Source of the DNA: Candidatus Parcubacteria bacterium
GTDB lineage: Bacteria; Patescibacteriota; Minisyncoccia; Phycocordibacterales; UBA918
Direction: 5' to 3'
Assembly: GCA_046050355.1 (NCBI GenBank)
Contig: JBJOPW010000004.1
Span: forward strand, 1 to 64,000
DNA: 64,000 bases
The translations under genes and the position numbers were made by a program. Under the pieces are notes generated by a model. The model was given only the letters and a program-made list of their open reading frames with translations, did not search any database and was not told the origin of the DNA. Position 1 is the first letter of the stretch. The number at the start of each line of letters is the position of its first letter. Below, piece by piece: positions 1-64,000 of the stretch.

Positions 1-50
1 AACTTCACCGTACTCAGTGCGTAACAAACGAGAGGACTTCAGTCCGTGCT

Positions 51-93
51 TGAAGCCACGAAGAACCCCTCGCCTTGAGGCGAGGGTGGTTCA
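51..93 (+). mobile_element. Probable right end of an IS200/IS605-family (tnpB-type) element
   Basis: GAACCCCTCGCCTTGAGGCGAGGGTGGTTCA is a subterminal palindrome ending in TTCA, as at IS200/IS605 right ends. The element body would lie upstream of the window. Confidence 0.45.
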
Positions 94-513
94 GTTTGTT
101 TCAGAGTCGTCTGACTGTTTGCCGGAATCAAGAAGGCGTTCTATCACTGCTTCATGGGAGATACCTTCTTTTTCATCAATATCTGCAGCGATTTCATCGA
201 TGTGTTGGCGGTGGCGTTCGCCATAGTCCACTGAGAATTCGAGGTGGGGGATGATCTTGAGCTTCGTGTGCTTTTTTACGTAGTCGCGGATATCGCTCGC
301 GGAACGCTTGAGAAAGATAAGCGCATCATCTTCGCGACCATCGGGGATGGTGGTGAAGAAGATGGTGTACTTGCGGTAGTCGGGTGAGACGGAGACGTTT
401 GTGACGGTGATGAGGGGATTGGTGTTTGCCTCGTTGCGGATATAGGTCGCCACCACCTCGTGGATAAGGGAGGTGGCACGGTCATGTTTGTCGTAATTGA
501 GTTGCTTGTTCAT
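91..513 (-). CDS. rbfA: Ribosome-binding factor A
   Basis: LITVTNVSVSPD and IIPHLEFSVD motifs; directly downstream of infB. Confidence 0.92.
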   Translation of the reverse strand: MNKQLNYDKHDRATSLIHEVVATYIRNEANTNPLITVTNVSVSPDYRKYTIFFTTIPDGREDDALIFLKRSASDIRDYVKKHTKLKIIPHLEFSVDYGERHRQHIDEIAADIDEKEGISHEAVIERLLDSGKQSDDSETN

Positions 514-544
514 ATTTCTAAATAATCAGATGTCCACAATAAGA

Positions 545-663
545 GAGTGATAAAAATGAGATGATGGCGAGGCCGAGGAGTAAAAAATCATGAGGTGTAC
601 ACTTTGGTACATTGAATGAATTTTTACGAACGAGAACAAAGCTAGCGCTCATTTTTAGTGCTC
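545..663. repeat. Intergenic palindromic element (MITE/REP-like)
   Basis: Terminal inverted repeat TAAAAATGAG ... CTCATTTTTA with inner palindrome TGTAC-N6-GTACA. Confidence 0.35.
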
Positions 664-664
664 G

Positions 665-2161
665 TTACGTTATTACCAACTCAAAGCCTTCGAGGATGTC
701 GCCGGGTGCAACTTCAAATTTGGCATCCACCTGCATACCAAACTCACCTTCGTTCACCTGCTTCACGTCAGATTTCATCTGTTGGAGGTTCTTGATGGTG
801 CCGCGACCAACCTCGATATCACGACGGAGCACCCGTACGCTCGTATTGAGTTTCATCGTGCCGTCTTCAACGCGGGCACCAAGGACGTGGGTGTACTTTT
901 GGGTACTGAAGTGTTTGAGAATCTTGGCGTGGCCAGTGACGACTTTTTCTTCCATCTTGGGCGTACGGTTCTTTAGCGCGGTATTAAGCCAATCTGATAG
1001 CTCGTAGATAATTGAGAAGGTATCGATTTCAACACCAAGGCGTTCGGCGAGGTCTTTGGCCTCACGGTCTACTTTTACATTAAACCCGACGATGATGGCA
1101 TCTTTGGTGGCACTCACGGCCTGGACATCGTTTGCGGTAATTGGACCAACAGCAGAATCAATAACCCGTACGGTAATACGCTCTGAAGTGAACTGTGACA
1201 GTTCGTGTTCAATCGCCTCGACCGTACCAAGCACATCAGCTTTGATGAGGACCGGGATGGTAGGTAAGCCAGACTTCTTGTGGGTCGCAGCAATTGGCGT
1301 CGCGGTACCACTGATAGCTACTTCAGCCTCTTTCTTTGAAGCAACGGTATAAAATTCAGCTCCTGCCTTCGGGATAGTAGTCCAACCAACGATACCGACA
1401 GGTTCAGAGAGGTGTGCTTCTTTGATGGCTTTGCCCGTAGCGTCTTCCATGATGCGGACTGGTGCGAAGGAATTGCCTGATACGACAAACTGCCCGGTCT
1501 TTAAGGTGCCGTTTTTGATGATCAGTGTAGCTGTGTTGCCGCGCTTTGAGTCAAGCTTACCTTCAACCACGGTACCAGTGGCGGCAGCGCCGGTGTCTCC
1601 CTGGAGTTCGAGGATATCAGCAGCGAGAATAACGAGATCGAGGAGGTCAGACACACCCGTACCTTGCTTCGCAGAAATTGGTGCCCACGGGATATCACCA
1701 CCCATGCCTTCGATGTAGATTTCGTGTTCAATGAGGCTGGTCTGGGTGCGCATGATGTCCGCTCCGGGCTTATCAATCTTGTTGATAGCAATAATCATCG
1801 GGATACCCGCTTCTTTGATGGCGTTAAGGGCTTCAAGCGTTTGTGGCTTCACCCCGTCTTCGGCCGAGACCACGAGGATGGCGACATCAGCGACGTCAGC
1901 GCCACGGAGGCGCATCTTTTGGAAGGCGGCATGTCCTGGAGTATCAAGGAAGGTGATTTTTTCATCAGATCCTTCTTTGGTTTTGTGGTTTACCACATAG
2001 GCCGAGAGGTGCTGCGTGATGCCGCCGGCCTCACCATCAACCACATTGGTCTTGCGGATGTAATCAAGGAGCGTTGACTTACCGTGGTCGATATGACCCA
2101 TGACGACGACCACCGGTGGTCGCTTTTCGATACTGCTGGTTGTTTTTGCTGCTTTTGCCAT
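665..2161 (-). CDS. infB: Translation initiation factor IF-2 (short form lacking the N-terminal domain)
   Basis: GHIDHGKS, GGITQH, DTPGH, NKID and IKADVLGT motifs. Confidence 0.97.
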   Translation of the reverse strand: MAKAAKTTSSIEKRPPVVVVMGHIDHGKSTLLDYIRKTNVVDGEAGGITQHLSAYVVNHKTKEGSDEKITFLDTPGHAAFQKMRLRGADVADVAILVVSAEDGVKPQTLEALNAIKEAGIPMIIAINKIDKPGADIMRTQTSLIEHEIYIEGMGGDIPWAPISAKQGTGVSDLLDLVILAADILELQGDTGAAATGTVVEGKLDSKRGNTATLIIKNGTLKTGQFVVSGNSFAPVRIMEDATGKAIKEAHLSEPVGIVGWTTIPKAGAEFYTVASKKEAEVAISGTATPIAATHKKSGLPTIPVLIKADVLGTVEAIEHELSQFTSERITVRVIDSAVGPITANDVQAVSATKDAIIVGFNVKVDREAKDLAERLGVEIDTFSIIYELSDWLNTALKNRTPKMEEKVVTGHAKILKHFSTQKYTHVLGARVEDGTMKLNTSVRVLRRDIEVGRGTIKNLQQMKSDVKQVNEGEFGMQVDAKFEVAPGDILEGFELVIT

Positions 2162-2276
2162 ACGTGATAATTGCTTCGTTTTATGAGAAATCTGCCGGGG
2201 AACGGCGGCTACTAAAATAAGTGGTCGCAGTATAGCAGATATTTACAGAAATAACAGCCCGTGTCATGATTTCGTA

Positions 2277-3503
2277 ATGATCCCTTGGCTCAAGAAAAAC
2301 CCTAAGTTCGAGGAAGGACCTCGAACAAACAATCGCATCTATCTCGACTACGCCGCCGCTACCCCAATGACCACAGCTGCAGCTGCAGCTATGACCCGCT
2401 TTTTGAGTGAGGATTTTGGTAATCCTGGTGGTATTCATAAAGAAGGGGTGACCGCCAAACGCGCTTTGGAGGAATTTCGTACCCAAGTCGCACGCACCCT
2501 TGAAGTACAGGAGAGTGGTGTCGTGTTCACCAGTGGTGGTACCGAGAGTAACAACCTTGCGATCCGCGGGGTAGTAGAATCGCTCCGGGCAGCCGGTCGT
2601 GAGTACCCGTCGATGACTATTGTCTCAACCAAGCTCGAGCACCCGGCGACTCTACGCACCTTAGACGGACTCGCGGCAGAGGGAGTTACGGTCGTGTATG
2701 CACCAGTTCGAGAAGATGGACAGCTTGATATGGTTACTTTGCGAACACTCCTTGATGCTTCGGTAGTATTGGTTACTGTTGCTTACGTGAATAGTGAAGT
2801 GGGGGTGATTACTGATACGCGAGCCGTGCGCCGCCTCCTCGATGAAGTTGAGAAAAAATTAGGAACTAAGATTCTACTCCATGTTGATGGAGCACAGGCA
2901 CCGCTGTGGCTACCATGCCAATTGGTGCGCATTGGCGCCGACCTCCTCTCGCTTGATGGTGGTAAGTGCGGTGGTGGCAAAGGTATCGGTGCGCTCGTGA
3001 TGAAAAAAGGAGTGACGGTGTTACCGCTCTTGCGTGGTGGTGGGCAGGAGATGGGACTGCGTCCGGGGACTGAACCAGTGCATCTCGTTGCAGCATTCGC
3101 CACCGCGCTCTTGGAGGCGCAAGAAAGTTGGCAAGCACGTAGTGAGACGGTGACTCTTGTGCGCGACTACGCAATTGCTGAAATTGCGAAACGTATCCCC
3201 ACCGCCGTACTCAACGGTCCGCTTGGTAGCGATCGAGTCGCTAACAATATTCATATTTCAATCCCTGGTATTGATGCCGAGTTTGCGGTCATCACCCTTG
3301 ATACCCACGGTATCGCCGCGAGTACCAAAAGTGCTTGTAGCAGCAAAGGTGGGGGAGCGAGTGCGGTCGTACTTGCAATGACGGGTGACGAAGCTCGCGC
3401 GCTGTCGACCCTCCGCTTTACGCTCGGACCAGATACGACAACCGACGATATCGATCAGATGCTCGCAGTGCTCACTGTGCATATTCAAACGGTCATCAAA
3501 TAA
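2277..3503 (+). CDS. Cysteine desulfurase (NifS/IscS family)
   Basis: IYLDYAAATP, FTSGGTESNN, HVDGAQ and catalytic SACS motifs. Confidence 0.93.
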   Translation: MIPWLKKNPKFEEGPRTNNRIYLDYAAATPMTTAAAAAMTRFLSEDFGNPGGIHKEGVTAKRALEEFRTQVARTLEVQESGVVFTSGGTESNNLAIRGVVESLRAAGREYPSMTIVSTKLEHPATLRTLDGLAAEGVTVVYAPVREDGQLDMVTLRTLLDASVVLVTVAYVNSEVGVITDTRAVRRLLDEVEKKLGTKILLHVDGAQAPLWLPCQLVRIGADLLSLDGGKCGGGKGIGALVMKKGVTVLPLLRGGGQEMGLRPGTEPVHLVAAFATALLEAQESWQARSETVTLVRDYAIAEIAKRIPTAVLNGPLGSDRVANNIHISIPGIDAEFAVITLDTHGIAASTKSACSSKGGGASAVVLAMTGDEARALSTLRFTLGPDTTTDDIDQMLAVLTVHIQTVIK

Positions 3504-3603
3504 TAGTTTTGAGGTCCAACAACAAAAGCTCGTCTTCATTGACGAAAATGTTTTTTAATGTTATTATACTGCCGCGGTAATGTTGCCGTGACAGGAGGAC
3601 TAT

Positions 3604-3879
3604 ATGCCAAAACGTGAGGAAATCATCGCTGTCTTTCAGGCAGACGAAACTTCGCGGGCACTGAGCGGACTTGAGCCCCGGGAAATCGCGATACTCAAGG
3701 CCAAATTCGGTGTTGAGTCTGACGCCGGAATCGTCGAAGCTGTTCGTGAACAGTTGGACATCTCCGGAGAAAGAAGACGCCTGATTGAAGCCAAGACCCT
3801 GCGTAAGCTCAAACACCCAAATCGGGTGCGGCGCTTGGCCAGCTACCTTGATGGTGCAGATACGGAAGGAGAGAAGTAA
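3604..3879 (+). CDS. Stand-alone sigma-70 region 4 domain protein
   Basis: LEPREIAILKAKFG...ERRRLIEAKTLRKLKHP resembles RpoD region 4; AGGAGG RBS. Confidence 0.75.
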   Translation: MPKREEIIAVFQADETSRALSGLEPREIAILKAKFGVESDAGIVEAVREQLDISGERRRLIEAKTLRKLKHPNRVRRLASYLDGADTEGEK

Positions 3880-4086
3880 CCACCGGAAACTGCTGTTAAC
3901 ATTTAGAATTTTGTTCATCTTCGTAACCGTCAACTACTTAACCGGGTAGATGATAGGGAATATGAGGCGTCTGTTGTAAAAAACGCCAACATCCGAGGAG
4001 AGACTCCAAATCGGATGCGTCTACATGAGTCTCGCGACACTAGTCGTGAATAACGGGCCCTCCTCACCGAGACGCCCTTTTTGATT

Positions 4087-4132
4087 TTAGGGGTCCAACC
4101 CCGAAACTTCGGGGTTGAATCTACCACCCCTA
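4087..4132. repeat. REP-like palindromic repeat GGGGTCCAACCCC
   Basis: TTAGGGGTCCAACCCCGAA followed by an inverted partial copy; the same unit recurs at 54576-54656. Confidence 0.55.
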
Positions 4133-4255
4133 AATTGGACAAAAGGCGTTTTTTATAGCATTATGAGAGTACTTCCACTCCCGATTGACTGACTCCGGTA
4201 ACGACCCCACAGTGCGACCGTCTCCCTTTAGGAAGTACTGTATAATTCTATTGTC

Positions 4256-6973
4256 ATGCCTAGTTTTCACAATTTTACATCCAAAGCCAAAGAAGCTATT
4301 CGGAAGGCCCACGAACTCGCCATTGAGCGAGGTCAAAACCACGTGAGTCCAGTCCACCTCATGACCGCTCTTGCTCTCCAAGAAGAGAGTATGGTGATTT
4401 CTGTACTCGACCGAATGGATATTGATATCATTGCGCTCACCGACCTCCTCCTTGAAGCACTCGAAGGACCGGAGTCTGCGACGACGGTCTCGCAGTCGTA
4501 CCAGCTCTACCTCACCGCCGATCTGGCGAAGGCGCTTGAATACTCAGGTCAGCTCGCAGAGCAGCTTGGTGATTCGTACGTTGGGGTGGAACACCTTTTT
4601 GTCGCAGTACTCGAAAACCCAGGACCAGCCATCGAAATTATGCAACGTGCCGGTATCGATAAGACTCGGGTCATGAACACCATCAAAGAGATTCGCGAGA
4701 ACCGTGTCTCAGATGCAGAGACACCAAAGAAGTTTCGCTCACTGGCGAAGTACACCCGCAACCTCACCAAGCTCGCGCAGGAGAACAAACTTGACCCCGT
4801 GATTGGGCGTGATGTTGAGGTGCAGCGGGTGATTCAGATTCTCTCACGCCGTACGAAGAATAATCCCGTGCTCATCGGTGAGGCTGGTGTTGGTAAGACC
4901 GCGATTGCCGAAGGTCTCGCCCAGCAGATTGCGCAGAACCAAGTGCCAGAGTCAATCAAAGGGAAGGAGATTCTCTCGCTTGACTTGGGACTCCTCGTCG
5001 CGGGGACCAAGTTCCGTGGCGAATTCGAAGAGCGTCTCAAGGCGGTCATGAAAGAAGTAGAATCATCACAAGGACAGATCATCCTTTTTATTGACGAGCT
5101 CCATACCATTGTGGGGGCTGGTCAGGCTGAAGGCTCGATGGATGCAAGTAATATGCTGAAGCCCGCCCTCGCCCGTGGCGAGATGCGTGTCATCGGTGCC
5201 ACCACCCTTAAGGAATACCAAAAGCATATCGAACGTGACCCAGCACTGACCCGACGCTTCCAGCCGGTGTATGTGAACGAGCCAAGTCACGAAGACGCGA
5301 TTGCCATCCTCCGTGGTATCGCTGAGAAATATGAACTCTTCCATGGTGTCCGTATTACCGACGATGCGATTGTGAGCGCGGTGAATCTTTCTTCTCGCTA
5401 CATCACCGACCGCTTTTTGCCTGACAAGGCGGTAGACCTCATCGATGAAGCAGCGTCGGCCCTCCGTATCTCACTTGAAAATAAGCCAGATGAACTGGTC
5501 GTCTCTGATCGCCAGATTCGTCGTCTCGAAATTGAAAAAGAGGCTTTGAAGAAAGAGTCCGAAGTCTCAGAATTATCGACTGATCAGAAAAAACGCATCA
5601 AAGACCGACTCAAAGAAATTGATGGTGAGATTGGCGAGCTTCGTGAGACCACCTCAGCGCTAGAAACCAAATGGAATAATGAAAAAGAAGCCTTAGATGC
5701 GATGAGTAAGCTTAAAAAGGAGCTTGAAGAACTCCGTCTCGAGGCAGAGAGTGCAGAAGCCATGGCTGACCTCGCTCGGGCCGCCGAGATCCGCTACGAC
5801 AGTATCCCCACGATTGAACGCGAACTCGAAACCCACCAAAAGCGCCTCAAGAAACTCCAGCGCAGTCGTCGTCTCCTCAAAGAAGAAGTCACTGAAGAAG
5901 ATATCGCGTCAGTGGTATCACGCTGGACTGGCATCCCAGTCTCACGCATGCTTGAAGCCGAGGCTGAGAAGCTTGCGCGGATTGAAGACGAACTAAAGAA
6001 GAAAGTCGTGGGGCAAGATCATGCGATCAAGCTGGTCGCTGACGCTATTAAGCGTTCACGCGCTGGTATCGCTGATCCGAACCGCCCAATTGGTTCGTTC
6101 CTCTTCCTTGGTCCAACTGGTGTTGGTAAGACTGAGCTCTCGCGAGCCTTGGCCGAATTCATGTTCAATGACCCCGACGCTATGGTGCGTATCGACATGT
6201 CTGAGTTCATGGAAAAACACTCAGTCTCAAAGATCATTGGTTCGCCACCAGGCTATGTTGGTCACGAAGAGGGGGGTAACATCGCTGAGCGCGTTCGGCA
6301 CCGACCATACTCGGTGATTCTCCTTGATGAAGTTGAGAAGGCGCACCCAGAGGTATTTAACGTCCTCCTCCAGGTACTCGATTCAGGACACCTCACGGAC
6401 GCCAAGGGTCGCAAGATCAACTTCCGCAACACGGTTATCATCATGACCTCAAACATCGGGGCCGAACATATCGACCGCATGTCTAACTGGGGCTTTACCC
6501 ACGACCACGGCGAGAAGGCGCAGTACACCCAAGCCAAGGACAAGGTGATGGAAAGTCTCAAACACTTCTTCCGTCCAGAGTTTCTCAACCGTCTTGATGA
6601 GATTATTATCTTCGATATTCTCTCACCGGAGACCGTGCGCAGTATTGTCTCACTCCAGGTGGAAGACGTGACCAAACGTCTCCGTGGTAAGGAAATTGCG
6701 CTGTCTGTCAGTGATGCGGTCTTAGATTATCTCGCCAAAGAAGGCTATGATCCGAAGTTTGGTGCGCGACCTTTGAAGCGTGTCATTCAAAGTAAGATCT
6801 TGACCCCTGTGGCTAACATGATGATTCAAGAAGGGATGCTTCGTGGCGGCACGGTGCGTGTTGATATGAAGAAAGATGAACTATCCTTTGATGTGAAGAA
6901 AAAAGCTCTCTCTAAGAGTGCACAAGCCAAAAAAGAACCAGTACCAGCGCCGGTGGTATTGGCAACGAAATAA
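4256..6973 (+). CDS. clpB: ATP-dependent chaperone ClpB
   Basis: Two AAA+ modules ([16 protein letters not shown]), coiled-coil middle domain, GARPLKR motif. Confidence 0.96.
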
Positions 6974-6984
6974 ACAGAATTCAT

Positions 6985-7026
6985 AAAACAAAACCTTTCG
7001 ATTGATAGAAAGGTTTTGTTTTATTT
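6985..7026. terminator. Bidirectional rho-independent terminator
   Basis: AAAACAAAACCTTTC...GAAAGGTTTTGTTTT between convergent genes. Confidence 0.75.
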
Positions 7027-8574
7027 TTCTCCATGTAATCTAAATTGTTTTGCTAGTAGTGGTTCCATACCAGGACGATTATCGGTAAAGGCTACTTCAT
7101 CAGCGAGTGTATCAGTGGGGAGTACTATCATCTGCTCGTTGAGGGGGTAGTCATAGGCATAGAGCCGATTTTTGATTCTTGTAGTTGTAGCAAATTTAAT
7201 TGGGTCGTTGTCGTGACGAACAATAATCATAATGTTTTGAATGCTTTTGCTGGTTGTGCTCGTGATTGGGACGAGGGTATGGTTGGGGAAAACAGTCGTG
7301 AGGGTCTTGATGAGTGATCCGGTCATGCTGGTGCCGTGGGTATCGAGACTCCCAATGTAATTGAGGTAGGCTACACCACCGGGGGCGAGCACCTTTTTAA
7401 AACTAGCAAAAAACTCAACCGTGAGAAGATGGGGAGGGATGTAGTGACCACTATTCATGACGTCAGAAAATATGACATCGTACGTCGTGGTGGAATGTTC
7501 AAGGAAAACTCGAGCGTCAATAGTGTGATTACGGAGCTGCGTTGAGGTAGGTAACTCAAAGTAGGTGGCAGCCATGGGAAGGAGATAGGGCTCAAGTTCG
7601 ACAGTATCGATAGTAAGTGTGGGGTTGTCGAGGTGTACGTGACGGGGAATAGTAAATGCACCACCACCGAGGACGAGATACGACGAAGCATCCTTGATCA
7701 TGTCAGGATAGGTCAGTGCCAGTTCTGCGTACGGAAAGGCTATTTCGGTACTGCCAGGAATAATCGCTGATGAGTAGTTGCTATCGTTTTTTAAAAAGCG
7801 GTACGTCGTACCGCGAAATTCCTCCTCAAAAACGGTGAGTTTTGAGTAGAGACCATCTTGCTCGTAGACGAGCGTCCCGCGACTCTGTGGCGGAGTTTTG
7901 ATAGTGGCGGCAGTAATCACTAGCGCAATGGTGACCAGCATGAGAGCCACTATATGTATCTGCAGGGTGATGGTTCTTGTACGCGCGTGGTGGGTGATAA
8001 GTACACTCATGCTCCAGAGGACTAAGAGAAGTCCAGTGACAGCCAAAGTGGTCGAAAGTCCAAGGTGCGGAATGAGGTAAAAACCAGCTGCGAGACTACC
8101 AACAATACTCCCTATAGTACTGAGAAAAAAGACCGTGCCAACAACTGCACCTTCTTTGTCTTTGTCTTGGGCAAGTAGTTTTGAGACAAACGGTGAATCG
8201 GCGCCCAAGAGACAGGCGGGCAAAAAGAAAATTAAAAGCGAAATAAGTAGCGGGCCAGTGCTCTGCCCGAGGATCGGGGCGAGGGTAGGTAATAGGGAGA
8301 GGGCAGTATAAAGTAGGCCGAGCATCAAAAGGCCAGCGCCACCGATGATATACATGAGGAGTGGGAGATGCGGAGCGCGGTCGGCGAGCCGACCGCCAAA
8401 AAAATAGCCAAGACTGAGTGCAAGAAGAATGACCGAGAGGACGCTTGATACAACGGTGAGGGACGAACCATAGTAGGGGGCGAGGAGACGCATTGCGCTG
8501 ACTTCAAATATGAGGACGGCTGCGCCAGTAATAAAGACGGTAGCGAGGAGGGAGTGGCGCGAGAGGGTAGTCAT
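7021..8574 (-). CDS. Membrane-domain-fused spermidine synthase-like SAM-dependent enzyme
   Basis: N-terminal TM helices (FITGAAVLIFEV, GSIVGSLAAGF), then LVLGGGAFTIP and YDVIFSD; start placed at MTTLSRH. Confidence 0.85.
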   Translation of the reverse strand: MTTLSRHSLLATVFITGAAVLIFEVSAMRLLAPYYGSSLTVVSSVLSVILLALSLGYFFGGRLADRAPHLPLLMYIIGGAGLLMLGLLYTALSLLPTLAPILGQSTGPLLISLLIFFLPACLLGADSPFVSKLLAQDKDKEGAVVGTVFFLSTIGSIVGSLAAGFYLIPHLGLSTTLAVTGLLLVLWSMSVLITHHARTRTITLQIHIVALMLVTIALVITAATIKTPPQSRGTLVYEQDGLYSKLTVFEEEFRGTTYRFLKNDSNYSSAIIPGSTEIAFPYAELALTYPDMIKDASSYLVLGGGAFTIPRHVHLDNPTLTIDTVELEPYLLPMAATYFELPTSTQLRNHTIDARVFLEHSTTTYDVIFSDVMNSGHYIPPHLLTVEFFASFKKVLAPGGVAYLNYIGSLDTHGTSMTGSLIKTLTTVFPNHTLVPITSTTSKSIQNIMIIVRHDNDPIKFATTTRIKNRLYAYDYPLNEQMIVLPTDTLADEVAFTDNRPGMEPLLAKQFRLHGEK

Positions 8575-8644
8575 TGAGAGATAGTATAGCGTATTACATG
8601 TTACGAAAAAAGAAAAGTTGCCCGCGCAAGCGCAGGCAGCAGTT

Positions 8645-9163
8645 TCAATTGTCGCTTTTTTCGATGAGTGGTCGAGCAACAGGGTCTGTCATTAGTTTTT
8701 TTCGCAGTTCACCATCAAGGGTTGCAACTTCCTCAATTCGTACTTGGTAAATCTGACATTTCCCATTCGTTAGTGCCTTGAATTCTCCCATGCCAGTGAA
8801 TTGTGGCGAAGTAATATGAGCTGTTCCTATAATGCGGAAATTACCTTCCTTGGTGACTTCTACTGTATTGACGGTGAGGTCACGATACCGGTACTCCCCA
8901 CTTGGACTCTCGAAGGATGCCTTGAGTACGTTGGTAGCAGCTTTGATGGCAAGGGCTCGCTCTGCATCAGTTAGTGTTCGAAAATCTTGACCGAATGCCC
9001 GACGAGTGATTGATTCGATTGCTAGAAACTTCTCAGGGAAGCGACGTTCATTATAGGCAGAGAGGAGTTCGTTTGCACAAACCCTCGCTTCCTCAGTTGT
9101 GAGAGCCTGCACTCTAGTTGGTGCGATGAGTGCTAGCAGAAGAACGGCAAGGATCAAGCGCAT
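8645..9163 (-). CDS. Secreted protein, MlaC/Ttg2D-like
   Basis: Signal peptide; ITRRAFGQDFRTLTDAERA resembles the MlaC helix motif. Confidence 0.5.
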   Translation of the reverse strand: MRLILAVLLLALIAPTRVQALTTEEARVCANELLSAYNERRFPEKFLAIESITRRAFGQDFRTLTDAERALAIKAATNVLKASFESPSGEYRYRDLTVNTVEVTKEGNFRIIGTAHITSPQFTGMGEFKALTNGKCQIYQVRIEEVATLDGELRKKLMTDPVARPLIEKSDN

Positions 9164-9266
9164 ATTTTCCCCTCGCGCTAGAGTGTTACAACTCATCTAA
9201 TCATACGCTTGTTTTTGGGAAAATGTAAGCTTCTATAGTGCTGTTGCTTGTAAGCTGTTATTTATG

Positions 9267-9349
<83 letters not shown>

Positions 9350-9450
9350 AATTATTCTTCTTGTAACGTGACCGCTACGTGGACTGTACGTTACCACAGA
9401 TTGTGGCTATTTTCAAAGGGGGTAATATGCTACCCTGTAGGTATCAATGT

Positions 9451-10530
9451 ATGAAGCGGTTTTGGGGAATACTACTATTTTTGGGGTTGGCAGCTATACC
9501 GCTTCTTAGCTACGCGGCCGGACTCGTGCCCTGCGGTGGTCCAAATGAACCGGCCTGCCAGACCTGTCATGTAATAGAGCTTGTCAACCGAGTCGTGTCG
9601 TGGCTGGTGCTCATCTTGGGTACGGTAGCCGCCATTATTATTGTGTATGCTGGTTTTAAACTCGTGACATCGGGTGGTAATCGTCATGCCAAAGAAGATG
9701 CCAAATCAATGATCAGCAATATGATTATTGGGTATTGTATTGTCCTCGCGGGTTGGCTCCTTGTAGACACCGGAATGAAGATGTTGCTCACCGATGGAGA
9801 GACAGCTCTCGGCGTATGGAATCAGGTTAGTTGCACTGCTCAGCCAAAGCCAAAGAGTCGAACCTTTACCCCAACAGTATTTGAACCAGATACCTCGATA
9901 CCATCGACACCGGGTGCTGGTGTAAACGTTGGTAATACACAAACTCTGGCTTGTTCGGTTCGTCCCAATGGTTCGGATATCTGTACCTACCAGCAAGATC
10001 AATGTACTCGCAGTGGTGGGGTGCCGACCATAGATAGTTCTACGTCACCACGATCGGTTGTTTGTAAGTATTATGTGGCTGGTGGGGTAACTGGTAGTGG
10101 AGGTACCTTACCACCAAATATTTCGGGTACGGGTGCCTGTAACCCCTATACGATTGCCAAATATTTCCCCACTGGGCTGGTCGGGAGTGCGCAGTGCATT
10201 ATTGGGGCCGAAAGTTCCTGTGGTGCGCGGTCGCAGAGTATTACGGATGTCATGAATATAGATAAACGCCCATTCTCATTTGGTCCGATGCAAATCAATC
10301 TTACTGTCCATGTGCTCCAGGGCTGTAGCGGTTATCCGGCGACGCTTAATTGTTACGCTGCATTTTCTGGCAAGAATTATAGCGCTCGGGTAGTTGATGA
10401 AGCGCTGTATCAAACTTGCGCCAAAGCCGCTCAAAATGTCGACTGTAATATTAAAAATGGTTATCGCATTTATCAAGAGGCGGGTAATCGTTGGAGTCCG
10501 TGGTCGACCGCTTCAGCGTGTGGTCTATAA
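9451..10530 (+). CDS. VirB2/TrbC-like pilin-domain protein with C-terminal lytic transglycosylase-like domain
   Basis: CPR pilin motif (LVPCGG..C..C, YAGFKLVTSGGN...AK); C-terminus has AES, GPMQIN and WSPWS lysozyme-fold motifs. Confidence 0.75.
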   Translation: MKRFWGILLFLGLAAIPLLSYAAGLVPCGGPNEPACQTCHVIELVNRVVSWLVLILGTVAAIIIVYAGFKLVTSGGNRHAKEDAKSMISNMIIGYCIVLAGWLLVDTGMKMLLTDGETALGVWNQVSCTAQPKPKSRTFTPTVFEPDTSIPSTPGAGVNVGNTQTLACSVRPNGSDICTYQQDQCTRSGGVPTIDSSTSPRSVVCKYYVAGGVTGSGGTLPPNISGTGACNPYTIAKYFPTGLVGSAQCIIGAESSCGARSQSITDVMNIDKRPFSFGPMQINLTVHVLQGCSGYPATLNCYAAFSGKNYSARVVDEALYQTCAKAAQNVDCNIKNGYRIYQEAGNRWSPWSTASACGL

Positions 10531-10549
10531 TATGTGGTAGTATCGATGT

Positions 10550-11035
10550 ATGAGTAAATCATTTATTGTCACGATGTCGTTCCTCTTAGGTACTTTTTTA
10601 GTCGCTTTGGTATTTCTCTATACACTCAAAAACACAGACAATACACCAACTGAAACCACTCGTCCATTTGGCGGATCTGAAGGGGGTGTCGTCAGTAGTG
10701 GTAGTGGTGTACGATTTAATGACCCAAAAAATTCAACTGACTTTACCGACATCGGCGCAAATGTGTTTGTTAGTGATGAGCGTTCGCTTGGGACAGATGC
10801 CGGTTACAGCATTGCATACTTTGCCGATGATCAGTCTTTCGCGATTGATATTAGTGGTAAACCCATCGCCGTGTATCGAGACCAAGCCAGTAGACATTTG
10901 CTACAAATGCTACAGGTGAGTGAGACTGAGGCATGCAAATTGAATATTTACGTTGGCGTAACGTACGAAACAGATAATAAACTGTTTGGTAAGAATCTTG
11001 GACTCAGTTTTTGTCCGGGTAGTGTACAATTGTAG
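10550..11035 (+). CDS. Hypothetical membrane-anchored protein
   Basis: N-terminal TM helix; lies in operon between two pilin-like genes; ends GLSFCP. Confidence 0.75.
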   Translation: MSKSFIVTMSFLLGTFLVALVFLYTLKNTDNTPTETTRPFGGSEGGVVSSGSGVRFNDPKNSTDFTDIGANVFVSDERSLGTDAGYSIAYFADDQSFAIDISGKPIAVYRDQASRHLLQMLQVSETEACKLNIYVGVTYETDNKLFGKNLGLSFCPGSVQL

Positions 11036-11043
11036 ACATACGT

Positions 11044-12165
11044 ATGCGGATCGGTTTATTTCTTTCGATTTTCAGTTTTGTCTGCCTTGTTCCGATGATG
11101 GTGCCGAGTGTCGCAGTGGCGCAGATATCGCTTGCTGAGTACGCTGGTTGTTCGGGGACTGACTGCTCGGCTTGCAATCTGGTTGATCTCGCAAATGGAC
11201 TCATCAAGTGGCTCATAGGCTTCCTGTTTCTCATTTTTGCCGTCATTTTGACCTATGCGGGCGTTGGTCTTGTGACCTCTGGTGGCAATCACCATGCCCT
11301 TGATGAAGCGAAGAATCGGTTCGTGAACGCACTGATTGGACTCATGATTGTGCTCGCGGCATGGTTGATTGTGGACACCATCATGCGTGGCCTGGTGGGT
11401 CAGTCTGGGGCAGAAGGACAGATTCCTACTGGGGGTGACGTATCTGGGTGGCTCTACTGGAGTGAAGTGCAGTGTTATACGCAAAAGACACCAACCCCTA
11501 AGACATTTACTCCTAATGTATTTGAACCAAATACATTTTGGCCGGGTGATTCTGGTAGTGCTGGTGGTCAGATAGTATCTGAGTCGCCTTGTGCATCGAC
11601 ACCTGCTGGTAATGTCAATTGTATAGCAGCTGAAGCAAGCTGTCGGGCACAAGGCCTACAGCCGATTATCAATACTGAAAACCCAACCAACTATCTGGTG
11701 TCGTGTGTGCAAGTAGGAAGTTCATCAAATGGAGCAGATGGTACTGGCGGAGCAGGAAGTGGCTCAAGTGGATGTTCGGGTGGGACATGTATTGCGTTGA
11801 CTATTCCATGTTCAGCGCGAGGCTGTACTATTGCTCCAGATATGGTAAGTCGTCTTGAGCGGATGCATAATACTGCTGGTGTCTCTGGAGCTAGAGTTAC
11901 TGAGGCGATGCCGCCTTCACGTCAACATAAAAGTGCCTGCCATAGTAATGGTACCTGTGTCGATTATAGTAAGAGTGGCGGTATGTCTGCGTCTGAAGTG
12001 TCCCGTGTAGTAACAGCGGCATCGGCAAATGGATTGCGTGCAGTCTATGAGGTACAAACACAATCTCAAAAAGACAGCTTGGTCAGTGCTGGTGTGTCGG
12101 CGGGAAATATTCTTGTGCTTGGTAGCTGGATTAGTGCTCCGCACTTTTCTATTTATGGCTACTAA
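11044..12165 (+). CDS. VirB2/TrbC-like pilin-domain protein with C-terminal peptidase M15-like domain
   Basis: Paralogous pilin N-terminus (YAGVGLVTSGGN...AK); C-terminal CHSNGTCVD (H-x6-D) and PHFS motifs. Confidence 0.7.
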   Translation: MRIGLFLSIFSFVCLVPMMVPSVAVAQISLAEYAGCSGTDCSACNLVDLANGLIKWLIGFLFLIFAVILTYAGVGLVTSGGNHHALDEAKNRFVNALIGLMIVLAAWLIVDTIMRGLVGQSGAEGQIPTGGDVSGWLYWSEVQCYTQKTPTPKTFTPNVFEPNTFWPGDSGSAGGQIVSESPCASTPAGNVNCIAAEASCRAQGLQPIINTENPTNYLVSCVQVGSSSNGADGTGGAGSGSSGCSGGTCIALTIPCSARGCTIAPDMVSRLERMHNTAGVSGARVTEAMPPSRQHKSACHSNGTCVDYSKSGGMSASEVSRVVTAASANGLRAVYEVQTQSQKDSLVSAGVSAGNILVLGSWISAPHFSIYGY

Positions 12166-12167
12166 GG

Positions 12168-12207
12168 TAAGAAAATACATCAGTAAGATACTGATGTATT
12201 TTCTTAA
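12168..12207. terminator. Hairpin terminator between pilin gene and tRNA-Trp
   Basis: TAAGAAAATACATCAGTA...TACTGATGTATTTTCTTA inverted repeat. Confidence 0.7.
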
Positions 12208-12213
12208 CGAGTG

Positions 12214-12284
12214 CGGGCCCATTCCGACTCGAACGGAAGACGGCGGTTTTGGAGACCGCTGTTTTACCACTAAACTATAGGCCC
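12214..12284 (-). tRNA. tRNA-Trp(CCA)
   Basis: GGGCCTA...TGGGCCC acceptor stem, anticodon loop CTCCAAA, GTTCGAGTC T-loop. Confidence 0.93.
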
Positions 12285-12325
12285 GTGTGCGCACCATAGT
12301 ACGCAAAAAACTAAAGAAAGGCAAA

Positions 12326-13237
12326 TTAATTGGTTGGGATTGGTGTGGTAAGAAACGATTCAATGTGAGTTGTGATGTTGTCAAAATCTTTGGGATCGAC
12401 CCAGACGATTGAGATGTCGCGTTTGAGCCAGGTGTACTGTCGCTTCGCGAATTGGCGGATTTTGGTTTCGAGTTCGGTGACCATGGTGTCGTGGTCGATA
12501 AGTCCGCGCAGGAACCTACTGATATACCGGTACTCAAGACCAAGTGATTCTAAGCGCTCATGGGCTACACCACTGGCGAGAAGCCCTTCAACTTCAGCTA
12601 CCATACCTGCCTCAAGTCGCTCGAGGAGACGGACGTGAATATTGTGGTGGAGTGTCTCTTTATCGATTGAGATACCGAGGGTGAGTGGTCGGTATGGCGT
12701 GTCCGTCACGGTAGGTGTGGGGACGGACCCAAGAGCGGTCGCAATCTCAATCGCGCGGATAAGGCGATGTGGGTTGTCTCGATCAATAGTGCTCGCACGG
12801 ACGGTATCAAGTGCCTCGAGTCGGGTGAGGAGGGTGTCGGTATCGAGCGAGAGGAGTTCCTCGCGTAGTGGCTCATTTGGTGGTACCTGCGGTAAGGAGA
12901 TGCGACCAAGGAGGCTATCGATGTAGAAAAATGTTCCACCAGCAATGATAGGGAGGTACTGTCTAGTGGCAATGTCTGTGATAGCGGCTTTGGCGTCACG
13001 CACAAAATCGCTCGCATTGTAGACGGTCTCTGGGTCCGTGATATCAATGAGGTGGTGGGGAACACCTTGCATCTCAGCCTCTGTCACTTTACCGGTACCG
13101 AGATCCATGCCCCGATAGACTTGGCGGCTATCAGCCGAAATCACCTCACCTTGAAATGCTTTGGCGATTTTGATGGAGAGGGAGGTCTTGCCGGAGGCGG
13201 TTGGCCCGACAATGATGATTAATGGTTGTTTGTCCAT
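12326..13237 (-). CDS. miaA: tRNA dimethylallyltransferase
   Basis: GPTASGKT, DSRQVY, GGTFFY and FAKRQYTW motifs. Confidence 0.97.
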   Translation of the reverse strand: MDKQPLIIIVGPTASGKTSLSIKIAKAFQGEVISADSRQVYRGMDLGTGKVTEAEMQGVPHHLIDITDPETVYNASDFVRDAKAAITDIATRQYLPIIAGGTFFYIDSLLGRISLPQVPPNEPLREELLSLDTDTLLTRLEALDTVRASTIDRDNPHRLIRAIEIATALGSVPTPTVTDTPYRPLTLGISIDKETLHHNIHVRLLERLEAGMVAEVEGLLASGVAHERLESLGLEYRYISRFLRGLIDHDTMVTELETKIRQFAKRQYTWLKRDISIVWVDPKDFDNITTHIESFLTTPIPTN

Positions 13238-13355
13238 ATTCGTAGCGGCAGTGTAGCAAATAAAACAAAAAAAGAAACGCCGCCCGAGGGTGAGCCAGGG
13301 CGGCGGTAGATGGCCTGATGATCACTAAGTGATGACGATTTGTTCGCCCGCTTGC

Positions 13356-13781
13356 TCAGGCTACTTGATGAGCCTCGATCTCAGCTTTGACCTTAGCAAG
13401 ACGGTCGCTGTCCCATCCCTTGATGTCGAGTTGTGATAAAACCCAAACGACGTCAAGGAGTTCGAAGAAGGAATGGATCGTGTATCCTTCATGACGAAGA
13501 TGAGTGACCTCTCCTTGCTGCCGATCCATGAAGACGAAGTGGGTCATCGCCTTCACATCATAACCGTCGTTCGATTCGAGACGTTCGAGGGCTTCGAGTA
13601 ACGAGCCGCCACTGGTCACCACGTTCTCGATGGTGAAATAGATGTGATGTTCCGGGTTGGGACGGCCGTTGACCCAGTAGCCACGTTGTCCGGTGGCACC
13701 GTGAGTCTCCTTGAGCTTTTCGCGCATAATGCGATAGCCTAGCCGATGTCGACCGAACGTTCGAGGATCATAGTGGGTCAC
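13356..13781 (-). pseudogene. pyrE: 3' half of interrupted orotate phosphoribosyltransferase-like gene
   Basis: PRPP-binding-like loop TIENVVTSGGS and DRQQG motif; joins 42881-43219 in frame through the shared VTH codons. Confidence 0.8.
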
Positions 13782-15198
13782 CATCGGGGGCACTCAAGTC
13801 ATTCTTGAGGTCCTGAAGCCAACTCTGTGGCTCCAAACATAACTCTCCTGGACTGAGGGTTCGGTACGAGAAGAGATTTTGCACCATCTGACGTTTTTCA
13901 TCGCCTATCGCCACTTTGTATTGCAGATCAAAGGTCGTTGCGAGTTCGAGGAAGTTCTGTACGTCCTGTTCTGTCGGAAGGTTTTCGGTCAGTCGTGAGC
14001 GTTCTTGGGTGAGGTCAGCGAGTTCAAGTGTCATGTTCTGCTTCTTCGCCTCGAAGTCTGGCTTTGAGATTGTGCCATCGATCAGTAGATCTGTAAGTCG
14101 ATCCAAGCGCTGCTTCTGTTGTTCGATACGCAGGTCCAGCGACCGTCTGGTGCTGTTGAGGTCCGGATCATGGATGAACTCTAGTAACGACGCACGGAGT
14201 ACCTCTGCCTCTTCCTGCCTGAGTGCAACTGTCCGGAAACACTTCTCGACGGCCTCTTCGATCTTGTCTTCTCGGATGGTTGTCGTTGGGCACGATGCTG
14301 TCTGGCATCGATAGTACACTCTGCCTTTCTGCCTCTCTGGAGAAAGTGGGCCGTTACACAACGCACAGCGAAAAAGCCCGCGATAGCGATGGTTGTGGCG
14401 GGTGACCTTTTTTCCCGCCTTACCGACTTTCACGTCTTGGATGTTTCGATACGTGCTCACAGTGATGAGCGGCTCGTGTATGCCGTCGTACGTCGCGCCG
14501 GTTTGCCTGATGCGCATGACCCCGCAGTAGAATGGGTTCTGCAGCATGGTTTCGATCCCATGCAATGAAAGACTTCTGCCCCGGTGGTTCTTTAGGCCGA
14601 TGCGCACGGCTTCTCGGTGCAAGCTGCGAAGTGAGTGCTGTCCTGAGGCGTATTTCTCCAGCAGGTCACGGACCAACGGAGCTTTCTCCGGGCAAGGAGT
14701 CTTTGGTTTTCCTCGCCCGTTGTCGAGATATCCCAAGGGTGCTTGGAAGGGATAGAGGCCCTGGCGCAGCCGACCGTCGATGCCCTTCTTCGTCTCTTCC
14801 CGGAGGTTTCGGATGTAGTCAGCTGCGATCACGGCTTGGATGTCCGCAGTTAGTCGCCCTCCGCGAGAACGGAAGTCGAGACTCTCAGTCGCGAAGTATA
14901 CACCAACTCCCTTGTCGGAGAGTTCGCTGATGATCGCCCAATCCTTGAGATTCCGTGCGGACCTATCGATCTTGTGGATGATGAGGCCAGAAGCTTTTCC
15001 ACGCTCCAACAATTTGAGCATCTTCGTGAACACTGGGCGGCCAGACTTCGCCGCCGTTTCCTTCTCTTCAAACCAGTCAGTAACTTGGAGATTGTTACGA
15101 CTCGCAAATGCCGTAATAGCGTCCTTCTGAGCTTCGAGAGAAACGCCTTCTCCCTGCTTCTGGGTGGAAACCCGTATGTATCCAAAACACGACTTCAT
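13768..15198 (-). CDS. Large serine recombinase
   Basis: YIRVST catalytic Ser, DRSAR motif, recombinase domain, CALC/YYRC zinc ribbon, coiled coil. Confidence 0.96.
   Translation of the reverse strand: MKSCFGYIRVSTQKQGEGVSLEAQKDAITAFASRNNLQVTDWFEEKETAAKSGRPVFTKMLKLLERGKASGLIIHKIDRSARNLKDWAIISELSDKGVGVYFATESLDFRSRGGRLTADIQAVIAADYIRNLREETKKGIDGRLRQGLYPFQAPLGYLDNGRGKPKTPCPEKAPLVRDLLEKYASGQHSLRSLHREAVRIGLKNHRGRSLSLHGIETMLQNPFYCGVMRIRQTGATYDGIHEPLITVSTYRNIQDVKVGKAGKKVTRHNHRYRGLFRCALCNGPLSPERQKGRVYYRCQTASCPTTTIREDKIEEAVEKCFRTVALRQEEAEVLRASLLEFIHDPDLNSTRRSLDLRIEQQKQRLDRLTDLLIDGTISKPDFEAKKQNMTLELADLTQERSRLTENLPTEQDVQNFLELATTFDLQYKVAIGDEKRQMVQNLFSYRTLSPGELCLEPQSWLQDLKNDLSAPDGDPL
13773..13781. repeat. 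att core, left junction
   Basis: GTGGGTCAC, identical to 42881-42889 and 38348-38356. Confidence 0.9.
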
Positions 15199-15341
15199 AG
15201 TTCGGTGTTGCTATCGTCGGATTCTATCAGATCTTTATTTTTTGGCGAATCACGCCACGGCCAAGATTGATCGCATAGCATCCGCAAGTAGATCTTCTTG
15301 CAGTGTTCAAGATGCGCTCTCAGAAATTCGTCGTGGTTCAT
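15195..15341 (-). CDS. 48-aa small protein coupled to recombinase
   Basis: MNHDEFLRAHLEHCKKIYLRMLCDQSWPWRDSP...; GGAGG upstream; its TGA overlaps the recombinase ATG (ATGA); below the ORF-track cutoff. Confidence 0.6.
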   Translation of the reverse strand: MNHDEFLRAHLEHCKKIYLRMLCDQSWPWRDSPKNKDLIESDDSNTEL

Positions 15342-15404
15342 CGAACCAGTCTATAACCTCCAATTTCTTCGAATAGTCCGCGAGGTTTCGAGCTATTGCC
15401 TCTT

Positions 15405-16559
15405 TCAATGCCGTGTCACCAGAGAGAACGGCTTCGAACGTTCACCTGAAACCATGATTTGTGCATAAGCATGATGGTTCGGAAGTCCAATGAGGTCCGC
15501 TGGAGATACCCCTTGCATTTGAGCGGCAATCACCGGGGCATCCAGTGCTCCGACACGAAATGCAAGCGTGCTGCCGACGTTCCCCATGATGGCCTCGAAC
15601 ACCGTTCTGTCTGCCTGGAGGGTGTGTTGATGAGCCAACGTGATAGCCACACCGTACTTCCGTACCTCGGAAAGCATTCCTGCGAAGGCGGTCGTCGTAA
15701 ATGAGTGGAACTCGTCCACGTATAGCATGAAGGGTCTCCGGCCACCTTCCGCGACACTCTGTCTGCTGAAGGCTGCGTTCATAACGGCTGATACGATCAG
15801 CCCTCCAAGAACGTTTGCGATGTCGCCACCGATTGCACCCTTGGCGAGGTTCACTACAAGAATTTCACCGTTGTCCATCAAGCGCCTGAACCGAATGGGC
15901 TCAACAGGTTCGCAGATCGCCGAGCGAACGACAGGATGAGACAGGAACGCCCCTAGCTTGTTGGCAATCGGGGCAACGCCATCGACGGCGTTCTTGTAGT
16001 TCATCGTCGGATATTCGACTTCCCAAAAGTAACGCACCTGAGGATCGGTTATGCGGTGAAGCACTCGCTTCTGAAATTCTCGCTCGATCAGCAACCTGAC
16101 GACTTCGCGGATGTCTGCCTGCGGCTGCTCAAGCAACGCCAGAATTGAGTAACGAAGTAGGTGCTCCATGCGGGCACCCCAAGCATCCTCCCATTGACGT
16201 CTGAGTGCTTCGATGAGGCCAGAGCATACGAGTGGGCGCAACGATGCCTGGACGGGACGAATAGGGTTGTAGCCCAGACCGCAGTTTGGGTCGGCAAGGT
16301 TCCAGAAGTGGAGCGGACGCTGCACAGTCGCTGATAGGCTCAGGGCGAGATCGCCGTGCGGGTCGATCACACAGAAACCGCGTCCCTCGGCAACATCTGC
16401 CTCAGCGAGGTTCCTGATCAGGGTAGACTTCCCGGTTCCGGTCTGACCGACAACGTACAGGTGAAGAAGCCGGTCCGAGAGTGCGATGGATACTGTTTTC
16501 CCGTCCTGGCGACCGGAAAGGAGCCCAAGTACGGACGCATTAGACTGTGTGTTGTTCAC
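15405..16559 (-). CDS. Type IV secretion coupling protein-like ATPase (VirD4/TrwB-like, soluble)
   Basis: GQTGTGKS Walker A, IDPHGD, YVDEFH Walker B and EVRKYG motifs. Confidence 0.88.
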   Translation of the reverse strand: MNNTQSNASVLGLLSGRQDGKTVSIALSDRLLHLYVVGQTGTGKSTLIRNLAEADVAEGRGFCVIDPHGDLALSLSATVQRPLHFWNLADPNCGLGYNPIRPVQASLRPLVCSGLIEALRRQWEDAWGARMEHLLRYSILALLEQPQADIREVVRLLIEREFQKRVLHRITDPQVRYFWEVEYPTMNYKNAVDGVAPIANKLGAFLSHPVVRSAICEPVEPIRFRRLMDNGEILVVNLAKGAIGGDIANVLGGLIVSAVMNAAFSRQSVAEGGRRPFMLYVDEFHSFTTTAFAGMLSEVRKYGVAITLAHQHTLQADRTVFEAIMGNVGSTLAFRVGALDAPVIAAQMQGVSPADLIGLPNHHAYAQIMVSGERSKPFSLVTRH

Positions 16560-16779
16560 GCTGTCAGTCTGCCGGACTAAGCGCGAGATCCAAAGACTAT
16601 GGAAGCTCGGAGATCGACCTGTTCGGAAGCCCTGAGATGTGACTTAGCAAATTTCCAAGGACTTTTTGGAGGGCAAGCGGGCCCCGATAATGAGGGCAGA
16701 CCGATCTTTTGCTCATCGCCTTTCGTAGGGTCTGCCTGAAATCACTTCGGGCAGCGACCCAAGCGGAAGGAGATGAAGA

Positions 16780-17313
16780 ATGGGCTACGCTGTAGAAGAC
16801 GACGAACTGGGTGGTATCGGCTATACCCCGACCTGCAAGAGTTGCGGTTCCGAACATGTATCCAAGGATGCTTGGGCCTGTTGGAATCCGGCTACTGGGA
16901 TGTGGGAACTCGAAACCACTTTCGATCATGAGTACTGTCATGTGTGCGAGGCCGACACGTCGTTCACCTGGCAGCGAGTGGAGAGCGTTCCATCAAGGCG
17001 CGTTCGGGCCTTGAATGACAGGTTCCGCAAGGAAGGCGGAAAGGAACGGTCGGTGGTCGTCACCTCCGGCGTTCTGGCGCTCGGGACAGACTTCCTTGTC
17101 GCCGCGCTCGTAGCCATCCGGGACTTCGACAGCTTCACTGACGACAATGACCCCTGGGGCGAGCATGACTACGGGAAGGTCACCATCCACGGCCAGCCCG
17201 TCTTCTGGAAGATCGACTACTACGATCTCAACCTCGCGGGACGCTCATCCAATCCCGCCAACGACGGCGAGACGCATCGCGTACTGACCGTCATGTTGCC
17301 AAGCGAGTACTAA
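16780..17313 (+). CDS. Zn-ribbon + DUF3768 domain protein
   Basis: CKSC/CHVC at N-terminus; LNDRFR, NDPWGEHDYG, FWKIDYYD and RVLTVMLPSEY motifs. Confidence 0.85.
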   Translation: MGYAVEDDELGGIGYTPTCKSCGSEHVSKDAWACWNPATGMWELETTFDHEYCHVCEADTSFTWQRVESVPSRRVRALNDRFRKEGGKERSVVVTSGVLALGTDFLVAALVAIRDFDSFTDDNDPWGEHDYGKVTIHGQPVFWKIDYYDLNLAGRSSNPANDGETHRVLTVMLPSEY

Positions 17314-17317
17314 GATC

Positions 17318-17344
17318 CCGCCTCCCACTGTGGAGGCGGTTTTC
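17318..17344 (+). terminator. Rho-independent terminator
   Basis: CCGCCTCC-loop-GGAGGCGG followed by a T run. Confidence 0.65.
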
Positions 17345-17706
17345 GCAATGGCATGTCCGAGACGTCAAGACCCTGAACGTGAAAGAGCACGGCCATGAGT
17401 TCGTCTTCACGAATAGACTGTGACCAGTGCTCAGCCGGTTCTTGTCGCTGTCTAGCCAAACGAGCGGGAATTTCGATATCCTGATACTCGGAACGATAGA
17501 AGGTAGCCTTGGCGTTCGTAGCAAGGTCGGACTGGCGTCAGCCGGAAGGGTGGCAACCCTTCCGGGGTGAAGCGCTGGTACGAGGCCTTGTCGACGACCG
17601 ATCACCAAGGCCACCAAACATGCTGAACCGGCACATTGCGCCTTCTAGGTGCTGAGGGAGCATCGACATACACTGCTTGTATTATCAGCAGTAAGTCACA
17701 AACCAA

Positions 17707-18057
17707 ATGTCCACCGAGTTTGCCCTGGACCTGCGCCTCGCGCGCCGGAAAGCAGGCTTCACGCAGCGCGACTGCGCACATTTATTAGCGATCTCTCCGT
17801 CGGTCTTGTCACAGATGGAAGGCGGCAAGCGCCTGCCGAGCATTCTTCAGATCTGCATGCTGTCCGTCATCTACGGTCGATCCTTCGAAAGCCTTTTTGG
17901 CTTTCTTCTTGACGAGGCTCGTGCCCAGCTCCGGACGCGCATTTTGAGCTTGCCTGAAGATGTCCGTCACTTCGCCGGGACTCGCAACCGCGACTACAGC
18001 ATCGACCGACTGGCGCAGCGCTTAGCAGATGAGCAAGACGTACATGGCGGCGCTTAG
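17707..18057 (+). CDS. XRE-family HTH regulator
   Basis: LRLARRKAGFTQRDCAHLLAISPSVLSQMEGGKRLP. Confidence 0.85.
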   Translation: MSTEFALDLRLARRKAGFTQRDCAHLLAISPSVLSQMEGGKRLPSILQICMLSVIYGRSFESLFGFLLDEARAQLRTRILSLPEDVRHFAGTRNRDYSIDRLAQRLADEQDVHGGA

Positions 18058-18526
18058 GATACTCTCCATTGCGGCAGCCACTGGTCGGATAGCGTACGTC
18101 TATTTGATCGGCGATCGGCTGATGGACTGGCGCATTTCAGACAAGGCTAGTTCGTCTGCGCAAGACGCGAGAGAAGCATCGGCCCATTGGATCGAGACGC
18201 TCCGTCCGGACGTCGTTGTTACGGAGATTCCGGTGTCGAAGACTCGAAAGGGCGACAACACCAGACAGTTGATCGAAGCAATGGCTAAAGTGGCCGAAGA
18301 AGCGGATGTACTGGACGTCAAAGTCACCCGAGAGCAATCCTATGCGAACAAGTACGAAGAGGCCGCTGCATTAGCAGAGAGCTATCCGGAGCTGCTGCCG
18401 TGGGTCCCACGCAAGCGCCGCTTCTTCGACAACGAGCACCGCAATACCGTGCTCTTTGAGGCTTTGGCCCTAGCGCAAGCAATCGTTCGGTCGCCTGCAA
18501 CTACCCTTGGGGCCGCGATGGGATAG
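18029..18526 (+). CDS. Hypothetical protein, possible RNase H/RuvC-like fold
   Basis: RILSIAAATGRIAYV...RPDVVVTE pattern; overlaps the HTH gene. Confidence 0.65.
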   Translation: MSKTYMAALRILSIAAATGRIAYVYLIGDRLMDWRISDKASSSAQDAREASAHWIETLRPDVVVTEIPVSKTRKGDNTRQLIEAMAKVAEEADVLDVKVTREQSYANKYEEAAALAESYPELLPWVPRKRRFFDNEHRNTVLFEALALAQAIVRSPATTLGAAMG

Positions 18527-18601
18527 TTCACAAAGACGAAATTGTTGACAGGCTGCAACATGGTGTTGCAGCTTTTTTGTACTGGTATTTAGGAGGTACC
18601 C

Positions 18602-19156
18602 ATGCGCTCATATCATGCCGCTCGCGCGGTTTTTTCTCTCTTCTCTGGGTTGGCCTGGACCGTGATCCTCATCGGAATTCTTGCTGTGTTTCTAGGCATT
18701 GCACGGGGACGCAGCATAAACCCGTACAATCCAGACCTAGGAGCTGCCGTGGTCGCAATACCCGGAGTCTTGGCTGTCGTATTTGGCTTGGTTATGCTGG
18801 TAATGGCTCAGATGGGCCGCGCCGGGGTTGATACCGCAGAGTATTCTCAGCAGATGCTGCAGGCATCGCGGGATCACATGGAAGTCTCACGACAACTGGT
18901 TCGCCAAGGCGAAAAACTCGAACAGGGCTATGCTGCTCTTGCGGCGAAACTCAGCATACCCCCGTCGGTTTCGTATGATGGTCGCATTTCCACAGCGGAA
19001 GCGTCTTCTTCTGCGGCACCCGCAGCTACACCGCTCTCCGCCACTGGCGAAGGTACGACGCAAAAGGTGGGCTACAGCGACCGGCTCCAGATCGAACAGG
19101 GTATCCCGATGACCACCCTCCAGGGTGCTGACGCGAAGTCTACCGCGTCGTCCTAA
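18602..19156 (+). CDS. Hypothetical two-TM membrane protein
   Basis: AGGAGG RBS; two hydrophobic helices. Confidence 0.75.
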   Translation: MRSYHAARAVFSLFSGLAWTVILIGILAVFLGIARGRSINPYNPDLGAAVVAIPGVLAVVFGLVMLVMAQMGRAGVDTAEYSQQMLQASRDHMEVSRQLVRQGEKLEQGYAALAAKLSIPPSVSYDGRISTAEASSSAAPAATPLSATGEGTTQKVGYSDRLQIEQGIPMTTLQGADAKSTASS

Positions 19157-19329
19157 TCCCCACACCGGAACACATCCTCTATGGGGACTCTGTATGGGGG
19201 TACATACCGACACATCCTTGGCCATAGCTTCTCAACTTCGTCCCTCAGATCATCCTGACATATGCCACCTTCGTGGCATAGGCTGGTCGGCACCTAGGCC
19301 GACCAGCCGCACCATTACCTGGAGCTTCG

Positions 19330-19689
19330 ATGCGAATTTCGATCTCTCACCATGATGTCCGTAAGGGACTATTGTTCAGGAAGACTATGCACGAAGTCCA
19401 CTTGTCGGTGGCCTTCACCCACGAAGAAAAGCAGATTGTGCGCCAGCGCCGTCTAGGGGATCAGGTCATCCTGCAGCGCCGTCCGGCGAACGCCAAAGTT
19501 GATGATCGCGACAGTAAGTTCGTCCTGCGACTAGGTGACCTGCTTGACGGTCGTACCGACCGCTTTCTCCTCGCAACACCATCTGCAGCAAAAATCTACG
19601 AGGAAGACCTGATCCGAATGTTGGCCCAAGTGAAGCTTTGGATTTCAGACAATGCAGAGACCGCAGGTCGGACGGTGATTGAACTTTGA
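19330..19689 (+). CDS. Hypothetical protein
   Basis: GGAG RBS; stop overlaps start of the downstream ATPase. Confidence 0.7.
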   Translation: MRISISHHDVRKGLLFRKTMHEVHLSVAFTHEEKQIVRQRRLGDQVILQRRPANAKVDDRDSKFVLRLGDLLDGRTDRFLLATPSAAKIYEEDLIRMLAQVKLWISDNAETAGRTVIEL

Positions 19690-21770
19690 GCACAGAACGC
19701 GAGATCAAGGAGTTCTTCAACTCGACGCTCGGATTGGGCGTCCTTTTTGTTTTCCTCCTCCTCGGCGTGGTAGTTGCACCGATATTCCTCATAGGGGCAG
19801 CGGTCTATGTAGTGGGTCGCCTTTATCTTGAAAACCCCGCCAGACTGGAGCGGGTAGCGAGACGAGAGACAGAGATCCTATACAATCACGCGCTCGCCGG
19901 GCAAGTTATCTTGAGCCGTGATGATATTGATGAAATCTTGTCAGCTAGCTGGCCGGAAGAATTGCCATTTCCAACGCGTGCACAGCTGCTTGATCTTGGC
20001 TATGAGCTTTTCCGAGACGAGGGACTTAGTCCAGACATTCCACCAGTTCCGGCACTTTGCAACACGGTGGAAGGGGCAAGATACCGCGACCTGCTTGCGA
20101 GACTAGGACAAGCGCGAACGGATCGTGTGATGGTTACCGCCGCTCTTTCGCAAATTGGAGAAAGTCTTTCGGTCGTCGCGCGGGCAATTCCAAACCTTGA
20201 TGGAGATGTACTTGTTTCTGTCTCTCAGTTCTTGGAACCGGTTGGTCCGACCATCGAAGAGATCATTGCGCCCTTTTATAGGGAGACTGGCTATATCCAT
20301 TTCAAGGCTCTGAGGGAACGCCTCGATCAGAACTTGGAACGGACCCATCGGACAAACCCGGTCTTTCCCCGCGACTACAAGGGTACTGATGCGGTTGAAA
20401 CCTACTTGGCTGGTACCCGGCTCAAAGCTCTCTTCAGCATCAAGACGCCCTTTGAGATCCCCGAAGCTTCACGCTTCGAGCATGTGCACATGGTTGCGGG
20501 AACCGGTCACGGGAAGACTCAGACGCTCCAATACTTCATCGCTAAAGACCTCCTCGACGTCGCGCGGCGTGACAAGTCCATTGTCGTCATTGACAGTCAG
20601 GGCGACCTGATCAGAACGATCCTCGCAGCCAAGCACCTTCCCCCCGAGCGCATCGTCTTGATCGATCCGGAGGACATTGCGTTCCCGGTAGCTCTCAACT
20701 TGTTTTCGGTCGGCCAAGAACGTCTCACGGGCTACAGCGCGGTCGATCAGGAACGGCTCACCAACTCGATCCTGGAGCTCTATGACTTCGTGCTGGGGTC
20801 ACTCCTTGGGTCGGGGATGACGTCGAAGCAGAACGTCATCTTCCGCTATGTCACCAGGCTCATGCTTCATATACCGGACGCTACGATCCACACCCTTCGG
20901 GAGCTCATGGAGCCTGGAGGGACGGTGAAGTATCAAGACGCTATCGACCGGCTGGATGGAACCGCGCGCAAGTTTTTCGCCAGCGAGTTTGACGGCAAGG
21001 AGTTCACGAACACAAAAGCGCAGGTCCTACGTCGCCTCTATGGTGTGCTGGAGAACCGTACCTTCGAACGGATGTTCTCGCACCCAACTTCACGCTTCGA
21101 CATGTTCACCGAGATGAACGCGGGGAAGCTCATTCTGATCAACACGGCGAAATCTCTGCTGAAAGAACAAGGCACGGAGATCTTCGGCCGCTTCTTCATC
21201 GCCCTGATCGCTCAGGCCGCGCAAGAACGTGCCACCCTGCCAGAGTACGACCGGCTCCCGTGTATGGTTTTCGTGGATGAGGCCCAGGACTACTTCGACG
21301 AAAACATCGGGATCATCCTCAGTCAGGCACGCAAGTATCGGGTCGGCATGACACTGGCACACCAATATCTTGGACAACTGTCTTCCTCGCTTCAGGAGGG
21401 CGTTGAGGCGAACACGGCAGTCAAACTTGCAGGCGGTGTCTCGGCTCGGGACTCCCGTGCTCTTGCAGGACAAATGGGGGCTGACCCCGACATGATCGCC
21501 CGACAGCCAAAGGGAACGTTTGCTGCCTTTATCCGTGGCGTCACAGAGAAAGCAGTCCCGATCTCGTTCCCGTTCTTTGTCCTAGAGAAATCAGAGAAGA
21601 CGACAGACCAAGAGCGGGCCGAAATCCGGACTTTCAGCCGCAATGCCTATGCGCACGCCTGGGATCGTCCCGAAGAAGACCAACAGCCGACGGAAGCGAA
21701 CAGCGACATTCCTTCCGGAGGTTCAAGAGACGACCGCATAGACCCACTTTCTCCTTCCACAGAGCTATGA
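19686..21770 (+). CDS. Membrane-anchored coupling-protein-like ATPase (TraD/VirD4-like)
   Basis: N-terminal TM; GTGHGKT, IDSQGD, FVDEAQ and QARKY motifs. Confidence 0.87.
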   Translation: MSTEREIKEFFNSTLGLGVLFVFLLLGVVVAPIFLIGAAVYVVGRLYLENPARLERVARRETEILYNHALAGQVILSRDDIDEILSASWPEELPFPTRAQLLDLGYELFRDEGLSPDIPPVPALCNTVEGARYRDLLARLGQARTDRVMVTAALSQIGESLSVVARAIPNLDGDVLVSVSQFLEPVGPTIEEIIAPFYRETGYIHFKALRERLDQNLERTHRTNPVFPRDYKGTDAVETYLAGTRLKALFSIKTPFEIPEASRFEHVHMVAGTGHGKTQTLQYFIAKDLLDVARRDKSIVVIDSQGDLIRTILAAKHLPPERIVLIDPEDIAFPVALNLFSVGQERLTGYSAVDQERLTNSILELYDFVLGSLLGSGMTSKQNVIFRYVTRLMLHIPDATIHTLRELMEPGGTVKYQDAIDRLDGTARKFFASEFDGKEFTNTKAQVLRRLYGVLENRTFERMFSHPTSRFDMFTEMNAGKLILINTAKSLLKEQGTEIFGRFFIALIAQAAQERATLPEYDRLPCMVFVDEAQDYFDENIGIILSQARKYRVGMTLAHQYLGQLSSSLQEGVEANTAVKLAGGVSARDSRALAGQMGADPDMIARQPKGTFAAFIRGVTEKAVPISFPFFVLEKSEKTTDQERAEIRTFSRNAYAHAWDRPEEDQQPTEANSDIPSGGSRDDRIDPLSPSTEL

Positions 21771-21788
21771 TTTTGCTAGCATTTCCTT

Positions 21789-22670
21789 ATGGGAAAGCTG
21801 GATGCTCTCGGTCGCGCAACATTCCATCACATAGCTGAACAATCAGCTGTGCGGGTGACGAATCGCGAGCTTGCTTGGCTCGCGCACATCCATCGACATG
21901 GCCCCCAGTCGTCCACAGCGCTGTATGATTTGACGGTTTCCACGCACCGCTGCCGCGACACTAGTCTCCGCGCCCTTCAGCGGCTTCGTGCTGGCGGTGT
22001 CCTTTCACTCCCTCGCCAACAGCGCATGACCGAAAGAGCGGAGTTCAATCCGTACATTTACGATGTCACTGAGTTGGGCAAAGGCCACTTGGAAAATCGC
22101 GATCTGCTTGAACCCACTCTCCGCCCAAGTGGGCATTGGTGGCACGCTTACGGTGTCGGTGCGATCACAGCCGCCATCGAGCGCCGCGGTGCCGAGAAAG
22201 GCATTCGCTACATACCGCCTCAGTCAATCTTGGCGCGGGCAAGATGCGAACTTCCGCTACCCACACCTGCTGGCATGGTCATTCCGGATCAGCTATTCGC
22301 CTTGGACTACGGCGGCACCTTCAGAGCCTTTATGCTGGAGCATGACCGTGGGTCTGAACCGCTGTCTTCAAAGGCAGCACGTGAAAGCCTGGAACGAAAA
22401 CTTCATCGATACTCGACGGCTGCATCCAGCGATTTGCATCGTCGGCACTATGGCCTGAAGTCGCCGCTTGTCTTGATGTTCACCTTTGCGTCACGAGCGC
22501 GAGCCGCGCGGTTCTTAGACCTTGTCACCACGAAGTACCCGGTACTGTCTTCCATCGTCATCTTCGCCATTCTGAACGACGATGATCCACTGCTTCTGTG
22601 TTCTCGGGACATTGTCTTGGGTCCCTGGCAACGCGGGTCCGGTGGAACTTTCGAGCTATTCCAATCCTAG
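21789..22670 (+). CDS. Replication-relaxation family protein
   Basis: N-terminal wHTH, HWWH, and IPDQLF...FMLEHDRGSE PD-(D/E)xK-like motifs. Confidence 0.85.
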   Translation: MGKLDALGRATFHHIAEQSAVRVTNRELAWLAHIHRHGPQSSTALYDLTVSTHRCRDTSLRALQRLRAGGVLSLPRQQRMTERAEFNPYIYDVTELGKGHLENRDLLEPTLRPSGHWWHAYGVGAITAAIERRGAEKGIRYIPPQSILARARCELPLPTPAGMVIPDQLFALDYGGTFRAFMLEHDRGSEPLSSKAARESLERKLHRYSTAASSDLHRRHYGLKSPLVLMFTFASRARAARFLDLVTTKYPVLSSIVIFAILNDDDPLLLCSRDIVLGPWQRGSGGTFELFQS

Positions 22671-22824
22671 GCCTAACTGGGGAACTTCGCCCAAGCAGAA
22701 GTTCCACTGTCTAGGGCAGGATGCGGCACGACCGTATTCTGAGCCTGGACCGTTCCTTATCAGAGCTATGCCGCAAGGCCTGCTCACTAGGCATGTGTCC
22801 TTTCCCAGAAACGTGGAGATACCC

Positions 22825-23538
22825 ATGACCCTTATGCTGCACACTGGCGGCGAAGCCATCGACTTCGATGACCTTCGTCTGCTTCCAACACCAGAACCAA
22901 CGGCGAGCCATGTCCCGATACCGCACCACTCGGTGGTGGATATGGTCCGCTACGCGCTCGGCTTCTTCGGTCACGAACTGCTCGAAGAGCATCATGCCGT
23001 CACACCCGACGGGATGAACTACTTCGGCGTCCTGTCTCTGCGGTCGCCATATGGTGACTACACCGACATGGTAGGCCTCAGGAACAGCCACAAAAAGCAG
23101 TTTCCAATTGGCATCGCCATCGGAAGCAGGGTGTTCGTCTGCGACAACCTAGCCTTCCATGCTGACCATGTGATCCGACGAAAGCACACGGCGAACGCCA
23201 AACGAGATCTTCCTGGCCTCGTCAGTGAAGTGATCGAGCCGTTGCATTTGGCACGGCGCGACCAAGCGCAGAGAATTGAAAGATACAAAGCCTTGGCGCT
23301 ACCCGATGCACTGGCTGATCAAGCCATCATGGCCATGTACCGTCGCGGGGTGATCAACTTGACCCGCATCGGCGACGTTCTGACGATCTACGAGGAGCCA
23401 CCGCATGATTGGGGTGACAAGACGCCATGGCGACTCTTCAATGCTGCGACGTTCGCCTTAATGGGCAAGGTGGCAGAAAATCCCACCCATACCAAACGTC
23501 TACACGATGTAATTGATGGGATATGTGCAAAGGCATGA
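22825..23538 (+). CDS. DUF932 domain protein
   Basis: GLRNSH, RVFVCDN, RKHT and WRLFNAAT motifs; GGAG RBS before ATG 22825. Confidence 0.82.
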   Translation: MTLMLHTGGEAIDFDDLRLLPTPEPTASHVPIPHHSVVDMVRYALGFFGHELLEEHHAVTPDGMNYFGVLSLRSPYGDYTDMVGLRNSHKKQFPIGIAIGSRVFVCDNLAFHADHVIRRKHTANAKRDLPGLVSEVIEPLHLARRDQAQRIERYKALALPDALADQAIMAMYRRGVINLTRIGDVLTIYEEPPHDWGDKTPWRLFNAATFALMGKVAENPTHTKRLHDVIDGICAKA

Positions 23539-23543
23539 AGGAA

Positions 23544-23567
23544 AAGGACGGCTCTTGAGCCGTCCTT
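23544..23567. terminator. Bidirectional terminator
   Basis: AAGGACGGCTC-TT-GAGCCGTCCTT between convergent genes. Confidence 0.7.
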
Positions 23568-23570
23568 ATT

Positions 23571-26564
23571 CTAGACGTGCTTCATAACTACATCGACAGA
23601 GGTGGCTTTAATGAAGCGAGCCGGGTTCGGTTCAGTGGCAATGGCCTGGAAATGCTTCTCGCCGCATTTGATTTTAGCGCCCTCATGGTGGCGTAGATCA
23701 TCCCACCAGCCGCTGCTCTTCGTTTCGACAACGAAATAGAGCTTTTCCTCGCCGTCCTGGTCGATGAGCACCGCCCAGTCGGGGTTGTAGGTGCCGAGCG
23801 GGGTCGGAACTTTGAACCATGCGGGCAGCTTGGCGTAGACTTTCACGGCCTCGTTGGCTTCAAGGTCTTCAGCGAAGGACTTCTCAGTGCCCTCGGAATC
23901 GTAGACCACGTACTCGAAGACCGACTTTTGCGCCGGGATGGCGTTCTTGAGGTAGGTTTTCAGCTCTTCCTGCTCGAACAGCTCCTGGCAGTAGTAGTCA
24001 TCGTCGCCAATGCGGCGGTACTTGATACCGTCCACCAGGGCGAGGCGCTTGGTGCGGTTGATGGCTTCGGCGGCCTGGTCAATAAACTGCTGCGGGTTGC
24101 GCTTGAAGTCCTCGATGCGGTCGCTCTTGAGCAAAATATCGACAATGCTGCCGCGCGTGAGCTGGGTCTTGTCCTGAAGCTCGGTGATGATGTCCGGCAG
24201 CTCGATGTCATCTTCATTTATCGTGGTGTAGGCGCTCTTGGCCCCGTCTTCCTTCGTCGAAACACCGCCCTTGCCGATTTCCAGTCCAGCCTTGCGGAAG
24301 CGCGCGCGGGTCTTGGTTATCGGTTCGGAATTGCGGATGTTCTCCGCGCAGTCCTCGATCAGTTTGGCGTTATCGAATTCCACCCGGTAGGTGGTCTTGT
24401 GCTTGATGCGCTCCCAAAGGGCCTTGAACTCGGGGCTTTGCAAGATGGCCTCGCGGGTCTTGATGACCTTGCGGTCGTCGGCGTTCTTGATGTCGAGGCG
24501 ACCGGCGAGCTTCTTGAGGATGGCGCTGATCTCGCCAGCCTGGGCGGTGAACTCTTCGGGTAGCGCAAGGGTGCCAGCCTTGAGGGCCGTGCGCAGGCTG
24601 TCCTGAACCCGTCCCTTGGCGTCAATCAGCTCTGCGGCCTTGAGATGCTCCCAAAGCTTCTCGGAAGCAGTCGCGCCAAGCGGCTTAGCTTCGCCATCTT
24701 CCGACTGCACCATGATCGCAGCGAACTGATGCGGTTCGACGACGCCGAACTTGATGCCGGTATCCTGCTCGATCTCGCTCTGGAGGTTCTTGGCGAAATC
24801 CTCGTAGCTTTCCGTGGCAATCACGGTGAGCGTGTTGACTTCGTGGCCCCGCAAGCGTTGGCCGCTCTGGTCAACACAAAGGCGAAGCCCGCGACCGATG
24901 GTCTGCCGACGCTCGCGCTCGGTTCCCATGTCGCGCAGGGTGCAAATCTGGAAGACATTGGGGTTGTCCCAACCTTCGCGGAGCGCGGAGTGCGAGAAGA
25001 TGAACTTCAGCTTCGTGTCGAAGCTGAGCAGCTTCTCCTTTTCCTTCATAATCAGGTTGTAGGCCCGCTCGGCGTTGTCGCGGTTGGACTGGTTGTTTTC
25101 TGCCGTGTCCGTCCAGCCCCCCTTCTTGTCGATGGAGAAATAGCCGTTGTGTAGCTCTTCGGCGTCCTGACCGGGGTCGATCTGGGCGAACAGCGTATTG
25201 TAGGCCGGGCTCTTGGCGAGCTTCTTGTATTCCTCTTCGAACATGACAGCATACTTGCCCTTGTGGGCGTTTCCGGCTTCGTCGTACTGGCGGTAGTGCT
25301 CGACGCTGTCGATGAAGAAGAGGCTGAGCACCTTGATCGGGCGGCCTGTCTCTTTGAAGCGAAGCTCCTTGTCGAGGTGCTCCTTGATGGTGCGGCGGAT
25401 CATGAGCCGTTTTTGCTCATCAGGATCGACACCACCGTAGGACATGCCAGGCTTAAGTACCTTGTCTAGGCCAGGTCCCTGAAGCTCGATAGTTTGCTCG
25501 GGGCCAACGGTGATTGTTGCGATCTGCATGTTCTCGTAGAGGGAACGGTTGGTGAGCTGCTCCAGGTCGTCACCATCCTCGACGGTCACAATCTTGCGCT
25601 TCACATCCTTGCCGCTGGCGATGTCGAGCTCGACCTTGGCGGTGATGGAGCCTTGCCTATTGTGCGTCGAAAGCAGCTTCACGTAAGGCTTGTTGTGGCC
25701 GCCCTCTATCTCAAGCGAAGCAACCTCGATTTGCTTCACTAGGCCGCGCTCGTAGGCGTCCACGGCATCGAGCCGGTAGACCATGTGGTGCTTTTGCAAG
25801 TGAGTGGCTGAATAGCGAAGGGTACAAAGCGCGTTCATATCCTTTAGTGCCTGTCGCCCTGCACCTTGCAGACCGCCATCGACGCTTTGAGGCTCATCGA
25901 CGACAATGATGGGGTTGGTCGCCTTAATCAGGTCAATAGGCTTTTCCCCGCCTGTGTTCTCGCTTTCCCGATAGATAACATTCGTCTGGCGGGACAGAGC
26001 CTGAATGGTGGACACCATTATCTGAATAGTCGAGCTTGTAGCGAAATTGCGAACCTGCCCAAGCTTCGATGATTCATAGAGGAAATACTCGTAGCCCTTG
26101 GCCTTGGGGTAGAGGTTCTCGAAGTGGTCGCGGGTGATCTCCAGCGTCTTGTAGACGCCTTCTTTGATGGCGACAGACGGCACCACGATGACGAACTTCG
26201 TGAAGCCGTACTCGCGATTAAGCTCGAAAATCGTCCTGAGATAAACGTAGGTCTTCCCGGTTCCCGTCTCCATCTCGACGGTGAAGTCGCCGGATTGCAG
26301 CAGCTTGTCCTGGGCCAGGCCATTGCGTAGCTGCACCTCTGCCAGGTTATCCAGCAATTCTTCATCGATCAGCTGAAGCCGATTGCCCACGCCAAGATCA
26401 CTCTCGATAAGCCCAAGCGTGGCCTGAGACCCGGTCTGCGGACGGTAGGTCACGGTGAACTCTGAACGGGACACTTCCTGCCCCTTGAACAGCTCAACAA
26501 CCGATGCAATCGCCGCTTGCTGGTAATCAAGGTTGTCTTCGAAATGTAGTTTCATTGCAGGCAT
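23571..26564 (-). CDS. res: Type III restriction enzyme Res subunit
   Basis: METGTGKT, DEPQ, LREGWDNPNVFQIC, QTIGRGLRL and YNPDWA...VETK motifs. Confidence 0.95.
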   Translation of the reverse strand: MPAMKLHFEDNLDYQQAAIASVVELFKGQEVSRSEFTVTYRPQTGSQATLGLIESDLGVGNRLQLIDEELLDNLAEVQLRNGLAQDKLLQSGDFTVEMETGTGKTYVYLRTIFELNREYGFTKFVIVVPSVAIKEGVYKTLEITRDHFENLYPKAKGYEYFLYESSKLGQVRNFATSSTIQIMVSTIQALSRQTNVIYRESENTGGEKPIDLIKATNPIIVVDEPQSVDGGLQGAGRQALKDMNALCTLRYSATHLQKHHMVYRLDAVDAYERGLVKQIEVASLEIEGGHNKPYVKLLSTHNRQGSITAKVELDIASGKDVKRKIVTVEDGDDLEQLTNRSLYENMQIATITVGPEQTIELQGPGLDKVLKPGMSYGGVDPDEQKRLMIRRTIKEHLDKELRFKETGRPIKVLSLFFIDSVEHYRQYDEAGNAHKGKYAVMFEEEYKKLAKSPAYNTLFAQIDPGQDAEELHNGYFSIDKKGGWTDTAENNQSNRDNAERAYNLIMKEKEKLLSFDTKLKFIFSHSALREGWDNPNVFQICTLRDMGTERERRQTIGRGLRLCVDQSGQRLRGHEVNTLTVIATESYEDFAKNLQSEIEQDTGIKFGVVEPHQFAAIMVQSEDGEAKPLGATASEKLWEHLKAAELIDAKGRVQDSLRTALKAGTLALPEEFTAQAGEISAILKKLAGRLDIKNADDRKVIKTREAILQSPEFKALWERIKHKTTYRVEFDNAKLIEDCAENIRNSEPITKTRARFRKAGLEIGKGGVSTKEDGAKSAYTTINEDDIELPDIITELQDKTQLTRGSIVDILLKSDRIEDFKRNPQQFIDQAAEAINRTKRLALVDGIKYRRIGDDDYYCQELFEQEELKTYLKNAIPAQKSVFEYVVYDSEGTEKSFAEDLEANEAVKVYAKLPAWFKVPTPLGTYNPDWAVLIDQDGEEKLYFVVETKSSGWWDDLRHHEGAKIKCGEKHFQAIATEPNPARFIKATSVDVVMKHV

Positions 26565-26575
26565 ACTCGATCAGG

Positions 26576-28438
26576 TTACAGGCTGCGAACGTGGCTGATG
26601 CCGTTCTGCTCAAGGATGGCCACCATGTTGGTCTTGGCGATGTCATCGGCGAAGGCACTGTCCCGGAAGAAGACATGGGAGTCAGTCTCAGGCTCGAGCT
26701 CCCTGTGCCAATCCAGAATACCTTGAGCGAGACTGTCCACGAGGGTTGCTTCAACTGAGGTATCAAGACATGCGAATAGCACGCCATAACCGACGCTGTA
26801 GACTGATTTTCCGGCAACTTTCCGTTCTTCTATTGGGGCAGTCAGCTCTATTCCACGCTTCAACAAAAGTTCGCATAGTATATCTGCTTCGGACCGACCT
26901 TCAACAAGGTGATCCTTATTTAGAAGCAAGGCTCCCTCCATATCATTGCGATCTGGGGTCCAGGCTTTGATACCAGATCGATTCAGCTGGAAATAGCGAA
27001 AGCCTAGATCCTTCACCTTTCCTTGCATTGTTTTTCCAGCTCTCCTAATTCTTTCAGCCGACAGCTTTGCTATGTTTTCGTATCCGGCAGCTCCAGCTAC
27101 AGAACTTTTGTCAATTTCCTCTGGCAACTGAATCTGGATAAACCTACGCGTCCCGCCATCTTCTGCATTGGCGGAGAGGACAGCATGGGCCGTGGTCGAA
27201 GAGCCGGCAAAAAAATCTATAATCAGATCATCTTTGCTGTCACTCTGTGACAACTGAATCATCCGACGAATCAATCTTGTGGGCTTGGGATTGTCGAACA
27301 TTCCGGCCATTCCTAAGGCCTTCAATTCACTATTGGATTCGTGATTATGGCCGACTTCGTCATATGGCCACAATGTCGTTGGCGTAACCCCATCTTTTAT
27401 TTCGCTCAGAAAGCTTTTTCTTGATGGAGTCTGGTCTCCTTTTTCTCCAAACCAAATCTCATCACCTTCATCCATCATTTTCATAGATGCATCATTGAAA
27501 CGTCGATAGGTTCCAGCAGGTGGGGTCCATGTGACCCCATTTTTGAAGGTGTAGCTCGAGTTATTTGTTCCACTCTTGGCGTGCAAAGGCGTTGCCTTCC
27601 ACGGTCCTTTGGGGTGACCATCTGGGTTCTTATAGGCACTTACTTGGTCTTCCGTGCGAGGAAGTTGATTTAGGACAAAACTATCTTTGTTTTTGGCGTA
27701 GCATAGGACATGATCATGATTTGATGAAAACCACTTAGCGTCGTTGGCGCGAGTGTATTTCTTTTGCCAAACGACATTAGCAATGAAGTTCTCTTCGCCA
27801 AATATTTCATCACAAATTTTTCGCAGGTTCGCCTGTTCCGTGTCATCTATTGTAACGAAAATTACGCCCTCATCGGATAGTAGGGTTCTTGCGAGGCGGA
27901 TTCTGGGATACATCATATTCAACCAATTGGTGTGTAATCTCCCGCCCGTTTCCATATTGGATGAAAATTTCATTCCATCCGAGGCAATCTGGCCGGTATA
28001 CTTAAGGTAGGTCTCAAGATTGTCTTGGAATCTGTCGGGATAGATGAATTCATTCCCAGTGTTATAGGGCGGATCGATAAAAATCATTCTAGCTTTTCCT
28101 GCATAACTTTTTTGCAGGAGCTTCAGCGATTCAAGGTTATCCCCCTCAATAAAAACATTCCGAGTTGTGGCCCAATCGACACTTTCATCCTTTCGCGGTA
28201 CGAGCGTCCCTGTGCTTGGCGTGAGAGCAATTTGTCGCGCTTGCTTCTTGCCATGCCAGGTTAGGCCATACTTTTCCTCACCCTCATCTAGCACTTTTGC
28301 ATCGCCAAGCAGCTGGCGAAGAACGTCAATATTCATCCCGCCTTCGGTGAAAGCGTCGGGAAACAGCGCCTTTAGCTTGGCAATGTTCTCGGCGATGATG
28401 TTGGCGCTCTGGCCGTCTTCGTGGGTGACTTTTTTCAT
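26576..28438 (-). CDS. mod: Type III RM adenine methyltransferase Mod subunit
   Basis: IEGDNL, IDPPYNTG and DFFAGSSTT motifs. Confidence 0.95.
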   Translation of the reverse strand: MKKVTHEDGQSANIIAENIAKLKALFPDAFTEGGMNIDVLRQLLGDAKVLDEGEEKYGLTWHGKKQARQIALTPSTGTLVPRKDESVDWATTRNVFIEGDNLESLKLLQKSYAGKARMIFIDPPYNTGNEFIYPDRFQDNLETYLKYTGQIASDGMKFSSNMETGGRLHTNWLNMMYPRIRLARTLLSDEGVIFVTIDDTEQANLRKICDEIFGEENFIANVVWQKKYTRANDAKWFSSNHDHVLCYAKNKDSFVLNQLPRTEDQVSAYKNPDGHPKGPWKATPLHAKSGTNNSSYTFKNGVTWTPPAGTYRRFNDASMKMMDEGDEIWFGEKGDQTPSRKSFLSEIKDGVTPTTLWPYDEVGHNHESNSELKALGMAGMFDNPKPTRLIRRMIQLSQSDSKDDLIIDFFAGSSTTAHAVLSANAEDGGTRRFIQIQLPEEIDKSSVAGAAGYENIAKLSAERIRRAGKTMQGKVKDLGFRYFQLNRSGIKAWTPDRNDMEGALLLNKDHLVEGRSEADILCELLLKRGIELTAPIEERKVAGKSVYSVGYGVLFACLDTSVEATLVDSLAQGILDWHRELEPETDSHVFFRDSAFADDIAKTNMVAILEQNGISHVRSL

Positions 28439-28454
28439 GGTCTTCTTCTTGAAT

Positions 28455-29219
28455 TTAGTTGCTAAAGTTCAGGCGAGCTTCGAGCTTGAGTATAGCATCT
28501 TTTCGTTCCCTGATCATGCTGTTCAGGGTGATCTTGCTTCCCATCTGGTGCTCGCGATTCAGCGTGGTCCGGAGCTCAGCAATCTCGCGTTCCAGTTTGT
28601 GAATCTCCCCGAGAATGACAGTGTGTTCCTTGGATGCCGAGATCGAGGCCGAAACGAACGTCCCGGTCCTGTCCGAGGTGATCAGCCCGATGACCTGGCT
28701 CTGGAATGCTTCATAGAGGGCATAAAAGTTGGTGGCGGGAAGCCGGTGAAGCTGAATGGCCTCCAGGAAGGCCGCCTGTGATGTCGAAGGCTTGTTCGGA
28801 TCGATCCATTCGGTCTGCCAACGATCCACCAACACGAGCTTGGACTTGTCGGCCTGGTTGATCCGCTTTTCCGCAACACTGATGGCGATCTTGCCCGCGT
28901 GCTCGAACGCCAGGATCAGCGGATATGGAATGGCCCGGTGCATGAAGGCTGCGACGCGATTGAGGCGAGCAGGATTCGACAGCTCGACCGAAAGGACGGC
29001 GATCTCCAGGTATTCTCGCTCGCTGTCCTGGAAGGGTGCGATGTTGATGGTGTCGGGCTTGAGCGTGTATTGCCAGCGGATGCGCCCGACATCCTCGCTC
29101 AGCGCCTTCCTGTCGGTCTGGTCTAGCTCTGCGTGATCGAGGAACATCTTCTTGTAGACCGGCTTGTCGAGCAAGCAGGCTTCAGGGATGCCAAGGCTGG
29201 AGAGGAAGGCGTCGATCAT
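28455..29219 (-). CDS. DUF4391 domain protein
   Basis: HRAIPYP motif and C-terminal coiled coil; lies between SNF2 helicase and mod. Confidence 0.85.
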   Translation of the reverse strand: MIDAFLSSLGIPEACLLDKPVYKKMFLDHAELDQTDRKALSEDVGRIRWQYTLKPDTINIAPFQDSEREYLEIAVLSVELSNPARLNRVAAFMHRAIPYPLILAFEHAGKIAISVAEKRINQADKSKLVLVDRWQTEWIDPNKPSTSQAAFLEAIQLHRLPATNFYALYEAFQSQVIGLITSDRTGTFVSASISASKEHTVILGEIHKLEREIAELRTTLNREHQMGSKITLNSMIRERKDAILKLEARLNFSN

Positions 29220-32200
29220 GCTGCGGCTTGGATAACGAGGAAGCTCACAACCTCAAAATCGTCTCCGCCCTTGAGGTGATCTTTGGTGAGCGCCGTACCG
29301 CCACGGGAAAAGAGGCTCTCGACGCCCTTTTCTTCAGTCTTGCCGACGACGCTCTCTATGGCGCGATCCAGCAGCTCTCGATAGGCGCTCATATCGCGCC
29401 CGTTCTTGGTTTTGGTGTTAAGGGCGTCGATGCTGGCGCGGTCTAGCTCAGTCGCAGACGCGGCGAGCTTCTTGTATACGTCCAGGCTCTTTTTGGCCTG
29501 AAGGTGATTGAACACGATGGTGCCCGCCTCGGAGACATAGATGAGGTAGAATGGCGTGAGCGCGTAGCTGTCTTCGTTCTGCACCTTACCCTTAAGGTCG
29601 CGCAGGCAGAAGATCACGCCTGGCACGGCTTGGTCAATGTTGGGCGACACAACCGCGTGAAAGCCGGTTGGTGAGCCTTCCAGGCGCTTCAGGTTTTCCT
29701 TCATGAAGCTGGACAAATCCATGCGGAAGTCGTTCAGCGTCATGTCGGTGATGGAGACGCTGCCATCCATGTCCTCAAGATCGATGACGGCATCTTGGAG
29801 CTGCTGCATTTGTTTGCGACGGTATTCCAGATCGTTCATCTGCTTGTTTTCGTCATATTCGATGACGTTCTCTTCGCCGGTCGCGGAGATGTCCAAGAGC
29901 ACCATGCGACCGCTCACGCGGGCTTCGAGGTTGATATACTCGTCGAGCTGCATGTTAGGCCAGAAATTGGTGAGCTGGATCGCGGCGTTCTTCGATCCTA
30001 AGCGGTCCACGCGCCCGAAGCGCTGGATGATCCGCACCGGGTTCCAGTGGATGTCGTAATTGACTAGCATGTCGCAGTCCTGAAGGTTCTGGCCTTCCGA
30101 AATGCAGTCCGTGGCGATCAGGATGTCGATGTCAGTCGTGGCATCGGGGTCGATCTTGTCGCGCTCTTTTGAAACCGGCGAAAAATTAGTCAGGATGCTG
30201 TTGAGGTCGCGCGGCAAGCCGTCGATGGTGCAGCGGTTGGTTCCACTACCCGTCACGAGCGCGCTGTGGAGGCCAAATTCCTTCAGCGCCCAGGTGTGTA
30301 TGTGCTTGAAAAGATATTCAGCCGTGTCGGAGAAGGCGGTGAAAACGATGACCTTGTTGTTGCCAGGGTTGATCGGCGTTTTGAGCTTGGCGGCAATGGT
30401 GTCCTTCAGCTTTTGGAGCTTGGCATCGTCCGCAGCCGCAATCTTCCGCGCCTCGTCGAGCAGGTAGCCTAAAAGGATGTGATCGGCTTCGAGGTCCTGA
30501 CGCATCCGGATGAGGTCCAGGTCCTGGATCAGCACCTTGACCTTTCGGCCAATCATAAGGTCTTCGAGTTCGGGAGAATCTGCCTCGATGTCCTCGATGA
30601 GCAATTCCTCGATTTCCGTAGCCTCATGAGCATCGATCTTCGCGAGGAAGTTGCCGACCTGAGCATGAATCTTCTCGACGGTGAGAGCGAAGGAATGGAT
30701 CGAGCTCTCCATCCGCTTAAGCATGTTGACGCGCATGAGGTGGATCAGGCTGCGCTCCCGGTCCACCTGCTTGAGCGTCGATTTCCCACCTTTGACTTGT
30801 TGGTCGTACTTGCGGCTGTAATCGTCCTGCTTGTCGGCGCGCACATAATCCAGGGGCGCGTAGGCCGCCAGAGAAAGCTTCTTGATTGAGCGGTTGATGT
30901 CCTTGAGCGGCGGGAACCGGCCATCCTTGTCGATGTCCGACTTCACATTCTGCGGCTTCAGACGCTCGGGGAATTTCCCGATTTCCGCAGTGTCGTAATA
31001 CTTCTCGATATGCCGCCGCGACCGCGCGATGGTAAGCAGGTCGAGTAGCTTGAAATAGCCGAAGTTAAGGCTTTCGAGCAGCCCTTCGGTGGTGCGGCTT
31101 TCAGCCGGTAGCTTCAGCCAGGTGTTGAACTGCGTCTGCGCGCGACGGAGTGTAACTTCTATGCTTTGAATGCCCGCATCGGCTAGCGCTTTGTCCTGCC
31201 CTTCGGTGATGAAGGCGACCTGGTTCTTCAGGTCATTCAGGCGATTGTTCACCGGGGTGGCGGAGAGCATCAGGACTTTGGTTTTGACGCCTTTCCGGAT
31301 TACCTCGTCCATCAGCCGCTGGTAGCGAGTGATCTTGTCTTTGCTCGGGTTGTTGTTTCGGAAATTGTGGGACTCGTCGATGACGATGAGGTCGTAGTTG
31401 CCCCAGTTGATCGTCTCCAGGTTAATCTCACCGGAGCGACCCGTCTCGCGGCTCAAGTCTGTGTGGTTCAGGACATCAAAGTTGAAGCGATCAGCCGCAA
31501 GCAAGTTGCGCTTGTCGTTGATCGTGTAGACAGTCCAGTTTTCTCGGAGCTTCTTGGGCGCGAGCACCAGAACGCGGTCATTGCGCAGTTCGTAGTATTT
31601 TATGACGGCCAGCGCCTCGAACGTCTTACCCAAACCGACGCTGTCGGCGATGATGCAACCGTTGTAACGCTCAAGCTTGTCGATAGCGCCGAGAACGCCG
31701 TCTTTCTGGAACTTGTAGAGCTTGTTCCAAACTAACGTGTCCTTAAAGCCAGTCTTCGACCGTATGATGCTTTCCTCATCGATTTCCTCGATGAAGTCCC
31801 TGAAGATATTGAACAGGGTGATGAAGTAGAGAAGGTTCGCAGGCTTATCGGAGGCGAGGAAATCAAGGCTTTCAAGCACCGCATCCTTTGCATTGCGAAC
31901 GGCAGTTGGATCATTCCAGATTGTCTCGAACCAGTTGAGCAACTGCTTCGTTGCCTCCGGGTCTTTCGCCACGGTGTTCATCGCAAAGCTGTTGGATCGC
32001 ACAACGCCAAGACCAGCGGCTGTAAAGTCCGAAGTGCCAGCGACGGCAACCACTTCACCAAGGGGTGGTTGAATGTGAAAAATATTCTGCGCGATAGGCG
32101 CTCCTGCGAGCTGTCGGACCTGAGCCTTCTTTCGAACCCATTCCGCACACTCGGCGGCGATGCGCTGGAGGTTCAGCTCATTCTTCAGGCCAATCTCTTC

Positions 32201-32407
32201 AGTGGTCCCGGCTAGAGGCAGCGGGAGAGCGGCATCAGGTCGCGCCAAGAGAATGCGCAAGTCCTGAACCTTGTTGAGCTCTGACTTCAGGGCGGAATAA
32301 CCAAAAACGGAAAACCAGGCGGTCAAAACCAACATTTTCGAGTCTGGGCTCAAGGCCGCTCGAAGTTCGTCTACGACCTTGCCGTGGACCTTGTTATCTA
32401 GAAGCAT
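29216..32407 (-). CDS. SNF2-family helicase with degenerate PLD-like N-terminus
   Basis: ADSVGLGKT, DESH, SATP, SEGQNLQ and QRFGRVDR motifs; start placed at MLLDNK. Confidence 0.9.
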   Translation of the reverse strand: MLLDNKVHGKVVDELRAALSPDSKMLVLTAWFSVFGYSALKSELNKVQDLRILLARPDAALPLPLAGTTEEIGLKNELNLQRIAAECAEWVRKKAQVRQLAGAPIAQNIFHIQPPLGEVVAVAGTSDFTAAGLGVVRSNSFAMNTVAKDPEATKQLLNWFETIWNDPTAVRNAKDAVLESLDFLASDKPANLLYFITLFNIFRDFIEEIDEESIIRSKTGFKDTLVWNKLYKFQKDGVLGAIDKLERYNGCIIADSVGLGKTFEALAVIKYYELRNDRVLVLAPKKLRENWTVYTINDKRNLLAADRFNFDVLNHTDLSRETGRSGEINLETINWGNYDLIVIDESHNFRNNNPSKDKITRYQRLMDEVIRKGVKTKVLMLSATPVNNRLNDLKNQVAFITEGQDKALADAGIQSIEVTLRRAQTQFNTWLKLPAESRTTEGLLESLNFGYFKLLDLLTIARSRRHIEKYYDTAEIGKFPERLKPQNVKSDIDKDGRFPPLKDINRSIKKLSLAAYAPLDYVRADKQDDYSRKYDQQVKGGKSTLKQVDRERSLIHLMRVNMLKRMESSIHSFALTVEKIHAQVGNFLAKIDAHEATEIEELLIEDIEADSPELEDLMIGRKVKVLIQDLDLIRMRQDLEADHILLGYLLDEARKIAAADDAKLQKLKDTIAAKLKTPINPGNNKVIVFTAFSDTAEYLFKHIHTWALKEFGLHSALVTGSGTNRCTIDGLPRDLNSILTNFSPVSKERDKIDPDATTDIDILIATDCISEGQNLQDCDMLVNYDIHWNPVRIIQRFGRVDRLGSKNAAIQLTNFWPNMQLDEYINLEARVSGRMVLLDISATGEENVIEYDENKQMNDLEYRRKQMQQLQDAVIDLEDMDGSVSITDMTLNDFRMDLSSFMKENLKRLEGSPTGFHAVVSPNIDQAVPGVIFCLRDLKGKVQNEDSYALTPFYLIYVSEAGTIVFNHLQAKKSLDVYKKLAASATELDRASIDALNTKTKNGRDMSAYRELLDRAIESVVGKTEEKGVESLFSRGGTALTKDHLKGGDDFEVVSFLVIQAAA

Positions 32408-32573
32408 GTGGACTTTTGCCTTGCCTGAAGAGTCGTCGTATGTGGTTGATTTTTTATGGGAATCCATGCCTTTTCTAGTCTCATTATCATTCCACAGATC
32501 GAGACTACAAGCAAAGGTTGGGTGACCGGATTCTGCAGACCCGGCCACCCGCGCTCCCACAAGGGGAGGGTCG

Positions 32574-32756
32574 TCAGGTCTCGCGGCGCGTGATCCGCTC
32601 TTGGAGCCATTCCAGCACTTCGCTTTCGACCCATCCGACCCGGTTCGGCCCGAGGTTTACCCGCTTGGGGAATGCTCCGACCTTTTCCAGCCTCGCGACG
32701 TGTTGCGGCGAGTACAGGACCAACTCTTTGAGCTGGCGCTTTGAAAGTATCCTCAT
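32574..32756 (-). CDS. AlpA-family regulator/excisionase
   Basis: FPKRVNLGPNRVGWVESEVLEWL motif. Confidence 0.88.
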   Translation of the reverse strand: MRILSKRQLKELVLYSPQHVARLEKVGAFPKRVNLGPNRVGWVESEVLEWLQERITRRET

Positions 32757-32953
32757 CACGATCTCTCCATGGTGAAGAGCATCGCGATGCCCAGGGTTAC
32801 GACGTTCCTAGGTGTGAGGAGAGTAGTGCGAGATTAGTTGCCATGCCATAGAGTTGTGCCGCTCTTGATCCGTTCCTGCATGGCCAGTGTGCGCTTTGAT
32901 TGAACCGGGATAGGGTTTTCGATTAGACTCCTGCACATGAAATGGAGGTACGA

Positions 32954-33271
32954 ATGAGCAGTATTGACTTGAACGCTCTCGACTTGGCTGAACTCAAGCA
33001 GTTAGCCAAGGACGTGTCGAAGGCGATTTCGGGGTTTGAGGATCGGAAGAAGTCGGAGGCTCGGGCTGCGCTCGAAGCTCAAGCCAAAGAGCTTGGCTTC
33101 ACGCTGAGCGAGCTACTCGGGACTGGTAGCGGAAAGACGCGCGCACCGACCGTCGCCAAGTACCGCCATCCCGAGAATGCTTCGATTACATGGTCTGGCC
33201 GTGGCCGTAAGCCGCACTGGTTTTCAGACGCGATCGCAAAAGGTGTCTCTCCCGAGTCGTTAGCGGTATAG
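32954..33271 (+). CDS. H-NS family nucleoid protein (alphaproteobacterial type)
   Basis: AKYRHPEN..TWSGRGRKPHW motif; GGAGG RBS. Confidence 0.92.
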   Translation: MSSIDLNALDLAELKQLAKDVSKAISGFEDRKKSEARAALEAQAKELGFTLSELLGTGSGKTRAPTVAKYRHPENASITWSGRGRKPHWFSDAIAKGVSPESLAV

Positions 33272-33343
33272 TCTCGTGGTGCGATCATACTCTCAGGCGC
33301 GGCCACGGCTGCGCTTGGGCCGCCTAGATCGTTGATCGACCGG

Positions 33344-33586
33344 AGGTGGTCTAGAAGGTGGACCGGATTCTCAGCGCTCTACAAAAGCTATATTTTTCAG
33401 TGCATTGGAAAATTTAGTGGTGCCCAGAGCCGGAATGGGATTGCCGGAACATTCCAACACATAGCCTTGCATTTTCAATTTCTTAGACCAAGTCGCGGCT
33501 CCAAGGGCAACACATCGCCGAACATCGCTGAACATACAATCACAACCCTTGAGGTGGACTAAAAGGTGGACTAGAAAAGGTGGACT
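33344..33586. repeat. attP-like site: tRNA 3'-end core flanked by integrase arm-type repeats
   Basis: Reverse complement of 33418-33436 is ATTCCGGCTCTGGGCACCA; two AGGTGG(A/T)C repeats on the left, three on the right. Confidence 0.72.
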
Positions 33587-33599
33587 GCGGGAGGATTCG

Positions 33600-34760
33600 A
33601 TGGTTCTCTTGAACAGCCTGAACCCACTGAAAGCAAAGAACCTAGTCGCAGGAAAGCACGCTGACGGCCAAGGACTTTGGCTAGTGAAGAGTGAGCGCAC
33701 TCGGGGAAAGTGGGTTCTCCGCGTTGTCGTCCAAGGAAAGCGTCGGGAAATGGGTTTGGGCCGGTGGCCTGACGTCTCCATTGCTGAAGCGCGTGAGTTG
33801 GCCGCGGAGGCGCGGAGGAAGCTCCGGACAGGCATCGATCCGATAGCTCAACGTGTTGAAGGCCGGAAGAAAGTCGTACGCCTAACGGTACAACAAGCAG
33901 TGGACGCGTGCTTCGAGGCACGAAAAGCAGAACTCAAGAGCGACGGCGAGGCGGGTCGCTGGATGTCTCCGCTCTCAGTCCACGTGCTGCCGGTGATTGG
34001 AAAGACTGCGATAGAGGACGTCGATCAACATGTGCTGAAGAAAGCTTTGGAGCCCATCTGGCACTCAAAGGCCGACACAGCTCGAAAAGCTCTAAACCGC
34101 CTCAGCTTGACCCTAAAGCATGCGGCTGCACTTGGACTGGAAGTAGACCTCCAGGCAACGATGAAGGTCCGGGCTCTCCTAGGCAAACAAAGGCACGTGT
34201 CCGAACACATTCCTTCGATGCCATACAAAGACGCACCGGCCTTCTATCGCTGGCTCTCCGAACAGACCTCGGCGGCAGCCCTACCGCTTCGCTTCCTCAT
34301 TTTGACAGCTGCCCGAACTGGAGAGGTGCGCTATGCTCGGCATAGCTACATTGAGGACAAAGTTCTTACACTCCCTCCCGAGATCACAAAGACCGGGCGT
34401 GAACACAAAATTCCGCTTACATCGGAAGCCGCAGCAGTGATCAACGCTGCGAAGCTGCAAGACAGCCAGGACCTGTTGTTCCCTTCCCCAACCGGAAAGA
34501 CCTTCTCTGATGCGACAATGTCACGATTAATGCAGCGTGAAGGCCTAGTTTATAGGCCCCATGGCTTCAGGGCCACATTCCGGACGTGGGTCGAAGAACA
34601 AACTGACACTCCTCTCGAAGTGGCTGAGGCCGCACTCGGGCACGTCGTAGAGGGACAGGTCATCCGGGCCTACCAACGATCTGATCGACTTGAGAAACGA
34701 CGATCCTTGCTAGTCAAATGGAGCAAGTATCTGCAAGACACAGGACACCCCAACCCATAG
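33600..34760 (+). CDS. P4-like tyrosine integrase
   Basis: GKHADGQGLWL arm-binding domain; RTGE, HGFR, LGH and RAYQR catalytic motifs. Confidence 0.95.
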   Translation: MVLLNSLNPLKAKNLVAGKHADGQGLWLVKSERTRGKWVLRVVVQGKRREMGLGRWPDVSIAEARELAAEARRKLRTGIDPIAQRVEGRKKVVRLTVQQAVDACFEARKAELKSDGEAGRWMSPLSVHVLPVIGKTAIEDVDQHVLKKALEPIWHSKADTARKALNRLSLTLKHAAALGLEVDLQATMKVRALLGKQRHVSEHIPSMPYKDAPAFYRWLSEQTSAAALPLRFLILTAARTGEVRYARHSYIEDKVLTLPPEITKTGREHKIPLTSEAAAVINAAKLQDSQDLLFPSPTGKTFSDATMSRLMQREGLVYRPHGFRATFRTWVEEQTDTPLEVAEAALGHVVEGQVIRAYQRSDRLEKRRSLLVKWSKYLQDTGHPNP

Positions 34761-34775
34761 CAACCAAAAATACGG

Positions 34776-35537
34776 TCAAAGCCTGATTATTGTATCCTGA
34801 ACCTGCAGAGCGCTCATCGCCGAGCAGAACTCAGTCAAGCCAAAGTCTCGATTAAATCGGTCATTAGACTCATGAACCAAAAGCGTCTTCGCCGCGAAGA
34901 CAGCGCCCGAATCACGTGCGAGTACTATAGCTCTCAAGTACTTCCGGTCCAAATCTCCAGAAATGCTACCAGACACAACCCGAAGATAACTGGTGTCTGC
35001 TCCTACAACATAGACACGATCTGCCTGGCAAAAGTAATAACCCTGATGATCGGGGTCAACGCTTTTCCGAGCAACTTGGAATGGAGAAACGTCATCATCA
35101 CCGATCGATCTGTAAGCGTCAAAGAACTTATCGAAGTTCTTGCGCTTAATGAAATTCATGAACCGGAATAGACCACAGTACTCAAAGAAAATTAACCCTC
35201 CAGAAACTAAGTCCCCAAACCCATCCGACCGGTAATAACGAAATGCACCAAGCAGAGTCCGTGCCTGCTGAATAGACTGACTATCTATCCCCAGACTCTC
35301 GCTAAGCGCTGAGTACGTTCTAAATTGCCTGTTTGGAACTCTCAAACACACGTCAACTTTTGCAAGAGACGAAAGTTCAACTTCTTCCCCCCTATAGATT
35401 TTTTCAAGTGTCGCAATGTCTGGCGCACGCGAGCCAAAGACCTTCTTGAACGCCCGAGCAGTCTTGAAGCCGTCCGCTACCGCTCTAGCCAAAACTTCAT
35501 CACCGACCAACGTTCGAGCGCCTGACTTCAACACCAC
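34776..35537 (-). CDS. Putative HTH regulator with C-terminal beta-rich domain, divergent from radical SAM operon
   Basis: 253-aa ORF; XRE-like helix pattern DIATLEKIYRGEEVELSSLAKV. Confidence 0.6.
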   Translation of the reverse strand: MVLKSGARTLVGDEVLARAVADGFKTARAFKKVFGSRAPDIATLEKIYRGEEVELSSLAKVDVCLRVPNRQFRTYSALSESLGIDSQSIQQARTLLGAFRYYRSDGFGDLVSGGLIFFEYCGLFRFMNFIKRKNFDKFFDAYRSIGDDDVSPFQVARKSVDPDHQGYYFCQADRVYVVGADTSYLRVVSGSISGDLDRKYLRAIVLARDSGAVFAAKTLLVHESNDRFNRDFGLTEFCSAMSALQVQDTIIRL

Positions 35538-35742
35538 TACCCACTCCCGAATCTAACGATTCCTCATCAAATCGCAAGATTCTCATACCAGTCCCGGCAC
35601 TGCAAGATCAAGTCGCACGAGCGAGGTAACGATCCCAACAAACAACTGAAAATCGGTGTTTTACCAGTGACTCGTAGGCGTGCGACCATGGAGCCGCAGA
35701 TGAGAGCAACTGATCTGCGCGAACGTAGACGGGAGGAACAGA

Positions 35743-37071
35743 ATGCGCATCGCAATGGTTTACCCAGAAGTCTTCGACCTTGCACGGTTCAATGAAAAGC
35801 GGAAAGAGTTTCCGCCTTTTGGGGTAATGTACCTATCCGCCATGATGGAGCAGGCAGGGCACGTTGTCCAAGTATTTGCCATATCCTTCGAAACGAGTGC
35901 GATCGATTTCCGAGGCTTCGATGCAGTAGGATACTCCATCCCATCATCAGCAACTTTTGGTATAACAAAGAAGGTACGGTTTGCTAGTAAGTACGACGAG
36001 GGGGCACTGATCATGGCTGGTGGAGTACACGCAAACCTTTACCCACTGCAGACTCTGGATGAATTGGAACCGGACGTTGTTGGCATTGGTGAGTGCGAAC
36101 AGACCATACTCGACATCTTGGAGAGGGGTAAGAATGCGGATTTTGGTAACATCCTCGGAGTCGCCTTTAAGAAGAACGGGGAAGCAGTGAAGACACCTCC
36201 TCGTCGAGTAGATAAAGACATTGACTGGCTTCCACTTCCATCCCGACACCTCCTGCCTCGGTCAGACATTGTGATGAGCAATCGACTATCTAACACGGAC
36301 ATCGAAATGGCCCACGTCATGTTCACACGTGGATGCCCGTTTCCGTGCAGGTTCTGTGCAGTTGCGCAAACTAAGATACAGTATCGCTCAGGCGCCAGCG
36401 CAAGACGTGAAATAGTTCACCTAATGGAAACTTATGGAATAGGTGGTTTCGCCATTGTCGATGACAATTTCATCGTTGACAAGCGTAAGGTTCATGACGT
36501 AGCCGAAAGCATCCAAGACCTCGGTGTAAAATGGTCGGCTCTTTCCCGAGTCGACACCATTGACAAAGAACTGCTCACGGCAATGGCCTCATCCGGATGC
36601 ATCGAAATTAAGTTTGGAATGGAGTCAGGGAGTCAGAGAATTCTTGATGCAATGCAGAAAAACACGACCCCGGAACAGATCCTAGAGGCCGCAAGGCTTT
36701 CATATGAAGCCGGCATCAAGGCCAAGTTCTTTATTGTTCATGGTTATCCTGGTGAAAACATGGAGACCACAGCCGAGACAATCGCCCTCCTTGATAGAGC
36801 TAAAAGATATGTAGATCGAGTTTCGCTCTTCAGGTTTGCCCCATTGCCGGGGACATATGTCTACAATCACCCTGAAGAGTTCGGCCTCCGGGGAACGGAC
36901 CGGCAAGCAGACTGGGATGGCAACTGGGATAAATATCATATTTATCACAATGCGTACCACTGGTGGGGAACGGATGATCAATTTGAAGAGCTGAACAGGG
37001 CGCACACGGAGATCTCCAACTATATTGACGAAACTTGGCCAGCGACTTTTCAACCGCCCCAAAATGTGTAA
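35743..37071 (+). CDS. Cobalamin-binding radical SAM enzyme
   Basis: PPFGVMYL and GGVHA B12-binding domain; RGCPFPCRFC, DDNF and GMESGS motifs; GGAGG RBS. Confidence 0.92.
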   Translation: MRIAMVYPEVFDLARFNEKRKEFPPFGVMYLSAMMEQAGHVVQVFAISFETSAIDFRGFDAVGYSIPSSATFGITKKVRFASKYDEGALIMAGGVHANLYPLQTLDELEPDVVGIGECEQTILDILERGKNADFGNILGVAFKKNGEAVKTPPRRVDKDIDWLPLPSRHLLPRSDIVMSNRLSNTDIEMAHVMFTRGCPFPCRFCAVAQTKIQYRSGASARREIVHLMETYGIGGFAIVDDNFIVDKRKVHDVAESIQDLGVKWSALSRVDTIDKELLTAMASSGCIEIKFGMESGSQRILDAMQKNTTPEQILEAARLSYEAGIKAKFFIVHGYPGENMETTAETIALLDRAKRYVDRVSLFRFAPLPGTYVYNHPEEFGLRGTDRQADWDGNWDKYHIYHNAYHWWGTDDQFEELNRAHTEISNYIDETWPATFQPPQNV

Positions 37072-37081
37072 AACTTAGAGA

Positions 37082-37828
37082 ATGGAGAGGATTGGAACTG
37101 TAGAAGCGGTGTTCCTACGCAAGGCACATGGCCGTGCTGTTGAGGAATCAACAGTCCTCAACTTAGTGGCTGATTTCGGGATCGTAGGGGATATCAACTT
37201 CTCGGCTTCGTCGCCTCGCCATTTGCTACTTAAGAGGATTGGACGTCCAGGCGATTGGACGGACAACGCCGGTTACTTCAATGAAAACGTTTCTTTCACT
37301 TCTGAAAGTCTGAATTCGCTTCGTCCGGGAGACATCGTAAGAGTTGGCTCCGCAACTCTCCTCGTTCGTTCAAAAAATGAGCGGTGCAACATTTTTGCGC
37401 CAGAGGTCCGCGTGGCACGAGGCCTTCATTGTGTTTGCATAGACGCCGGATCCATTCGTCGTTCGGATGACATCATAAAGCTCGGTAGCGTTTCTATCGC
37501 AGAGGACAGTCGCGCGGCACTATTGGTAACGGGCCTCAGGGCTGTTCCGCTCGGAAGAGTGGTGACTTTTGAAGATGCATGCACTATGATTGGTGGCAGC
37601 CGCCCACACTTGCGGATCATTCCAAGACTGCTAAAGATTGCAATTACTTTGCATCCAACTGGGGTTCCATTTCACAGGTTAGTCAAATCTAAGGGTGATC
37701 TAATTGACAACATTGTCACTGATCAGATGCTCCTCCTGGCGGCGGAAGGTATATCGACTTCAAACGGAAGAACTGTAAATCTTCAGTTCCGTCATGTTTT
37801 CGGGAGAAACCCATTTTGCGAAATGTAA
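37082..37828 (+). CDS. MOSC domain + alkyltransferase-like (ATL/MGMT) fusion
   Basis: GIVGD, ENV, GDIVRVG, ERC and RG (MOSC); VPLGRVVTF...PFHRLV (ATL, no catalytic Cys). Confidence 0.75.
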   Translation: MERIGTVEAVFLRKAHGRAVEESTVLNLVADFGIVGDINFSASSPRHLLLKRIGRPGDWTDNAGYFNENVSFTSESLNSLRPGDIVRVGSATLLVRSKNERCNIFAPEVRVARGLHCVCIDAGSIRRSDDIIKLGSVSIAEDSRAALLVTGLRAVPLGRVVTFEDACTMIGGSRPHLRIIPRLLKIAITLHPTGVPFHRLVKSKGDLIDNIVTDQMLLLAAEGISTSNGRTVNLQFRHVFGRNPFCEM

Positions 37829-38232
37829 GCTGCTTTGTCTCGATGGCAATTGAAGCTCGTGAAGCACTTAGTGAAGAGCTCTCCGCAATTAAGAGTGTGT
37901 GCAGTAGATTTGGTGTTAGAGCCCATGTCTTCCTAGATGAATACTCATTTGAGAAAGGCAAAGAATCCCAAATGATGGCGGAGGTCGTTTCGTGTATTAA
38001 TGGCTGTGATTTCTTGATTGCTGAAGTAAGCAAGAAGGCGATTGGGGTGGGGTGTGAGGTTGGCATCGCTGCAGCATTGGGAAAGCCGGTGATCTATTGT
38101 CGGCAGGCAGGGAGTCCAGCTTCGCTGACGGTTGGCGGACTGGCAAGTTTTACTCTGACTTATAGTGAAGCCAACGAACTTGCGCGGAAACTAAGTTTCG
38201 TATTAGAGAACAGGTTCTTCGAGTCCGACTAG
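37816..38232 (+). CDS. Nucleoside 2-deoxyribosyltransferase-like protein
   Basis: CDFLIAEVSKKAIGVGCEVGIAAALGKPVI motif. Confidence 0.8.
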   Translation: MRNVSCFVSMAIEAREALSEELSAIKSVCSRFGVRAHVFLDEYSFEKGKESQMMAEVVSCINGCDFLIAEVSKKAIGVGCEVGIAAALGKPVIYCRQAGSPASLTVGGLASFTLTYSEANELARKLSFVLENRFFESD

Positions 38233-38327
38233 ATTTCGATGCTACTTGGACCGGATCCCGATCTTTTATCTGGGTGTCCGGCATCTAGTGTCTTAGTCAA
38301 GGCAATGAGAATTCATTGAAGTGAGGA

Positions 38328-38357
38328 AGTTTGAGAAGTGTTTCGAAGTGGGTCACA
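38328..38357. repeat. Internal second copy of the element's right att half-site
   Basis: AGTTTGAGAAGTGTTTCGAAGTGGGTCACA matches 42861-42890 at 27/30 positions. Confidence 0.85.
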
Positions 38358-38663
38358 TTTTGGAAGTTTCGGAGCCTTCCTCGTTGCTCCGGCTCATTGT
38401 TTAACTTGATGACGGTCGCCGTCACGGGTCAGTGTGTTGATCGTACAGGATCCATGAGTGGGGTTTCGAAGCGGTCCCTGCATACCTTGGAGTTCCGGGT
38501 AGCTCGGGTGGAGGATAGTGATATTCGAGGCGCTCTCCCGTGTGGAGTGCTCGCCAATGACAGTTTGGTCGCGCATGCTGTCAGGCGCAGGACGCTAGAA
38601 GACCCTCATTGACAACTCATGGTATAGTATCTATGTCTTACTAGCTAAATGTAGAGGTAAACC

Positions 38664-38906
38664 ATGTCCGAGAAATACAAATTCAAAGTTGAGAATGAAA
38701 CCTACGAGTGGGGCGATGCAACCATCACCGCAGCGGAAGTACGCGGGGTCGGTCCAGGGATTCCTGATAGCATGGATCTCTTTGTGAAGCTTCCCGGAAA
38801 GCCTGCGCGCTTAGTGTCGGATCCAGGCGAAGTCTTTGATCTCTCGAAGCCGGGAATCGAGAAATTCTTTGCGCAGAACTCATCGTCGGAAGCGGGCGCC
38901 AACTAA
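38664..38906 (+). CDS. Ubiquitin-like (multiubiquitin-domain) protein
   Basis: YKFKVEN..YEW...IT...DLSKPGIEKF beta-grasp pattern; tail EAGAN. Confidence 0.82.
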   Translation: MSEKYKFKVENETYEWGDATITAAEVRGVGPGIPDSMDLFVKLPGKPARLVSDPGEVFDLSKPGIEKFFAQNSSSEAGAN

Positions 38907-38908
38907 TT

Positions 38909-39316
38909 ATGCCGTTATTGTTCGAAGATGACTACGAGTACTTGAAAAGTACTGGGCTAAAGTACGATGAGTACACGGACCAGCGCTTCTTGGTGGTCAG
39001 GGCTTACCCCGTTCCGGAGGGTAAGTACATCTTCGAAGGACAACCGGTTCGGACGGTCGATGTCCTGTCCATTATCCCGCCAAACTACAACACCGAAGGC
39101 TGCGACATGTTCTGGGTGCACCCAGCGATATCGCGTGCTGATGGAAAGCCCATTCCGGCAACTGGCGGCGACGACAGAGTCTTCGACAACACGACCTTCG
39201 TTCGTTGGTCCAGGCACTGGCCTGCCGGTCGATGGAGACCCAAGGTTGATACAATAGAGACCATATTGAGCCGTATCGACTGGGCCTTGCATAACCCAGA
39301 CCCTGCTGAAGCATGA
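38909..39316 (+). CDS. Prokaryotic E2-like protein (Prok-E2_E type)
   Basis: IPPNY, DMFWVHP and RWSRHW motifs. Confidence 0.82.
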   Translation: MPLLFEDDYEYLKSTGLKYDEYTDQRFLVVRAYPVPEGKYIFEGQPVRTVDVLSIIPPNYNTEGCDMFWVHPAISRADGKPIPATGGDDRVFDNTTFVRWSRHWPAGRWRPKVDTIETILSRIDWALHNPDPAEA

Positions 39317-40764
39317 GCCAACCCCGCATCACCCTCCTGCAATCACATCGAGAGCGCTTGGAGCGTTGGTTACCGTCTCATCCAGAGCATCACGAACGTG
39401 CCGCTGTAGTACTGTTCCGCTCGTTTGCACGAGAGGTACTGGAACAGACTCAATCAGAACGGCTCGTCTCGGTCGACGTGATCGAAATGACTGATGACTG
39501 GCTCGTGGAGAGCTCAGTCATCAGTGTCAAAGTCAACCTTCGAAAGCTTGTGGATCTGTATTTCCGCTGTGAGCAGGAGGGCTTACACTTAGGCTTCGTA
39601 CATAGTCACCCACTTGGTGCTGACGCCTTCTCGGGTCAGGACGATCAGAACGAACAAAACATCTTGCGGGGCTACGCTGGCTGCAATGGACGAGACTCAA
39701 GATTGGTGGCTCTTGTCTACGTCGACGGCGAGTGGATTGGTCGGGTGCGTTATGCGACCAAGCCAACCGAGAGCTCGCCTGTTCGTCACATACTTACACT
39801 GGGGGAAACCCTTGCTGTACACCATTTGACCAACCCGGAGGGTGATCTGGCTACACTGGAGCGACAGGCGGCCGCTTTCGGTCGACCATTTAATCAAAAG
39901 CTTCAGTCTCTTAGAGTTGCAGTGGTTGGGTGCGGAGGTACCGGCTCACCAACTGCTACCCTTCTGGCTCGCGCAGGTGTCGGCGAACTTATTCTCATTG
40001 ATGGTGACAACCTAGAGGAAAGCAATCTCAACCGGGTTCGAGGCTTGCGGAGAGATGATGTCGGACACAACAAGGCAGAGAGGCTGTGTTCGTACATCCG
40101 CTCCTTATCCCTGCCAACATCCGTGTCGTTTGTCCCCAATTATCTTGAGGACAATCGGGCAGCTGTCGACGCACTTTCCTCAGCCGATGTCGTATTCGGC
40201 TGCACCGACACCGTGGCAAGTCGAGAACTCTTAAACGAGGCTCTGTACTATTATGGGTTTGTGCTCATTGATTGCGGACTGTCGGGAGAAGTTGCCAGCA
40301 CTGCTGATGGGAAACCAAGGCTCATTGAGCATCGCGGTCGCGTAAGCACCGTGCAGCCCGAAACTGGAGCTTGCCTGCGCTGCCAAGGGGTCGTCACAGA
40401 CAACAAACTGAGATACGAGAGAGCGGTCAACGAGAACCCAGAGCTCAAGAAGCTCGACGCCAAAACGCTGCTCCGCGAACATTATCTAGTTGGCGGAGGC
40501 GAAGCCGCTCCGGGGGTCGGACCGTTCACTAGCGCAACTGCCGATCTTGCTGTCTCCTCACTATTTGAACTCATTCATCCATACAGACAACTGGGCGGCG
40601 ATTTCCGTCCTGACAATATTTGGCAAGATTACTTGCATATGACTTATCACAGTAACGAGCCCCGAAACCTTTCTGCCGATTGTTATTGCTGTGGCACGCG
40701 CGCGATCCTACTGAAGCGTGAGCGTCAAGTTCTACTGGACAGACCGGCACTTGGTACGATTTGA
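39313..40764 (+). CDS. JAB peptidase-ThiF/E1 fusion
   Basis: E...HSHP...FSGQD JAB motif; VGCGGTGS, SNLNR, GCTD, CLRC and CYCC motifs. Confidence 0.9.
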   Translation: MSQPRITLLQSHRERLERWLPSHPEHHERAAVVLFRSFAREVLEQTQSERLVSVDVIEMTDDWLVESSVISVKVNLRKLVDLYFRCEQEGLHLGFVHSHPLGADAFSGQDDQNEQNILRGYAGCNGRDSRLVALVYVDGEWIGRVRYATKPTESSPVRHILTLGETLAVHHLTNPEGDLATLERQAAAFGRPFNQKLQSLRVAVVGCGGTGSPTATLLARAGVGELILIDGDNLEESNLNRVRGLRRDDVGHNKAERLCSYIRSLSLPTSVSFVPNYLEDNRAAVDALSSADVVFGCTDTVASRELLNEALYYYGFVLIDCGLSGEVASTADGKPRLIEHRGRVSTVQPETGACLRCQGVVTDNKLRYERAVNENPELKKLDAKTLLREHYLVGGGEAAPGVGPFTSATADLAVSSLFELIHPYRQLGGDFRPDNIWQDYLHMTYHSNEPRNLSADCYCCGTRAILLKRERQVLLDRPALGTI

Positions 40765-40765
40765 T

Positions 40766-41200
40766 ATGAATCTAGGCATTCCCAAGATATTTCTAAACTT
40801 CTGGAAGAAAGCACGGCTTCCAGAAATCCAAGAACCTACCAATCATGTGAGGCACTATCAAGCTGCCCTGATCTTGGAAAGAACACCAAGCAACTCGGCA
40901 ATCGGAGATCGCGATTTTGTATTCGTGATCTATGAGACCGTTCCACGGTGGGCACTGTTTCGATGCCCCTGCGGCTGTAGCGAAGTCATCAGCCTACCCC
41001 TAGCTGCTCCACACAATCCTCGATGGGCCGTCTATGTCGACGAGGATGGCTTCGCTTCTCTGTATCCATCCGTTTGGCGCAACACTGGCTGCATGAGTCA
41101 CTTTGTAATTCGCTCAGGATGTGTATTCTGGGCGAATAAGAGCGGGGTCAGCCCATTTGAAGCCAGCCCAAATTTCTATAAGCCTCGCATTCCCAAGTAG
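40766..41200 (+). CDS. DUF6527 family protein
   Basis: CPCGC, SLYPSVW and GCMSHFVIR motifs. Confidence 0.85.
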   Translation: MNLGIPKIFLNFWKKARLPEIQEPTNHVRHYQAALILERTPSNSAIGDRDFVFVIYETVPRWALFRCPCGCSEVISLPLAAPHNPRWAVYVDEDGFASLYPSVWRNTGCMSHFVIRSGCVFWANKSGVSPFEASPNFYKPRIPK

Positions 41201-41214
41201 AAGGGACGTGAGCT

Positions 41215-42636
41215 CTAGTATTCCCAGCGAACAAAATAGCCAGACCGTCCATAGCAGTCGTATCCGCGCTTGTCCTTATGTGCCTTGAGCATTGTCCCGG
41301 AGCTCTTCCTCTTGAACTCTTTTCCGCAGTAGGTACATGCGATCACCTGAAGGGGTCCACCAGAGTAGGTTGAAGGCCTGCGATTCACTCGACCCGCCGA
41401 ACTTCCTCCTCGCTTTGTCTGGGCACCAAGCCGACCGCCTCCTCCAAAGTAGGAATTTTCTGGCAGCTCACCTGCTTTTGACAGTTCGACCTCGAAGCGC
41501 GGTTCGAACTTTTCTTCAAGTATCTGTGGCTTCTCAACTTTTGGATTAACCAGGGACTTGATTCCGGTTGACCCTGAGGCACCTCCAGTTCGATCCCACA
41601 CATAGAAGTATTCGCGCGGAGACCCGTCCGATGGACGTTTGTAGCTTAGAGCGTAAGGTTCGACGACCCTCTCGTATCCGTCATAGGTTAGTCGGATAAG
41701 CCGTTGTTGAGACCCGGCTTCCAAGAAGACGTTACGAAGTTCTGCCGGAAAGAAGGCATCGCTTATGCGATCTGCCATACCGCTCGTTTCGAATACACTA
41801 TCGACGAACCGCGTGTACGCTTCTGTCGCGGTGTCGAAGTCTATTTTGCTTGCTGCCGGGCAAACTATGTATTTCTCCCATGCCGCCCGGAAGAAGGCCA
41901 TGGGGAGACCAAGGAGTATTTGCCGAGCTGAACCCGGACTTCGTTCAAAGATGGTCTTCTTGAGAAAGACGCTTGCAATTGTTGATCGATCAAGGTCAAT
42001 CCGATCATCAAAGAACGCAGCGTAAACTAGATCGTAGAGATCATGGGAGTGACGACGTTGCAGCAAGCATTTGAGCTTAGATGCCATGCCCTCTTCGAGA
42101 GCAACACATCTAAGATTTACTCTGCAGACATCTGAATCCGAATATGGATGAATAAGTGGAACCGTGCTCACTGGAAGATACAAGCGGTCGAACTCTGTCA
42201 CATCCATCCGAACTGAAATTTCCAGCGCGCTTTTCTGGCCATAGAAATCTTCGAAGAAGACCTTTCCCTTGTAGATTTTTCTGTCGGTGTTTTTGCCGAG
42301 ATTGGCCCGTGCGGCTTCTTTGAAAGAGCTTCTCTCACTTACAAACTTGATACCCGATACAGCTTGAGCCATCTTGCAGCTACGTTCAATTTGAGCAGTC
42401 AGTTCATCCAAGTCAACTGCACGTTCAGTTGAGAAATCCAGGTCAGAGGAGAACCTGGTGTTCGGAAAGTACGCTTTTCGGAAGCAGTTTCCGCCCTTTA
42501 GGATGAGAAGGTCACTGAGATACTCATTTTGGTATATTGCAAACAGGAGCCAGCCGAAGACGTAGTCACGCTGAACATTCGAGGTATTGATCTCGAATTC
42601 AGCAGATTTCTGGTCGATTTCATCTCTCTCGATCAT
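41215..42636 (-). CDS. AbiEii-type nucleotidyltransferase fused to WYL-like and Zn-finger domains
   Basis: LKGGNC, RFSSDLDF and K...HDLYDL (NTase); RVVEPYAL...YFYVWD (WYL-like); CTYC...H...C. Confidence 0.85.
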   Translation of the reverse strand: MIERDEIDQKSAEFEINTSNVQRDYVFGWLLFAIYQNEYLSDLLILKGGNCFRKAYFPNTRFSSDLDFSTERAVDLDELTAQIERSCKMAQAVSGIKFVSERSSFKEAARANLGKNTDRKIYKGKVFFEDFYGQKSALEISVRMDVTEFDRLYLPVSTVPLIHPYSDSDVCRVNLRCVALEEGMASKLKCLLQRRHSHDLYDLVYAAFFDDRIDLDRSTIASVFLKKTIFERSPGSARQILLGLPMAFFRAAWEKYIVCPAASKIDFDTATEAYTRFVDSVFETSGMADRISDAFFPAELRNVFLEAGSQQRLIRLTYDGYERVVEPYALSYKRPSDGSPREYFYVWDRTGGASGSTGIKSLVNPKVEKPQILEEKFEPRFEVELSKAGELPENSYFGGGGRLGAQTKRGGSSAGRVNRRPSTYSGGPLQVIACTYCGKEFKRKSSGTMLKAHKDKRGYDCYGRSGYFVRWEY

Positions 42637-42860
42637 GTGACTACTCTACACCAAATCCCAAGCTACGGCACCTTAAGGCGATGATGACGGTTTGGCCAAG
42701 GAACACAACCCGTATGGCACCTCTATGCTGCATCTGCTGTGTCTTGAGGCTTTTGATACTTCAAATTGTACTGCCACTGCGGGATCTTATTTGGAGTACA
42801 CGCTGGTCTTTTAGGACAGAAGGTTAGAAGGTGGCTCAGGGACGTCTTCATCTCCTTTAG

Positions 42861-42889
42861 AGTTCGAGAAGTGTTCCGATGTGGGTCAC
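42861..42889. repeat. att site, right junction
   Basis: Core GTGGGTCAC at 42881-42889. Confidence 0.9.
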
Positions 42890-43219
42890 ACTGGCGGCAA
42901 AACCGGTGGCGGCAGTGGGGATGCCGATGATGATGGGTTGACGCCTTTCATCATCGGACAAAATGTCGCAGATGCGTTTGCCGATGAATCGTCCGCACCG
43001 CTCAGTCAGGGATGGGTTGTCGGTCAGGTCGCCACGACCATTGAAGTAGATGTGGCTCGCTACACCGCTTTTCAGTGTGAACGGATCTTCTGTCCACACC
43101 AACATTCCATATTTGACCATTTCACGGATCAGGTCGATCTCCTCGTTTTCGAAGCGACGACCTGCACCGAATGGTGAAGTAAGTTCTGGCAAAGTACTAA
43201 TCCTTCCTGTTTGGGCCAC
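42881..43219 (-). pseudogene. pyrE: 5' half of interrupted orotate phosphoribosyltransferase-like gene
   Basis: FTLKSGVASHIYFN and IIGIPTAA motifs; reads into the element and stops at 42857; GTG start assumed. Confidence 0.8.
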
Positions 43220-43331
43220 TCCATCACGTATGGTGTGGCGGTTTGGCGATGGGGGTAGAGTACGCTTTGGCAAGTAAAAATGCAAGTACAGCAAAGAAAA
43301 TGAGTAATCTCATGCTACTATTTACATATAC

Positions 43332-44471
43332 ATGAAAGCGCCTGAAGTAAGTACAATGAATGAGGCTCGCGCGGCTCATGCGGAGTTCACTTTGCAACGT
43401 GCCGCTTTTTCATTTTTTCAAGAAAATATAGAACTGTGTTCCAAACCACCTCGTGATGTAATGCCAGAGATTATTGCAGAGTTGCCAGAGTCGCCCAAAT
43501 TACTCTCGAAACAAGAGATGGATCTATGGCTCAAAGAGAATACCTCAATGAGCGGTCAGCGGTTACATATGGACGTCGGGGCGCCATCAAAATTGGAATC
43601 CTATATTTTGTTTTTACTCATGACAACCAGTCCAAAAAGTACACAATTTGAAACAACGGATATAGAAACTACAGGTGACAGATTTTCATTAGTTGATAGT
43701 ATACAAATTTTGCGTGATGAGGTACGAACTAAGCGTTTCCTGATGGGTATCAAAGAGGCAGTTGCAAACCTTCTTACAACCAAAGATAATATACTTGTTT
43801 GCGATGCCGGTTGCGGAGCGATTCCTATTTTAGGTATACAAGCAGCATTGCAATCGCCAAATGTGCAGGTTGTTTGTATTGAGAGCAATCCCGAATCGGT
43901 TATTATGGCGCGTGAATGTATTAATGCGTTTAATCTTGGTAATCAAGTGTTGGTTATAGAAGGAGACGCACGTGAATATAAGCCAAAGAGAGAAATTGAT
44001 CTTGTTATTTCTGAGACAATGGATATTGGCTTACTTAATGAGCCAATGTGTGACATTATGTCGAGTTTAAAACCTTTCACATCAAATGATAGCATTTTCA
44101 TTCCAGAACAAGTAGAAGTATTGGCAACAGCATTAACAGCGTCTGATTATGATAGTGCTGATAGTTACGCCCTTATTGATAAGGATTGTTGGCCAGTTAT
44201 TCAAACAAAGTGGCAAGTTATCGGTAGCTACAAAGCAGGTGATTTGAGTCCGTATTTTGAAAGTGATATTTCGGTACCGCAGAATAATGAAGCAAAAATT
44301 CCACTAATAAGTTCAAGGGTAAAAATTCATGATTCAGTGCCAACTCTCGATTTTTGCGAAAGCCGCCTTACAGCATTTTTGCCTTTGCCTGGAAGCCTCC
44401 AGTCGCGTGATAGTAAACTACATATTTCGTATCGAGCGGGTGATTCGATCAAAGAAGTACAAATAGCATGA
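43332..44471 (+). CDS. Class I SAM-dependent methyltransferase (PRMT-like motifs)
   Basis: CDAGCG, EGDA and DLVISETM...LLNE motifs; AT-rich relative to neighbours. Confidence 0.8.
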   Translation: MKAPEVSTMNEARAAHAEFTLQRAAFSFFQENIELCSKPPRDVMPEIIAELPESPKLLSKQEMDLWLKENTSMSGQRLHMDVGAPSKLESYILFLLMTTSPKSTQFETTDIETTGDRFSLVDSIQILRDEVRTKRFLMGIKEAVANLLTTKDNILVCDAGCGAIPILGIQAALQSPNVQVVCIESNPESVIMARECINAFNLGNQVLVIEGDAREYKPKREIDLVISETMDIGLLNEPMCDIMSSLKPFTSNDSIFIPEQVEVLATALTASDYDSADSYALIDKDCWPVIQTKWQVIGSYKAGDLSPYFESDISVPQNNEAKIPLISSRVKIHDSVPTLDFCESRLTAFLPLPGSLQSRDSKLHISYRAGDSIKEVQIA

Positions 44472-44499
44472 CCAGCATAAATGTATACATAGCAATGTT

Positions 44500-45117
44500 A
44501 TGCAATACGGCGTAGATGTGGCGAGCACCCGGCTTGATGATCTCGATAAACGAGTGTTGGCAGATGTGCGTGAACGTATCGGTCGTGTGGAGGAGGTGTC
44601 AGTGCTTGATGTTGGGTGCGGGCAGGGTGGCTTGGCGCTGGTACTGACTCAAGCTGGAGCCATTGTTACTGCACTTGATATTCCTGACTACAGTTCGGCC
44701 TTTCAAAATGAGACTGCTGCGACAATTGAATTTGTTCAGGCAGATGTCCGTGAGTGGATACAAAATAATACTGTTCAGTTTGATATGGTCGTGCTGCAAC
44801 GCGTACTCCATTATCTACCGAATCATGAAGCTAAGAAGCTTCTGAGAGCACTGCGAGATGTGACCGCTACACTCTATCTGTCAGTGACCGGCACGACGAC
44901 TGCCATCGCGAGTCACTATGACAAAGTCCACGAGCTAATCGAGAGGCGGTGGGGTGTACTTGATACAGTGGGGCAGGAATTATTTTCTATCACTGCACCG
45001 GTGTGTCTCTATAGTAAGGAGGAGTTACTTGAGCTCCTCAAGGACTGTGGGTGGGAGGTAGTGTGGTCGCGAGTGTCTGATTTTGGGAATATTAAGGTGG
45101 TGGCTCGAGGGAGTTAA
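44500..45117 (+). CDS. Class I SAM-dependent methyltransferase
   Basis: VLDVGCGQG and FDMVVLQRVLHY motifs. Confidence 0.88.
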   Translation: MQYGVDVASTRLDDLDKRVLADVRERIGRVEEVSVLDVGCGQGGLALVLTQAGAIVTALDIPDYSSAFQNETAATIEFVQADVREWIQNNTVQFDMVVLQRVLHYLPNHEAKKLLRALRDVTATLYLSVTGTTTAIASHYDKVHELIERRWGVLDTVGQELFSITAPVCLYSKEELLELLKDCGWEVVWSRVSDFGNIKVVARGS

Positions 45118-45121
45118 GTAC

Positions 45122-45157
45122 AAACGTAAAAGTCCCCAATCGGGGACTTTTACGTTT
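45122..45157. terminator. Bidirectional terminator
   Basis: AAACGTAAAAGTCCCC-AATC-GGGGACTTTTACGTTT. Confidence 0.8.
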
Positions 45158-45166
45158 ACGTGTAGG

Positions 45167-45345
45167 GTGCCGGAGATAGGACTTGGTCACAGATAATTTC
45201 TTGCAGAAATTTCCGCGACCCCGCCTCATAGTCGCAGAGCGACATATTCCGGCTTTCAAGTCCCTCACGAAAGTAAAGCAGTTTGCTTTCTCTCCGGCTC
45301 ATTAAAATCAAAATGCGCCATAAAGCGCATTAAGATTTTATATTG
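45167..45345 (-). other. tRNA-Leu 3'-associated structured element
   Basis: Split antisense copy of the tRNA 3' end, internal hairpins, terminal degenerate direct copy CAAGTCCTATCTCCGGCAC. Confidence 0.75.
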
Positions 45346-45426
45346 TGCCGGAGGAGGGACTTGAACCCTCACACCTTGCGATAATGGGTTTTGAATCCAT
45401 CGCGTCTACCATTCCGCCACTCCGGC
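45346..45426 (-). tRNA. tRNA-Leu(CAA)
   Basis: GCCGGAG...CTCCGGC acceptor stem, loop TTCAAAA, long variable arm. Confidence 0.95.
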
Positions 45427-45619
45427 AATATTTCTCTTTCTATACTCGGCAAATATGAGGTATTTCCTCAATCGCTAGAGCATACCAGATAATCCAAAAC
45501 TTATAAACACCCATGGCCGGGGAAGGGTGTGGTAGAATAGAGGGACGAGCAACCGCGTTAGAACGGTTTTGGAGGTCATTCTTGCTCGGCTTTTTCCGTG
45601 TTAATTAGTATTCTGTCTT

Positions 45620-46987
45620 ATGGCATTTCAAGCTGATTCCATCTTCTGGGTAGAAGTAGAAAAAATTGTCCCAAACCCCTTCCAGCCACGTCGTGAGTTT
45701 GATGAGGCGAAGCTCAAAGAGTTGGCTGAATCAGTGCGGATGTACGGTATCTTGCAACCTCTGACAGTCACCCGCAAAGAAATCCAAGGGGAAGATGGAT
45801 CGTTCCGTAGTGAATACGAACTGATCGCTGGTGAACGACGCTTGCGCGCGAGTAAGCTGGCTGGACTGCAACTGGTGCCGGTCATTATCCGTGACGGTGA
45901 GCAGACAGAACAAGAGAAGCTTGAGCTTGCTATCATCGAAAACCTCCAGCGCGAGGATCTTAATGCAGTCGATCGAGCGCTCGCTTTTCGGCAGCTGGCT
46001 GATGTATTTGGACTCTCTCATAGTCAGGTAGGAGTGAAGGTAGGGCGTAGTCGCGAGTATGTTTCAAACTCAATTCGACTCTTAGCGCTCCCCGACTACA
46101 TGCTTGATGCGCTGCGGAGTAACGACATCACCGAGGGGCATGCGCGTACACTCCTCATGCTGAACGACCGACCCGAAGAGCAGGACGTAGTCTTCCGTGA
46201 GATTCTTCTCAAGAAGTTGTCCGTACGTGAAGTAGAAAAGATTGCCCGTGGCATCGCAACGGAGAAAGTGCGCAAGAAAGAACTAGTGGATGATGGACTC
46301 CTCGAGATGGAAAAAGAATTTAGTAGCACTCTCGGTACGCGCGTTAGTATCACCAAAACAGAATTTGGTGGACGTCTGACCATTGATTACTTTTCACTTG
46401 AAGACCTGGAGTCAATGCTTGAACGGATGCGGCAGGAGAAGCTCGGTAGTGTTCGCACTCCAGTTCCGGCTGACTACCGTGATGAGTCAAACGACACCGT
46501 TGTCAGTGATGCGGTTGACGAAGAAATGTCGACACTAGCTGAGTTGGCGCGCGCGACTGGGCTTGAACCAATTGTACCGAGCCAGGTTCCTTCCGAGTCT
46601 GTTGAGGCTCTAGAAGAGCGTGCGGCAGTGCTGGCGGAAGTAGTAGCGGAAGCGATGCCTCAGGTTGAGGAGTCGGTTGTCGCGGTGGAGCCGGTCATGC
46701 CGGACGCTAAGGAACCGGAGTCACTGATGGTGCCGGTAGCTCCATCGCCAGCCGCTGCGGACACTCCTACACCAACCGCTGATCTGAGTGCTAAGCCAAG
46801 CTTACGCGATCAACTAGCCTTACTCCTTGGTAATCGAGTACCGACACCGACGCCTCTGTCACCATCCACGGAAGAAATTACTCCTCTTGGTGACGACACA
46901 AAGCCAGCTGAAACGGCTACTGCTCCTCTCCGTGCTAAGTCAGCGACGGACGATGATTTGTATTCGGTGACAAAATTCACCATCTAA
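45620..46987 (+). CDS. parB: ParB/Spo0J partition protein with long acidic Pro-rich tail
   Basis: NPFQPRR, IAGERRLRA and ENLQREDL motifs. Confidence 0.93.
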   Translation: MAFQADSIFWVEVEKIVPNPFQPRREFDEAKLKELAESVRMYGILQPLTVTRKEIQGEDGSFRSEYELIAGERRLRASKLAGLQLVPVIIRDGEQTEQEKLELAIIENLQREDLNAVDRALAFRQLADVFGLSHSQVGVKVGRSREYVSNSIRLLALPDYMLDALRSNDITEGHARTLLMLNDRPEEQDVVFREILLKKLSVREVEKIARGIATEKVRKKELVDDGLLEMEKEFSSTLGTRVSITKTEFGGRLTIDYFSLEDLESMLERMRQEKLGSVRTPVPADYRDESNDTVVSDAVDEEMSTLAELARATGLEPIVPSQVPSESVEALEERAAVLAEVVAEAMPQVEESVVAVEPVMPDAKEPESLMVPVAPSPAAADTPTPTADLSAKPSLRDQLALLLGNRVPTPTPLSPSTEEITPLGDDTKPAETATAPLRAKSATDDDLYSVTKFTI

Positions 46988-47027
46988 ATAAAAACGAGCG
47001 ACTCAAGAGGGTCGCTCGTTTTTATTT
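46987..47027. terminator. Bidirectional terminator
   Basis: AAATAAAAACGAGCGAC...GTCGCTCGTTTTTATTT. Confidence 0.75.
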
Positions 47028-48578
47028 GCCAATCGCTGGAAGGCCGAGTTCGCTCCGGATATGGCGGCGAGCAATTGAGGTCTTCGCGATATCGAGCCAC
47101 TTTTTGGAAGGCTTGGCTGATTCTTTGGTTTCGATTTCGACGATATCACCATTCTTCAATTCAGTTTCGAGTTGGACAAATTTGCGATTGACCCGTGCGC
47201 CCGAGATATGGTTCCCAATTTCGGAGTGGATGGCATATGCAAAATCAATGGGGGTAGCGCCAAGCGGGAGATCGACCACATCACCATTGGGGGTAAAGAC
47301 GAAGATGCGGTTCATAAAGAAGTCTTGTCGCATATCAGCCATAAACTGACTACTCATCTCGTCCTTGGTATACATGTCACCAATCTGGCTAATCCATTGC
47401 GGTATCTTTTGCTTGTGGTCAGGGATCTTGGCATCAACAACCTCTTCTGGCATGGCGCGTTTGGAAAATGGCCGAAAGAGACTCGGGATTAGGTTAGAAA
47501 AACGTCCGCTGGTAGTGGTGTTGTTGTTTTGCGGGAGGGCCTGCTCTTTGTACAGGAGGTGTGATGCGATACCGAATTCAGCCTCTTGGTGCATTTGGTG
47601 AGTACGGATTTGGATTTCCATAATTGTGCCATGGTTTGAAGTCACTGTAGTATGGATTGATTGGTAGCCGTTTGGCTTCGGGAAGGCGATGTAATCCTTC
47701 ATCCGACCTGGTAACGGCCGCCAGAGGTCATGGATGATACCTAGTGTTCGGTAGCAGTCTTCGACGGTGGGTACAACGATACGCATAGCCATGAGATCGT
47801 AGACGGCATTGATATCCCAGTCCTTGCGGATCAGTTTGTGGTAAAGACTGTAGAGACCTTTGACTCGATACGATGTATGAAAATCAAGTAATTTGGCTTC
47901 AGCGAGTCGCTTCTGGATTGACTTTCGTTCTCGTTCGAGCACTTCACTACTTTTACCAGCCCGCTGTTCGAGGAGGTGCTTTACGCGTTTGTGCTCTTCG
48001 GGGTAGACATAGAAAAAGGCGATATCTTCAAGCTCCTTACGGAGCTTACCCATACCAAGTCGGTGGGCAACGGGCACATAGATCTCAAGTGTTTCGCGCG
48101 CAATACGGAGCTGCTTCTCAGCCGGCACATGATTAAGCGTCTCCATATTATGGAGTCGATCATTCAGTTTGATGATGAGGACCCGGATATCTTGACTGGT
48201 TGCGACGAAGAGCTTTCGTAATGATTCATTGTGTCTATCTTTACCGTAGTAGCGCACTGAAGAAAGTTTGGTGACTCCCTCAACTAGGTAGAGAACTTCT
48301 TCCCCAAATGTCTCTTTTATTTCTTCTGCTGTGGCATCGGTATCTTCGATGGTGTCGTGGAGAAGGGCGGCCGCGACCGTTCGTGGCCCGAGACCCATAT
48401 CAGCAATTTTGTAGGCTACTTCAGCCAAATGCATCATGTATGGTTCTCCAGAATAACGGGTTTGACTAGCGTGCTTGGTGGCGGCAAACGCATAGGCCTG
48501 TTTGATAAGCTCCTCATTTTGTTGAGTGAGCTTTGGCATTTTACCAATGATGTCTGCAGCGGTGCGCATAAAACTCAT
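47022..48578 (-). CDS. RelA/SpoT family (p)ppGpp synthetase/hydrolase with TGS domain
   Basis: SGEPY..H, LLHD, DRLHN, GYQSIHT, EIQIRT and DFAYAIH motifs. Confidence 0.95.
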   Translation of the reverse strand: MSFMRTAADIIGKMPKLTQQNEELIKQAYAFAATKHASQTRYSGEPYMMHLAEVAYKIADMGLGPRTVAAALLHDTIEDTDATAEEIKETFGEEVLYLVEGVTKLSSVRYYGKDRHNESLRKLFVATSQDIRVLIIKLNDRLHNMETLNHVPAEKQLRIARETLEIYVPVAHRLGMGKLRKELEDIAFFYVYPEEHKRVKHLLEQRAGKSSEVLERERKSIQKRLAEAKLLDFHTSYRVKGLYSLYHKLIRKDWDINAVYDLMAMRIVVPTVEDCYRTLGIIHDLWRPLPGRMKDYIAFPKPNGYQSIHTTVTSNHGTIMEIQIRTHQMHQEAEFGIASHLLYKEQALPQNNNTTTSGRFSNLIPSLFRPFSKRAMPEEVVDAKIPDHKQKIPQWISQIGDMYTKDEMSSQFMADMRQDFFMNRIFVFTPNGDVVDLPLGATPIDFAYAIHSEIGNHISGARVNRKFVQLETELKNGDIVEIETKESAKPSKKWLDIAKTSIARRHIRSELGLPAIGK

Positions 48579-48806
48579 TGTAGGGTAAAAATAGAGAATA
48601 GGGAATAGAAGGATATTGAAAATAGAATAGAGAAGATTGAAGATGGAAGATTGAGAGTGGCTTCACTCAACAAAACTTGCTTCATTTACAATCCTGTGGT
48701 TAAATATTGTCCTGCCGTTTGGGACAACGGTGGGCCGAAATCCGCGGGCTCTTGCGGATAAAAACAACACCCGCGTGAAGCGCGGGAAGAGAAGAAAGAA
48801 GAAAAG

Positions 48807-49031
48807 ATGCGCGAAATCACTACCGACGAAGCCAACCGCAGCTCTGGTGGATTCCCTGTCTGGCTCGACGTCATTGGGCCCGACAACAAGCCCACTGGGG
48901 AAAAACTCCACCACTTAACCAAACAGCGGGCGGTCGTCGCTACCTACGGCCAGGTCCTGGAAGACACGACCAAGCGAGGGCGCGGACGTTCACATCCCGA
49001 CCAAAACATTGTGGTCGGACGGCGCGAGTAG
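48807..49031 (+). CDS. Small hypothetical protein
   Basis: 74-aa ORF after a purine-rich leader in the rel-topA gap; no recognisable motif. Confidence 0.35.
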   Translation: MREITTDEANRSSGGFPVWLDVIGPDNKPTGEKLHHLTKQRAVVATYGQVLEDTTKRGRGRSHPDQNIVVGRRE

Positions 49032-49199
49032 AAGCCCGAGCAGGCCGCGAAGGTGGGCGGTGATCGCCCTCCTTCGACTAGTTCTTTAATGAGTGCAAGC
49101 AGTACAACATAATCGCGCATTTCGCGCGATCATCTAAGGCGCCTACTTTGGCGCCTTTGTTCTGTATTGATGAATCTAACTTCGAGGCAAGACCTCGTA

Positions 49200-51605
49200 C
49201 TATTGCTTAAGCAGTTCGACAGCGACTTCAAGGGTGATGTCTTCAGTCTTCATGTTATCGGGGATACTGATCCGTTTGAAACCCTTGCGGAAGTAGCGAC
49301 CAGACTTTGATTCGTAGAGGTTGATGAGCTTGCGGGTACGGGGATGGATACCAATTTGTTTGAGGAGCGTCTCTCCTTTACGACCTTGCTTTGGTTCTTT
49401 CAATATTTCAAGTGCGCGTTTGAAGGTGATGGTGTACGGGTCGTCATTGCCCTTCAGTGAACGAAAATCGCCGGCATGTGCAATATACGGACCATACTGA
49501 CCAGTATTTGCCATGACTGGCTCGCCAGTATCGGGATGTTGGCCGAGTTCGCGTGGCAGTATGAGATACTTTGTCGCCATCAGGAGGGTGACATCTTCCA
49601 TCTTCACACCAGTCGGTAAGCTTGCACGTTTTGGCGCAACCGCTTTTTTGCCCTTTACTTTTTCTGGGGTAGCACCGAGCTGGACATAGGGACCGTATTT
49701 GCCATTAAGCACATAGATGTCTTCACCGGTCTCGGGGTGTTTGCCAATTGGAGCCTCTGCCTTTAGCTCACTCCCGTCAATGAGGCGAGAGCCTTCACAA
49801 TCTGGGTACTGTTCACAAGAGAGGAAGGTGCCCGAGCGACCGAGCTTTATGACCATCCCAGCACCACAGGTTGGGCAGGGGAATTGCTTTGGGCCGGCGC
49901 CGAGGTTCGTGAGCTTCGGAATATCTTCTTTGGCGGCCACATCTTTACTAAATGGGGTGTAGAAATCCTTGAGGGTCTTTTCATACGTACGCTTGCCTTC
50001 GGCGATTTCGTCGAGCTCGTCTTCCATATCACTCGTGAAGGTGTCACTTATGTATTCGCCAAAGTATTGCTCGAGGAACGTAGATACGACATCACCGGTA
50101 TCAGTTGGGATGAGGGTGCGACCGTCTTTAGTGACGTAACCACGCTCGGTGATAGTGTTCATGATACTCGCGTATGTTGATGGACGACCGATACCACGCT
50201 TTTCTAGTTCTTTGATAAGACCAGCTTCGGTATAACGGTTTGGCGGTTGGGTTTGTTTGGCTTCGACCATAATGTCTGTCACGGTAAGTGCCGTACCAAT
50301 GGCGAGTTTTGGCACTTCGACATCCTCACCCCGCGAGGCGGTGTCTACTTTGAGCCACCCGTCAAAGGTGATACGGGCACCAGTGACCGCGAAGTCTGGA
50401 ATAGTTTCTTTACCGGCAATATTCGCTACCACTTTGGTGCGAGCAAATAGGGCTTCACTCATTTGTGAACTTACGGTACGACGCCAAATGAGTTCATAAA
50501 GCGCCTTTTGGTCTTGGGTGAGACCAGCGCTTTTAACCGCGATGTTTGTCGGGCGAATTGCTTCGTGCGCTTCTTGGGCTGACTTACTCTTTGTCTTGTA
50601 CTGTCGGGGAGCGAGGTAGTCTTTACCGTACTCGGCGCTGATGTGCGCGATGATTTGCTTTTGCGCGACTTGGCTGATGGTTGTACTGTCGGTACGCATG
50701 TACGTGATATGTCCCGCTTCATAGAGCTTCTGCGCCGCTCCCATCGTCCGTGATGGCGAAAAGCCCAGGCGAGTAGACGCCGCCTGTTGAATAGTTGAGG
50801 TCGTAAACGGCGCCCGTGGTGCACGACGAGCCTCGGTCTCTTTGAGATCGGTTACCGTCCAGGTACCTTTCTCGCCAACTTTTTTGATACGGTCCGCTTC
50901 AGCGCTTTCGGTTGGTTCGATACTACAGGTGAGCGGCAGCGTCATCTTACCTGCTTTGGCTTCGGTGGTGAGGACAAAAAAATCGTCTGGCACAAAGGCG
51001 CGGATCTCACGCTCACGCTCCATGATAATACGGAGGGCTGGCGACTGTACGCGACCAGCTGAGAGACCGTACCGTACCTTTTTCCAGATAAGACCAGAGA
51101 GGTCGTAGCCGACGAGACGATCAAGGACGCGACGGGCTTCCTGGGCTTCCTTGAGATTTTCGTCGATGGCACGTGGATGGGTGATCGCTTCCTTCACCGC
51201 CCCTTCAGTGATTTCGTGAAAGACGACTCGCTTGAGGTTTTTGTTTGCGCCTTTAATCAGTTCAGCCACATGCCAGGCAATGGCTTCTCCTTCACGGTCT
51301 GGGTCGGAGGCAAGGAGGACAAGGTCAGCAGCTTTCGCCGCTTTTTGGAGACCAGCAATCACTTTTTCTTTACCGGGCGAAATGATGTAGCGGGGGACAA
51401 AACCGGCTTCAATATCAACCGCATCCTTATTTGTTTTGGGTAAATCACGAACATGCCCAATCGAGGACATAACGGTGTAGCCTTTCCCGAGATATTTTTC
51501 AATGGTTTTGGCTTTGGCTGGTGACTCAACGATAACAAGGGTACTCATCCCGTTAGCGGCTTTTGGGGTTGTTGATGTCTTAGTTTTAGTCCCGGTTGTC
51601 GTCAT
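49200..51605 (-). CDS. topA: DNA topoisomerase I
   Basis: IVESPAKAK, DPDREGE, SAGRVQ, ITYMRTD and GIGRPSTY motifs. Confidence 0.97.
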   Translation of the reverse strand: MTTTGTKTKTSTTPKAANGMSTLVIVESPAKAKTIEKYLGKGYTVMSSIGHVRDLPKTNKDAVDIEAGFVPRYIISPGKEKVIAGLQKAAKAADLVLLASDPDREGEAIAWHVAELIKGANKNLKRVVFHEITEGAVKEAITHPRAIDENLKEAQEARRVLDRLVGYDLSGLIWKKVRYGLSAGRVQSPALRIIMEREREIRAFVPDDFFVLTTEAKAGKMTLPLTCSIEPTESAEADRIKKVGEKGTWTVTDLKETEARRAPRAPFTTSTIQQAASTRLGFSPSRTMGAAQKLYEAGHITYMRTDSTTISQVAQKQIIAHISAEYGKDYLAPRQYKTKSKSAQEAHEAIRPTNIAVKSAGLTQDQKALYELIWRRTVSSQMSEALFARTKVVANIAGKETIPDFAVTGARITFDGWLKVDTASRGEDVEVPKLAIGTALTVTDIMVEAKQTQPPNRYTEAGLIKELEKRGIGRPSTYASIMNTITERGYVTKDGRTLIPTDTGDVVSTFLEQYFGEYISDTFTSDMEDELDEIAEGKRTYEKTLKDFYTPFSKDVAAKEDIPKLTNLGAGPKQFPCPTCGAGMVIKLGRSGTFLSCEQYPDCEGSRLIDGSELKAEAPIGKHPETGEDIYVLNGKYGPYVQLGATPEKVKGKKAVAPKRASLPTGVKMEDVTLLMATKYLILPRELGQHPDTGEPVMANTGQYGPYIAHAGDFRSLKGNDDPYTITFKRALEILKEPKQGRKGETLLKQIGIHPRTRKLINLYESKSGRYFRKGFKRISIPDNMKTEDITLEVAVELLKQ

Positions 51606-51866
51606 AATGTTTTTAATATACTTAAATCAATAGCTAAGCCTCTAACGGGGCTCATATATATGTGTGCCGTAACAAATACTAGGTTTCTACAGTTCTGTCA
51701 AATCTGTAGAACATTGCCAAAATGTCCGGATACGGCGTCACTGCTCGCTCGTCAATACTCACCGTATCATCAATACGGCTCGCATTTCCTTACTCGCGCT
51801 TCTTGTCTGCGAACATTTTTACAGCGTTCTAACGCGGATAAATTGACGTGGGGATAGTAGATAAGA

Positions 51867-52742
51867 TCAGAGATGAGTAAGTGGGGTATAGATACCCCCT
51901 TCGGCGTCAATATGACCTTCAAGTTCCACCTGCATGAGGACAATATTGGCGGCAGCCGTCGGGAGGTCAAGACGGGTGATAAGGGTGTCTCTGTCTGTTG
52001 GTTCCCTGAGGTGAGTAAGGACAAGTATAGCTTCGGGTGAGAGATCACTCTCGGCCGCAACTTTCGATTCCGTACTGGTTGGTTCGATATTGAGCGCATC
52101 GAGAATATCCGCCGCCGAGGTCACCGGTGTCGCGCCGAGTCTAAGGAATTGGTGACACCCCCGTGAGGTGGGTGAGAAGATACTACCAGGTACCACGAGG
52201 AGTTCGCGATTGTAGTCTACGGCCATGCGAGCGGTGATGAGGGTACCAGACTTTTCACCTGCTTCAATGAGGAGGGTGGCTCTACATATACCAGCCATGA
52301 TGCGGTTCCGTTGCGGGAAGGTCCACTGTGCCGCCTGAGTATCAGGGGCAAGCTCAGAGAGAAGTCCGCCACCAGCATCGATAATCCGCCGGGCCAAGCG
52401 ACGATTGGTCGCTGGGTAGATAACTCGTTCGCCAAGGCCACTGCCAGGGACCGCCAGGGTATAGAGTCCGGCCTTGAGAGCTGCCTCATGGGCAAGCGCA
52501 TCAATGCCAAGTGCGAGGCCAGAAACGATACCAATAGGGTAGCCAGCGAGACCGCCAATCAATTGCTCCACTGCCTGTTTGCCGTAGGTAGTGTATTGAC
52601 GAGAGCCAACAACAGCGAGAAGAGCAAGATCGGATGGTGGGAGATTGCCTTCGGCCCAGAGGGTCTTCGGTGGTTGGGGGATTTCCGCCAAAAGAGCCGG
52701 GAACTCGTCCCGTAGTAACTGCCGTAATGGCAAGGTACTCAT
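51867..52742 (-). CDS. dprA: DNA-processing protein DprA
   Basis: AVVGSR, SGLALGID, FPQRNRI and KSGTLITA motifs; upstream of topA. Confidence 0.95.
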   Translation of the reverse strand: MSTLPLRQLLRDEFPALLAEIPQPPKTLWAEGNLPPSDLALLAVVGSRQYTTYGKQAVEQLIGGLAGYPIGIVSGLALGIDALAHEAALKAGLYTLAVPGSGLGERVIYPATNRRLARRIIDAGGGLLSELAPDTQAAQWTFPQRNRIMAGICRATLLIEAGEKSGTLITARMAVDYNRELLVVPGSIFSPTSRGCHQFLRLGATPVTSAADILDALNIEPTSTESKVAAESDLSPEAILVLTHLREPTDRDTLITRLDLPTAAANIVLMQVELEGHIDAEGGIYTPLTHL

Positions 52743-52849
52743 AGAAAAATTGTAGCATAGAGCGTAGCTATTTTGACAGCATTTAAAAAATGTGGCAATA
52801 TAAAGAAAGATGCAACAAGCGCTTACGCGCAAAACACGGAGGCAGTTCT

Positions 52850-53187
52850 ATGCAGCGTATGCTTTCGGCCGTGATGGCCTTTTTTTTGCTGGTTCCCATG
52901 CCGGCCCAGGCTGAAAAGTCGGTTTGGCAAGGTCCGCACCTGAGCTATGGTGTGCCGATACAAACCGGCAGTCATGACTTCACCCTCAGTCACAAGGACT
53001 GGGGTGAGTATGTGGTCTGGACCCTGCCACTTTCTGGGCAAGGCGCGGTCGGCGAGCTTGGATACCGCTGGCAGCTTGGAAATTCGGCCCTGACGACTGC
53101 GCTTACCGCGAGGTGTATCGGGGCGTGGTCGGGGAGCTTGCCACGGGAGAAGTGTACGTCAACCTCTCAATCGGCTATCAGTTCTGA
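52850..53187 (+). pseudogene. Outer-membrane beta-barrel-like gene, frameshifted or internally deleted
   Basis: Signal peptide, WQG and LGYRWQLG; an alternate frame ends VYVNLSIGYQF-stop. Confidence 0.5.
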
Positions 53188-53296
53188 CGTTTGTCCGTAC
53201 CGCTTGGAGGGCCCTTAAGTATCTTTGGGGCCCTTTTCTTTATCTATTGTGAAAGTCGTGTATAATTTTTTCACATTATTTAGTTAAGAACGCACC

Positions 53297-54559
53297 ATGC
53301 TCGATATCAAATTCATACGTGAGAACCTTGACCTCGTCAAAGCCGCTGCTATCAAAAAGAAAATCAAAGTCGACCTCGACCGACTGGTCGTTCTTGATGA
53401 TAGTCGTCGGTCTTTGATGACGAGTATCGAGGGTAAAAAAGCCGAGCAAAACCGTGTGTCTGACGAAATCGCCAAGGCCAGCGATACGAGCGTGCGTGAA
53501 CCTCTCATTGCCTCAATGCAGACGGTGAAGGCCGCTATCCAGGCTGAGGAAGAAGCGTTGAAGCCGGTCCTTGATGAGTGGAAGGCCTTGATGCTCCAGG
53601 TGCCAAATATTCCCGATATGACCGTCCCTGATGGAGAGAGTGATGCCGATAATGTTGAGGTGCGGACCTGGGGCGAACAGACCAAATTCCCATTTGCGGC
53701 AAAAGACCATATCGAACTCATGCTCGCGCACAAGATGGTTGATTTTGAGCGGGGGGCGAAAGTCCACGGCTTCCGTGGGTACTACATGCTTGGCGATGGA
53801 GCGCGACTGATGTGGGCGATTTGGAACTATGCGAATGATTTCTTTGGTGCTCGTGATTTCGTGCAGATGTTGCCACCAACCATTGTCCGCAAGCAAAACC
53901 TCTATGGTACCGGACATCTCCCGAACGACGCCGACGACGTCTTCCGGACCCAAGATGATGACTACCTGATTGGTACGAGTGAAGTATCGGGCATGGGCTT
54001 TTATAGTGACGAAGTACTTGATAAGAGTGAACTACCGGTCAAGTTCCTCGCTTTCTCACCGTGTTATCGTCGCGAGGCGGGGAGTCACAGTAAAGACGTG
54101 AAAGGACTCATTCGTGTGCATGAATTTTATAAAGTAGAGCAGATTGTCCTCTGTGAAGCCTCACACGAAGAAAGTGTGAAATGGCACGAAGAAATCACGA
54201 AGAACACCGAAGACTTTATGCAATCTCTTGGTATCCCGTACCATGTTGTACTCAACTGTGGGGCTGATATCGGCCAGGGGCAGGTGAAGAAGTATGATAT
54301 CGAAGCGTGGGTACCAAAAGAAGGCAAGTACCGCGAGACGCACTCGGCTTCGTACTTCCACGACTTCCAGACCCGTCGCTTTAATATCCGCTACAAGGAT
54401 ACTGACGGGATTGTGCGCTACGCTCACTCACTCAATAACACCGCGGTGGCAGCACCTCGTATTCTGGTCTCACTCGTCGAGAACCTGCAGCAAGCAGACG
54501 GATCAATCAAGATTCCTGATGTGCTGATACCGTACTTCGGCAAGTCCAAAATCGGGTAG
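53297..54559 (+). CDS. serS: Seryl-tRNA synthetase
   Basis: MLDIKFIREN, CYRREAG, RVHEFYKVE and HSLNNTA motifs. Confidence 0.97.
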   Translation: MLDIKFIRENLDLVKAAAIKKKIKVDLDRLVVLDDSRRSLMTSIEGKKAEQNRVSDEIAKASDTSVREPLIASMQTVKAAIQAEEEALKPVLDEWKALMLQVPNIPDMTVPDGESDADNVEVRTWGEQTKFPFAAKDHIELMLAHKMVDFERGAKVHGFRGYYMLGDGARLMWAIWNYANDFFGARDFVQMLPPTIVRKQNLYGTGHLPNDADDVFRTQDDDYLIGTSEVSGMGFYSDEVLDKSELPVKFLAFSPCYRREAGSHSKDVKGLIRVHEFYKVEQIVLCEASHEESVKWHEEITKNTEDFMQSLGIPYHVVLNCGADIGQGQVKKYDIEAWVPKEGKYRETHSASYFHDFQTRRFNIRYKDTDGIVRYAHSLNNTAVAAPRILVSLVENLQQADGSIKIPDVLIPYFGKSKIG

Positions 54560-54575
54560 AGCTTCTATCAGGTAT

Positions 54576-54656
54576 ATCTCGGGGTTGGACCCCTAGTTAG
54601 GGGTCCAACCCCGAGATGCATTGGCAGAAATAAATGTAAGGGGTCAGACCCCTTAC
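54576..54656. repeat. REP-like palindromic cluster
   Basis: ATCTCGGGGTTGGACCCCTA-GT-TAGGGGTCCAACCCCGAGAT plus GTAAGGGGTCAGACCCCTTAC. Confidence 0.6.
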
Positions 54657-54731
54657 TTATAGCTACAAACCGCCTTCAGGAGTATTGCTTCCGGGGCGGT
54701 TTGCCCGTTTTTGATATGCTACACTACCACC

Positions 54732-55688
54732 ATGTTTAAGCAGAAGTCTCCGGTTAAAAAGAAGTTTGCCCAACCACTAAAAGCGAAGAAACCCCGTCGA
54801 CAATGGGATCCGCGTACCCGTGCGATTTTGCGGCAGATTATCATCGGTCTTGGTATCTTGACCATGATTGGACTTCTGGTCACCGCGGTGTGGTACGGTA
54901 CACGGGTACAGTTTTTGACCATCACCACAGTCACGGTCGGGGGTGGAGAAACTATCAATCACGAGACAGTCAAAAAAGCTGTAGAGGAAGTGCTCCTCGG
55001 CGACTATGTCGGTCTCGTGCCACGACGCTTTGCGTGGACGTATCCTCACGAGGAGATACTGAAGCGCGTGGTAGAGATTCCACGACTCAAAGATCCGATA
55101 CTCAAACGCGTGAGTGGTACCGAACTCCACCTCAATTTCAGTGAATATATTCCCCACGCACTCTGGTGCAAAGGACGAGGGAGTGATGATTGTTACTTTA
55201 TTGATAGTACTGGCTACGCTTTCACCAAAGCCCCCAAGCTCGACGGTGGAACGTTGCCCCGTTTTCATACGATTGGTACAGATGCTACAGAGCGCACAAT
55301 GATGATTCCGACCGAAGATCTCCGTGCTATCGAGGTGATGCGCGAAGCCTTGCGTGAAGAACTCGATTTTCCGATTGCTTTTGTAGAAACAGATATGGTG
55401 CGTGACGTATTTTTAGGTCTGGCGGGCGGTGGTGAGATTAAGGCGACTTTGCGCATGACTCCAGAGGAGACTGTCTCAAATCTCAAGAGTATCCTCGCTT
55501 CGAAAGAATTTTCTGATATCAAATCGGGTAGTTTTCAATACATTGACCTTCGTTTCGGGAACAAAGTATTTATTAACGAAGAAGCACCAGGAAGTAGAGC
55601 GACCACTACCGCCACGAGTAGTGACTCCGTCAGTGAAATGACAGAGCCGGCAAATGAGGGAAGTGCCGATACCACTGATGATGCCTAA
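54732..55688 (+). CDS. FtsQ/DivIB-like cell division protein
   Basis: Single TM, POTRA-like segment, YIDLRFGNKV motif. Confidence 0.75.
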   Translation: MFKQKSPVKKKFAQPLKAKKPRRQWDPRTRAILRQIIIGLGILTMIGLLVTAVWYGTRVQFLTITTVTVGGGETINHETVKKAVEEVLLGDYVGLVPRRFAWTYPHEEILKRVVEIPRLKDPILKRVSGTELHLNFSEYIPHALWCKGRGSDDCYFIDSTGYAFTKAPKLDGGTLPRFHTIGTDATERTMMIPTEDLRAIEVMREALREELDFPIAFVETDMVRDVFLGLAGGGEIKATLRMTPEETVSNLKSILASKEFSDIKSGSFQYIDLRFGNKVFINEEAPGSRATTTATSSDSVSEMTEPANEGSADTTDDA

Positions 55689-55728
55689 AATGGAACACCC
55701 GCCTGTCGGAGGATGTTCCGAGGCGGGT

Positions 55729-55992
55729 TTAGATTGGCCGGACATACAGAGTCAGATATATTGCCCGACAGACAGCGAGTGCTCGTTCCTGGCTGATGAC
55801 GCCAATTAGTCCGCTAACTGCAATGATACCGATTGCAAAAGTAGCCAATGAATAGAATTCCCCCAACCAGAGCAAAGCTTCGGCATTGATGAGGAGGAAG
55901 ATAATAATAAAGGGCGATTTAATGGCCCAACCTAAGAATAATGTCAGTACAACTGTCTCAAAGAGACGCGTCGATTCAGTTGTTTGTTGCAT
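55729..55992 (-). CDS. Small membrane protein
   Basis: Hydrophobic 87-aa ORF with AGGTGG RBS. Confidence 0.45.
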   Translation of the reverse strand: MQQTTESTRLFETVVLTLFLGWAIKSPFIIIFLLINAEALLWLGEFYSLATFAIGIIAVSGLIGVISQERALAVCRAIYLTLYVRPI

Positions 55993-56037
55993 GTTCCACC
56001 TTGAGCTTTTTATACTATCGTGTACAGTACAACAATT

Positions 56038-57129
56038 ATGAATTTCTGGCAACGGTTCCCAACGCCATTTCTTGCTATCGCCCCGATGGCGGATGTGACC
56101 GATGCTGCCTTTCGCCAGATGATAGCGAAGTACTCACGCCATGCCCGCGCGGATGGTACAGAAGGTGGTGCCGATATCACCTGGACTGAGTTTGTGGCGG
56201 CCGATGGCCTCGTCCGTGCTACCCCGGAGGGTAAGGTAAAACTGATGGCTGACCTCATTTACAGTGAGGAAGAACGACCGATTATCGCGCAGTTATTTAC
56301 CCGGCACCCTGAGCACATGGAGTATGCCGCTCGTCTCTGTCTTCAACTTGGGTTTGACGGGATTGATATCAATATGGGCTGTCCGGCAGGGGCAATCATT
56401 GACCAGGGCTGTGGCGCTGCGATGATTAAAACCCCAGATATCGCTCGCGCCGTTATCCAGGCAGCGAAGCGGGGAGCAAAGAGCGACGAGGGCGGTATCC
56501 CCGTCTCGGTGAAGACCCGTCTCGGGTACAATACCGATCAAGTCGAAGACTGGATACCAGTAATCCTTAGTGAAAAGCCTGCGGCACTCACGGTCCATGC
56601 TCGTACCCGCAAAGAGATGAGTAAGGTCCCTGCCCGGTGGGAACGTCTCAAGCGTGTGGTCGAACTCCGCAATGAACTGTCGCCTGAGACCAAAATCATC
56701 GGTAATGGTGATGTTCTCTCCGCTGCAGATGGTCGTGCGAAAGCCATCGAATACGGCCTTGATGGCGCGATGGTGGGGCGAGCGCTCTTTGGCAATCCGT
56801 GGTTCTTCCATCCCACTCGTCGCCTCCCGACTCGTCTCACGGCCTTGCCAACGCATGGGGTCAATCGCGATACCATAATGACCACGGATACCAGTGCGGC
56901 GGATATCGAATACATCAGTATCGAAGAGCGCCTCCGCGTGCTCGTTGAGCACACAAAGCTCTTTGTCGAGCTCTTACCGTTCAAGAACTTCGCCGTCATG
57001 AAAAAACACTACAAAGCCTATGTCGGCGGCTGGCATGGTGCCGCTGAACTCCGTCACCTCCTCATGGAGCAGGACACACCCGAGGCGGTTGCCCGGGTGG
57101 TAGATGAGTACCTTGCGTCCCAGAAATAG
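56038..57129 (+). CDS. dus: tRNA-dihydrouridine synthase
   Basis: APMADVTD, DINMGCP, SVKTRLG, GNGDV and MVGR motifs. Confidence 0.95.
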   Translation: MNFWQRFPTPFLAIAPMADVTDAAFRQMIAKYSRHARADGTEGGADITWTEFVAADGLVRATPEGKVKLMADLIYSEEERPIIAQLFTRHPEHMEYAARLCLQLGFDGIDINMGCPAGAIIDQGCGAAMIKTPDIARAVIQAAKRGAKSDEGGIPVSVKTRLGYNTDQVEDWIPVILSEKPAALTVHARTRKEMSKVPARWERLKRVVELRNELSPETKIIGNGDVLSAADGRAKAIEYGLDGAMVGRALFGNPWFFHPTRRLPTRLTALPTHGVNRDTIMTTDTSAADIEYISIEERLRVLVEHTKLFVELLPFKNFAVMKKHYKAYVGGWHGAAELRHLLMEQDTPEAVARVVDEYLASQK

Positions 57130-57177
57130 AGGCGTATAGTATTTTGTAGTCAAAAACACCAACAGTGGGGGTAGTAC

Positions 57178-57738
57178 ATGAGCAGGTTCTTTCCGCCGTC
57201 AGAATACGTGCAGGAGATGGTGGGTGTCTTTAACTTGACGCTGACATCCAAACAGTTGGACGATTACTGCGCCGCTGTGATGATGATTCAGAGTGCAGAC
57301 AAAAATTCAGTCGATCTCGTTTGCCTTCATAAGACACTATGTGCTCGCGAATCAACAGCCGGTCAATACCGTACAGGTACGTTGTTCTCGTTACGTGGTA
57401 GCATGATGGTCAAGCGTCCGTACCCGCGTGCAACCGCAGTCAGTCAGCTTCTCTTCAGTTTCCGCCAGGCATACAAACGAGCCTTGCGTGGAGAAATTCC
57501 TGAAGAAGTTGTGAATATCGAGGCGTTGGCGTGGCAAGTCGCAGCCACGGGACGGTGTATCCATCCGTTTTCTGTCGGGAACACCCGACTTTTCACCTTG
57601 ATCGAAAACCATATCAGGCAAGCACATGGTCTGCCGTGGCGAATCGATTTCTGTGAGAAAGAAAAATTCGATGCCTTCCGTCGACTCTACATCATTCGTC
57701 ATAAGGAGTTCTATGGAGAAATCGCGGGCGCCCCCTAG
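57178..57738 (+). CDS. Fic-domain protein with non-canonical motif
   Basis: GQYR and IHPFSVGNTRL motifs. Confidence 0.7.
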   Translation: MSRFFPPSEYVQEMVGVFNLTLTSKQLDDYCAAVMMIQSADKNSVDLVCLHKTLCARESTAGQYRTGTLFSLRGSMMVKRPYPRATAVSQLLFSFRQAYKRALRGEIPEEVVNIEALAWQVAATGRCIHPFSVGNTRLFTLIENHIRQAHGLPWRIDFCEKEKFDAFRRLYIIRHKEFYGEIAGAP

Positions 57739-57795
57739 GCGCCCGTTTCTGTGTATTGCGAGCGGGGCGACTGAGCTACGTCCTGTACAATAGAT

Positions 57796-58089
57796 ATGAT
57801 GAACGAAGTACTACACGCTAACATTTTCTTTATCATTGCGAGTGTGGCCACGGTTGCTTTTGCAATCATGGTCTGTATTGCTCTGTACTATGTGATCAAA
57901 ATCCTCGCTTCAGTACAAGCGATTGTAGCTCGAGTCGAAGAGGGGAGCGATGTCATTGCTGAAGATGTTGCTGCTATGCGCGAATTTGTCAAAGGCGGTG
58001 GTCTCGTTTCGTCACTAGTAAGTTTTGTATCAGGAAAGCCGCGCTCGCATAGACGAGCGAGACGCGCAAAAGATGCAACAGAGGACTAA
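57796..58089 (+). CDS. Small membrane protein
   Basis: One TM helix followed by an amphipathic helix. Confidence 0.7.
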   Translation: MMNEVLHANIFFIIASVATVAFAIMVCIALYYVIKILASVQAIVARVEEGSDVIAEDVAAMREFVKGGGLVSSLVSFVSGKPRSHRRARRAKDATED

Positions 58090-58107
58090 TGGTATAATCT
58101 ATTTCAT

Positions 58108-58569
58108 ATGGCAGTAAAGAAAAATAATGGTTTGAGTGATAAAGAAAAAATGAGCATTGGCGTGGGACTAACAGCCGCAGCGGTGGCAGCAGCTGGCGCG
58201 TACTTTCTCGCTGGGAGTAAAAAGGCTGCCCAAAATCGCAAGGCGGTAAAAAGTTGGATGCTTAAAGCTAAAGCCGAAGTGCTTGAAGGACTCGAGAAGG
58301 CGCAAGAAATGTCTCAAAAGGAGTACGAAGCGTTGATTGAACAAGTAGGAGCAGCCTATACGCAAGTCCAAAGTGCCTCAAAGGCCGATCTCTCAGGATT
58401 CAAAAAAGAAATGAAAGACCATTGGCAGAAGATTGCCAAAGCAGCCGCACCAAAGAAGAAGTCAGTTAAGAAAGTAGTAGCGACCAAGGCTGCCGCCGCT
58501 GCGACCAAGGCAGCGACGAAGGCGGTCGCTAAGAAGGTAGCGAAGGTCGCCAAAAAAGCGGCAAAGTAG
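58108..58569 (+). CDS. YtxH-like protein with Lys/Ala-rich tail
   Basis: AAAVAAAGAYFL anchor; histone-like KKAAK tail. Confidence 0.7.
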   Translation: MAVKKNNGLSDKEKMSIGVGLTAAAVAAAGAYFLAGSKKAAQNRKAVKSWMLKAKAEVLEGLEKAQEMSQKEYEALIEQVGAAYTQVQSASKADLSGFKKEMKDHWQKIAKAAAPKKKSVKKVVATKAAAAATKAATKAVAKKVAKVAKKAAK

Positions 58570-58652
58570 GGGACTACGAGTCAAAACACAAAACACCACT
58601 TGGGGTCTACCGACCGTTGGTGGTGTTTTGATTTGGTACTATAGAGAGAGTC

Positions 58653-59555
58653 ATGCAGAAAGCCGTTTTTGTACACATTTTTGTTTGGTGTCTGTTTGTG
58701 ACCATAATTATGGGTTTTTTGGTCTGGTCTGTTGGTTCGGTGACGGCCACCAATCGTGAGATTTCTGCAATTTACCAGTATGTAATCACTCCGACAGCAC
58801 CAGTGCCGGGTGTTGCTGGCTACATTGTCCTCGATGAAGAAACAGGTGAGGTATTGCTCTCTCTGGCACCTGATGTAGCGCGGCCAACTGCTTCGGTGGT
58901 AAAGCTTGTCGTAGCGGCCGCGGCGCTACGGTCTGGGCTCCTTGAGGCTACTACCACCATCACCAGCAGTGATGTAGCTGCTCCCGAAGATTTTGGCAAA
59001 CTTACGGTGGGGGAGGTGTACACCCTCCGTGAACTCCTCTTTCCGTATCTGATGGAATCTTCCAATGATGCCGGAGCGGTGATTGAGCGCACCTGGGGTG
59101 AGGAGCTTTCACCAATCATCGCCGAGGTACTTGCAGCGGCTGGTGTGAGTCACTCGATCACGGCAGCTGACTTTAATGGACTCCGTCACGAAACTACTGC
59201 CACGCCGGCAGCGCTTGCCCGCCTGACCAAGTCACTTGTCAAGATCACACCAACCGTTTTTGATATCACAACACTTCCACAGTATCTTGGTCACCAGCCA
59301 CTCGTGAATAATAGTCCGTTTATTGGAGCTAGTGACTATGAGGGTGGTAAACACGGTTATACACCTGAGGCGGGGAAGACCGCCGTGGTTCGTTTCCGCA
59401 CCACTTATCCTGATGGCGAGCGAACTCTCATCGCTGTTCTGCTTGGGGCCGAGGATAGTAAGATCGCACTTGAAGCAATGAAGACAGTGCTCCGTGAGTC
59501 GGTTGCCCGCATTCCCCAGAGTACTGAAGATTCTGTTATAATACCTGCGACTTAA
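58653..59555 (+). CDS. D-alanyl-D-alanine carboxypeptidase (S11 family)
   Basis: ASVVK (SxxK), SSN (SxN) and GKHGYT (KTG variant). Confidence 0.85.
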   Translation: MQKAVFVHIFVWCLFVTIIMGFLVWSVGSVTATNREISAIYQYVITPTAPVPGVAGYIVLDEETGEVLLSLAPDVARPTASVVKLVVAAAALRSGLLEATTTITSSDVAAPEDFGKLTVGEVYTLRELLFPYLMESSNDAGAVIERTWGEELSPIIAEVLAAAGVSHSITAADFNGLRHETTATPAALARLTKSLVKITPTVFDITTLPQYLGHQPLVNNSPFIGASDYEGGKHGYTPEAGKTAVVRFRTTYPDGERTLIAVLLGAEDSKIALEAMKTVLRESVARIPQSTEDSVIIPAT

Positions 59556-59565
59556 TATAAGAATT

Positions 59566-60603
59566 ATGACCGAATCGACCGCTCTCTATCGTAAATACCG
59601 TCCAGACACCTTTGCGGCTGTCCGTGACCAGGATCACATCGTCTCGGTCCTTGAAGGTGCCATCAAAAAGGGCAGTATCCCACACGCACTCCTTTTTTCA
59701 GGTTCGCGAGGGACCGGAAAAACGACCATGGCGCGTATTTTTGCCCACGCGATTGGCGCCAAGGATATTGATATCTACGAAATGGACGCTGCGAGTAATC
59801 GTGGCATTGATGATATTCGCGCACTCCGCGATGCGGTGCATACGGCACCCTACGAGTCACCGTTTAAGGTCTACATCATCGACGAGGTGCACATGCTCAC
59901 AAAGGAGGCTTTTAATGCGCTTTTAAAGACCCTCGAGGAACCACCAGCGCATGTCGTCTTTATCCTTGCCACTACCGAAGAGGAGAAGCTTCTCGATACG
60001 ATTTTGTCTCGCTGCCAGGTGTTTCGCTTCCGCTCACCATCACGTGCGGTCTTGGTCGCTACCGTGACTGATGTCGCCAAGCAAGAAGGCTTCACCCTTG
60101 AGCCAGCCGCGGCTGACCTCATCGCGATTGCCGCCGATGGATCATTTCGTGATGCGCTTTCAATTACCCAGAAGGTTCTCTTGGCCTCAGGGGATAAAGT
60201 TGGGACGGCGGACGAGGTCGCCATCATCATTGGTGCCCCAAAGGTGACCCTCATGGTCAATCTGCTCGGAGCCCTCAATAAAAAAGATACGCCGGTCGCC
60301 CTCGCTGCTGTACGCGAAGCAACTCAGCTCCATCTCGAGATGAAACTCTTTTTGCGACTGCTGCTTGAATCCGTACGCGCCGTAATGGTCATTCGTAATG
60401 ACAAATCAGCCACCGAAACCATCCTCGGAAGTTTCAGTGGGGAACTGGCGACCGCACTGGCCGGCTTTAGTGCCGAAGCCAACTCGACCCTCAACTCGCA
60501 TCTCCTTCTGAAGCTCCTCCGTGCCGCTGATGATGGTGCCCGCTCACCACTCCCATACCTGCCCCTTGAAGTAGCGATTGTGGAGCACTGCGGTGGGCAG
60601 TAA
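59566..60603 (+). CDS. dnaX: DNA polymerase III subunit gamma/tau (short form)
   Basis: LYRKYRP, GTGKT, DAASNRG, IIDEVHML and SRC motifs. Confidence 0.95.
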   Translation: MTESTALYRKYRPDTFAAVRDQDHIVSVLEGAIKKGSIPHALLFSGSRGTGKTTMARIFAHAIGAKDIDIYEMDAASNRGIDDIRALRDAVHTAPYESPFKVYIIDEVHMLTKEAFNALLKTLEEPPAHVVFILATTEEEKLLDTILSRCQVFRFRSPSRAVLVATVTDVAKQEGFTLEPAAADLIAIAADGSFRDALSITQKVLLASGDKVGTADEVAIIIGAPKVTLMVNLLGALNKKDTPVALAAVREATQLHLEMKLFLRLLLESVRAVMVIRNDKSATETILGSFSGELATALAGFSAEANSTLNSHLLLKLLRAADDGARSPLPYLPLEVAIVEHCGGQ

Positions 60604-60610
60604 ATATTGT

Positions 60611-61213
60611 ATGGATATCTATTTTGTACGGCACGGCCAAACAGATGGGAATGTCGCTCGGCGTCACCAGCATCCGGATATTGAGCTCAATGAAATGGGG
60701 AAGCTCCAGGTCGCCCGCTTAGCGAAACTGATCAAAGGACTAAAGCCGACTCATCTGATTACTAGCACAAATAAACGAGCAATGTTGACCGCTGTCGCTA
60801 TTGGTCGCGAGTGTGATTTGATTCCCGAAACTTATCCGAACTTTGAAGAAATGCGGCGACCTAATTTTTTGATTGGGAAGCGCTTCCTCGAATGGACAGC
60901 TCTCAAATACGTTTGGGGTTGGCTCTTTGGACTAAAAACTGCGTCGATGCACGATGGTGAGTCGTATGACGATTTTCTTGCTCGTATCCTGGCGGCCAAA
61001 GCGCAGTTAGCAGCGTTGCCAAAACAGAGCAAAGTGGTAGTGGTTTCACATACGGTCTTCATCAATTTCTTTTTGGAGCACATGCGTCGTCCAGAAAAAA
61101 TGGGTATCATTCGGGCCACCCTTCGCTTTTTTGCCATTTTACGCCTCAAAAATACCGCAGTGACCAAAGTGACGGTGAAAGACGGTAGTTGGCGTATCGC
61201 TGACCGCTTTTAG
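60611..61213 (+). CDS. Histidine phosphatase family protein
   Basis: FVRHGQT, GES and VVSH motifs. Confidence 0.88.
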   Translation: MDIYFVRHGQTDGNVARRHQHPDIELNEMGKLQVARLAKLIKGLKPTHLITSTNKRAMLTAVAIGRECDLIPETYPNFEEMRRPNFLIGKRFLEWTALKYVWGWLFGLKTASMHDGESYDDFLARILAAKAQLAALPKQSKVVVVSHTVFINFFLEHMRRPEKMGIIRATLRFFAILRLKNTAVTKVTVKDGSWRIADRF

Positions 61214-61376
61214 TTGGGGTAGACAAGAGAGCTTCACTTTTTTGTCTTTTTCTGGCACTATATGGCCTGCTGTGGCGTGTGTGTCCCCCACTCTCGCTGC
61301 AGCAGACGCAAGGAGGGCTTCATTCGCCCTCCTCGCCCTCCTTGCGTCACCCAAGGGTCAATCGACCCTTACTTTT

Positions 61377-61447
61377 TGCCCGATCGTCTAATGGTAGGAC
61401 TCTGGTTTCTGGCACCAGCTATCGAGGTTCGAATCCTTGTCGGGCAG
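61377..61447 (+). tRNA. tRNA-Gln(CTG)
   Basis: TGCCCGA...TCGGGCA acceptor stem, loop TTCTGGC, GGTTCGAATCC. Confidence 0.93.
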
Positions 61448-61622
61448 CACGAGAGAATTAAGCGCTTTATAGCGCTTTTTCTCGTGCTGCCCGAAGGAGT
61501 GATTCAATATCACTCCGTCAAGGATTCGAAGCCTGATTGAGCATAATTTGTGACTGAAAGGAAACAAATTATCCAATCAGGATACTGCTCCTGTAAGGAG
61601 AGAAATTCCTTGTCGGGCAGCA
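61448..61622 (+). other. tRNA-Gln 3'-associated structured element
   Basis: Split antisense copy of the tRNA 3' end, internal hairpins, terminal direct copy TCCTTGTCGGGCAGCA. Confidence 0.78.
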
Positions 61623-61722
61623 TAGAGATATAAACACTCATCATCACACGGTCACATAATTCGGTGCCATACTTAGTGTGTACAATCATAGAGTCGTTCT
61701 TTATTTCAATAGTTCATTTTTT

Positions 61723-62189
61723 ATGCAATATAAAAGTGTACGGACGGTTGAAGGAAGAGGATTTACTTTAATTGAATTGCTGGTTGTCATTGGCGTCATC
61801 GCTATTCTGGCTTCGATTGTGGTGGTAGCACTTAATCCGGCGAGACAATTCGCTCAAGCGCGTAACACTGAGCGCGAAGCCCACGTTACTACTATACTTG
61901 ACGCGATTGGACAAAATGTCGTCGATAACCAAGGGATCTTCACCTGTAGTGGTGTGACCATACCAAGTACCGCTACTCCGATTGGTACCGGGAGTGGAAT
62001 GTTGATCTTGGTTCTTGTCTCGTGCCAACCTATATCCCAACAGCGATACCCCAAGATAGTGCGGGTGGTTCAGCTAGTGATACGAAATACACGGTTCGGG
62101 TTGATAGTAACGGCCGGTTTACTGTCTGTGCACCTAATCATGCCGAAGCGGCAATTGCGGGCAGTGTGGCGTACTGCTTGACAAGGTAA
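61723..62189 (+). pseudogene. Type IV pilin with apparent 1-nt frameshift near 61997
   Basis: GFTLIELLVV N-methylation motif; typical C-terminus DLGSCLVPTYIP...TVCAP lies in another frame ending at 62189. Confidence 0.75.
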
Positions 62190-62280
62190 CGAAGTGTAGG
62201 TCAATTATTACCGCCGGTAACGTTTGTGGTCATTTATCACATATACTACGTGAAGCCGTTTATTTGTGTAAATATTTTTT

Positions 62281-63078
62281 ATGAAGCAGTTACCAATGTA
62301 CTTACTCATGTTGCCACTGATGGTTATGCTCGTGCTGGCTCCGGCAGTAGTCTCAGCAAGAGAGGATGATGATTGGGAGGAAAGGGAGGATGAAGATGAG
62401 AGTAGTCTTGAAGTTGAGGCATCTGTCTTTACCGATACTACGATTGTGAAAGTGGAAGTTAATGATCGTAAAACAATCTTTGCTACTGAAGCAGACACCA
62501 AGGAAGAAGTGGTGACGGTTGTGTCCGAGAAATTTAAGCTCACCAAAGAGGCAGTTAATGCCGTACTCGAATTTGAGCTTGAAGATCGTGCCAGTCGTCC
62601 ACAGGATCGCGGTAAGCTTAATCGTGAAATAAAACACGAAAAGAAAGAGAAGAAGGACAAGAAATGGTGGGGCGAACATGCGTCTACTACACCAAAAGTA
62701 TGTCGCGATAATGACACGAAGCTCCAAGTAGAGGCTGATGTTTTTACGGACAAAACTGTCGTCAAAGTAGAGTTCGTTAATGCCAAGGACGTGGTCTTTA
62801 CTACCAATGCTACTACCAGTGCTGACATCATCGCTGCCGTAACAAGTCGCTACAGTACACTGTCAACCAGTAGTATTGCCTCTGCACTAGACATTGAAGT
62901 AGAGGATAGAGCAAGTCGACCAGATGACCTCACCGTTGATAATGATTGTAAAGAGTGGGTGCGGTCAACCAGTACACCAAATGAAACGACCGAAGCCAAA
63001 TTAGCCGAACTCCGTGCTCGTATTGCTGAATTGCAGAGCATTCTCGATCGGATTCTGAACCTGATGCGAGGGAGTTAA
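62281..63078 (+). CDS. Secreted protein with tandem duplicated ~68-aa domain
   Basis: Signal peptide; two LxVEAxVFTD...EDRASRP units; C-terminal coiled coil. Confidence 0.8.
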   Translation: MKQLPMYLLMLPLMVMLVLAPAVVSAREDDDWEEREDEDESSLEVEASVFTDTTIVKVEVNDRKTIFATEADTKEEVVTVVSEKFKLTKEAVNAVLEFELEDRASRPQDRGKLNREIKHEKKEKKDKKWWGEHASTTPKVCRDNDTKLQVEADVFTDKTVVKVEFVNAKDVVFTTNATTSADIIAAVTSRYSTLSTSSIASALDIEVEDRASRPDDLTVDNDCKEWVRSTSTPNETTEAKLAELRARIAELQSILDRILNLMRGS

Positions 63079-63248
63079 ACACACAGTGCAGTAAATAAAA
63101 GGCCTTTACAGGCTTTTTATTTTGTCACCTGGTCGGGTTAGACTCTTACCTTATTGTAATTGGGAGTAAGAATATGAGAGTTGACATAATAAATAAAGTG
63201 TGATAGTATGCAAATGGTTAGCTTTTACTAGCAAGTATCTATCATTTT

Positions 63249-63575
63249 ATGAAATTTATTATTGCAATTGCCATTATGCTCATGGTTATGCCGTTTGGTA
63301 TGGCCGAGGCATCCACTACAAAGGCGGTAAGCAACGAAGCCAAGTTGTATGAAATCGAACAGAAGATTTCACATATTCGTATGCTTATTATGTCTCGTGT
63401 ATTGGGAGCGAGTACTTCAAATTACTTTATGGTTACCAGCAATGGTAACATTATCGCTCAGAGTTATGTTCCGGTGACAGTGGCGGTGGCCCAGTCATGG
63501 TGTGCTGATATGAAAGCGATTAATTCGTTTAAGAACACTACCATTGTGTGTACACAAAACGGTGTAGTTTTTTAA
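63249..63575 (+). CDS. Secreted hypothetical protein
   Basis: Signal peptide; VLGAST motif; TTGACA-N17-GATAGT promoter-like sequence at 63181. Confidence 0.7.
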   Translation: MKFIIAIAIMLMVMPFGMAEASTTKAVSNEAKLYEIEQKISHIRMLIMSRVLGASTSNYFMVTSNGNIIAQSYVPVTVAVAQSWCADMKAINSFKNTTIVCTQNGVVF

Positions 63576-63587
63576 TCAACACAAAGA

Positions 63588-63635
63588 ATTTCACAAACAA
63601 AACAACCTCTTGCTGAGGTTGTTTTGTTTGTGAAA
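63588..63635. terminator. Long hairpin terminator
   Basis: ATTTCACAAACAAAACAACCTC...GAGGTTGTTTTGTTTGTGAAAT. Confidence 0.75.
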
Positions 63636-63709
63636 TCTTACTCTAGCAGGATTTGCAGTTACAGTCCGACTATAAATTCCACTGTGCGTAGTGTGATACA
63701 ATACGAACT

Positions 63710-64000
63710 ATGCAAAAAATACTACTGCTTTGTATGATGATGGTTGGTGTCTACTCATTTTGGACAACTGCCTCGGCAGCCACCTCGACTGCAGACCGTA
63801 CTATAGCTACTGCAACAGTGGATAAGAGCACGGTTGTTGAAACAAAGCCGCCTCCGGTCGTGATTGAGGCGGTGGTCACATCATACTTTGCTGATACACC
63901 AGTCATGATTGAGATCGCAAAGTGTGAGTCGAAGTTCAGACAGTACACTGACGCTGGCAATGTGTTTTATGGCGGGGCAGGGGGTGGTATGGTTGGGATT
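63710..64000 (+). CDS. Secreted lytic transglycosylase-like protein (runs off window end)
   Basis: MQKILLLC signal peptide; IEIAKCESKFRQ SLT-type catalytic Glu motif. Confidence 0.7.
   Translation, partial: MQKILLLCMMMVGVYSFWTTASAATSTADRTIATATVDKSTVVETKPPPVVIEAVVTSYFADTPVMIEIAKCESKFRQYTDAGNVFYGGAGGGMVGI

Follow-up and report, generated by a model that had tools for sequence, protein, structure and literature searches.

Directly 3' of the tRNA-Gln(CTG) gene in the window (the whole 64,000-nt stretch of DNA that was analysed, contig C4 of the host genome) lies a non-coding unit of 174 nt. Our best explanation, to which we give a probability of roughly 0.45, is that it belongs to a lineage-specific, insertion-type family of structured trailer RNA modules, co-transcribed with the tRNA and repairing the tRNA gene that they interrupt. 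The modules would have entered tRNA genes in their 3' part, at some point from the T loop to the 3' end, and would supply their own copy of the tRNA 3' end (the proximal direct repeat, DR1), leaving the tRNA gene intact. They would also supply a conserved three-hairpin core (Pa, Pb and Pc) and, usually in this genus, a terminator-like cap. Insertion would push the tRNA's original end downstream, together with the native trailer and terminator, and this displaced end would become the distal direct repeat, DR2. In the unit RNA, two Watson-Crick antisense arms would pair with DR2, closing the junction as in the E. coli RtT RNA; in read-through transcripts the arms could instead capture the tRNA's own 3' third. 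On this proposal the arms match the tRNA next to them since they have to pair with sequence that the tRNA holds fixed; compensatory change, or templated correction of the palindrome, probably keeps them in register.

The Gln element and its host gene consist of the following parts.

61377..61448, plus strand: host gene tRNA-Gln(CTG), with no CCA encoded (ARAGORN; Rfam tRNA, 56.4 bits)
61434..61449, plus strand: DR1, the proximal direct repeat TCCTTGTCGGGCAGCA, comprising the T-stem 3' strand, the acceptor 3' strand, and the discriminator with 2 nt (sequence reading)
61449..61485, plus strand: cap region, with hairpin AAGCGCTTTATAGCGCTT (61460-61477) between the trailer and the trailer complement, then a T run (terminator scan; fold)
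61484..61494, plus strand: antisense acceptor arm GTGCTGCCCGA (sequence reading; arm comparison)
61496..61516, plus strand: hairpin Pa, GGAGTGATTCAATATCACTCC, with A on one side and GT (61517-18) on the other (fold)
61519..61530, plus strand: antisense T arm CAAGGATTCGAA, complement of the T loop and the T-stem 3' strand, forming helix P2 (sequence reading; arm comparison; consensus fold)
61532..61581, plus strand: long hairpin Pb, type-A core (RNAalifold and covariation)
61582..61587, plus strand: conserved junction AUACUG, consensus gUACUG (consensus of 86 aligned copies)
61588..61600, plus strand: hairpin Pc, CTCCTGTAAGGAG, with conserved CUGUAAG (consensus fold, 99% of cells paired)
61607..61622, plus strand: DR2, the distal direct repeat, a 16-nt copy of TCCTTGTCGGGCAGCA that, with the element folded alone, pairs with the T arm and the acceptor arm (helices P2 and P1)

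All of the Gln parts listed in the initial annotation are present in the sequence, with small corrections to their coordinates. They run in the order terminator-like cap, antisense acceptor arm, Pa, antisense T arm, Pb, Pc and direct copy of the tRNA 3' end, with AGAAAU between Pc and DR2; from the viewpoint of DR2, the whole unit is an insertion within the T loop. The cap motif GCGCTTTATAGCGC lies within the hairpin at 61460-61477, and the terminator scan calls this G+C-rich stem-loop, with the TTTTT that follows it, an intrinsic terminator, a call that applies to the cap only. Positions 61478-61485 and the antisense acceptor arm together are the complement of the tRNA-Gln 3' end plus its trailer: the arm makes a 16-nt run against DR1 plus trailer and one of 10 nt against DR2. 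The Gln-type Pa hairpin is also found in free modules on other contigs. When the element was folded alone (178 nt), the predicted helices were exactly the listed parts, at -80.1 kcal/mol (z = -9.2), with both arms paired with the distal copy (P1 and P2). The unit carries no protein gene, in agreement with the first description, and the only open reading frames that cross it are mechanical ones overlapping the tRNA. One detail of that description fell away: where a GTAA tetraloop of the GNRA type had been read, the conserved C-U-GUA-A-G makes a 3-nt loop closed by a U-A pair (78 of 81 rows), with no clear GNRA tetraloop.

The second element in the window stands behind tRNA-Leu(CAA).

45345..45426, minus strand: host gene tRNA-Leu(CAA) (ARAGORN; Rfam scan)
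45167..45344, minus strand: Leu element, 178 nt (sequence reading; fold)
45315-45328, minus strand: cap GCGCTTTATGGCGC, inside a hairpin
45291-45300, minus strand: antisense acceptor arm, followed by Pa and GT
45255-45266, minus strand: antisense T arm
45186-45254, minus strand: inner core of two hairpins, type-B-like and unlike the Gln core
45167-45185, minus strand: imperfect distal repeat (CAAGTCC-TA-TCTCCGGCAC)
45122..45157, minus strand: strong terminator-like hairpin just past the distal repeat (sequence reading)

The two elements had been described as one scaffold with different tRNA-specific sequence. They do share the order of their parts, a near-identical cap, the GT junction and a similar length (174 and 178 nt). 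Their inner cores, however, are of different scaffold types, the supposedly common GNRA loop did not hold up, and the Leu distal copy is imperfect. The Leu element has a predicted fold of -75.3 kcal/mol (z = -7.05). The hairpin at 45122..45157 is probably the original terminator of tRNA-Leu(CAA), and a terminator after the distal copy recurs in the same arrangement behind other elements.

Extent of structural conservation was assessed in the type-A core. In an alignment of 19 type-A units from 13 genomes, RNAalifold found compensatory changes in 24 of the 28 predicted pairs. A covariance model built from these 19 units gathered 86 copies, 81 of them distinct. Standard pairs fill 96.6% of the paired cells in the distinct copies, against 66.3% in shuffles (none of 500 shuffles reached the observed value); fitting the alignment to the covariance model inflates this share, although the margin is still large. 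Paired cells fall to 39–52% when the partner is slid by 1–3 columns, and double changes occur in all 28 core pairs. The core is thus one scaffold with strong covariation, and the absence of covariation that would have spoken against such a family is not what we see. Letters conserved in unpaired positions are GAAG, GAG...CGAA at the Pb tip, gUACUG and UGUAA.

G-U pairs far outnumber A-C in the core alignment (83 to 18), which places the fold on the tRNA-sense strand. Such a bias is what one would expect of a structure read as RNA on that strand; G-T pairing within single-stranded DNA is a possible alternative. Co-transcription with the tRNA and a role as RNA, both presumed here, are argued from this excess of G-U and from the covariation. 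The phrase "programmable RNA-like element" from the initial annotation can be kept in part: the evidence supports a family of structured, RNA-like elements that combine one scaffold with arms specific to each tRNA, and this does not extend to arms that act as a target-choosing guide.

Searches against Rfam 15 gave no match except tRNA, 5S and noise (the window at the gathering threshold, both elements at E up to 10, nine further loci at E up to 0.1); no Rfam 15 model of a self-cleaving ribozyme, group I or II intron or T-box matched over the element.

The arms are tailored to the neighbouring tRNA throughout the host genome, which has 0.94 Mb in 17 contigs and 42 tRNAs called by ARAGORN. By 7-mer marking, in which the last 30 nt of each tRNA were compared with up to 400 nt downstream, 19 of the 42 have their own 3' end repeated downstream in antisense as well as in sense orientation; a stricter alignment rule assigns an element to 15 of the 42. 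We controlled for specificity by comparing the tRNA-specific last 16 nt all against all. Antisense exact runs of at least 9 nt were found at the own locus for 12/42 tRNAs, against 11 of 1722 combinations of a tRNA with another locus; for sense runs of that length the counts were 13/42 and 6 of 1722 foreign combinations. Several of the foreign matches are adjacent tRNA genes, or a tRNA-Leu unit behind another tRNA-Leu: the arms of these units fit one tRNA-Leu, and the host is another with which it shares the T arm. That the complementary segments track the adjacent tRNA, as had been claimed, therefore stands far above chance.

A 43rd tRNA, found later in the host genome, has a 236-nt insert in its anticodon loop.

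Whether the arms always match their neighbour is a stricter question, and here the acceptor arm falls short. At 29 loci from other genomes of the order, picked by the core model only, a sense run of at least 9 nt follows 22/36 tRNAs (32/1260 cross pairs), but an acceptor-plus-trailer antisense run of at least 9 nt is found in only 10/36 (23/1260 cross pairs). Many units elsewhere in the order are without the cap and acceptor arm and retain the T arm alone, the acceptor arm being weak or absent. The invariant plan accordingly reduces to tRNA, Pa, antisense T arm, Pb, Pc and sense copy; the cap and acceptor arm are, by this comparison, a subfamily feature common in the genus studied here.

We searched for further copies with the core model. 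The host genome has 45 matches (E up to 0.01), 20 of them no more than 400 nt downstream of a same-strand tRNA and 25 elsewhere; all seven matches above 100 bits are tRNA-linked. The tRNA-free copies include an array of five on contig C7, nested copies on contig C11, and one inside a duplicated 5' fragment of 5S rRNA. Matches were found in 94 of the 151 genomes of the order, covering 83 of its 131 genera (E up to 1e-5), and in only 1 of 150 genomes from the rest of the phylum. In an exact-motif scan with one genome per species, nearly all records were titled Patescibacteria, Parcubacteria, Paceibacteria or 'uncultured Saccharibacteria' MAGs; three matches in other groups are probably due to chance. 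By the titles of relatives' records, the family appears lineage-specific, within Paceibacteria-type Patescibacteria. Logan contigs from public runs held a near-identical tRNA-Gln with its element in two other runs, from other samples. A full-text literature search found no report of such elements in Patescibacteria. Supplementary table S1 and figure S4 of PMC12045711 treat 'stem arrays' in candidate-phyla-radiation (CPR) bacteria, which may be relevant to the tRNA-free copies of the core.

The insert is bounded on both sides by repeats of the tRNA 3' end in direct orientation, as is expected of an integrative element, and one alternative is that these units are inert scars: att-site duplications left by islands or phages at tRNA genes, with hairpins that arose by chance or are ordinary terminators. 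Such repeats are a classic mark of integrase-mediated integration, and the T loop as one boundary is a feature of integrase att sites at tRNA genes. A P4-type integrase is encoded in the window (33549-34760), and partial duplications of tRNA 3' halves do occur. The likeness to tRNA-integrated islands and prophages, with their tyrosine integrase and attL/attR, goes further: in both, duplication of the tRNA 3' end leaves the functional end supplied by the element and the original one displaced. Unlike those islands, the present unit is only about 175 bp long, has neither an integrase nor any other gene, and has antisense arms and a conserved fold of RNA type. An ordinary Rho-independent terminator matches the G+C-rich cap hairpin and T run directly after the tRNA, but accounts for only 30 of the 174 nt, leaving over the arms, core and distal copy. 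Scars are contradicted by a conserved core in which every pair covaries, by a family in 94 genomes, by tRNA-matched antisense arms and by 45 copies in 0.94 Mb. We give this explanation almost no credence; the possibility raised in the initial annotation that the unit might prove a simple terminator or att scar was not upheld in the face of the covarying core and tailored arms.

What the arms pair with was compared in 30 well-defined units. For the acceptor arm, the proximal tRNA end with its trailer is the better match, ahead of the distal copy, in 26 of the 30 (mean run 14.9 versus 8.3 nt), and the T arm fits the proximal end better in 28 (11.4 versus 7.9 nt), a comparison biased by the fact that arms were located through their match to the tRNA. 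Runs of 20–25 nt that reach into arbitrary trailer sequence are independent of this bias. Perfect palindromes of 22–25 nt pass through such trailer sequence; these are hard to credit to slow compensatory change and hint at a templated or guided process. The arms also carry the complement of non-palindromic T loops and, at tRNA-Ala, an A opposite U70.

We considered separately whether the arms might be the 5' strands of a degenerate second tRNA copy. This is ruled out by the T-loop complement, the A opposite U70 of tRNA-Ala and the trailer complement.

When tRNA-Gln and its element were folded together, the arms formed pairs with the tRNA 3' third across the cap, and DR2 did so with the tRNA 5' acceptor strand in the centroid. 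At -119.8 kcal/mol, this co-fold is predicted to be a stable alternative to the cloverleaf for read-through RNA. The initial annotation had offered, as one of two readings, a cis switch controlling tRNA folding; its support is thermodynamic, namely the capture of the tRNA 3' third by the arms in the predicted read-through RNA. A fuller version of that idea is a host-serving, RtT-like cis element of tRNA transcripts. Its cap would terminate most transcripts; upon read-through, refolding would allow a stable trailer RNA, perhaps itself functional, to be cut away by RNase III or by tRNA-processing enzymes, or would inactivate faulty read-through tRNA. This model is unlikely in our view. It gains from the cap scoring as a terminator, from a predicted read-through fold that is far more stable, with the tRNA 3' third in the arms and the 5' acceptor strand in DR2, and from a covarying family that is conserved across an order. 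It also gains from E. coli, where RtT is reported to take part in tyrT transcript processing (bioRxiv 10.1101/2024.07.17.603846). On the other hand, about half of the tRNAs have an element and orthologues differ in this respect, so the element is dispensable. The discriminator and next 2 nt of the Gln unit are base-paired, unlike an RNase P or RNase Z substrate, and the core is found 25 times away from tRNAs.

Several lines of evidence say that the element does behave as an insertion, gained and lost. A comparison among relatives, suggested at the outset, places it in 10 of the 27 usable tRNA-Gln loci of the genus, the other 17 being element-free (30 loci in total, 27 of them with enough downstream sequence; calls were made by eye from marked sequences). 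The nearest genome, G054, has an identical tRNA-Gln, syntenic upstream genes and no element; since it differs in all sequence downstream of the tRNA, this is a synteny break rather than a precise empty site. Tandem arrays, with a repeat-to-repeat period, are found behind tRNA-Lys, tRNA-Leu and tRNA-Ser. Among congeners, one tRNA can be followed by differing Pb subtypes or by wholly different scaffolds, and one subtype serves many tRNAs; scaffold types A, B and C are unrelated, and each bears arms for its own tRNA. The core tree does not seem to follow tRNA identity, with 37 label changes against 40.2 in shuffles (minimum 35), a result that carries little weight in so short a tree (57 rows, 73 columns). 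Paralogous units within the host genome have diverged, so no recent burst is visible.

The polarity of the insertion can be read from the two tRNA ends, the distal one having the appearance of the displaced original. In tRNA-Gln genes that have no element, CCA is often encoded and ACTCG comes next; at one filled tRNA-Gln locus (L003) the CCA and the start of the trailer are at the distal copy, and none is at the functional proximal end. At tRNA-Ser(TGA) of the host genome, CCA follows the distal copy and is itself followed by a trailer 18/19 identical to that of the element-free tRNA-Ser(GCT). Distal copies usually precede a second strong terminator, and in some units the acceptor part of DR2 has decayed. 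Across 118 tRNAs, CCA is encoded in 20/77 of those without a distal copy and in 3/41 of those with one; because only 3 of the 41 distal copies themselves precede CCA, the polarity argument rests on few loci.

Neither an excised or circular form nor a transcript end was detected in Logan contigs; there was one weak joint (61448 to 61547, one contig, side 22). A precise empty allele was found neither among the Logan contigs nor in metagenome contigs, which were scanned twice for exact matches to the distal repeat and its flank: one scan gave a chance match in an unrelated G+C-rich contig without a tRNA, and the other gave nothing. We infer that the modules may spread by recombination within the duplicated tRNA end, and that they may benefit the host, for example in the termination or processing of tRNA transcripts.

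The other reading offered at the outset was a non-autonomous mobile unit whose internal guide specifies its tRNA target. The mobile part agrees with the insertion-like behaviour, the gain and loss, the tandem arrays and the displaced native-type ends. For the guide part, the proximal-biased match of the arms (26/30 and 28/30 units) fits equally a palindrome kept in register after insertion. A guide-programmed element would have arms that base-pair with the 3' end of a tRNA gene or with its transcript (single-stranded DNA or RNA) and direct insertion there, catalysed by the RNA fold of the element itself or by an enzyme of the host or a phage. Integration of CTX phage DNA, as a folded single strand, and of integron attC sites offers an analogy; the order sense, loop, antisense, core, sense is the outcome that would follow from integration of a small circle with a target-mimicking hairpin. 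Also in line with a guide are the true antisense of the proximal tRNA end, which continues into the trailer in runs of up to 25 nt, the gain and loss across the genus, and the units with arms for one tRNA-Leu behind another that shares its T arm. Unrelated scaffolds A, B and C with arms for their own tRNA, and one tRNA with differing scaffolds in congeners, suggest that arms are easily re-made. We nevertheless hold guided insertion to be improbable: the paralogues show no recent burst, the contigs scanned hold no circular form, excised form or empty allele, many units of the order are without the acceptor arm, and no candidate enzyme tracks the family.

Candidate movers were sought in the host genome and its relatives. 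A linked recombinase or reverse transcriptase, which the initial annotation had thought worth looking for, did not emerge: the host genome has only two tyrosine recombinases (PF00589), neither adjacent to an element, and its single reverse transcriptase sits beside bAvd, as in a diversity-generating retroelement. TnpB, IS110 (PF01548), Nop/Tas (PF01798) and Cas1 had no match in the host genome, with the caveat that very divergent Tas proteins could escape Pfam.

The host genome does have one IS200 TnpA and three RAYT-like genes. REPIN/RAYT sequences and palindromic derivatives of IS200/IS605 resemble the present family in being short, abundant, hairpin-forming, non-coding repeats, and their mobilisation occurs in trans; the target of IS200/IS605 is recognised through pairing with an internal guide. 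A Y1 or RAYT transposase was rejected as the mover, since in 40 relatives Y1 (PF01797) does not co-occur with the elements (18/29 element-positive and 7/11 element-negative genomes), and nearly complete genomes such as G006, G010 and G019 have elements and no Y1 gene. The arms here are also of 10–25 nt, not 4–5 nt.

The bridge RNA of IS110 and the guide RNAs of TIGR-Tas are conceptual relatives only, as structured non-coding RNAs of similar size that base-pair with a DNA target. The host genome has no DEDD or Nop-domain gene to go with them, and here the sense and antisense arms cover one stretch and pair mutually, rather than lying in open loops. For the dual-guide RNAs of TIGR-Tas, PMC12045711 describes reading of the DNA target by base pairing, with both strands addressed.

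The closest known system is RtT (RF00391), the 178-bp repeats of the E. coli tyrT-tyrV locus. Four RtT units, scoring 133–137 bits, lie at that locus; all contain the antisense GGGGAAGGAT and terminate in 19 nt copied from the tRNA-Tyr 3' end, beginning within the T loop. In the Rfam RtT consensus, the closing helix is this antisense-to-sense pairing. The present family likewise lies 3' of a same-strand tRNA, in units of about 175–178 nt that form tandem arrays, with a final direct copy of the tRNA 3' end from the T loop and an internal antisense that pairs with the copy as a closing helix. The differences are that RtT, found in enterobacteria, is devoted to a single tRNA, lacks a cap hairpin and has an antisense of only 10 nt, whereas the family described here serves about 20 tRNAs per genome with several scaffolds, has an acceptor arm that extends into the trailer, and includes tRNA-free cores. 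The RtT covariance model (gathering score 45 bits) matched neither element of the window (E up to 10) nor any of nine further loci (E up to 0.1), so the present family is RtT-like in anatomy but not a member. The earlier statement that no named family is known for the element holds as far as Rfam matches go, and needs the addition that E. coli RtT RNA has the same closing architecture. The function of RtT itself is unsettled; involvement in tyrT transcript processing and stress is reported in bioRxiv 10.1101/2024.07.17.603846.

Returning to the insertion-type trailer module that we prefer, its significance depends in part on what the arms do. In the boldest form, the unit would be a re-programmable insertion element free of protein genes, whose RNA or single-stranded DNA fold uses two antisense arms to recognise the 3' third of any tRNA gene, inserts at the T loop or 3' end, and brings a replacement tail and a terminator. 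We regard this as quite unlikely. If true, it would amount to natural nucleic-acid-guided homing by host enzymes or by the element's own catalysis, with the side effect that one tRNA body has two alternative 3' ends chosen by termination or read-through.

With some 45 core copies in 0.94 Mb, the family is an abundant one; it covaries strongly, is absent from Rfam and occurs in a major uncultured bacterial lineage. It makes the architecture of E. coli RtT a general, re-usable design, applied to some twenty tRNAs, and no one-off; with many independent instances at hand, the decades-old puzzle of the nature and origin of RtT repeats is opened to comparison. Should the arms turn out to direct insertion, the family would represent a novel type of mobile element guided by nucleic acid. 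If they are not guides, it would still be a new class of tRNA-linked structured RNA, one that bears on the transcription, termination and 3' processing of tRNAs in Patescibacteria.

Three loci elsewhere in the genome, one of them just beyond the window, carry elements next to tRNA genes of unusual structure or different identity.

Contig C5, 47400-47720, minus strand: tandem units behind tRNA-Leu(CAG)
Contig C10, 21500-22400: tRNA-Ser(GGA), with a second tRNA-Ser, truncated at its 5' end, immediately behind it
Contig C4, about 68064-68372, minus strand, just beyond the window: tRNA gene whose anticodon loop is interrupted by 236 nt of inserted sequence

The carried 3' end in the C5 units is that of tRNA-Leu(TAG), an exact 16/16 match, rather than that of the neighbouring tRNA-Leu(CAG); the two tRNAs have their T arm in common. 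At the serine locus the truncated gene spans the anticodon arm to the 3' end and differs from tRNA-Ser(GGA) in its acceptor, and the two elements that come next both match this shortened gene rather than the full-length tRNA-Ser(GGA). The C4 gene was overlooked by ARAGORN in default mode and detected in its intron mode; two tandem tailored elements lie behind it.

Copies of the type-A core (the conserved hairpins Pa, Pb and Pc) also occur at a 5S rRNA locus.

Contig C2, about 125110-125452: 5S rRNA (match of 62.8 bits) with core copies

Upstream of this 5S gene, its leader and roughly its first 36 nucleotides are present in a further copy, into which a core is inserted. A second core lies downstream of the gene on the opposite strand.

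A strain of roughly 95% identity, from another freshwater sample (sequencing run X5), has the same element as that of the window tRNA-Gln (61377-61448). From window position 61549 onward, its Pb tip is swapped for a GGAGCGAAGCGAA-type tip, a motif frequent among other copies of the element.

The remaining two window tRNAs carry no element, and the second is followed by an ordinary terminator.

9266-9349, minus strand: tRNA-Tyr
12213-12284, minus strand: tRNA-Trp

Other trailers recur as well. Six congener genomes have a distinct tRNA-Gln trailer, 'CATGTGAGAC ... GAGTCATGGRCTCGAAC' (loci L036, L043, L052, L053, L054 and L058), and a hairpin trailer, 'CGTGCTAGC.CGAGAC', is recurrent behind CCA-encoding tRNAs.

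Genes for transposase-type proteins and a reverse transcriptase lie on other contigs.

C7:24316-24675; C2:111467-111718; C1:6036-6263; C1:69263-69484: one IS200-type TnpA and three RAYT-like Y1 proteins
Contig C11, 987-2393: reverse transcriptase gene

These four transposase-type proteins share a genome of only 0.94 Mb; the three RAYT-like ones, of 211–236 aa, score under the NCBIfam cut-off. Two genes adjoin the reverse transcriptase gene, one bAvd-like and the other for a tRNA_anti-like OB-fold protein; the locus is probably a diversity-generating retroelement. Also on C11, from about 33150 onward (L080/L120), an ORF behind the tRNA-Met element has a putative LAGLIDADG-like motif, picked out by eye.

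The window itself contains an integrase gene about 760 nt from a small RNA match.

32528-32789, minus strand: Trans44_sRNA match (Rfam, 174.6 bits, full length)
33549-34760, plus strand: P4-type integrase gene (Arm-DNA-bind_3, Phage_int_M and Phage_integrase)

Together these two may mark an island integrated beside a small RNA gene.
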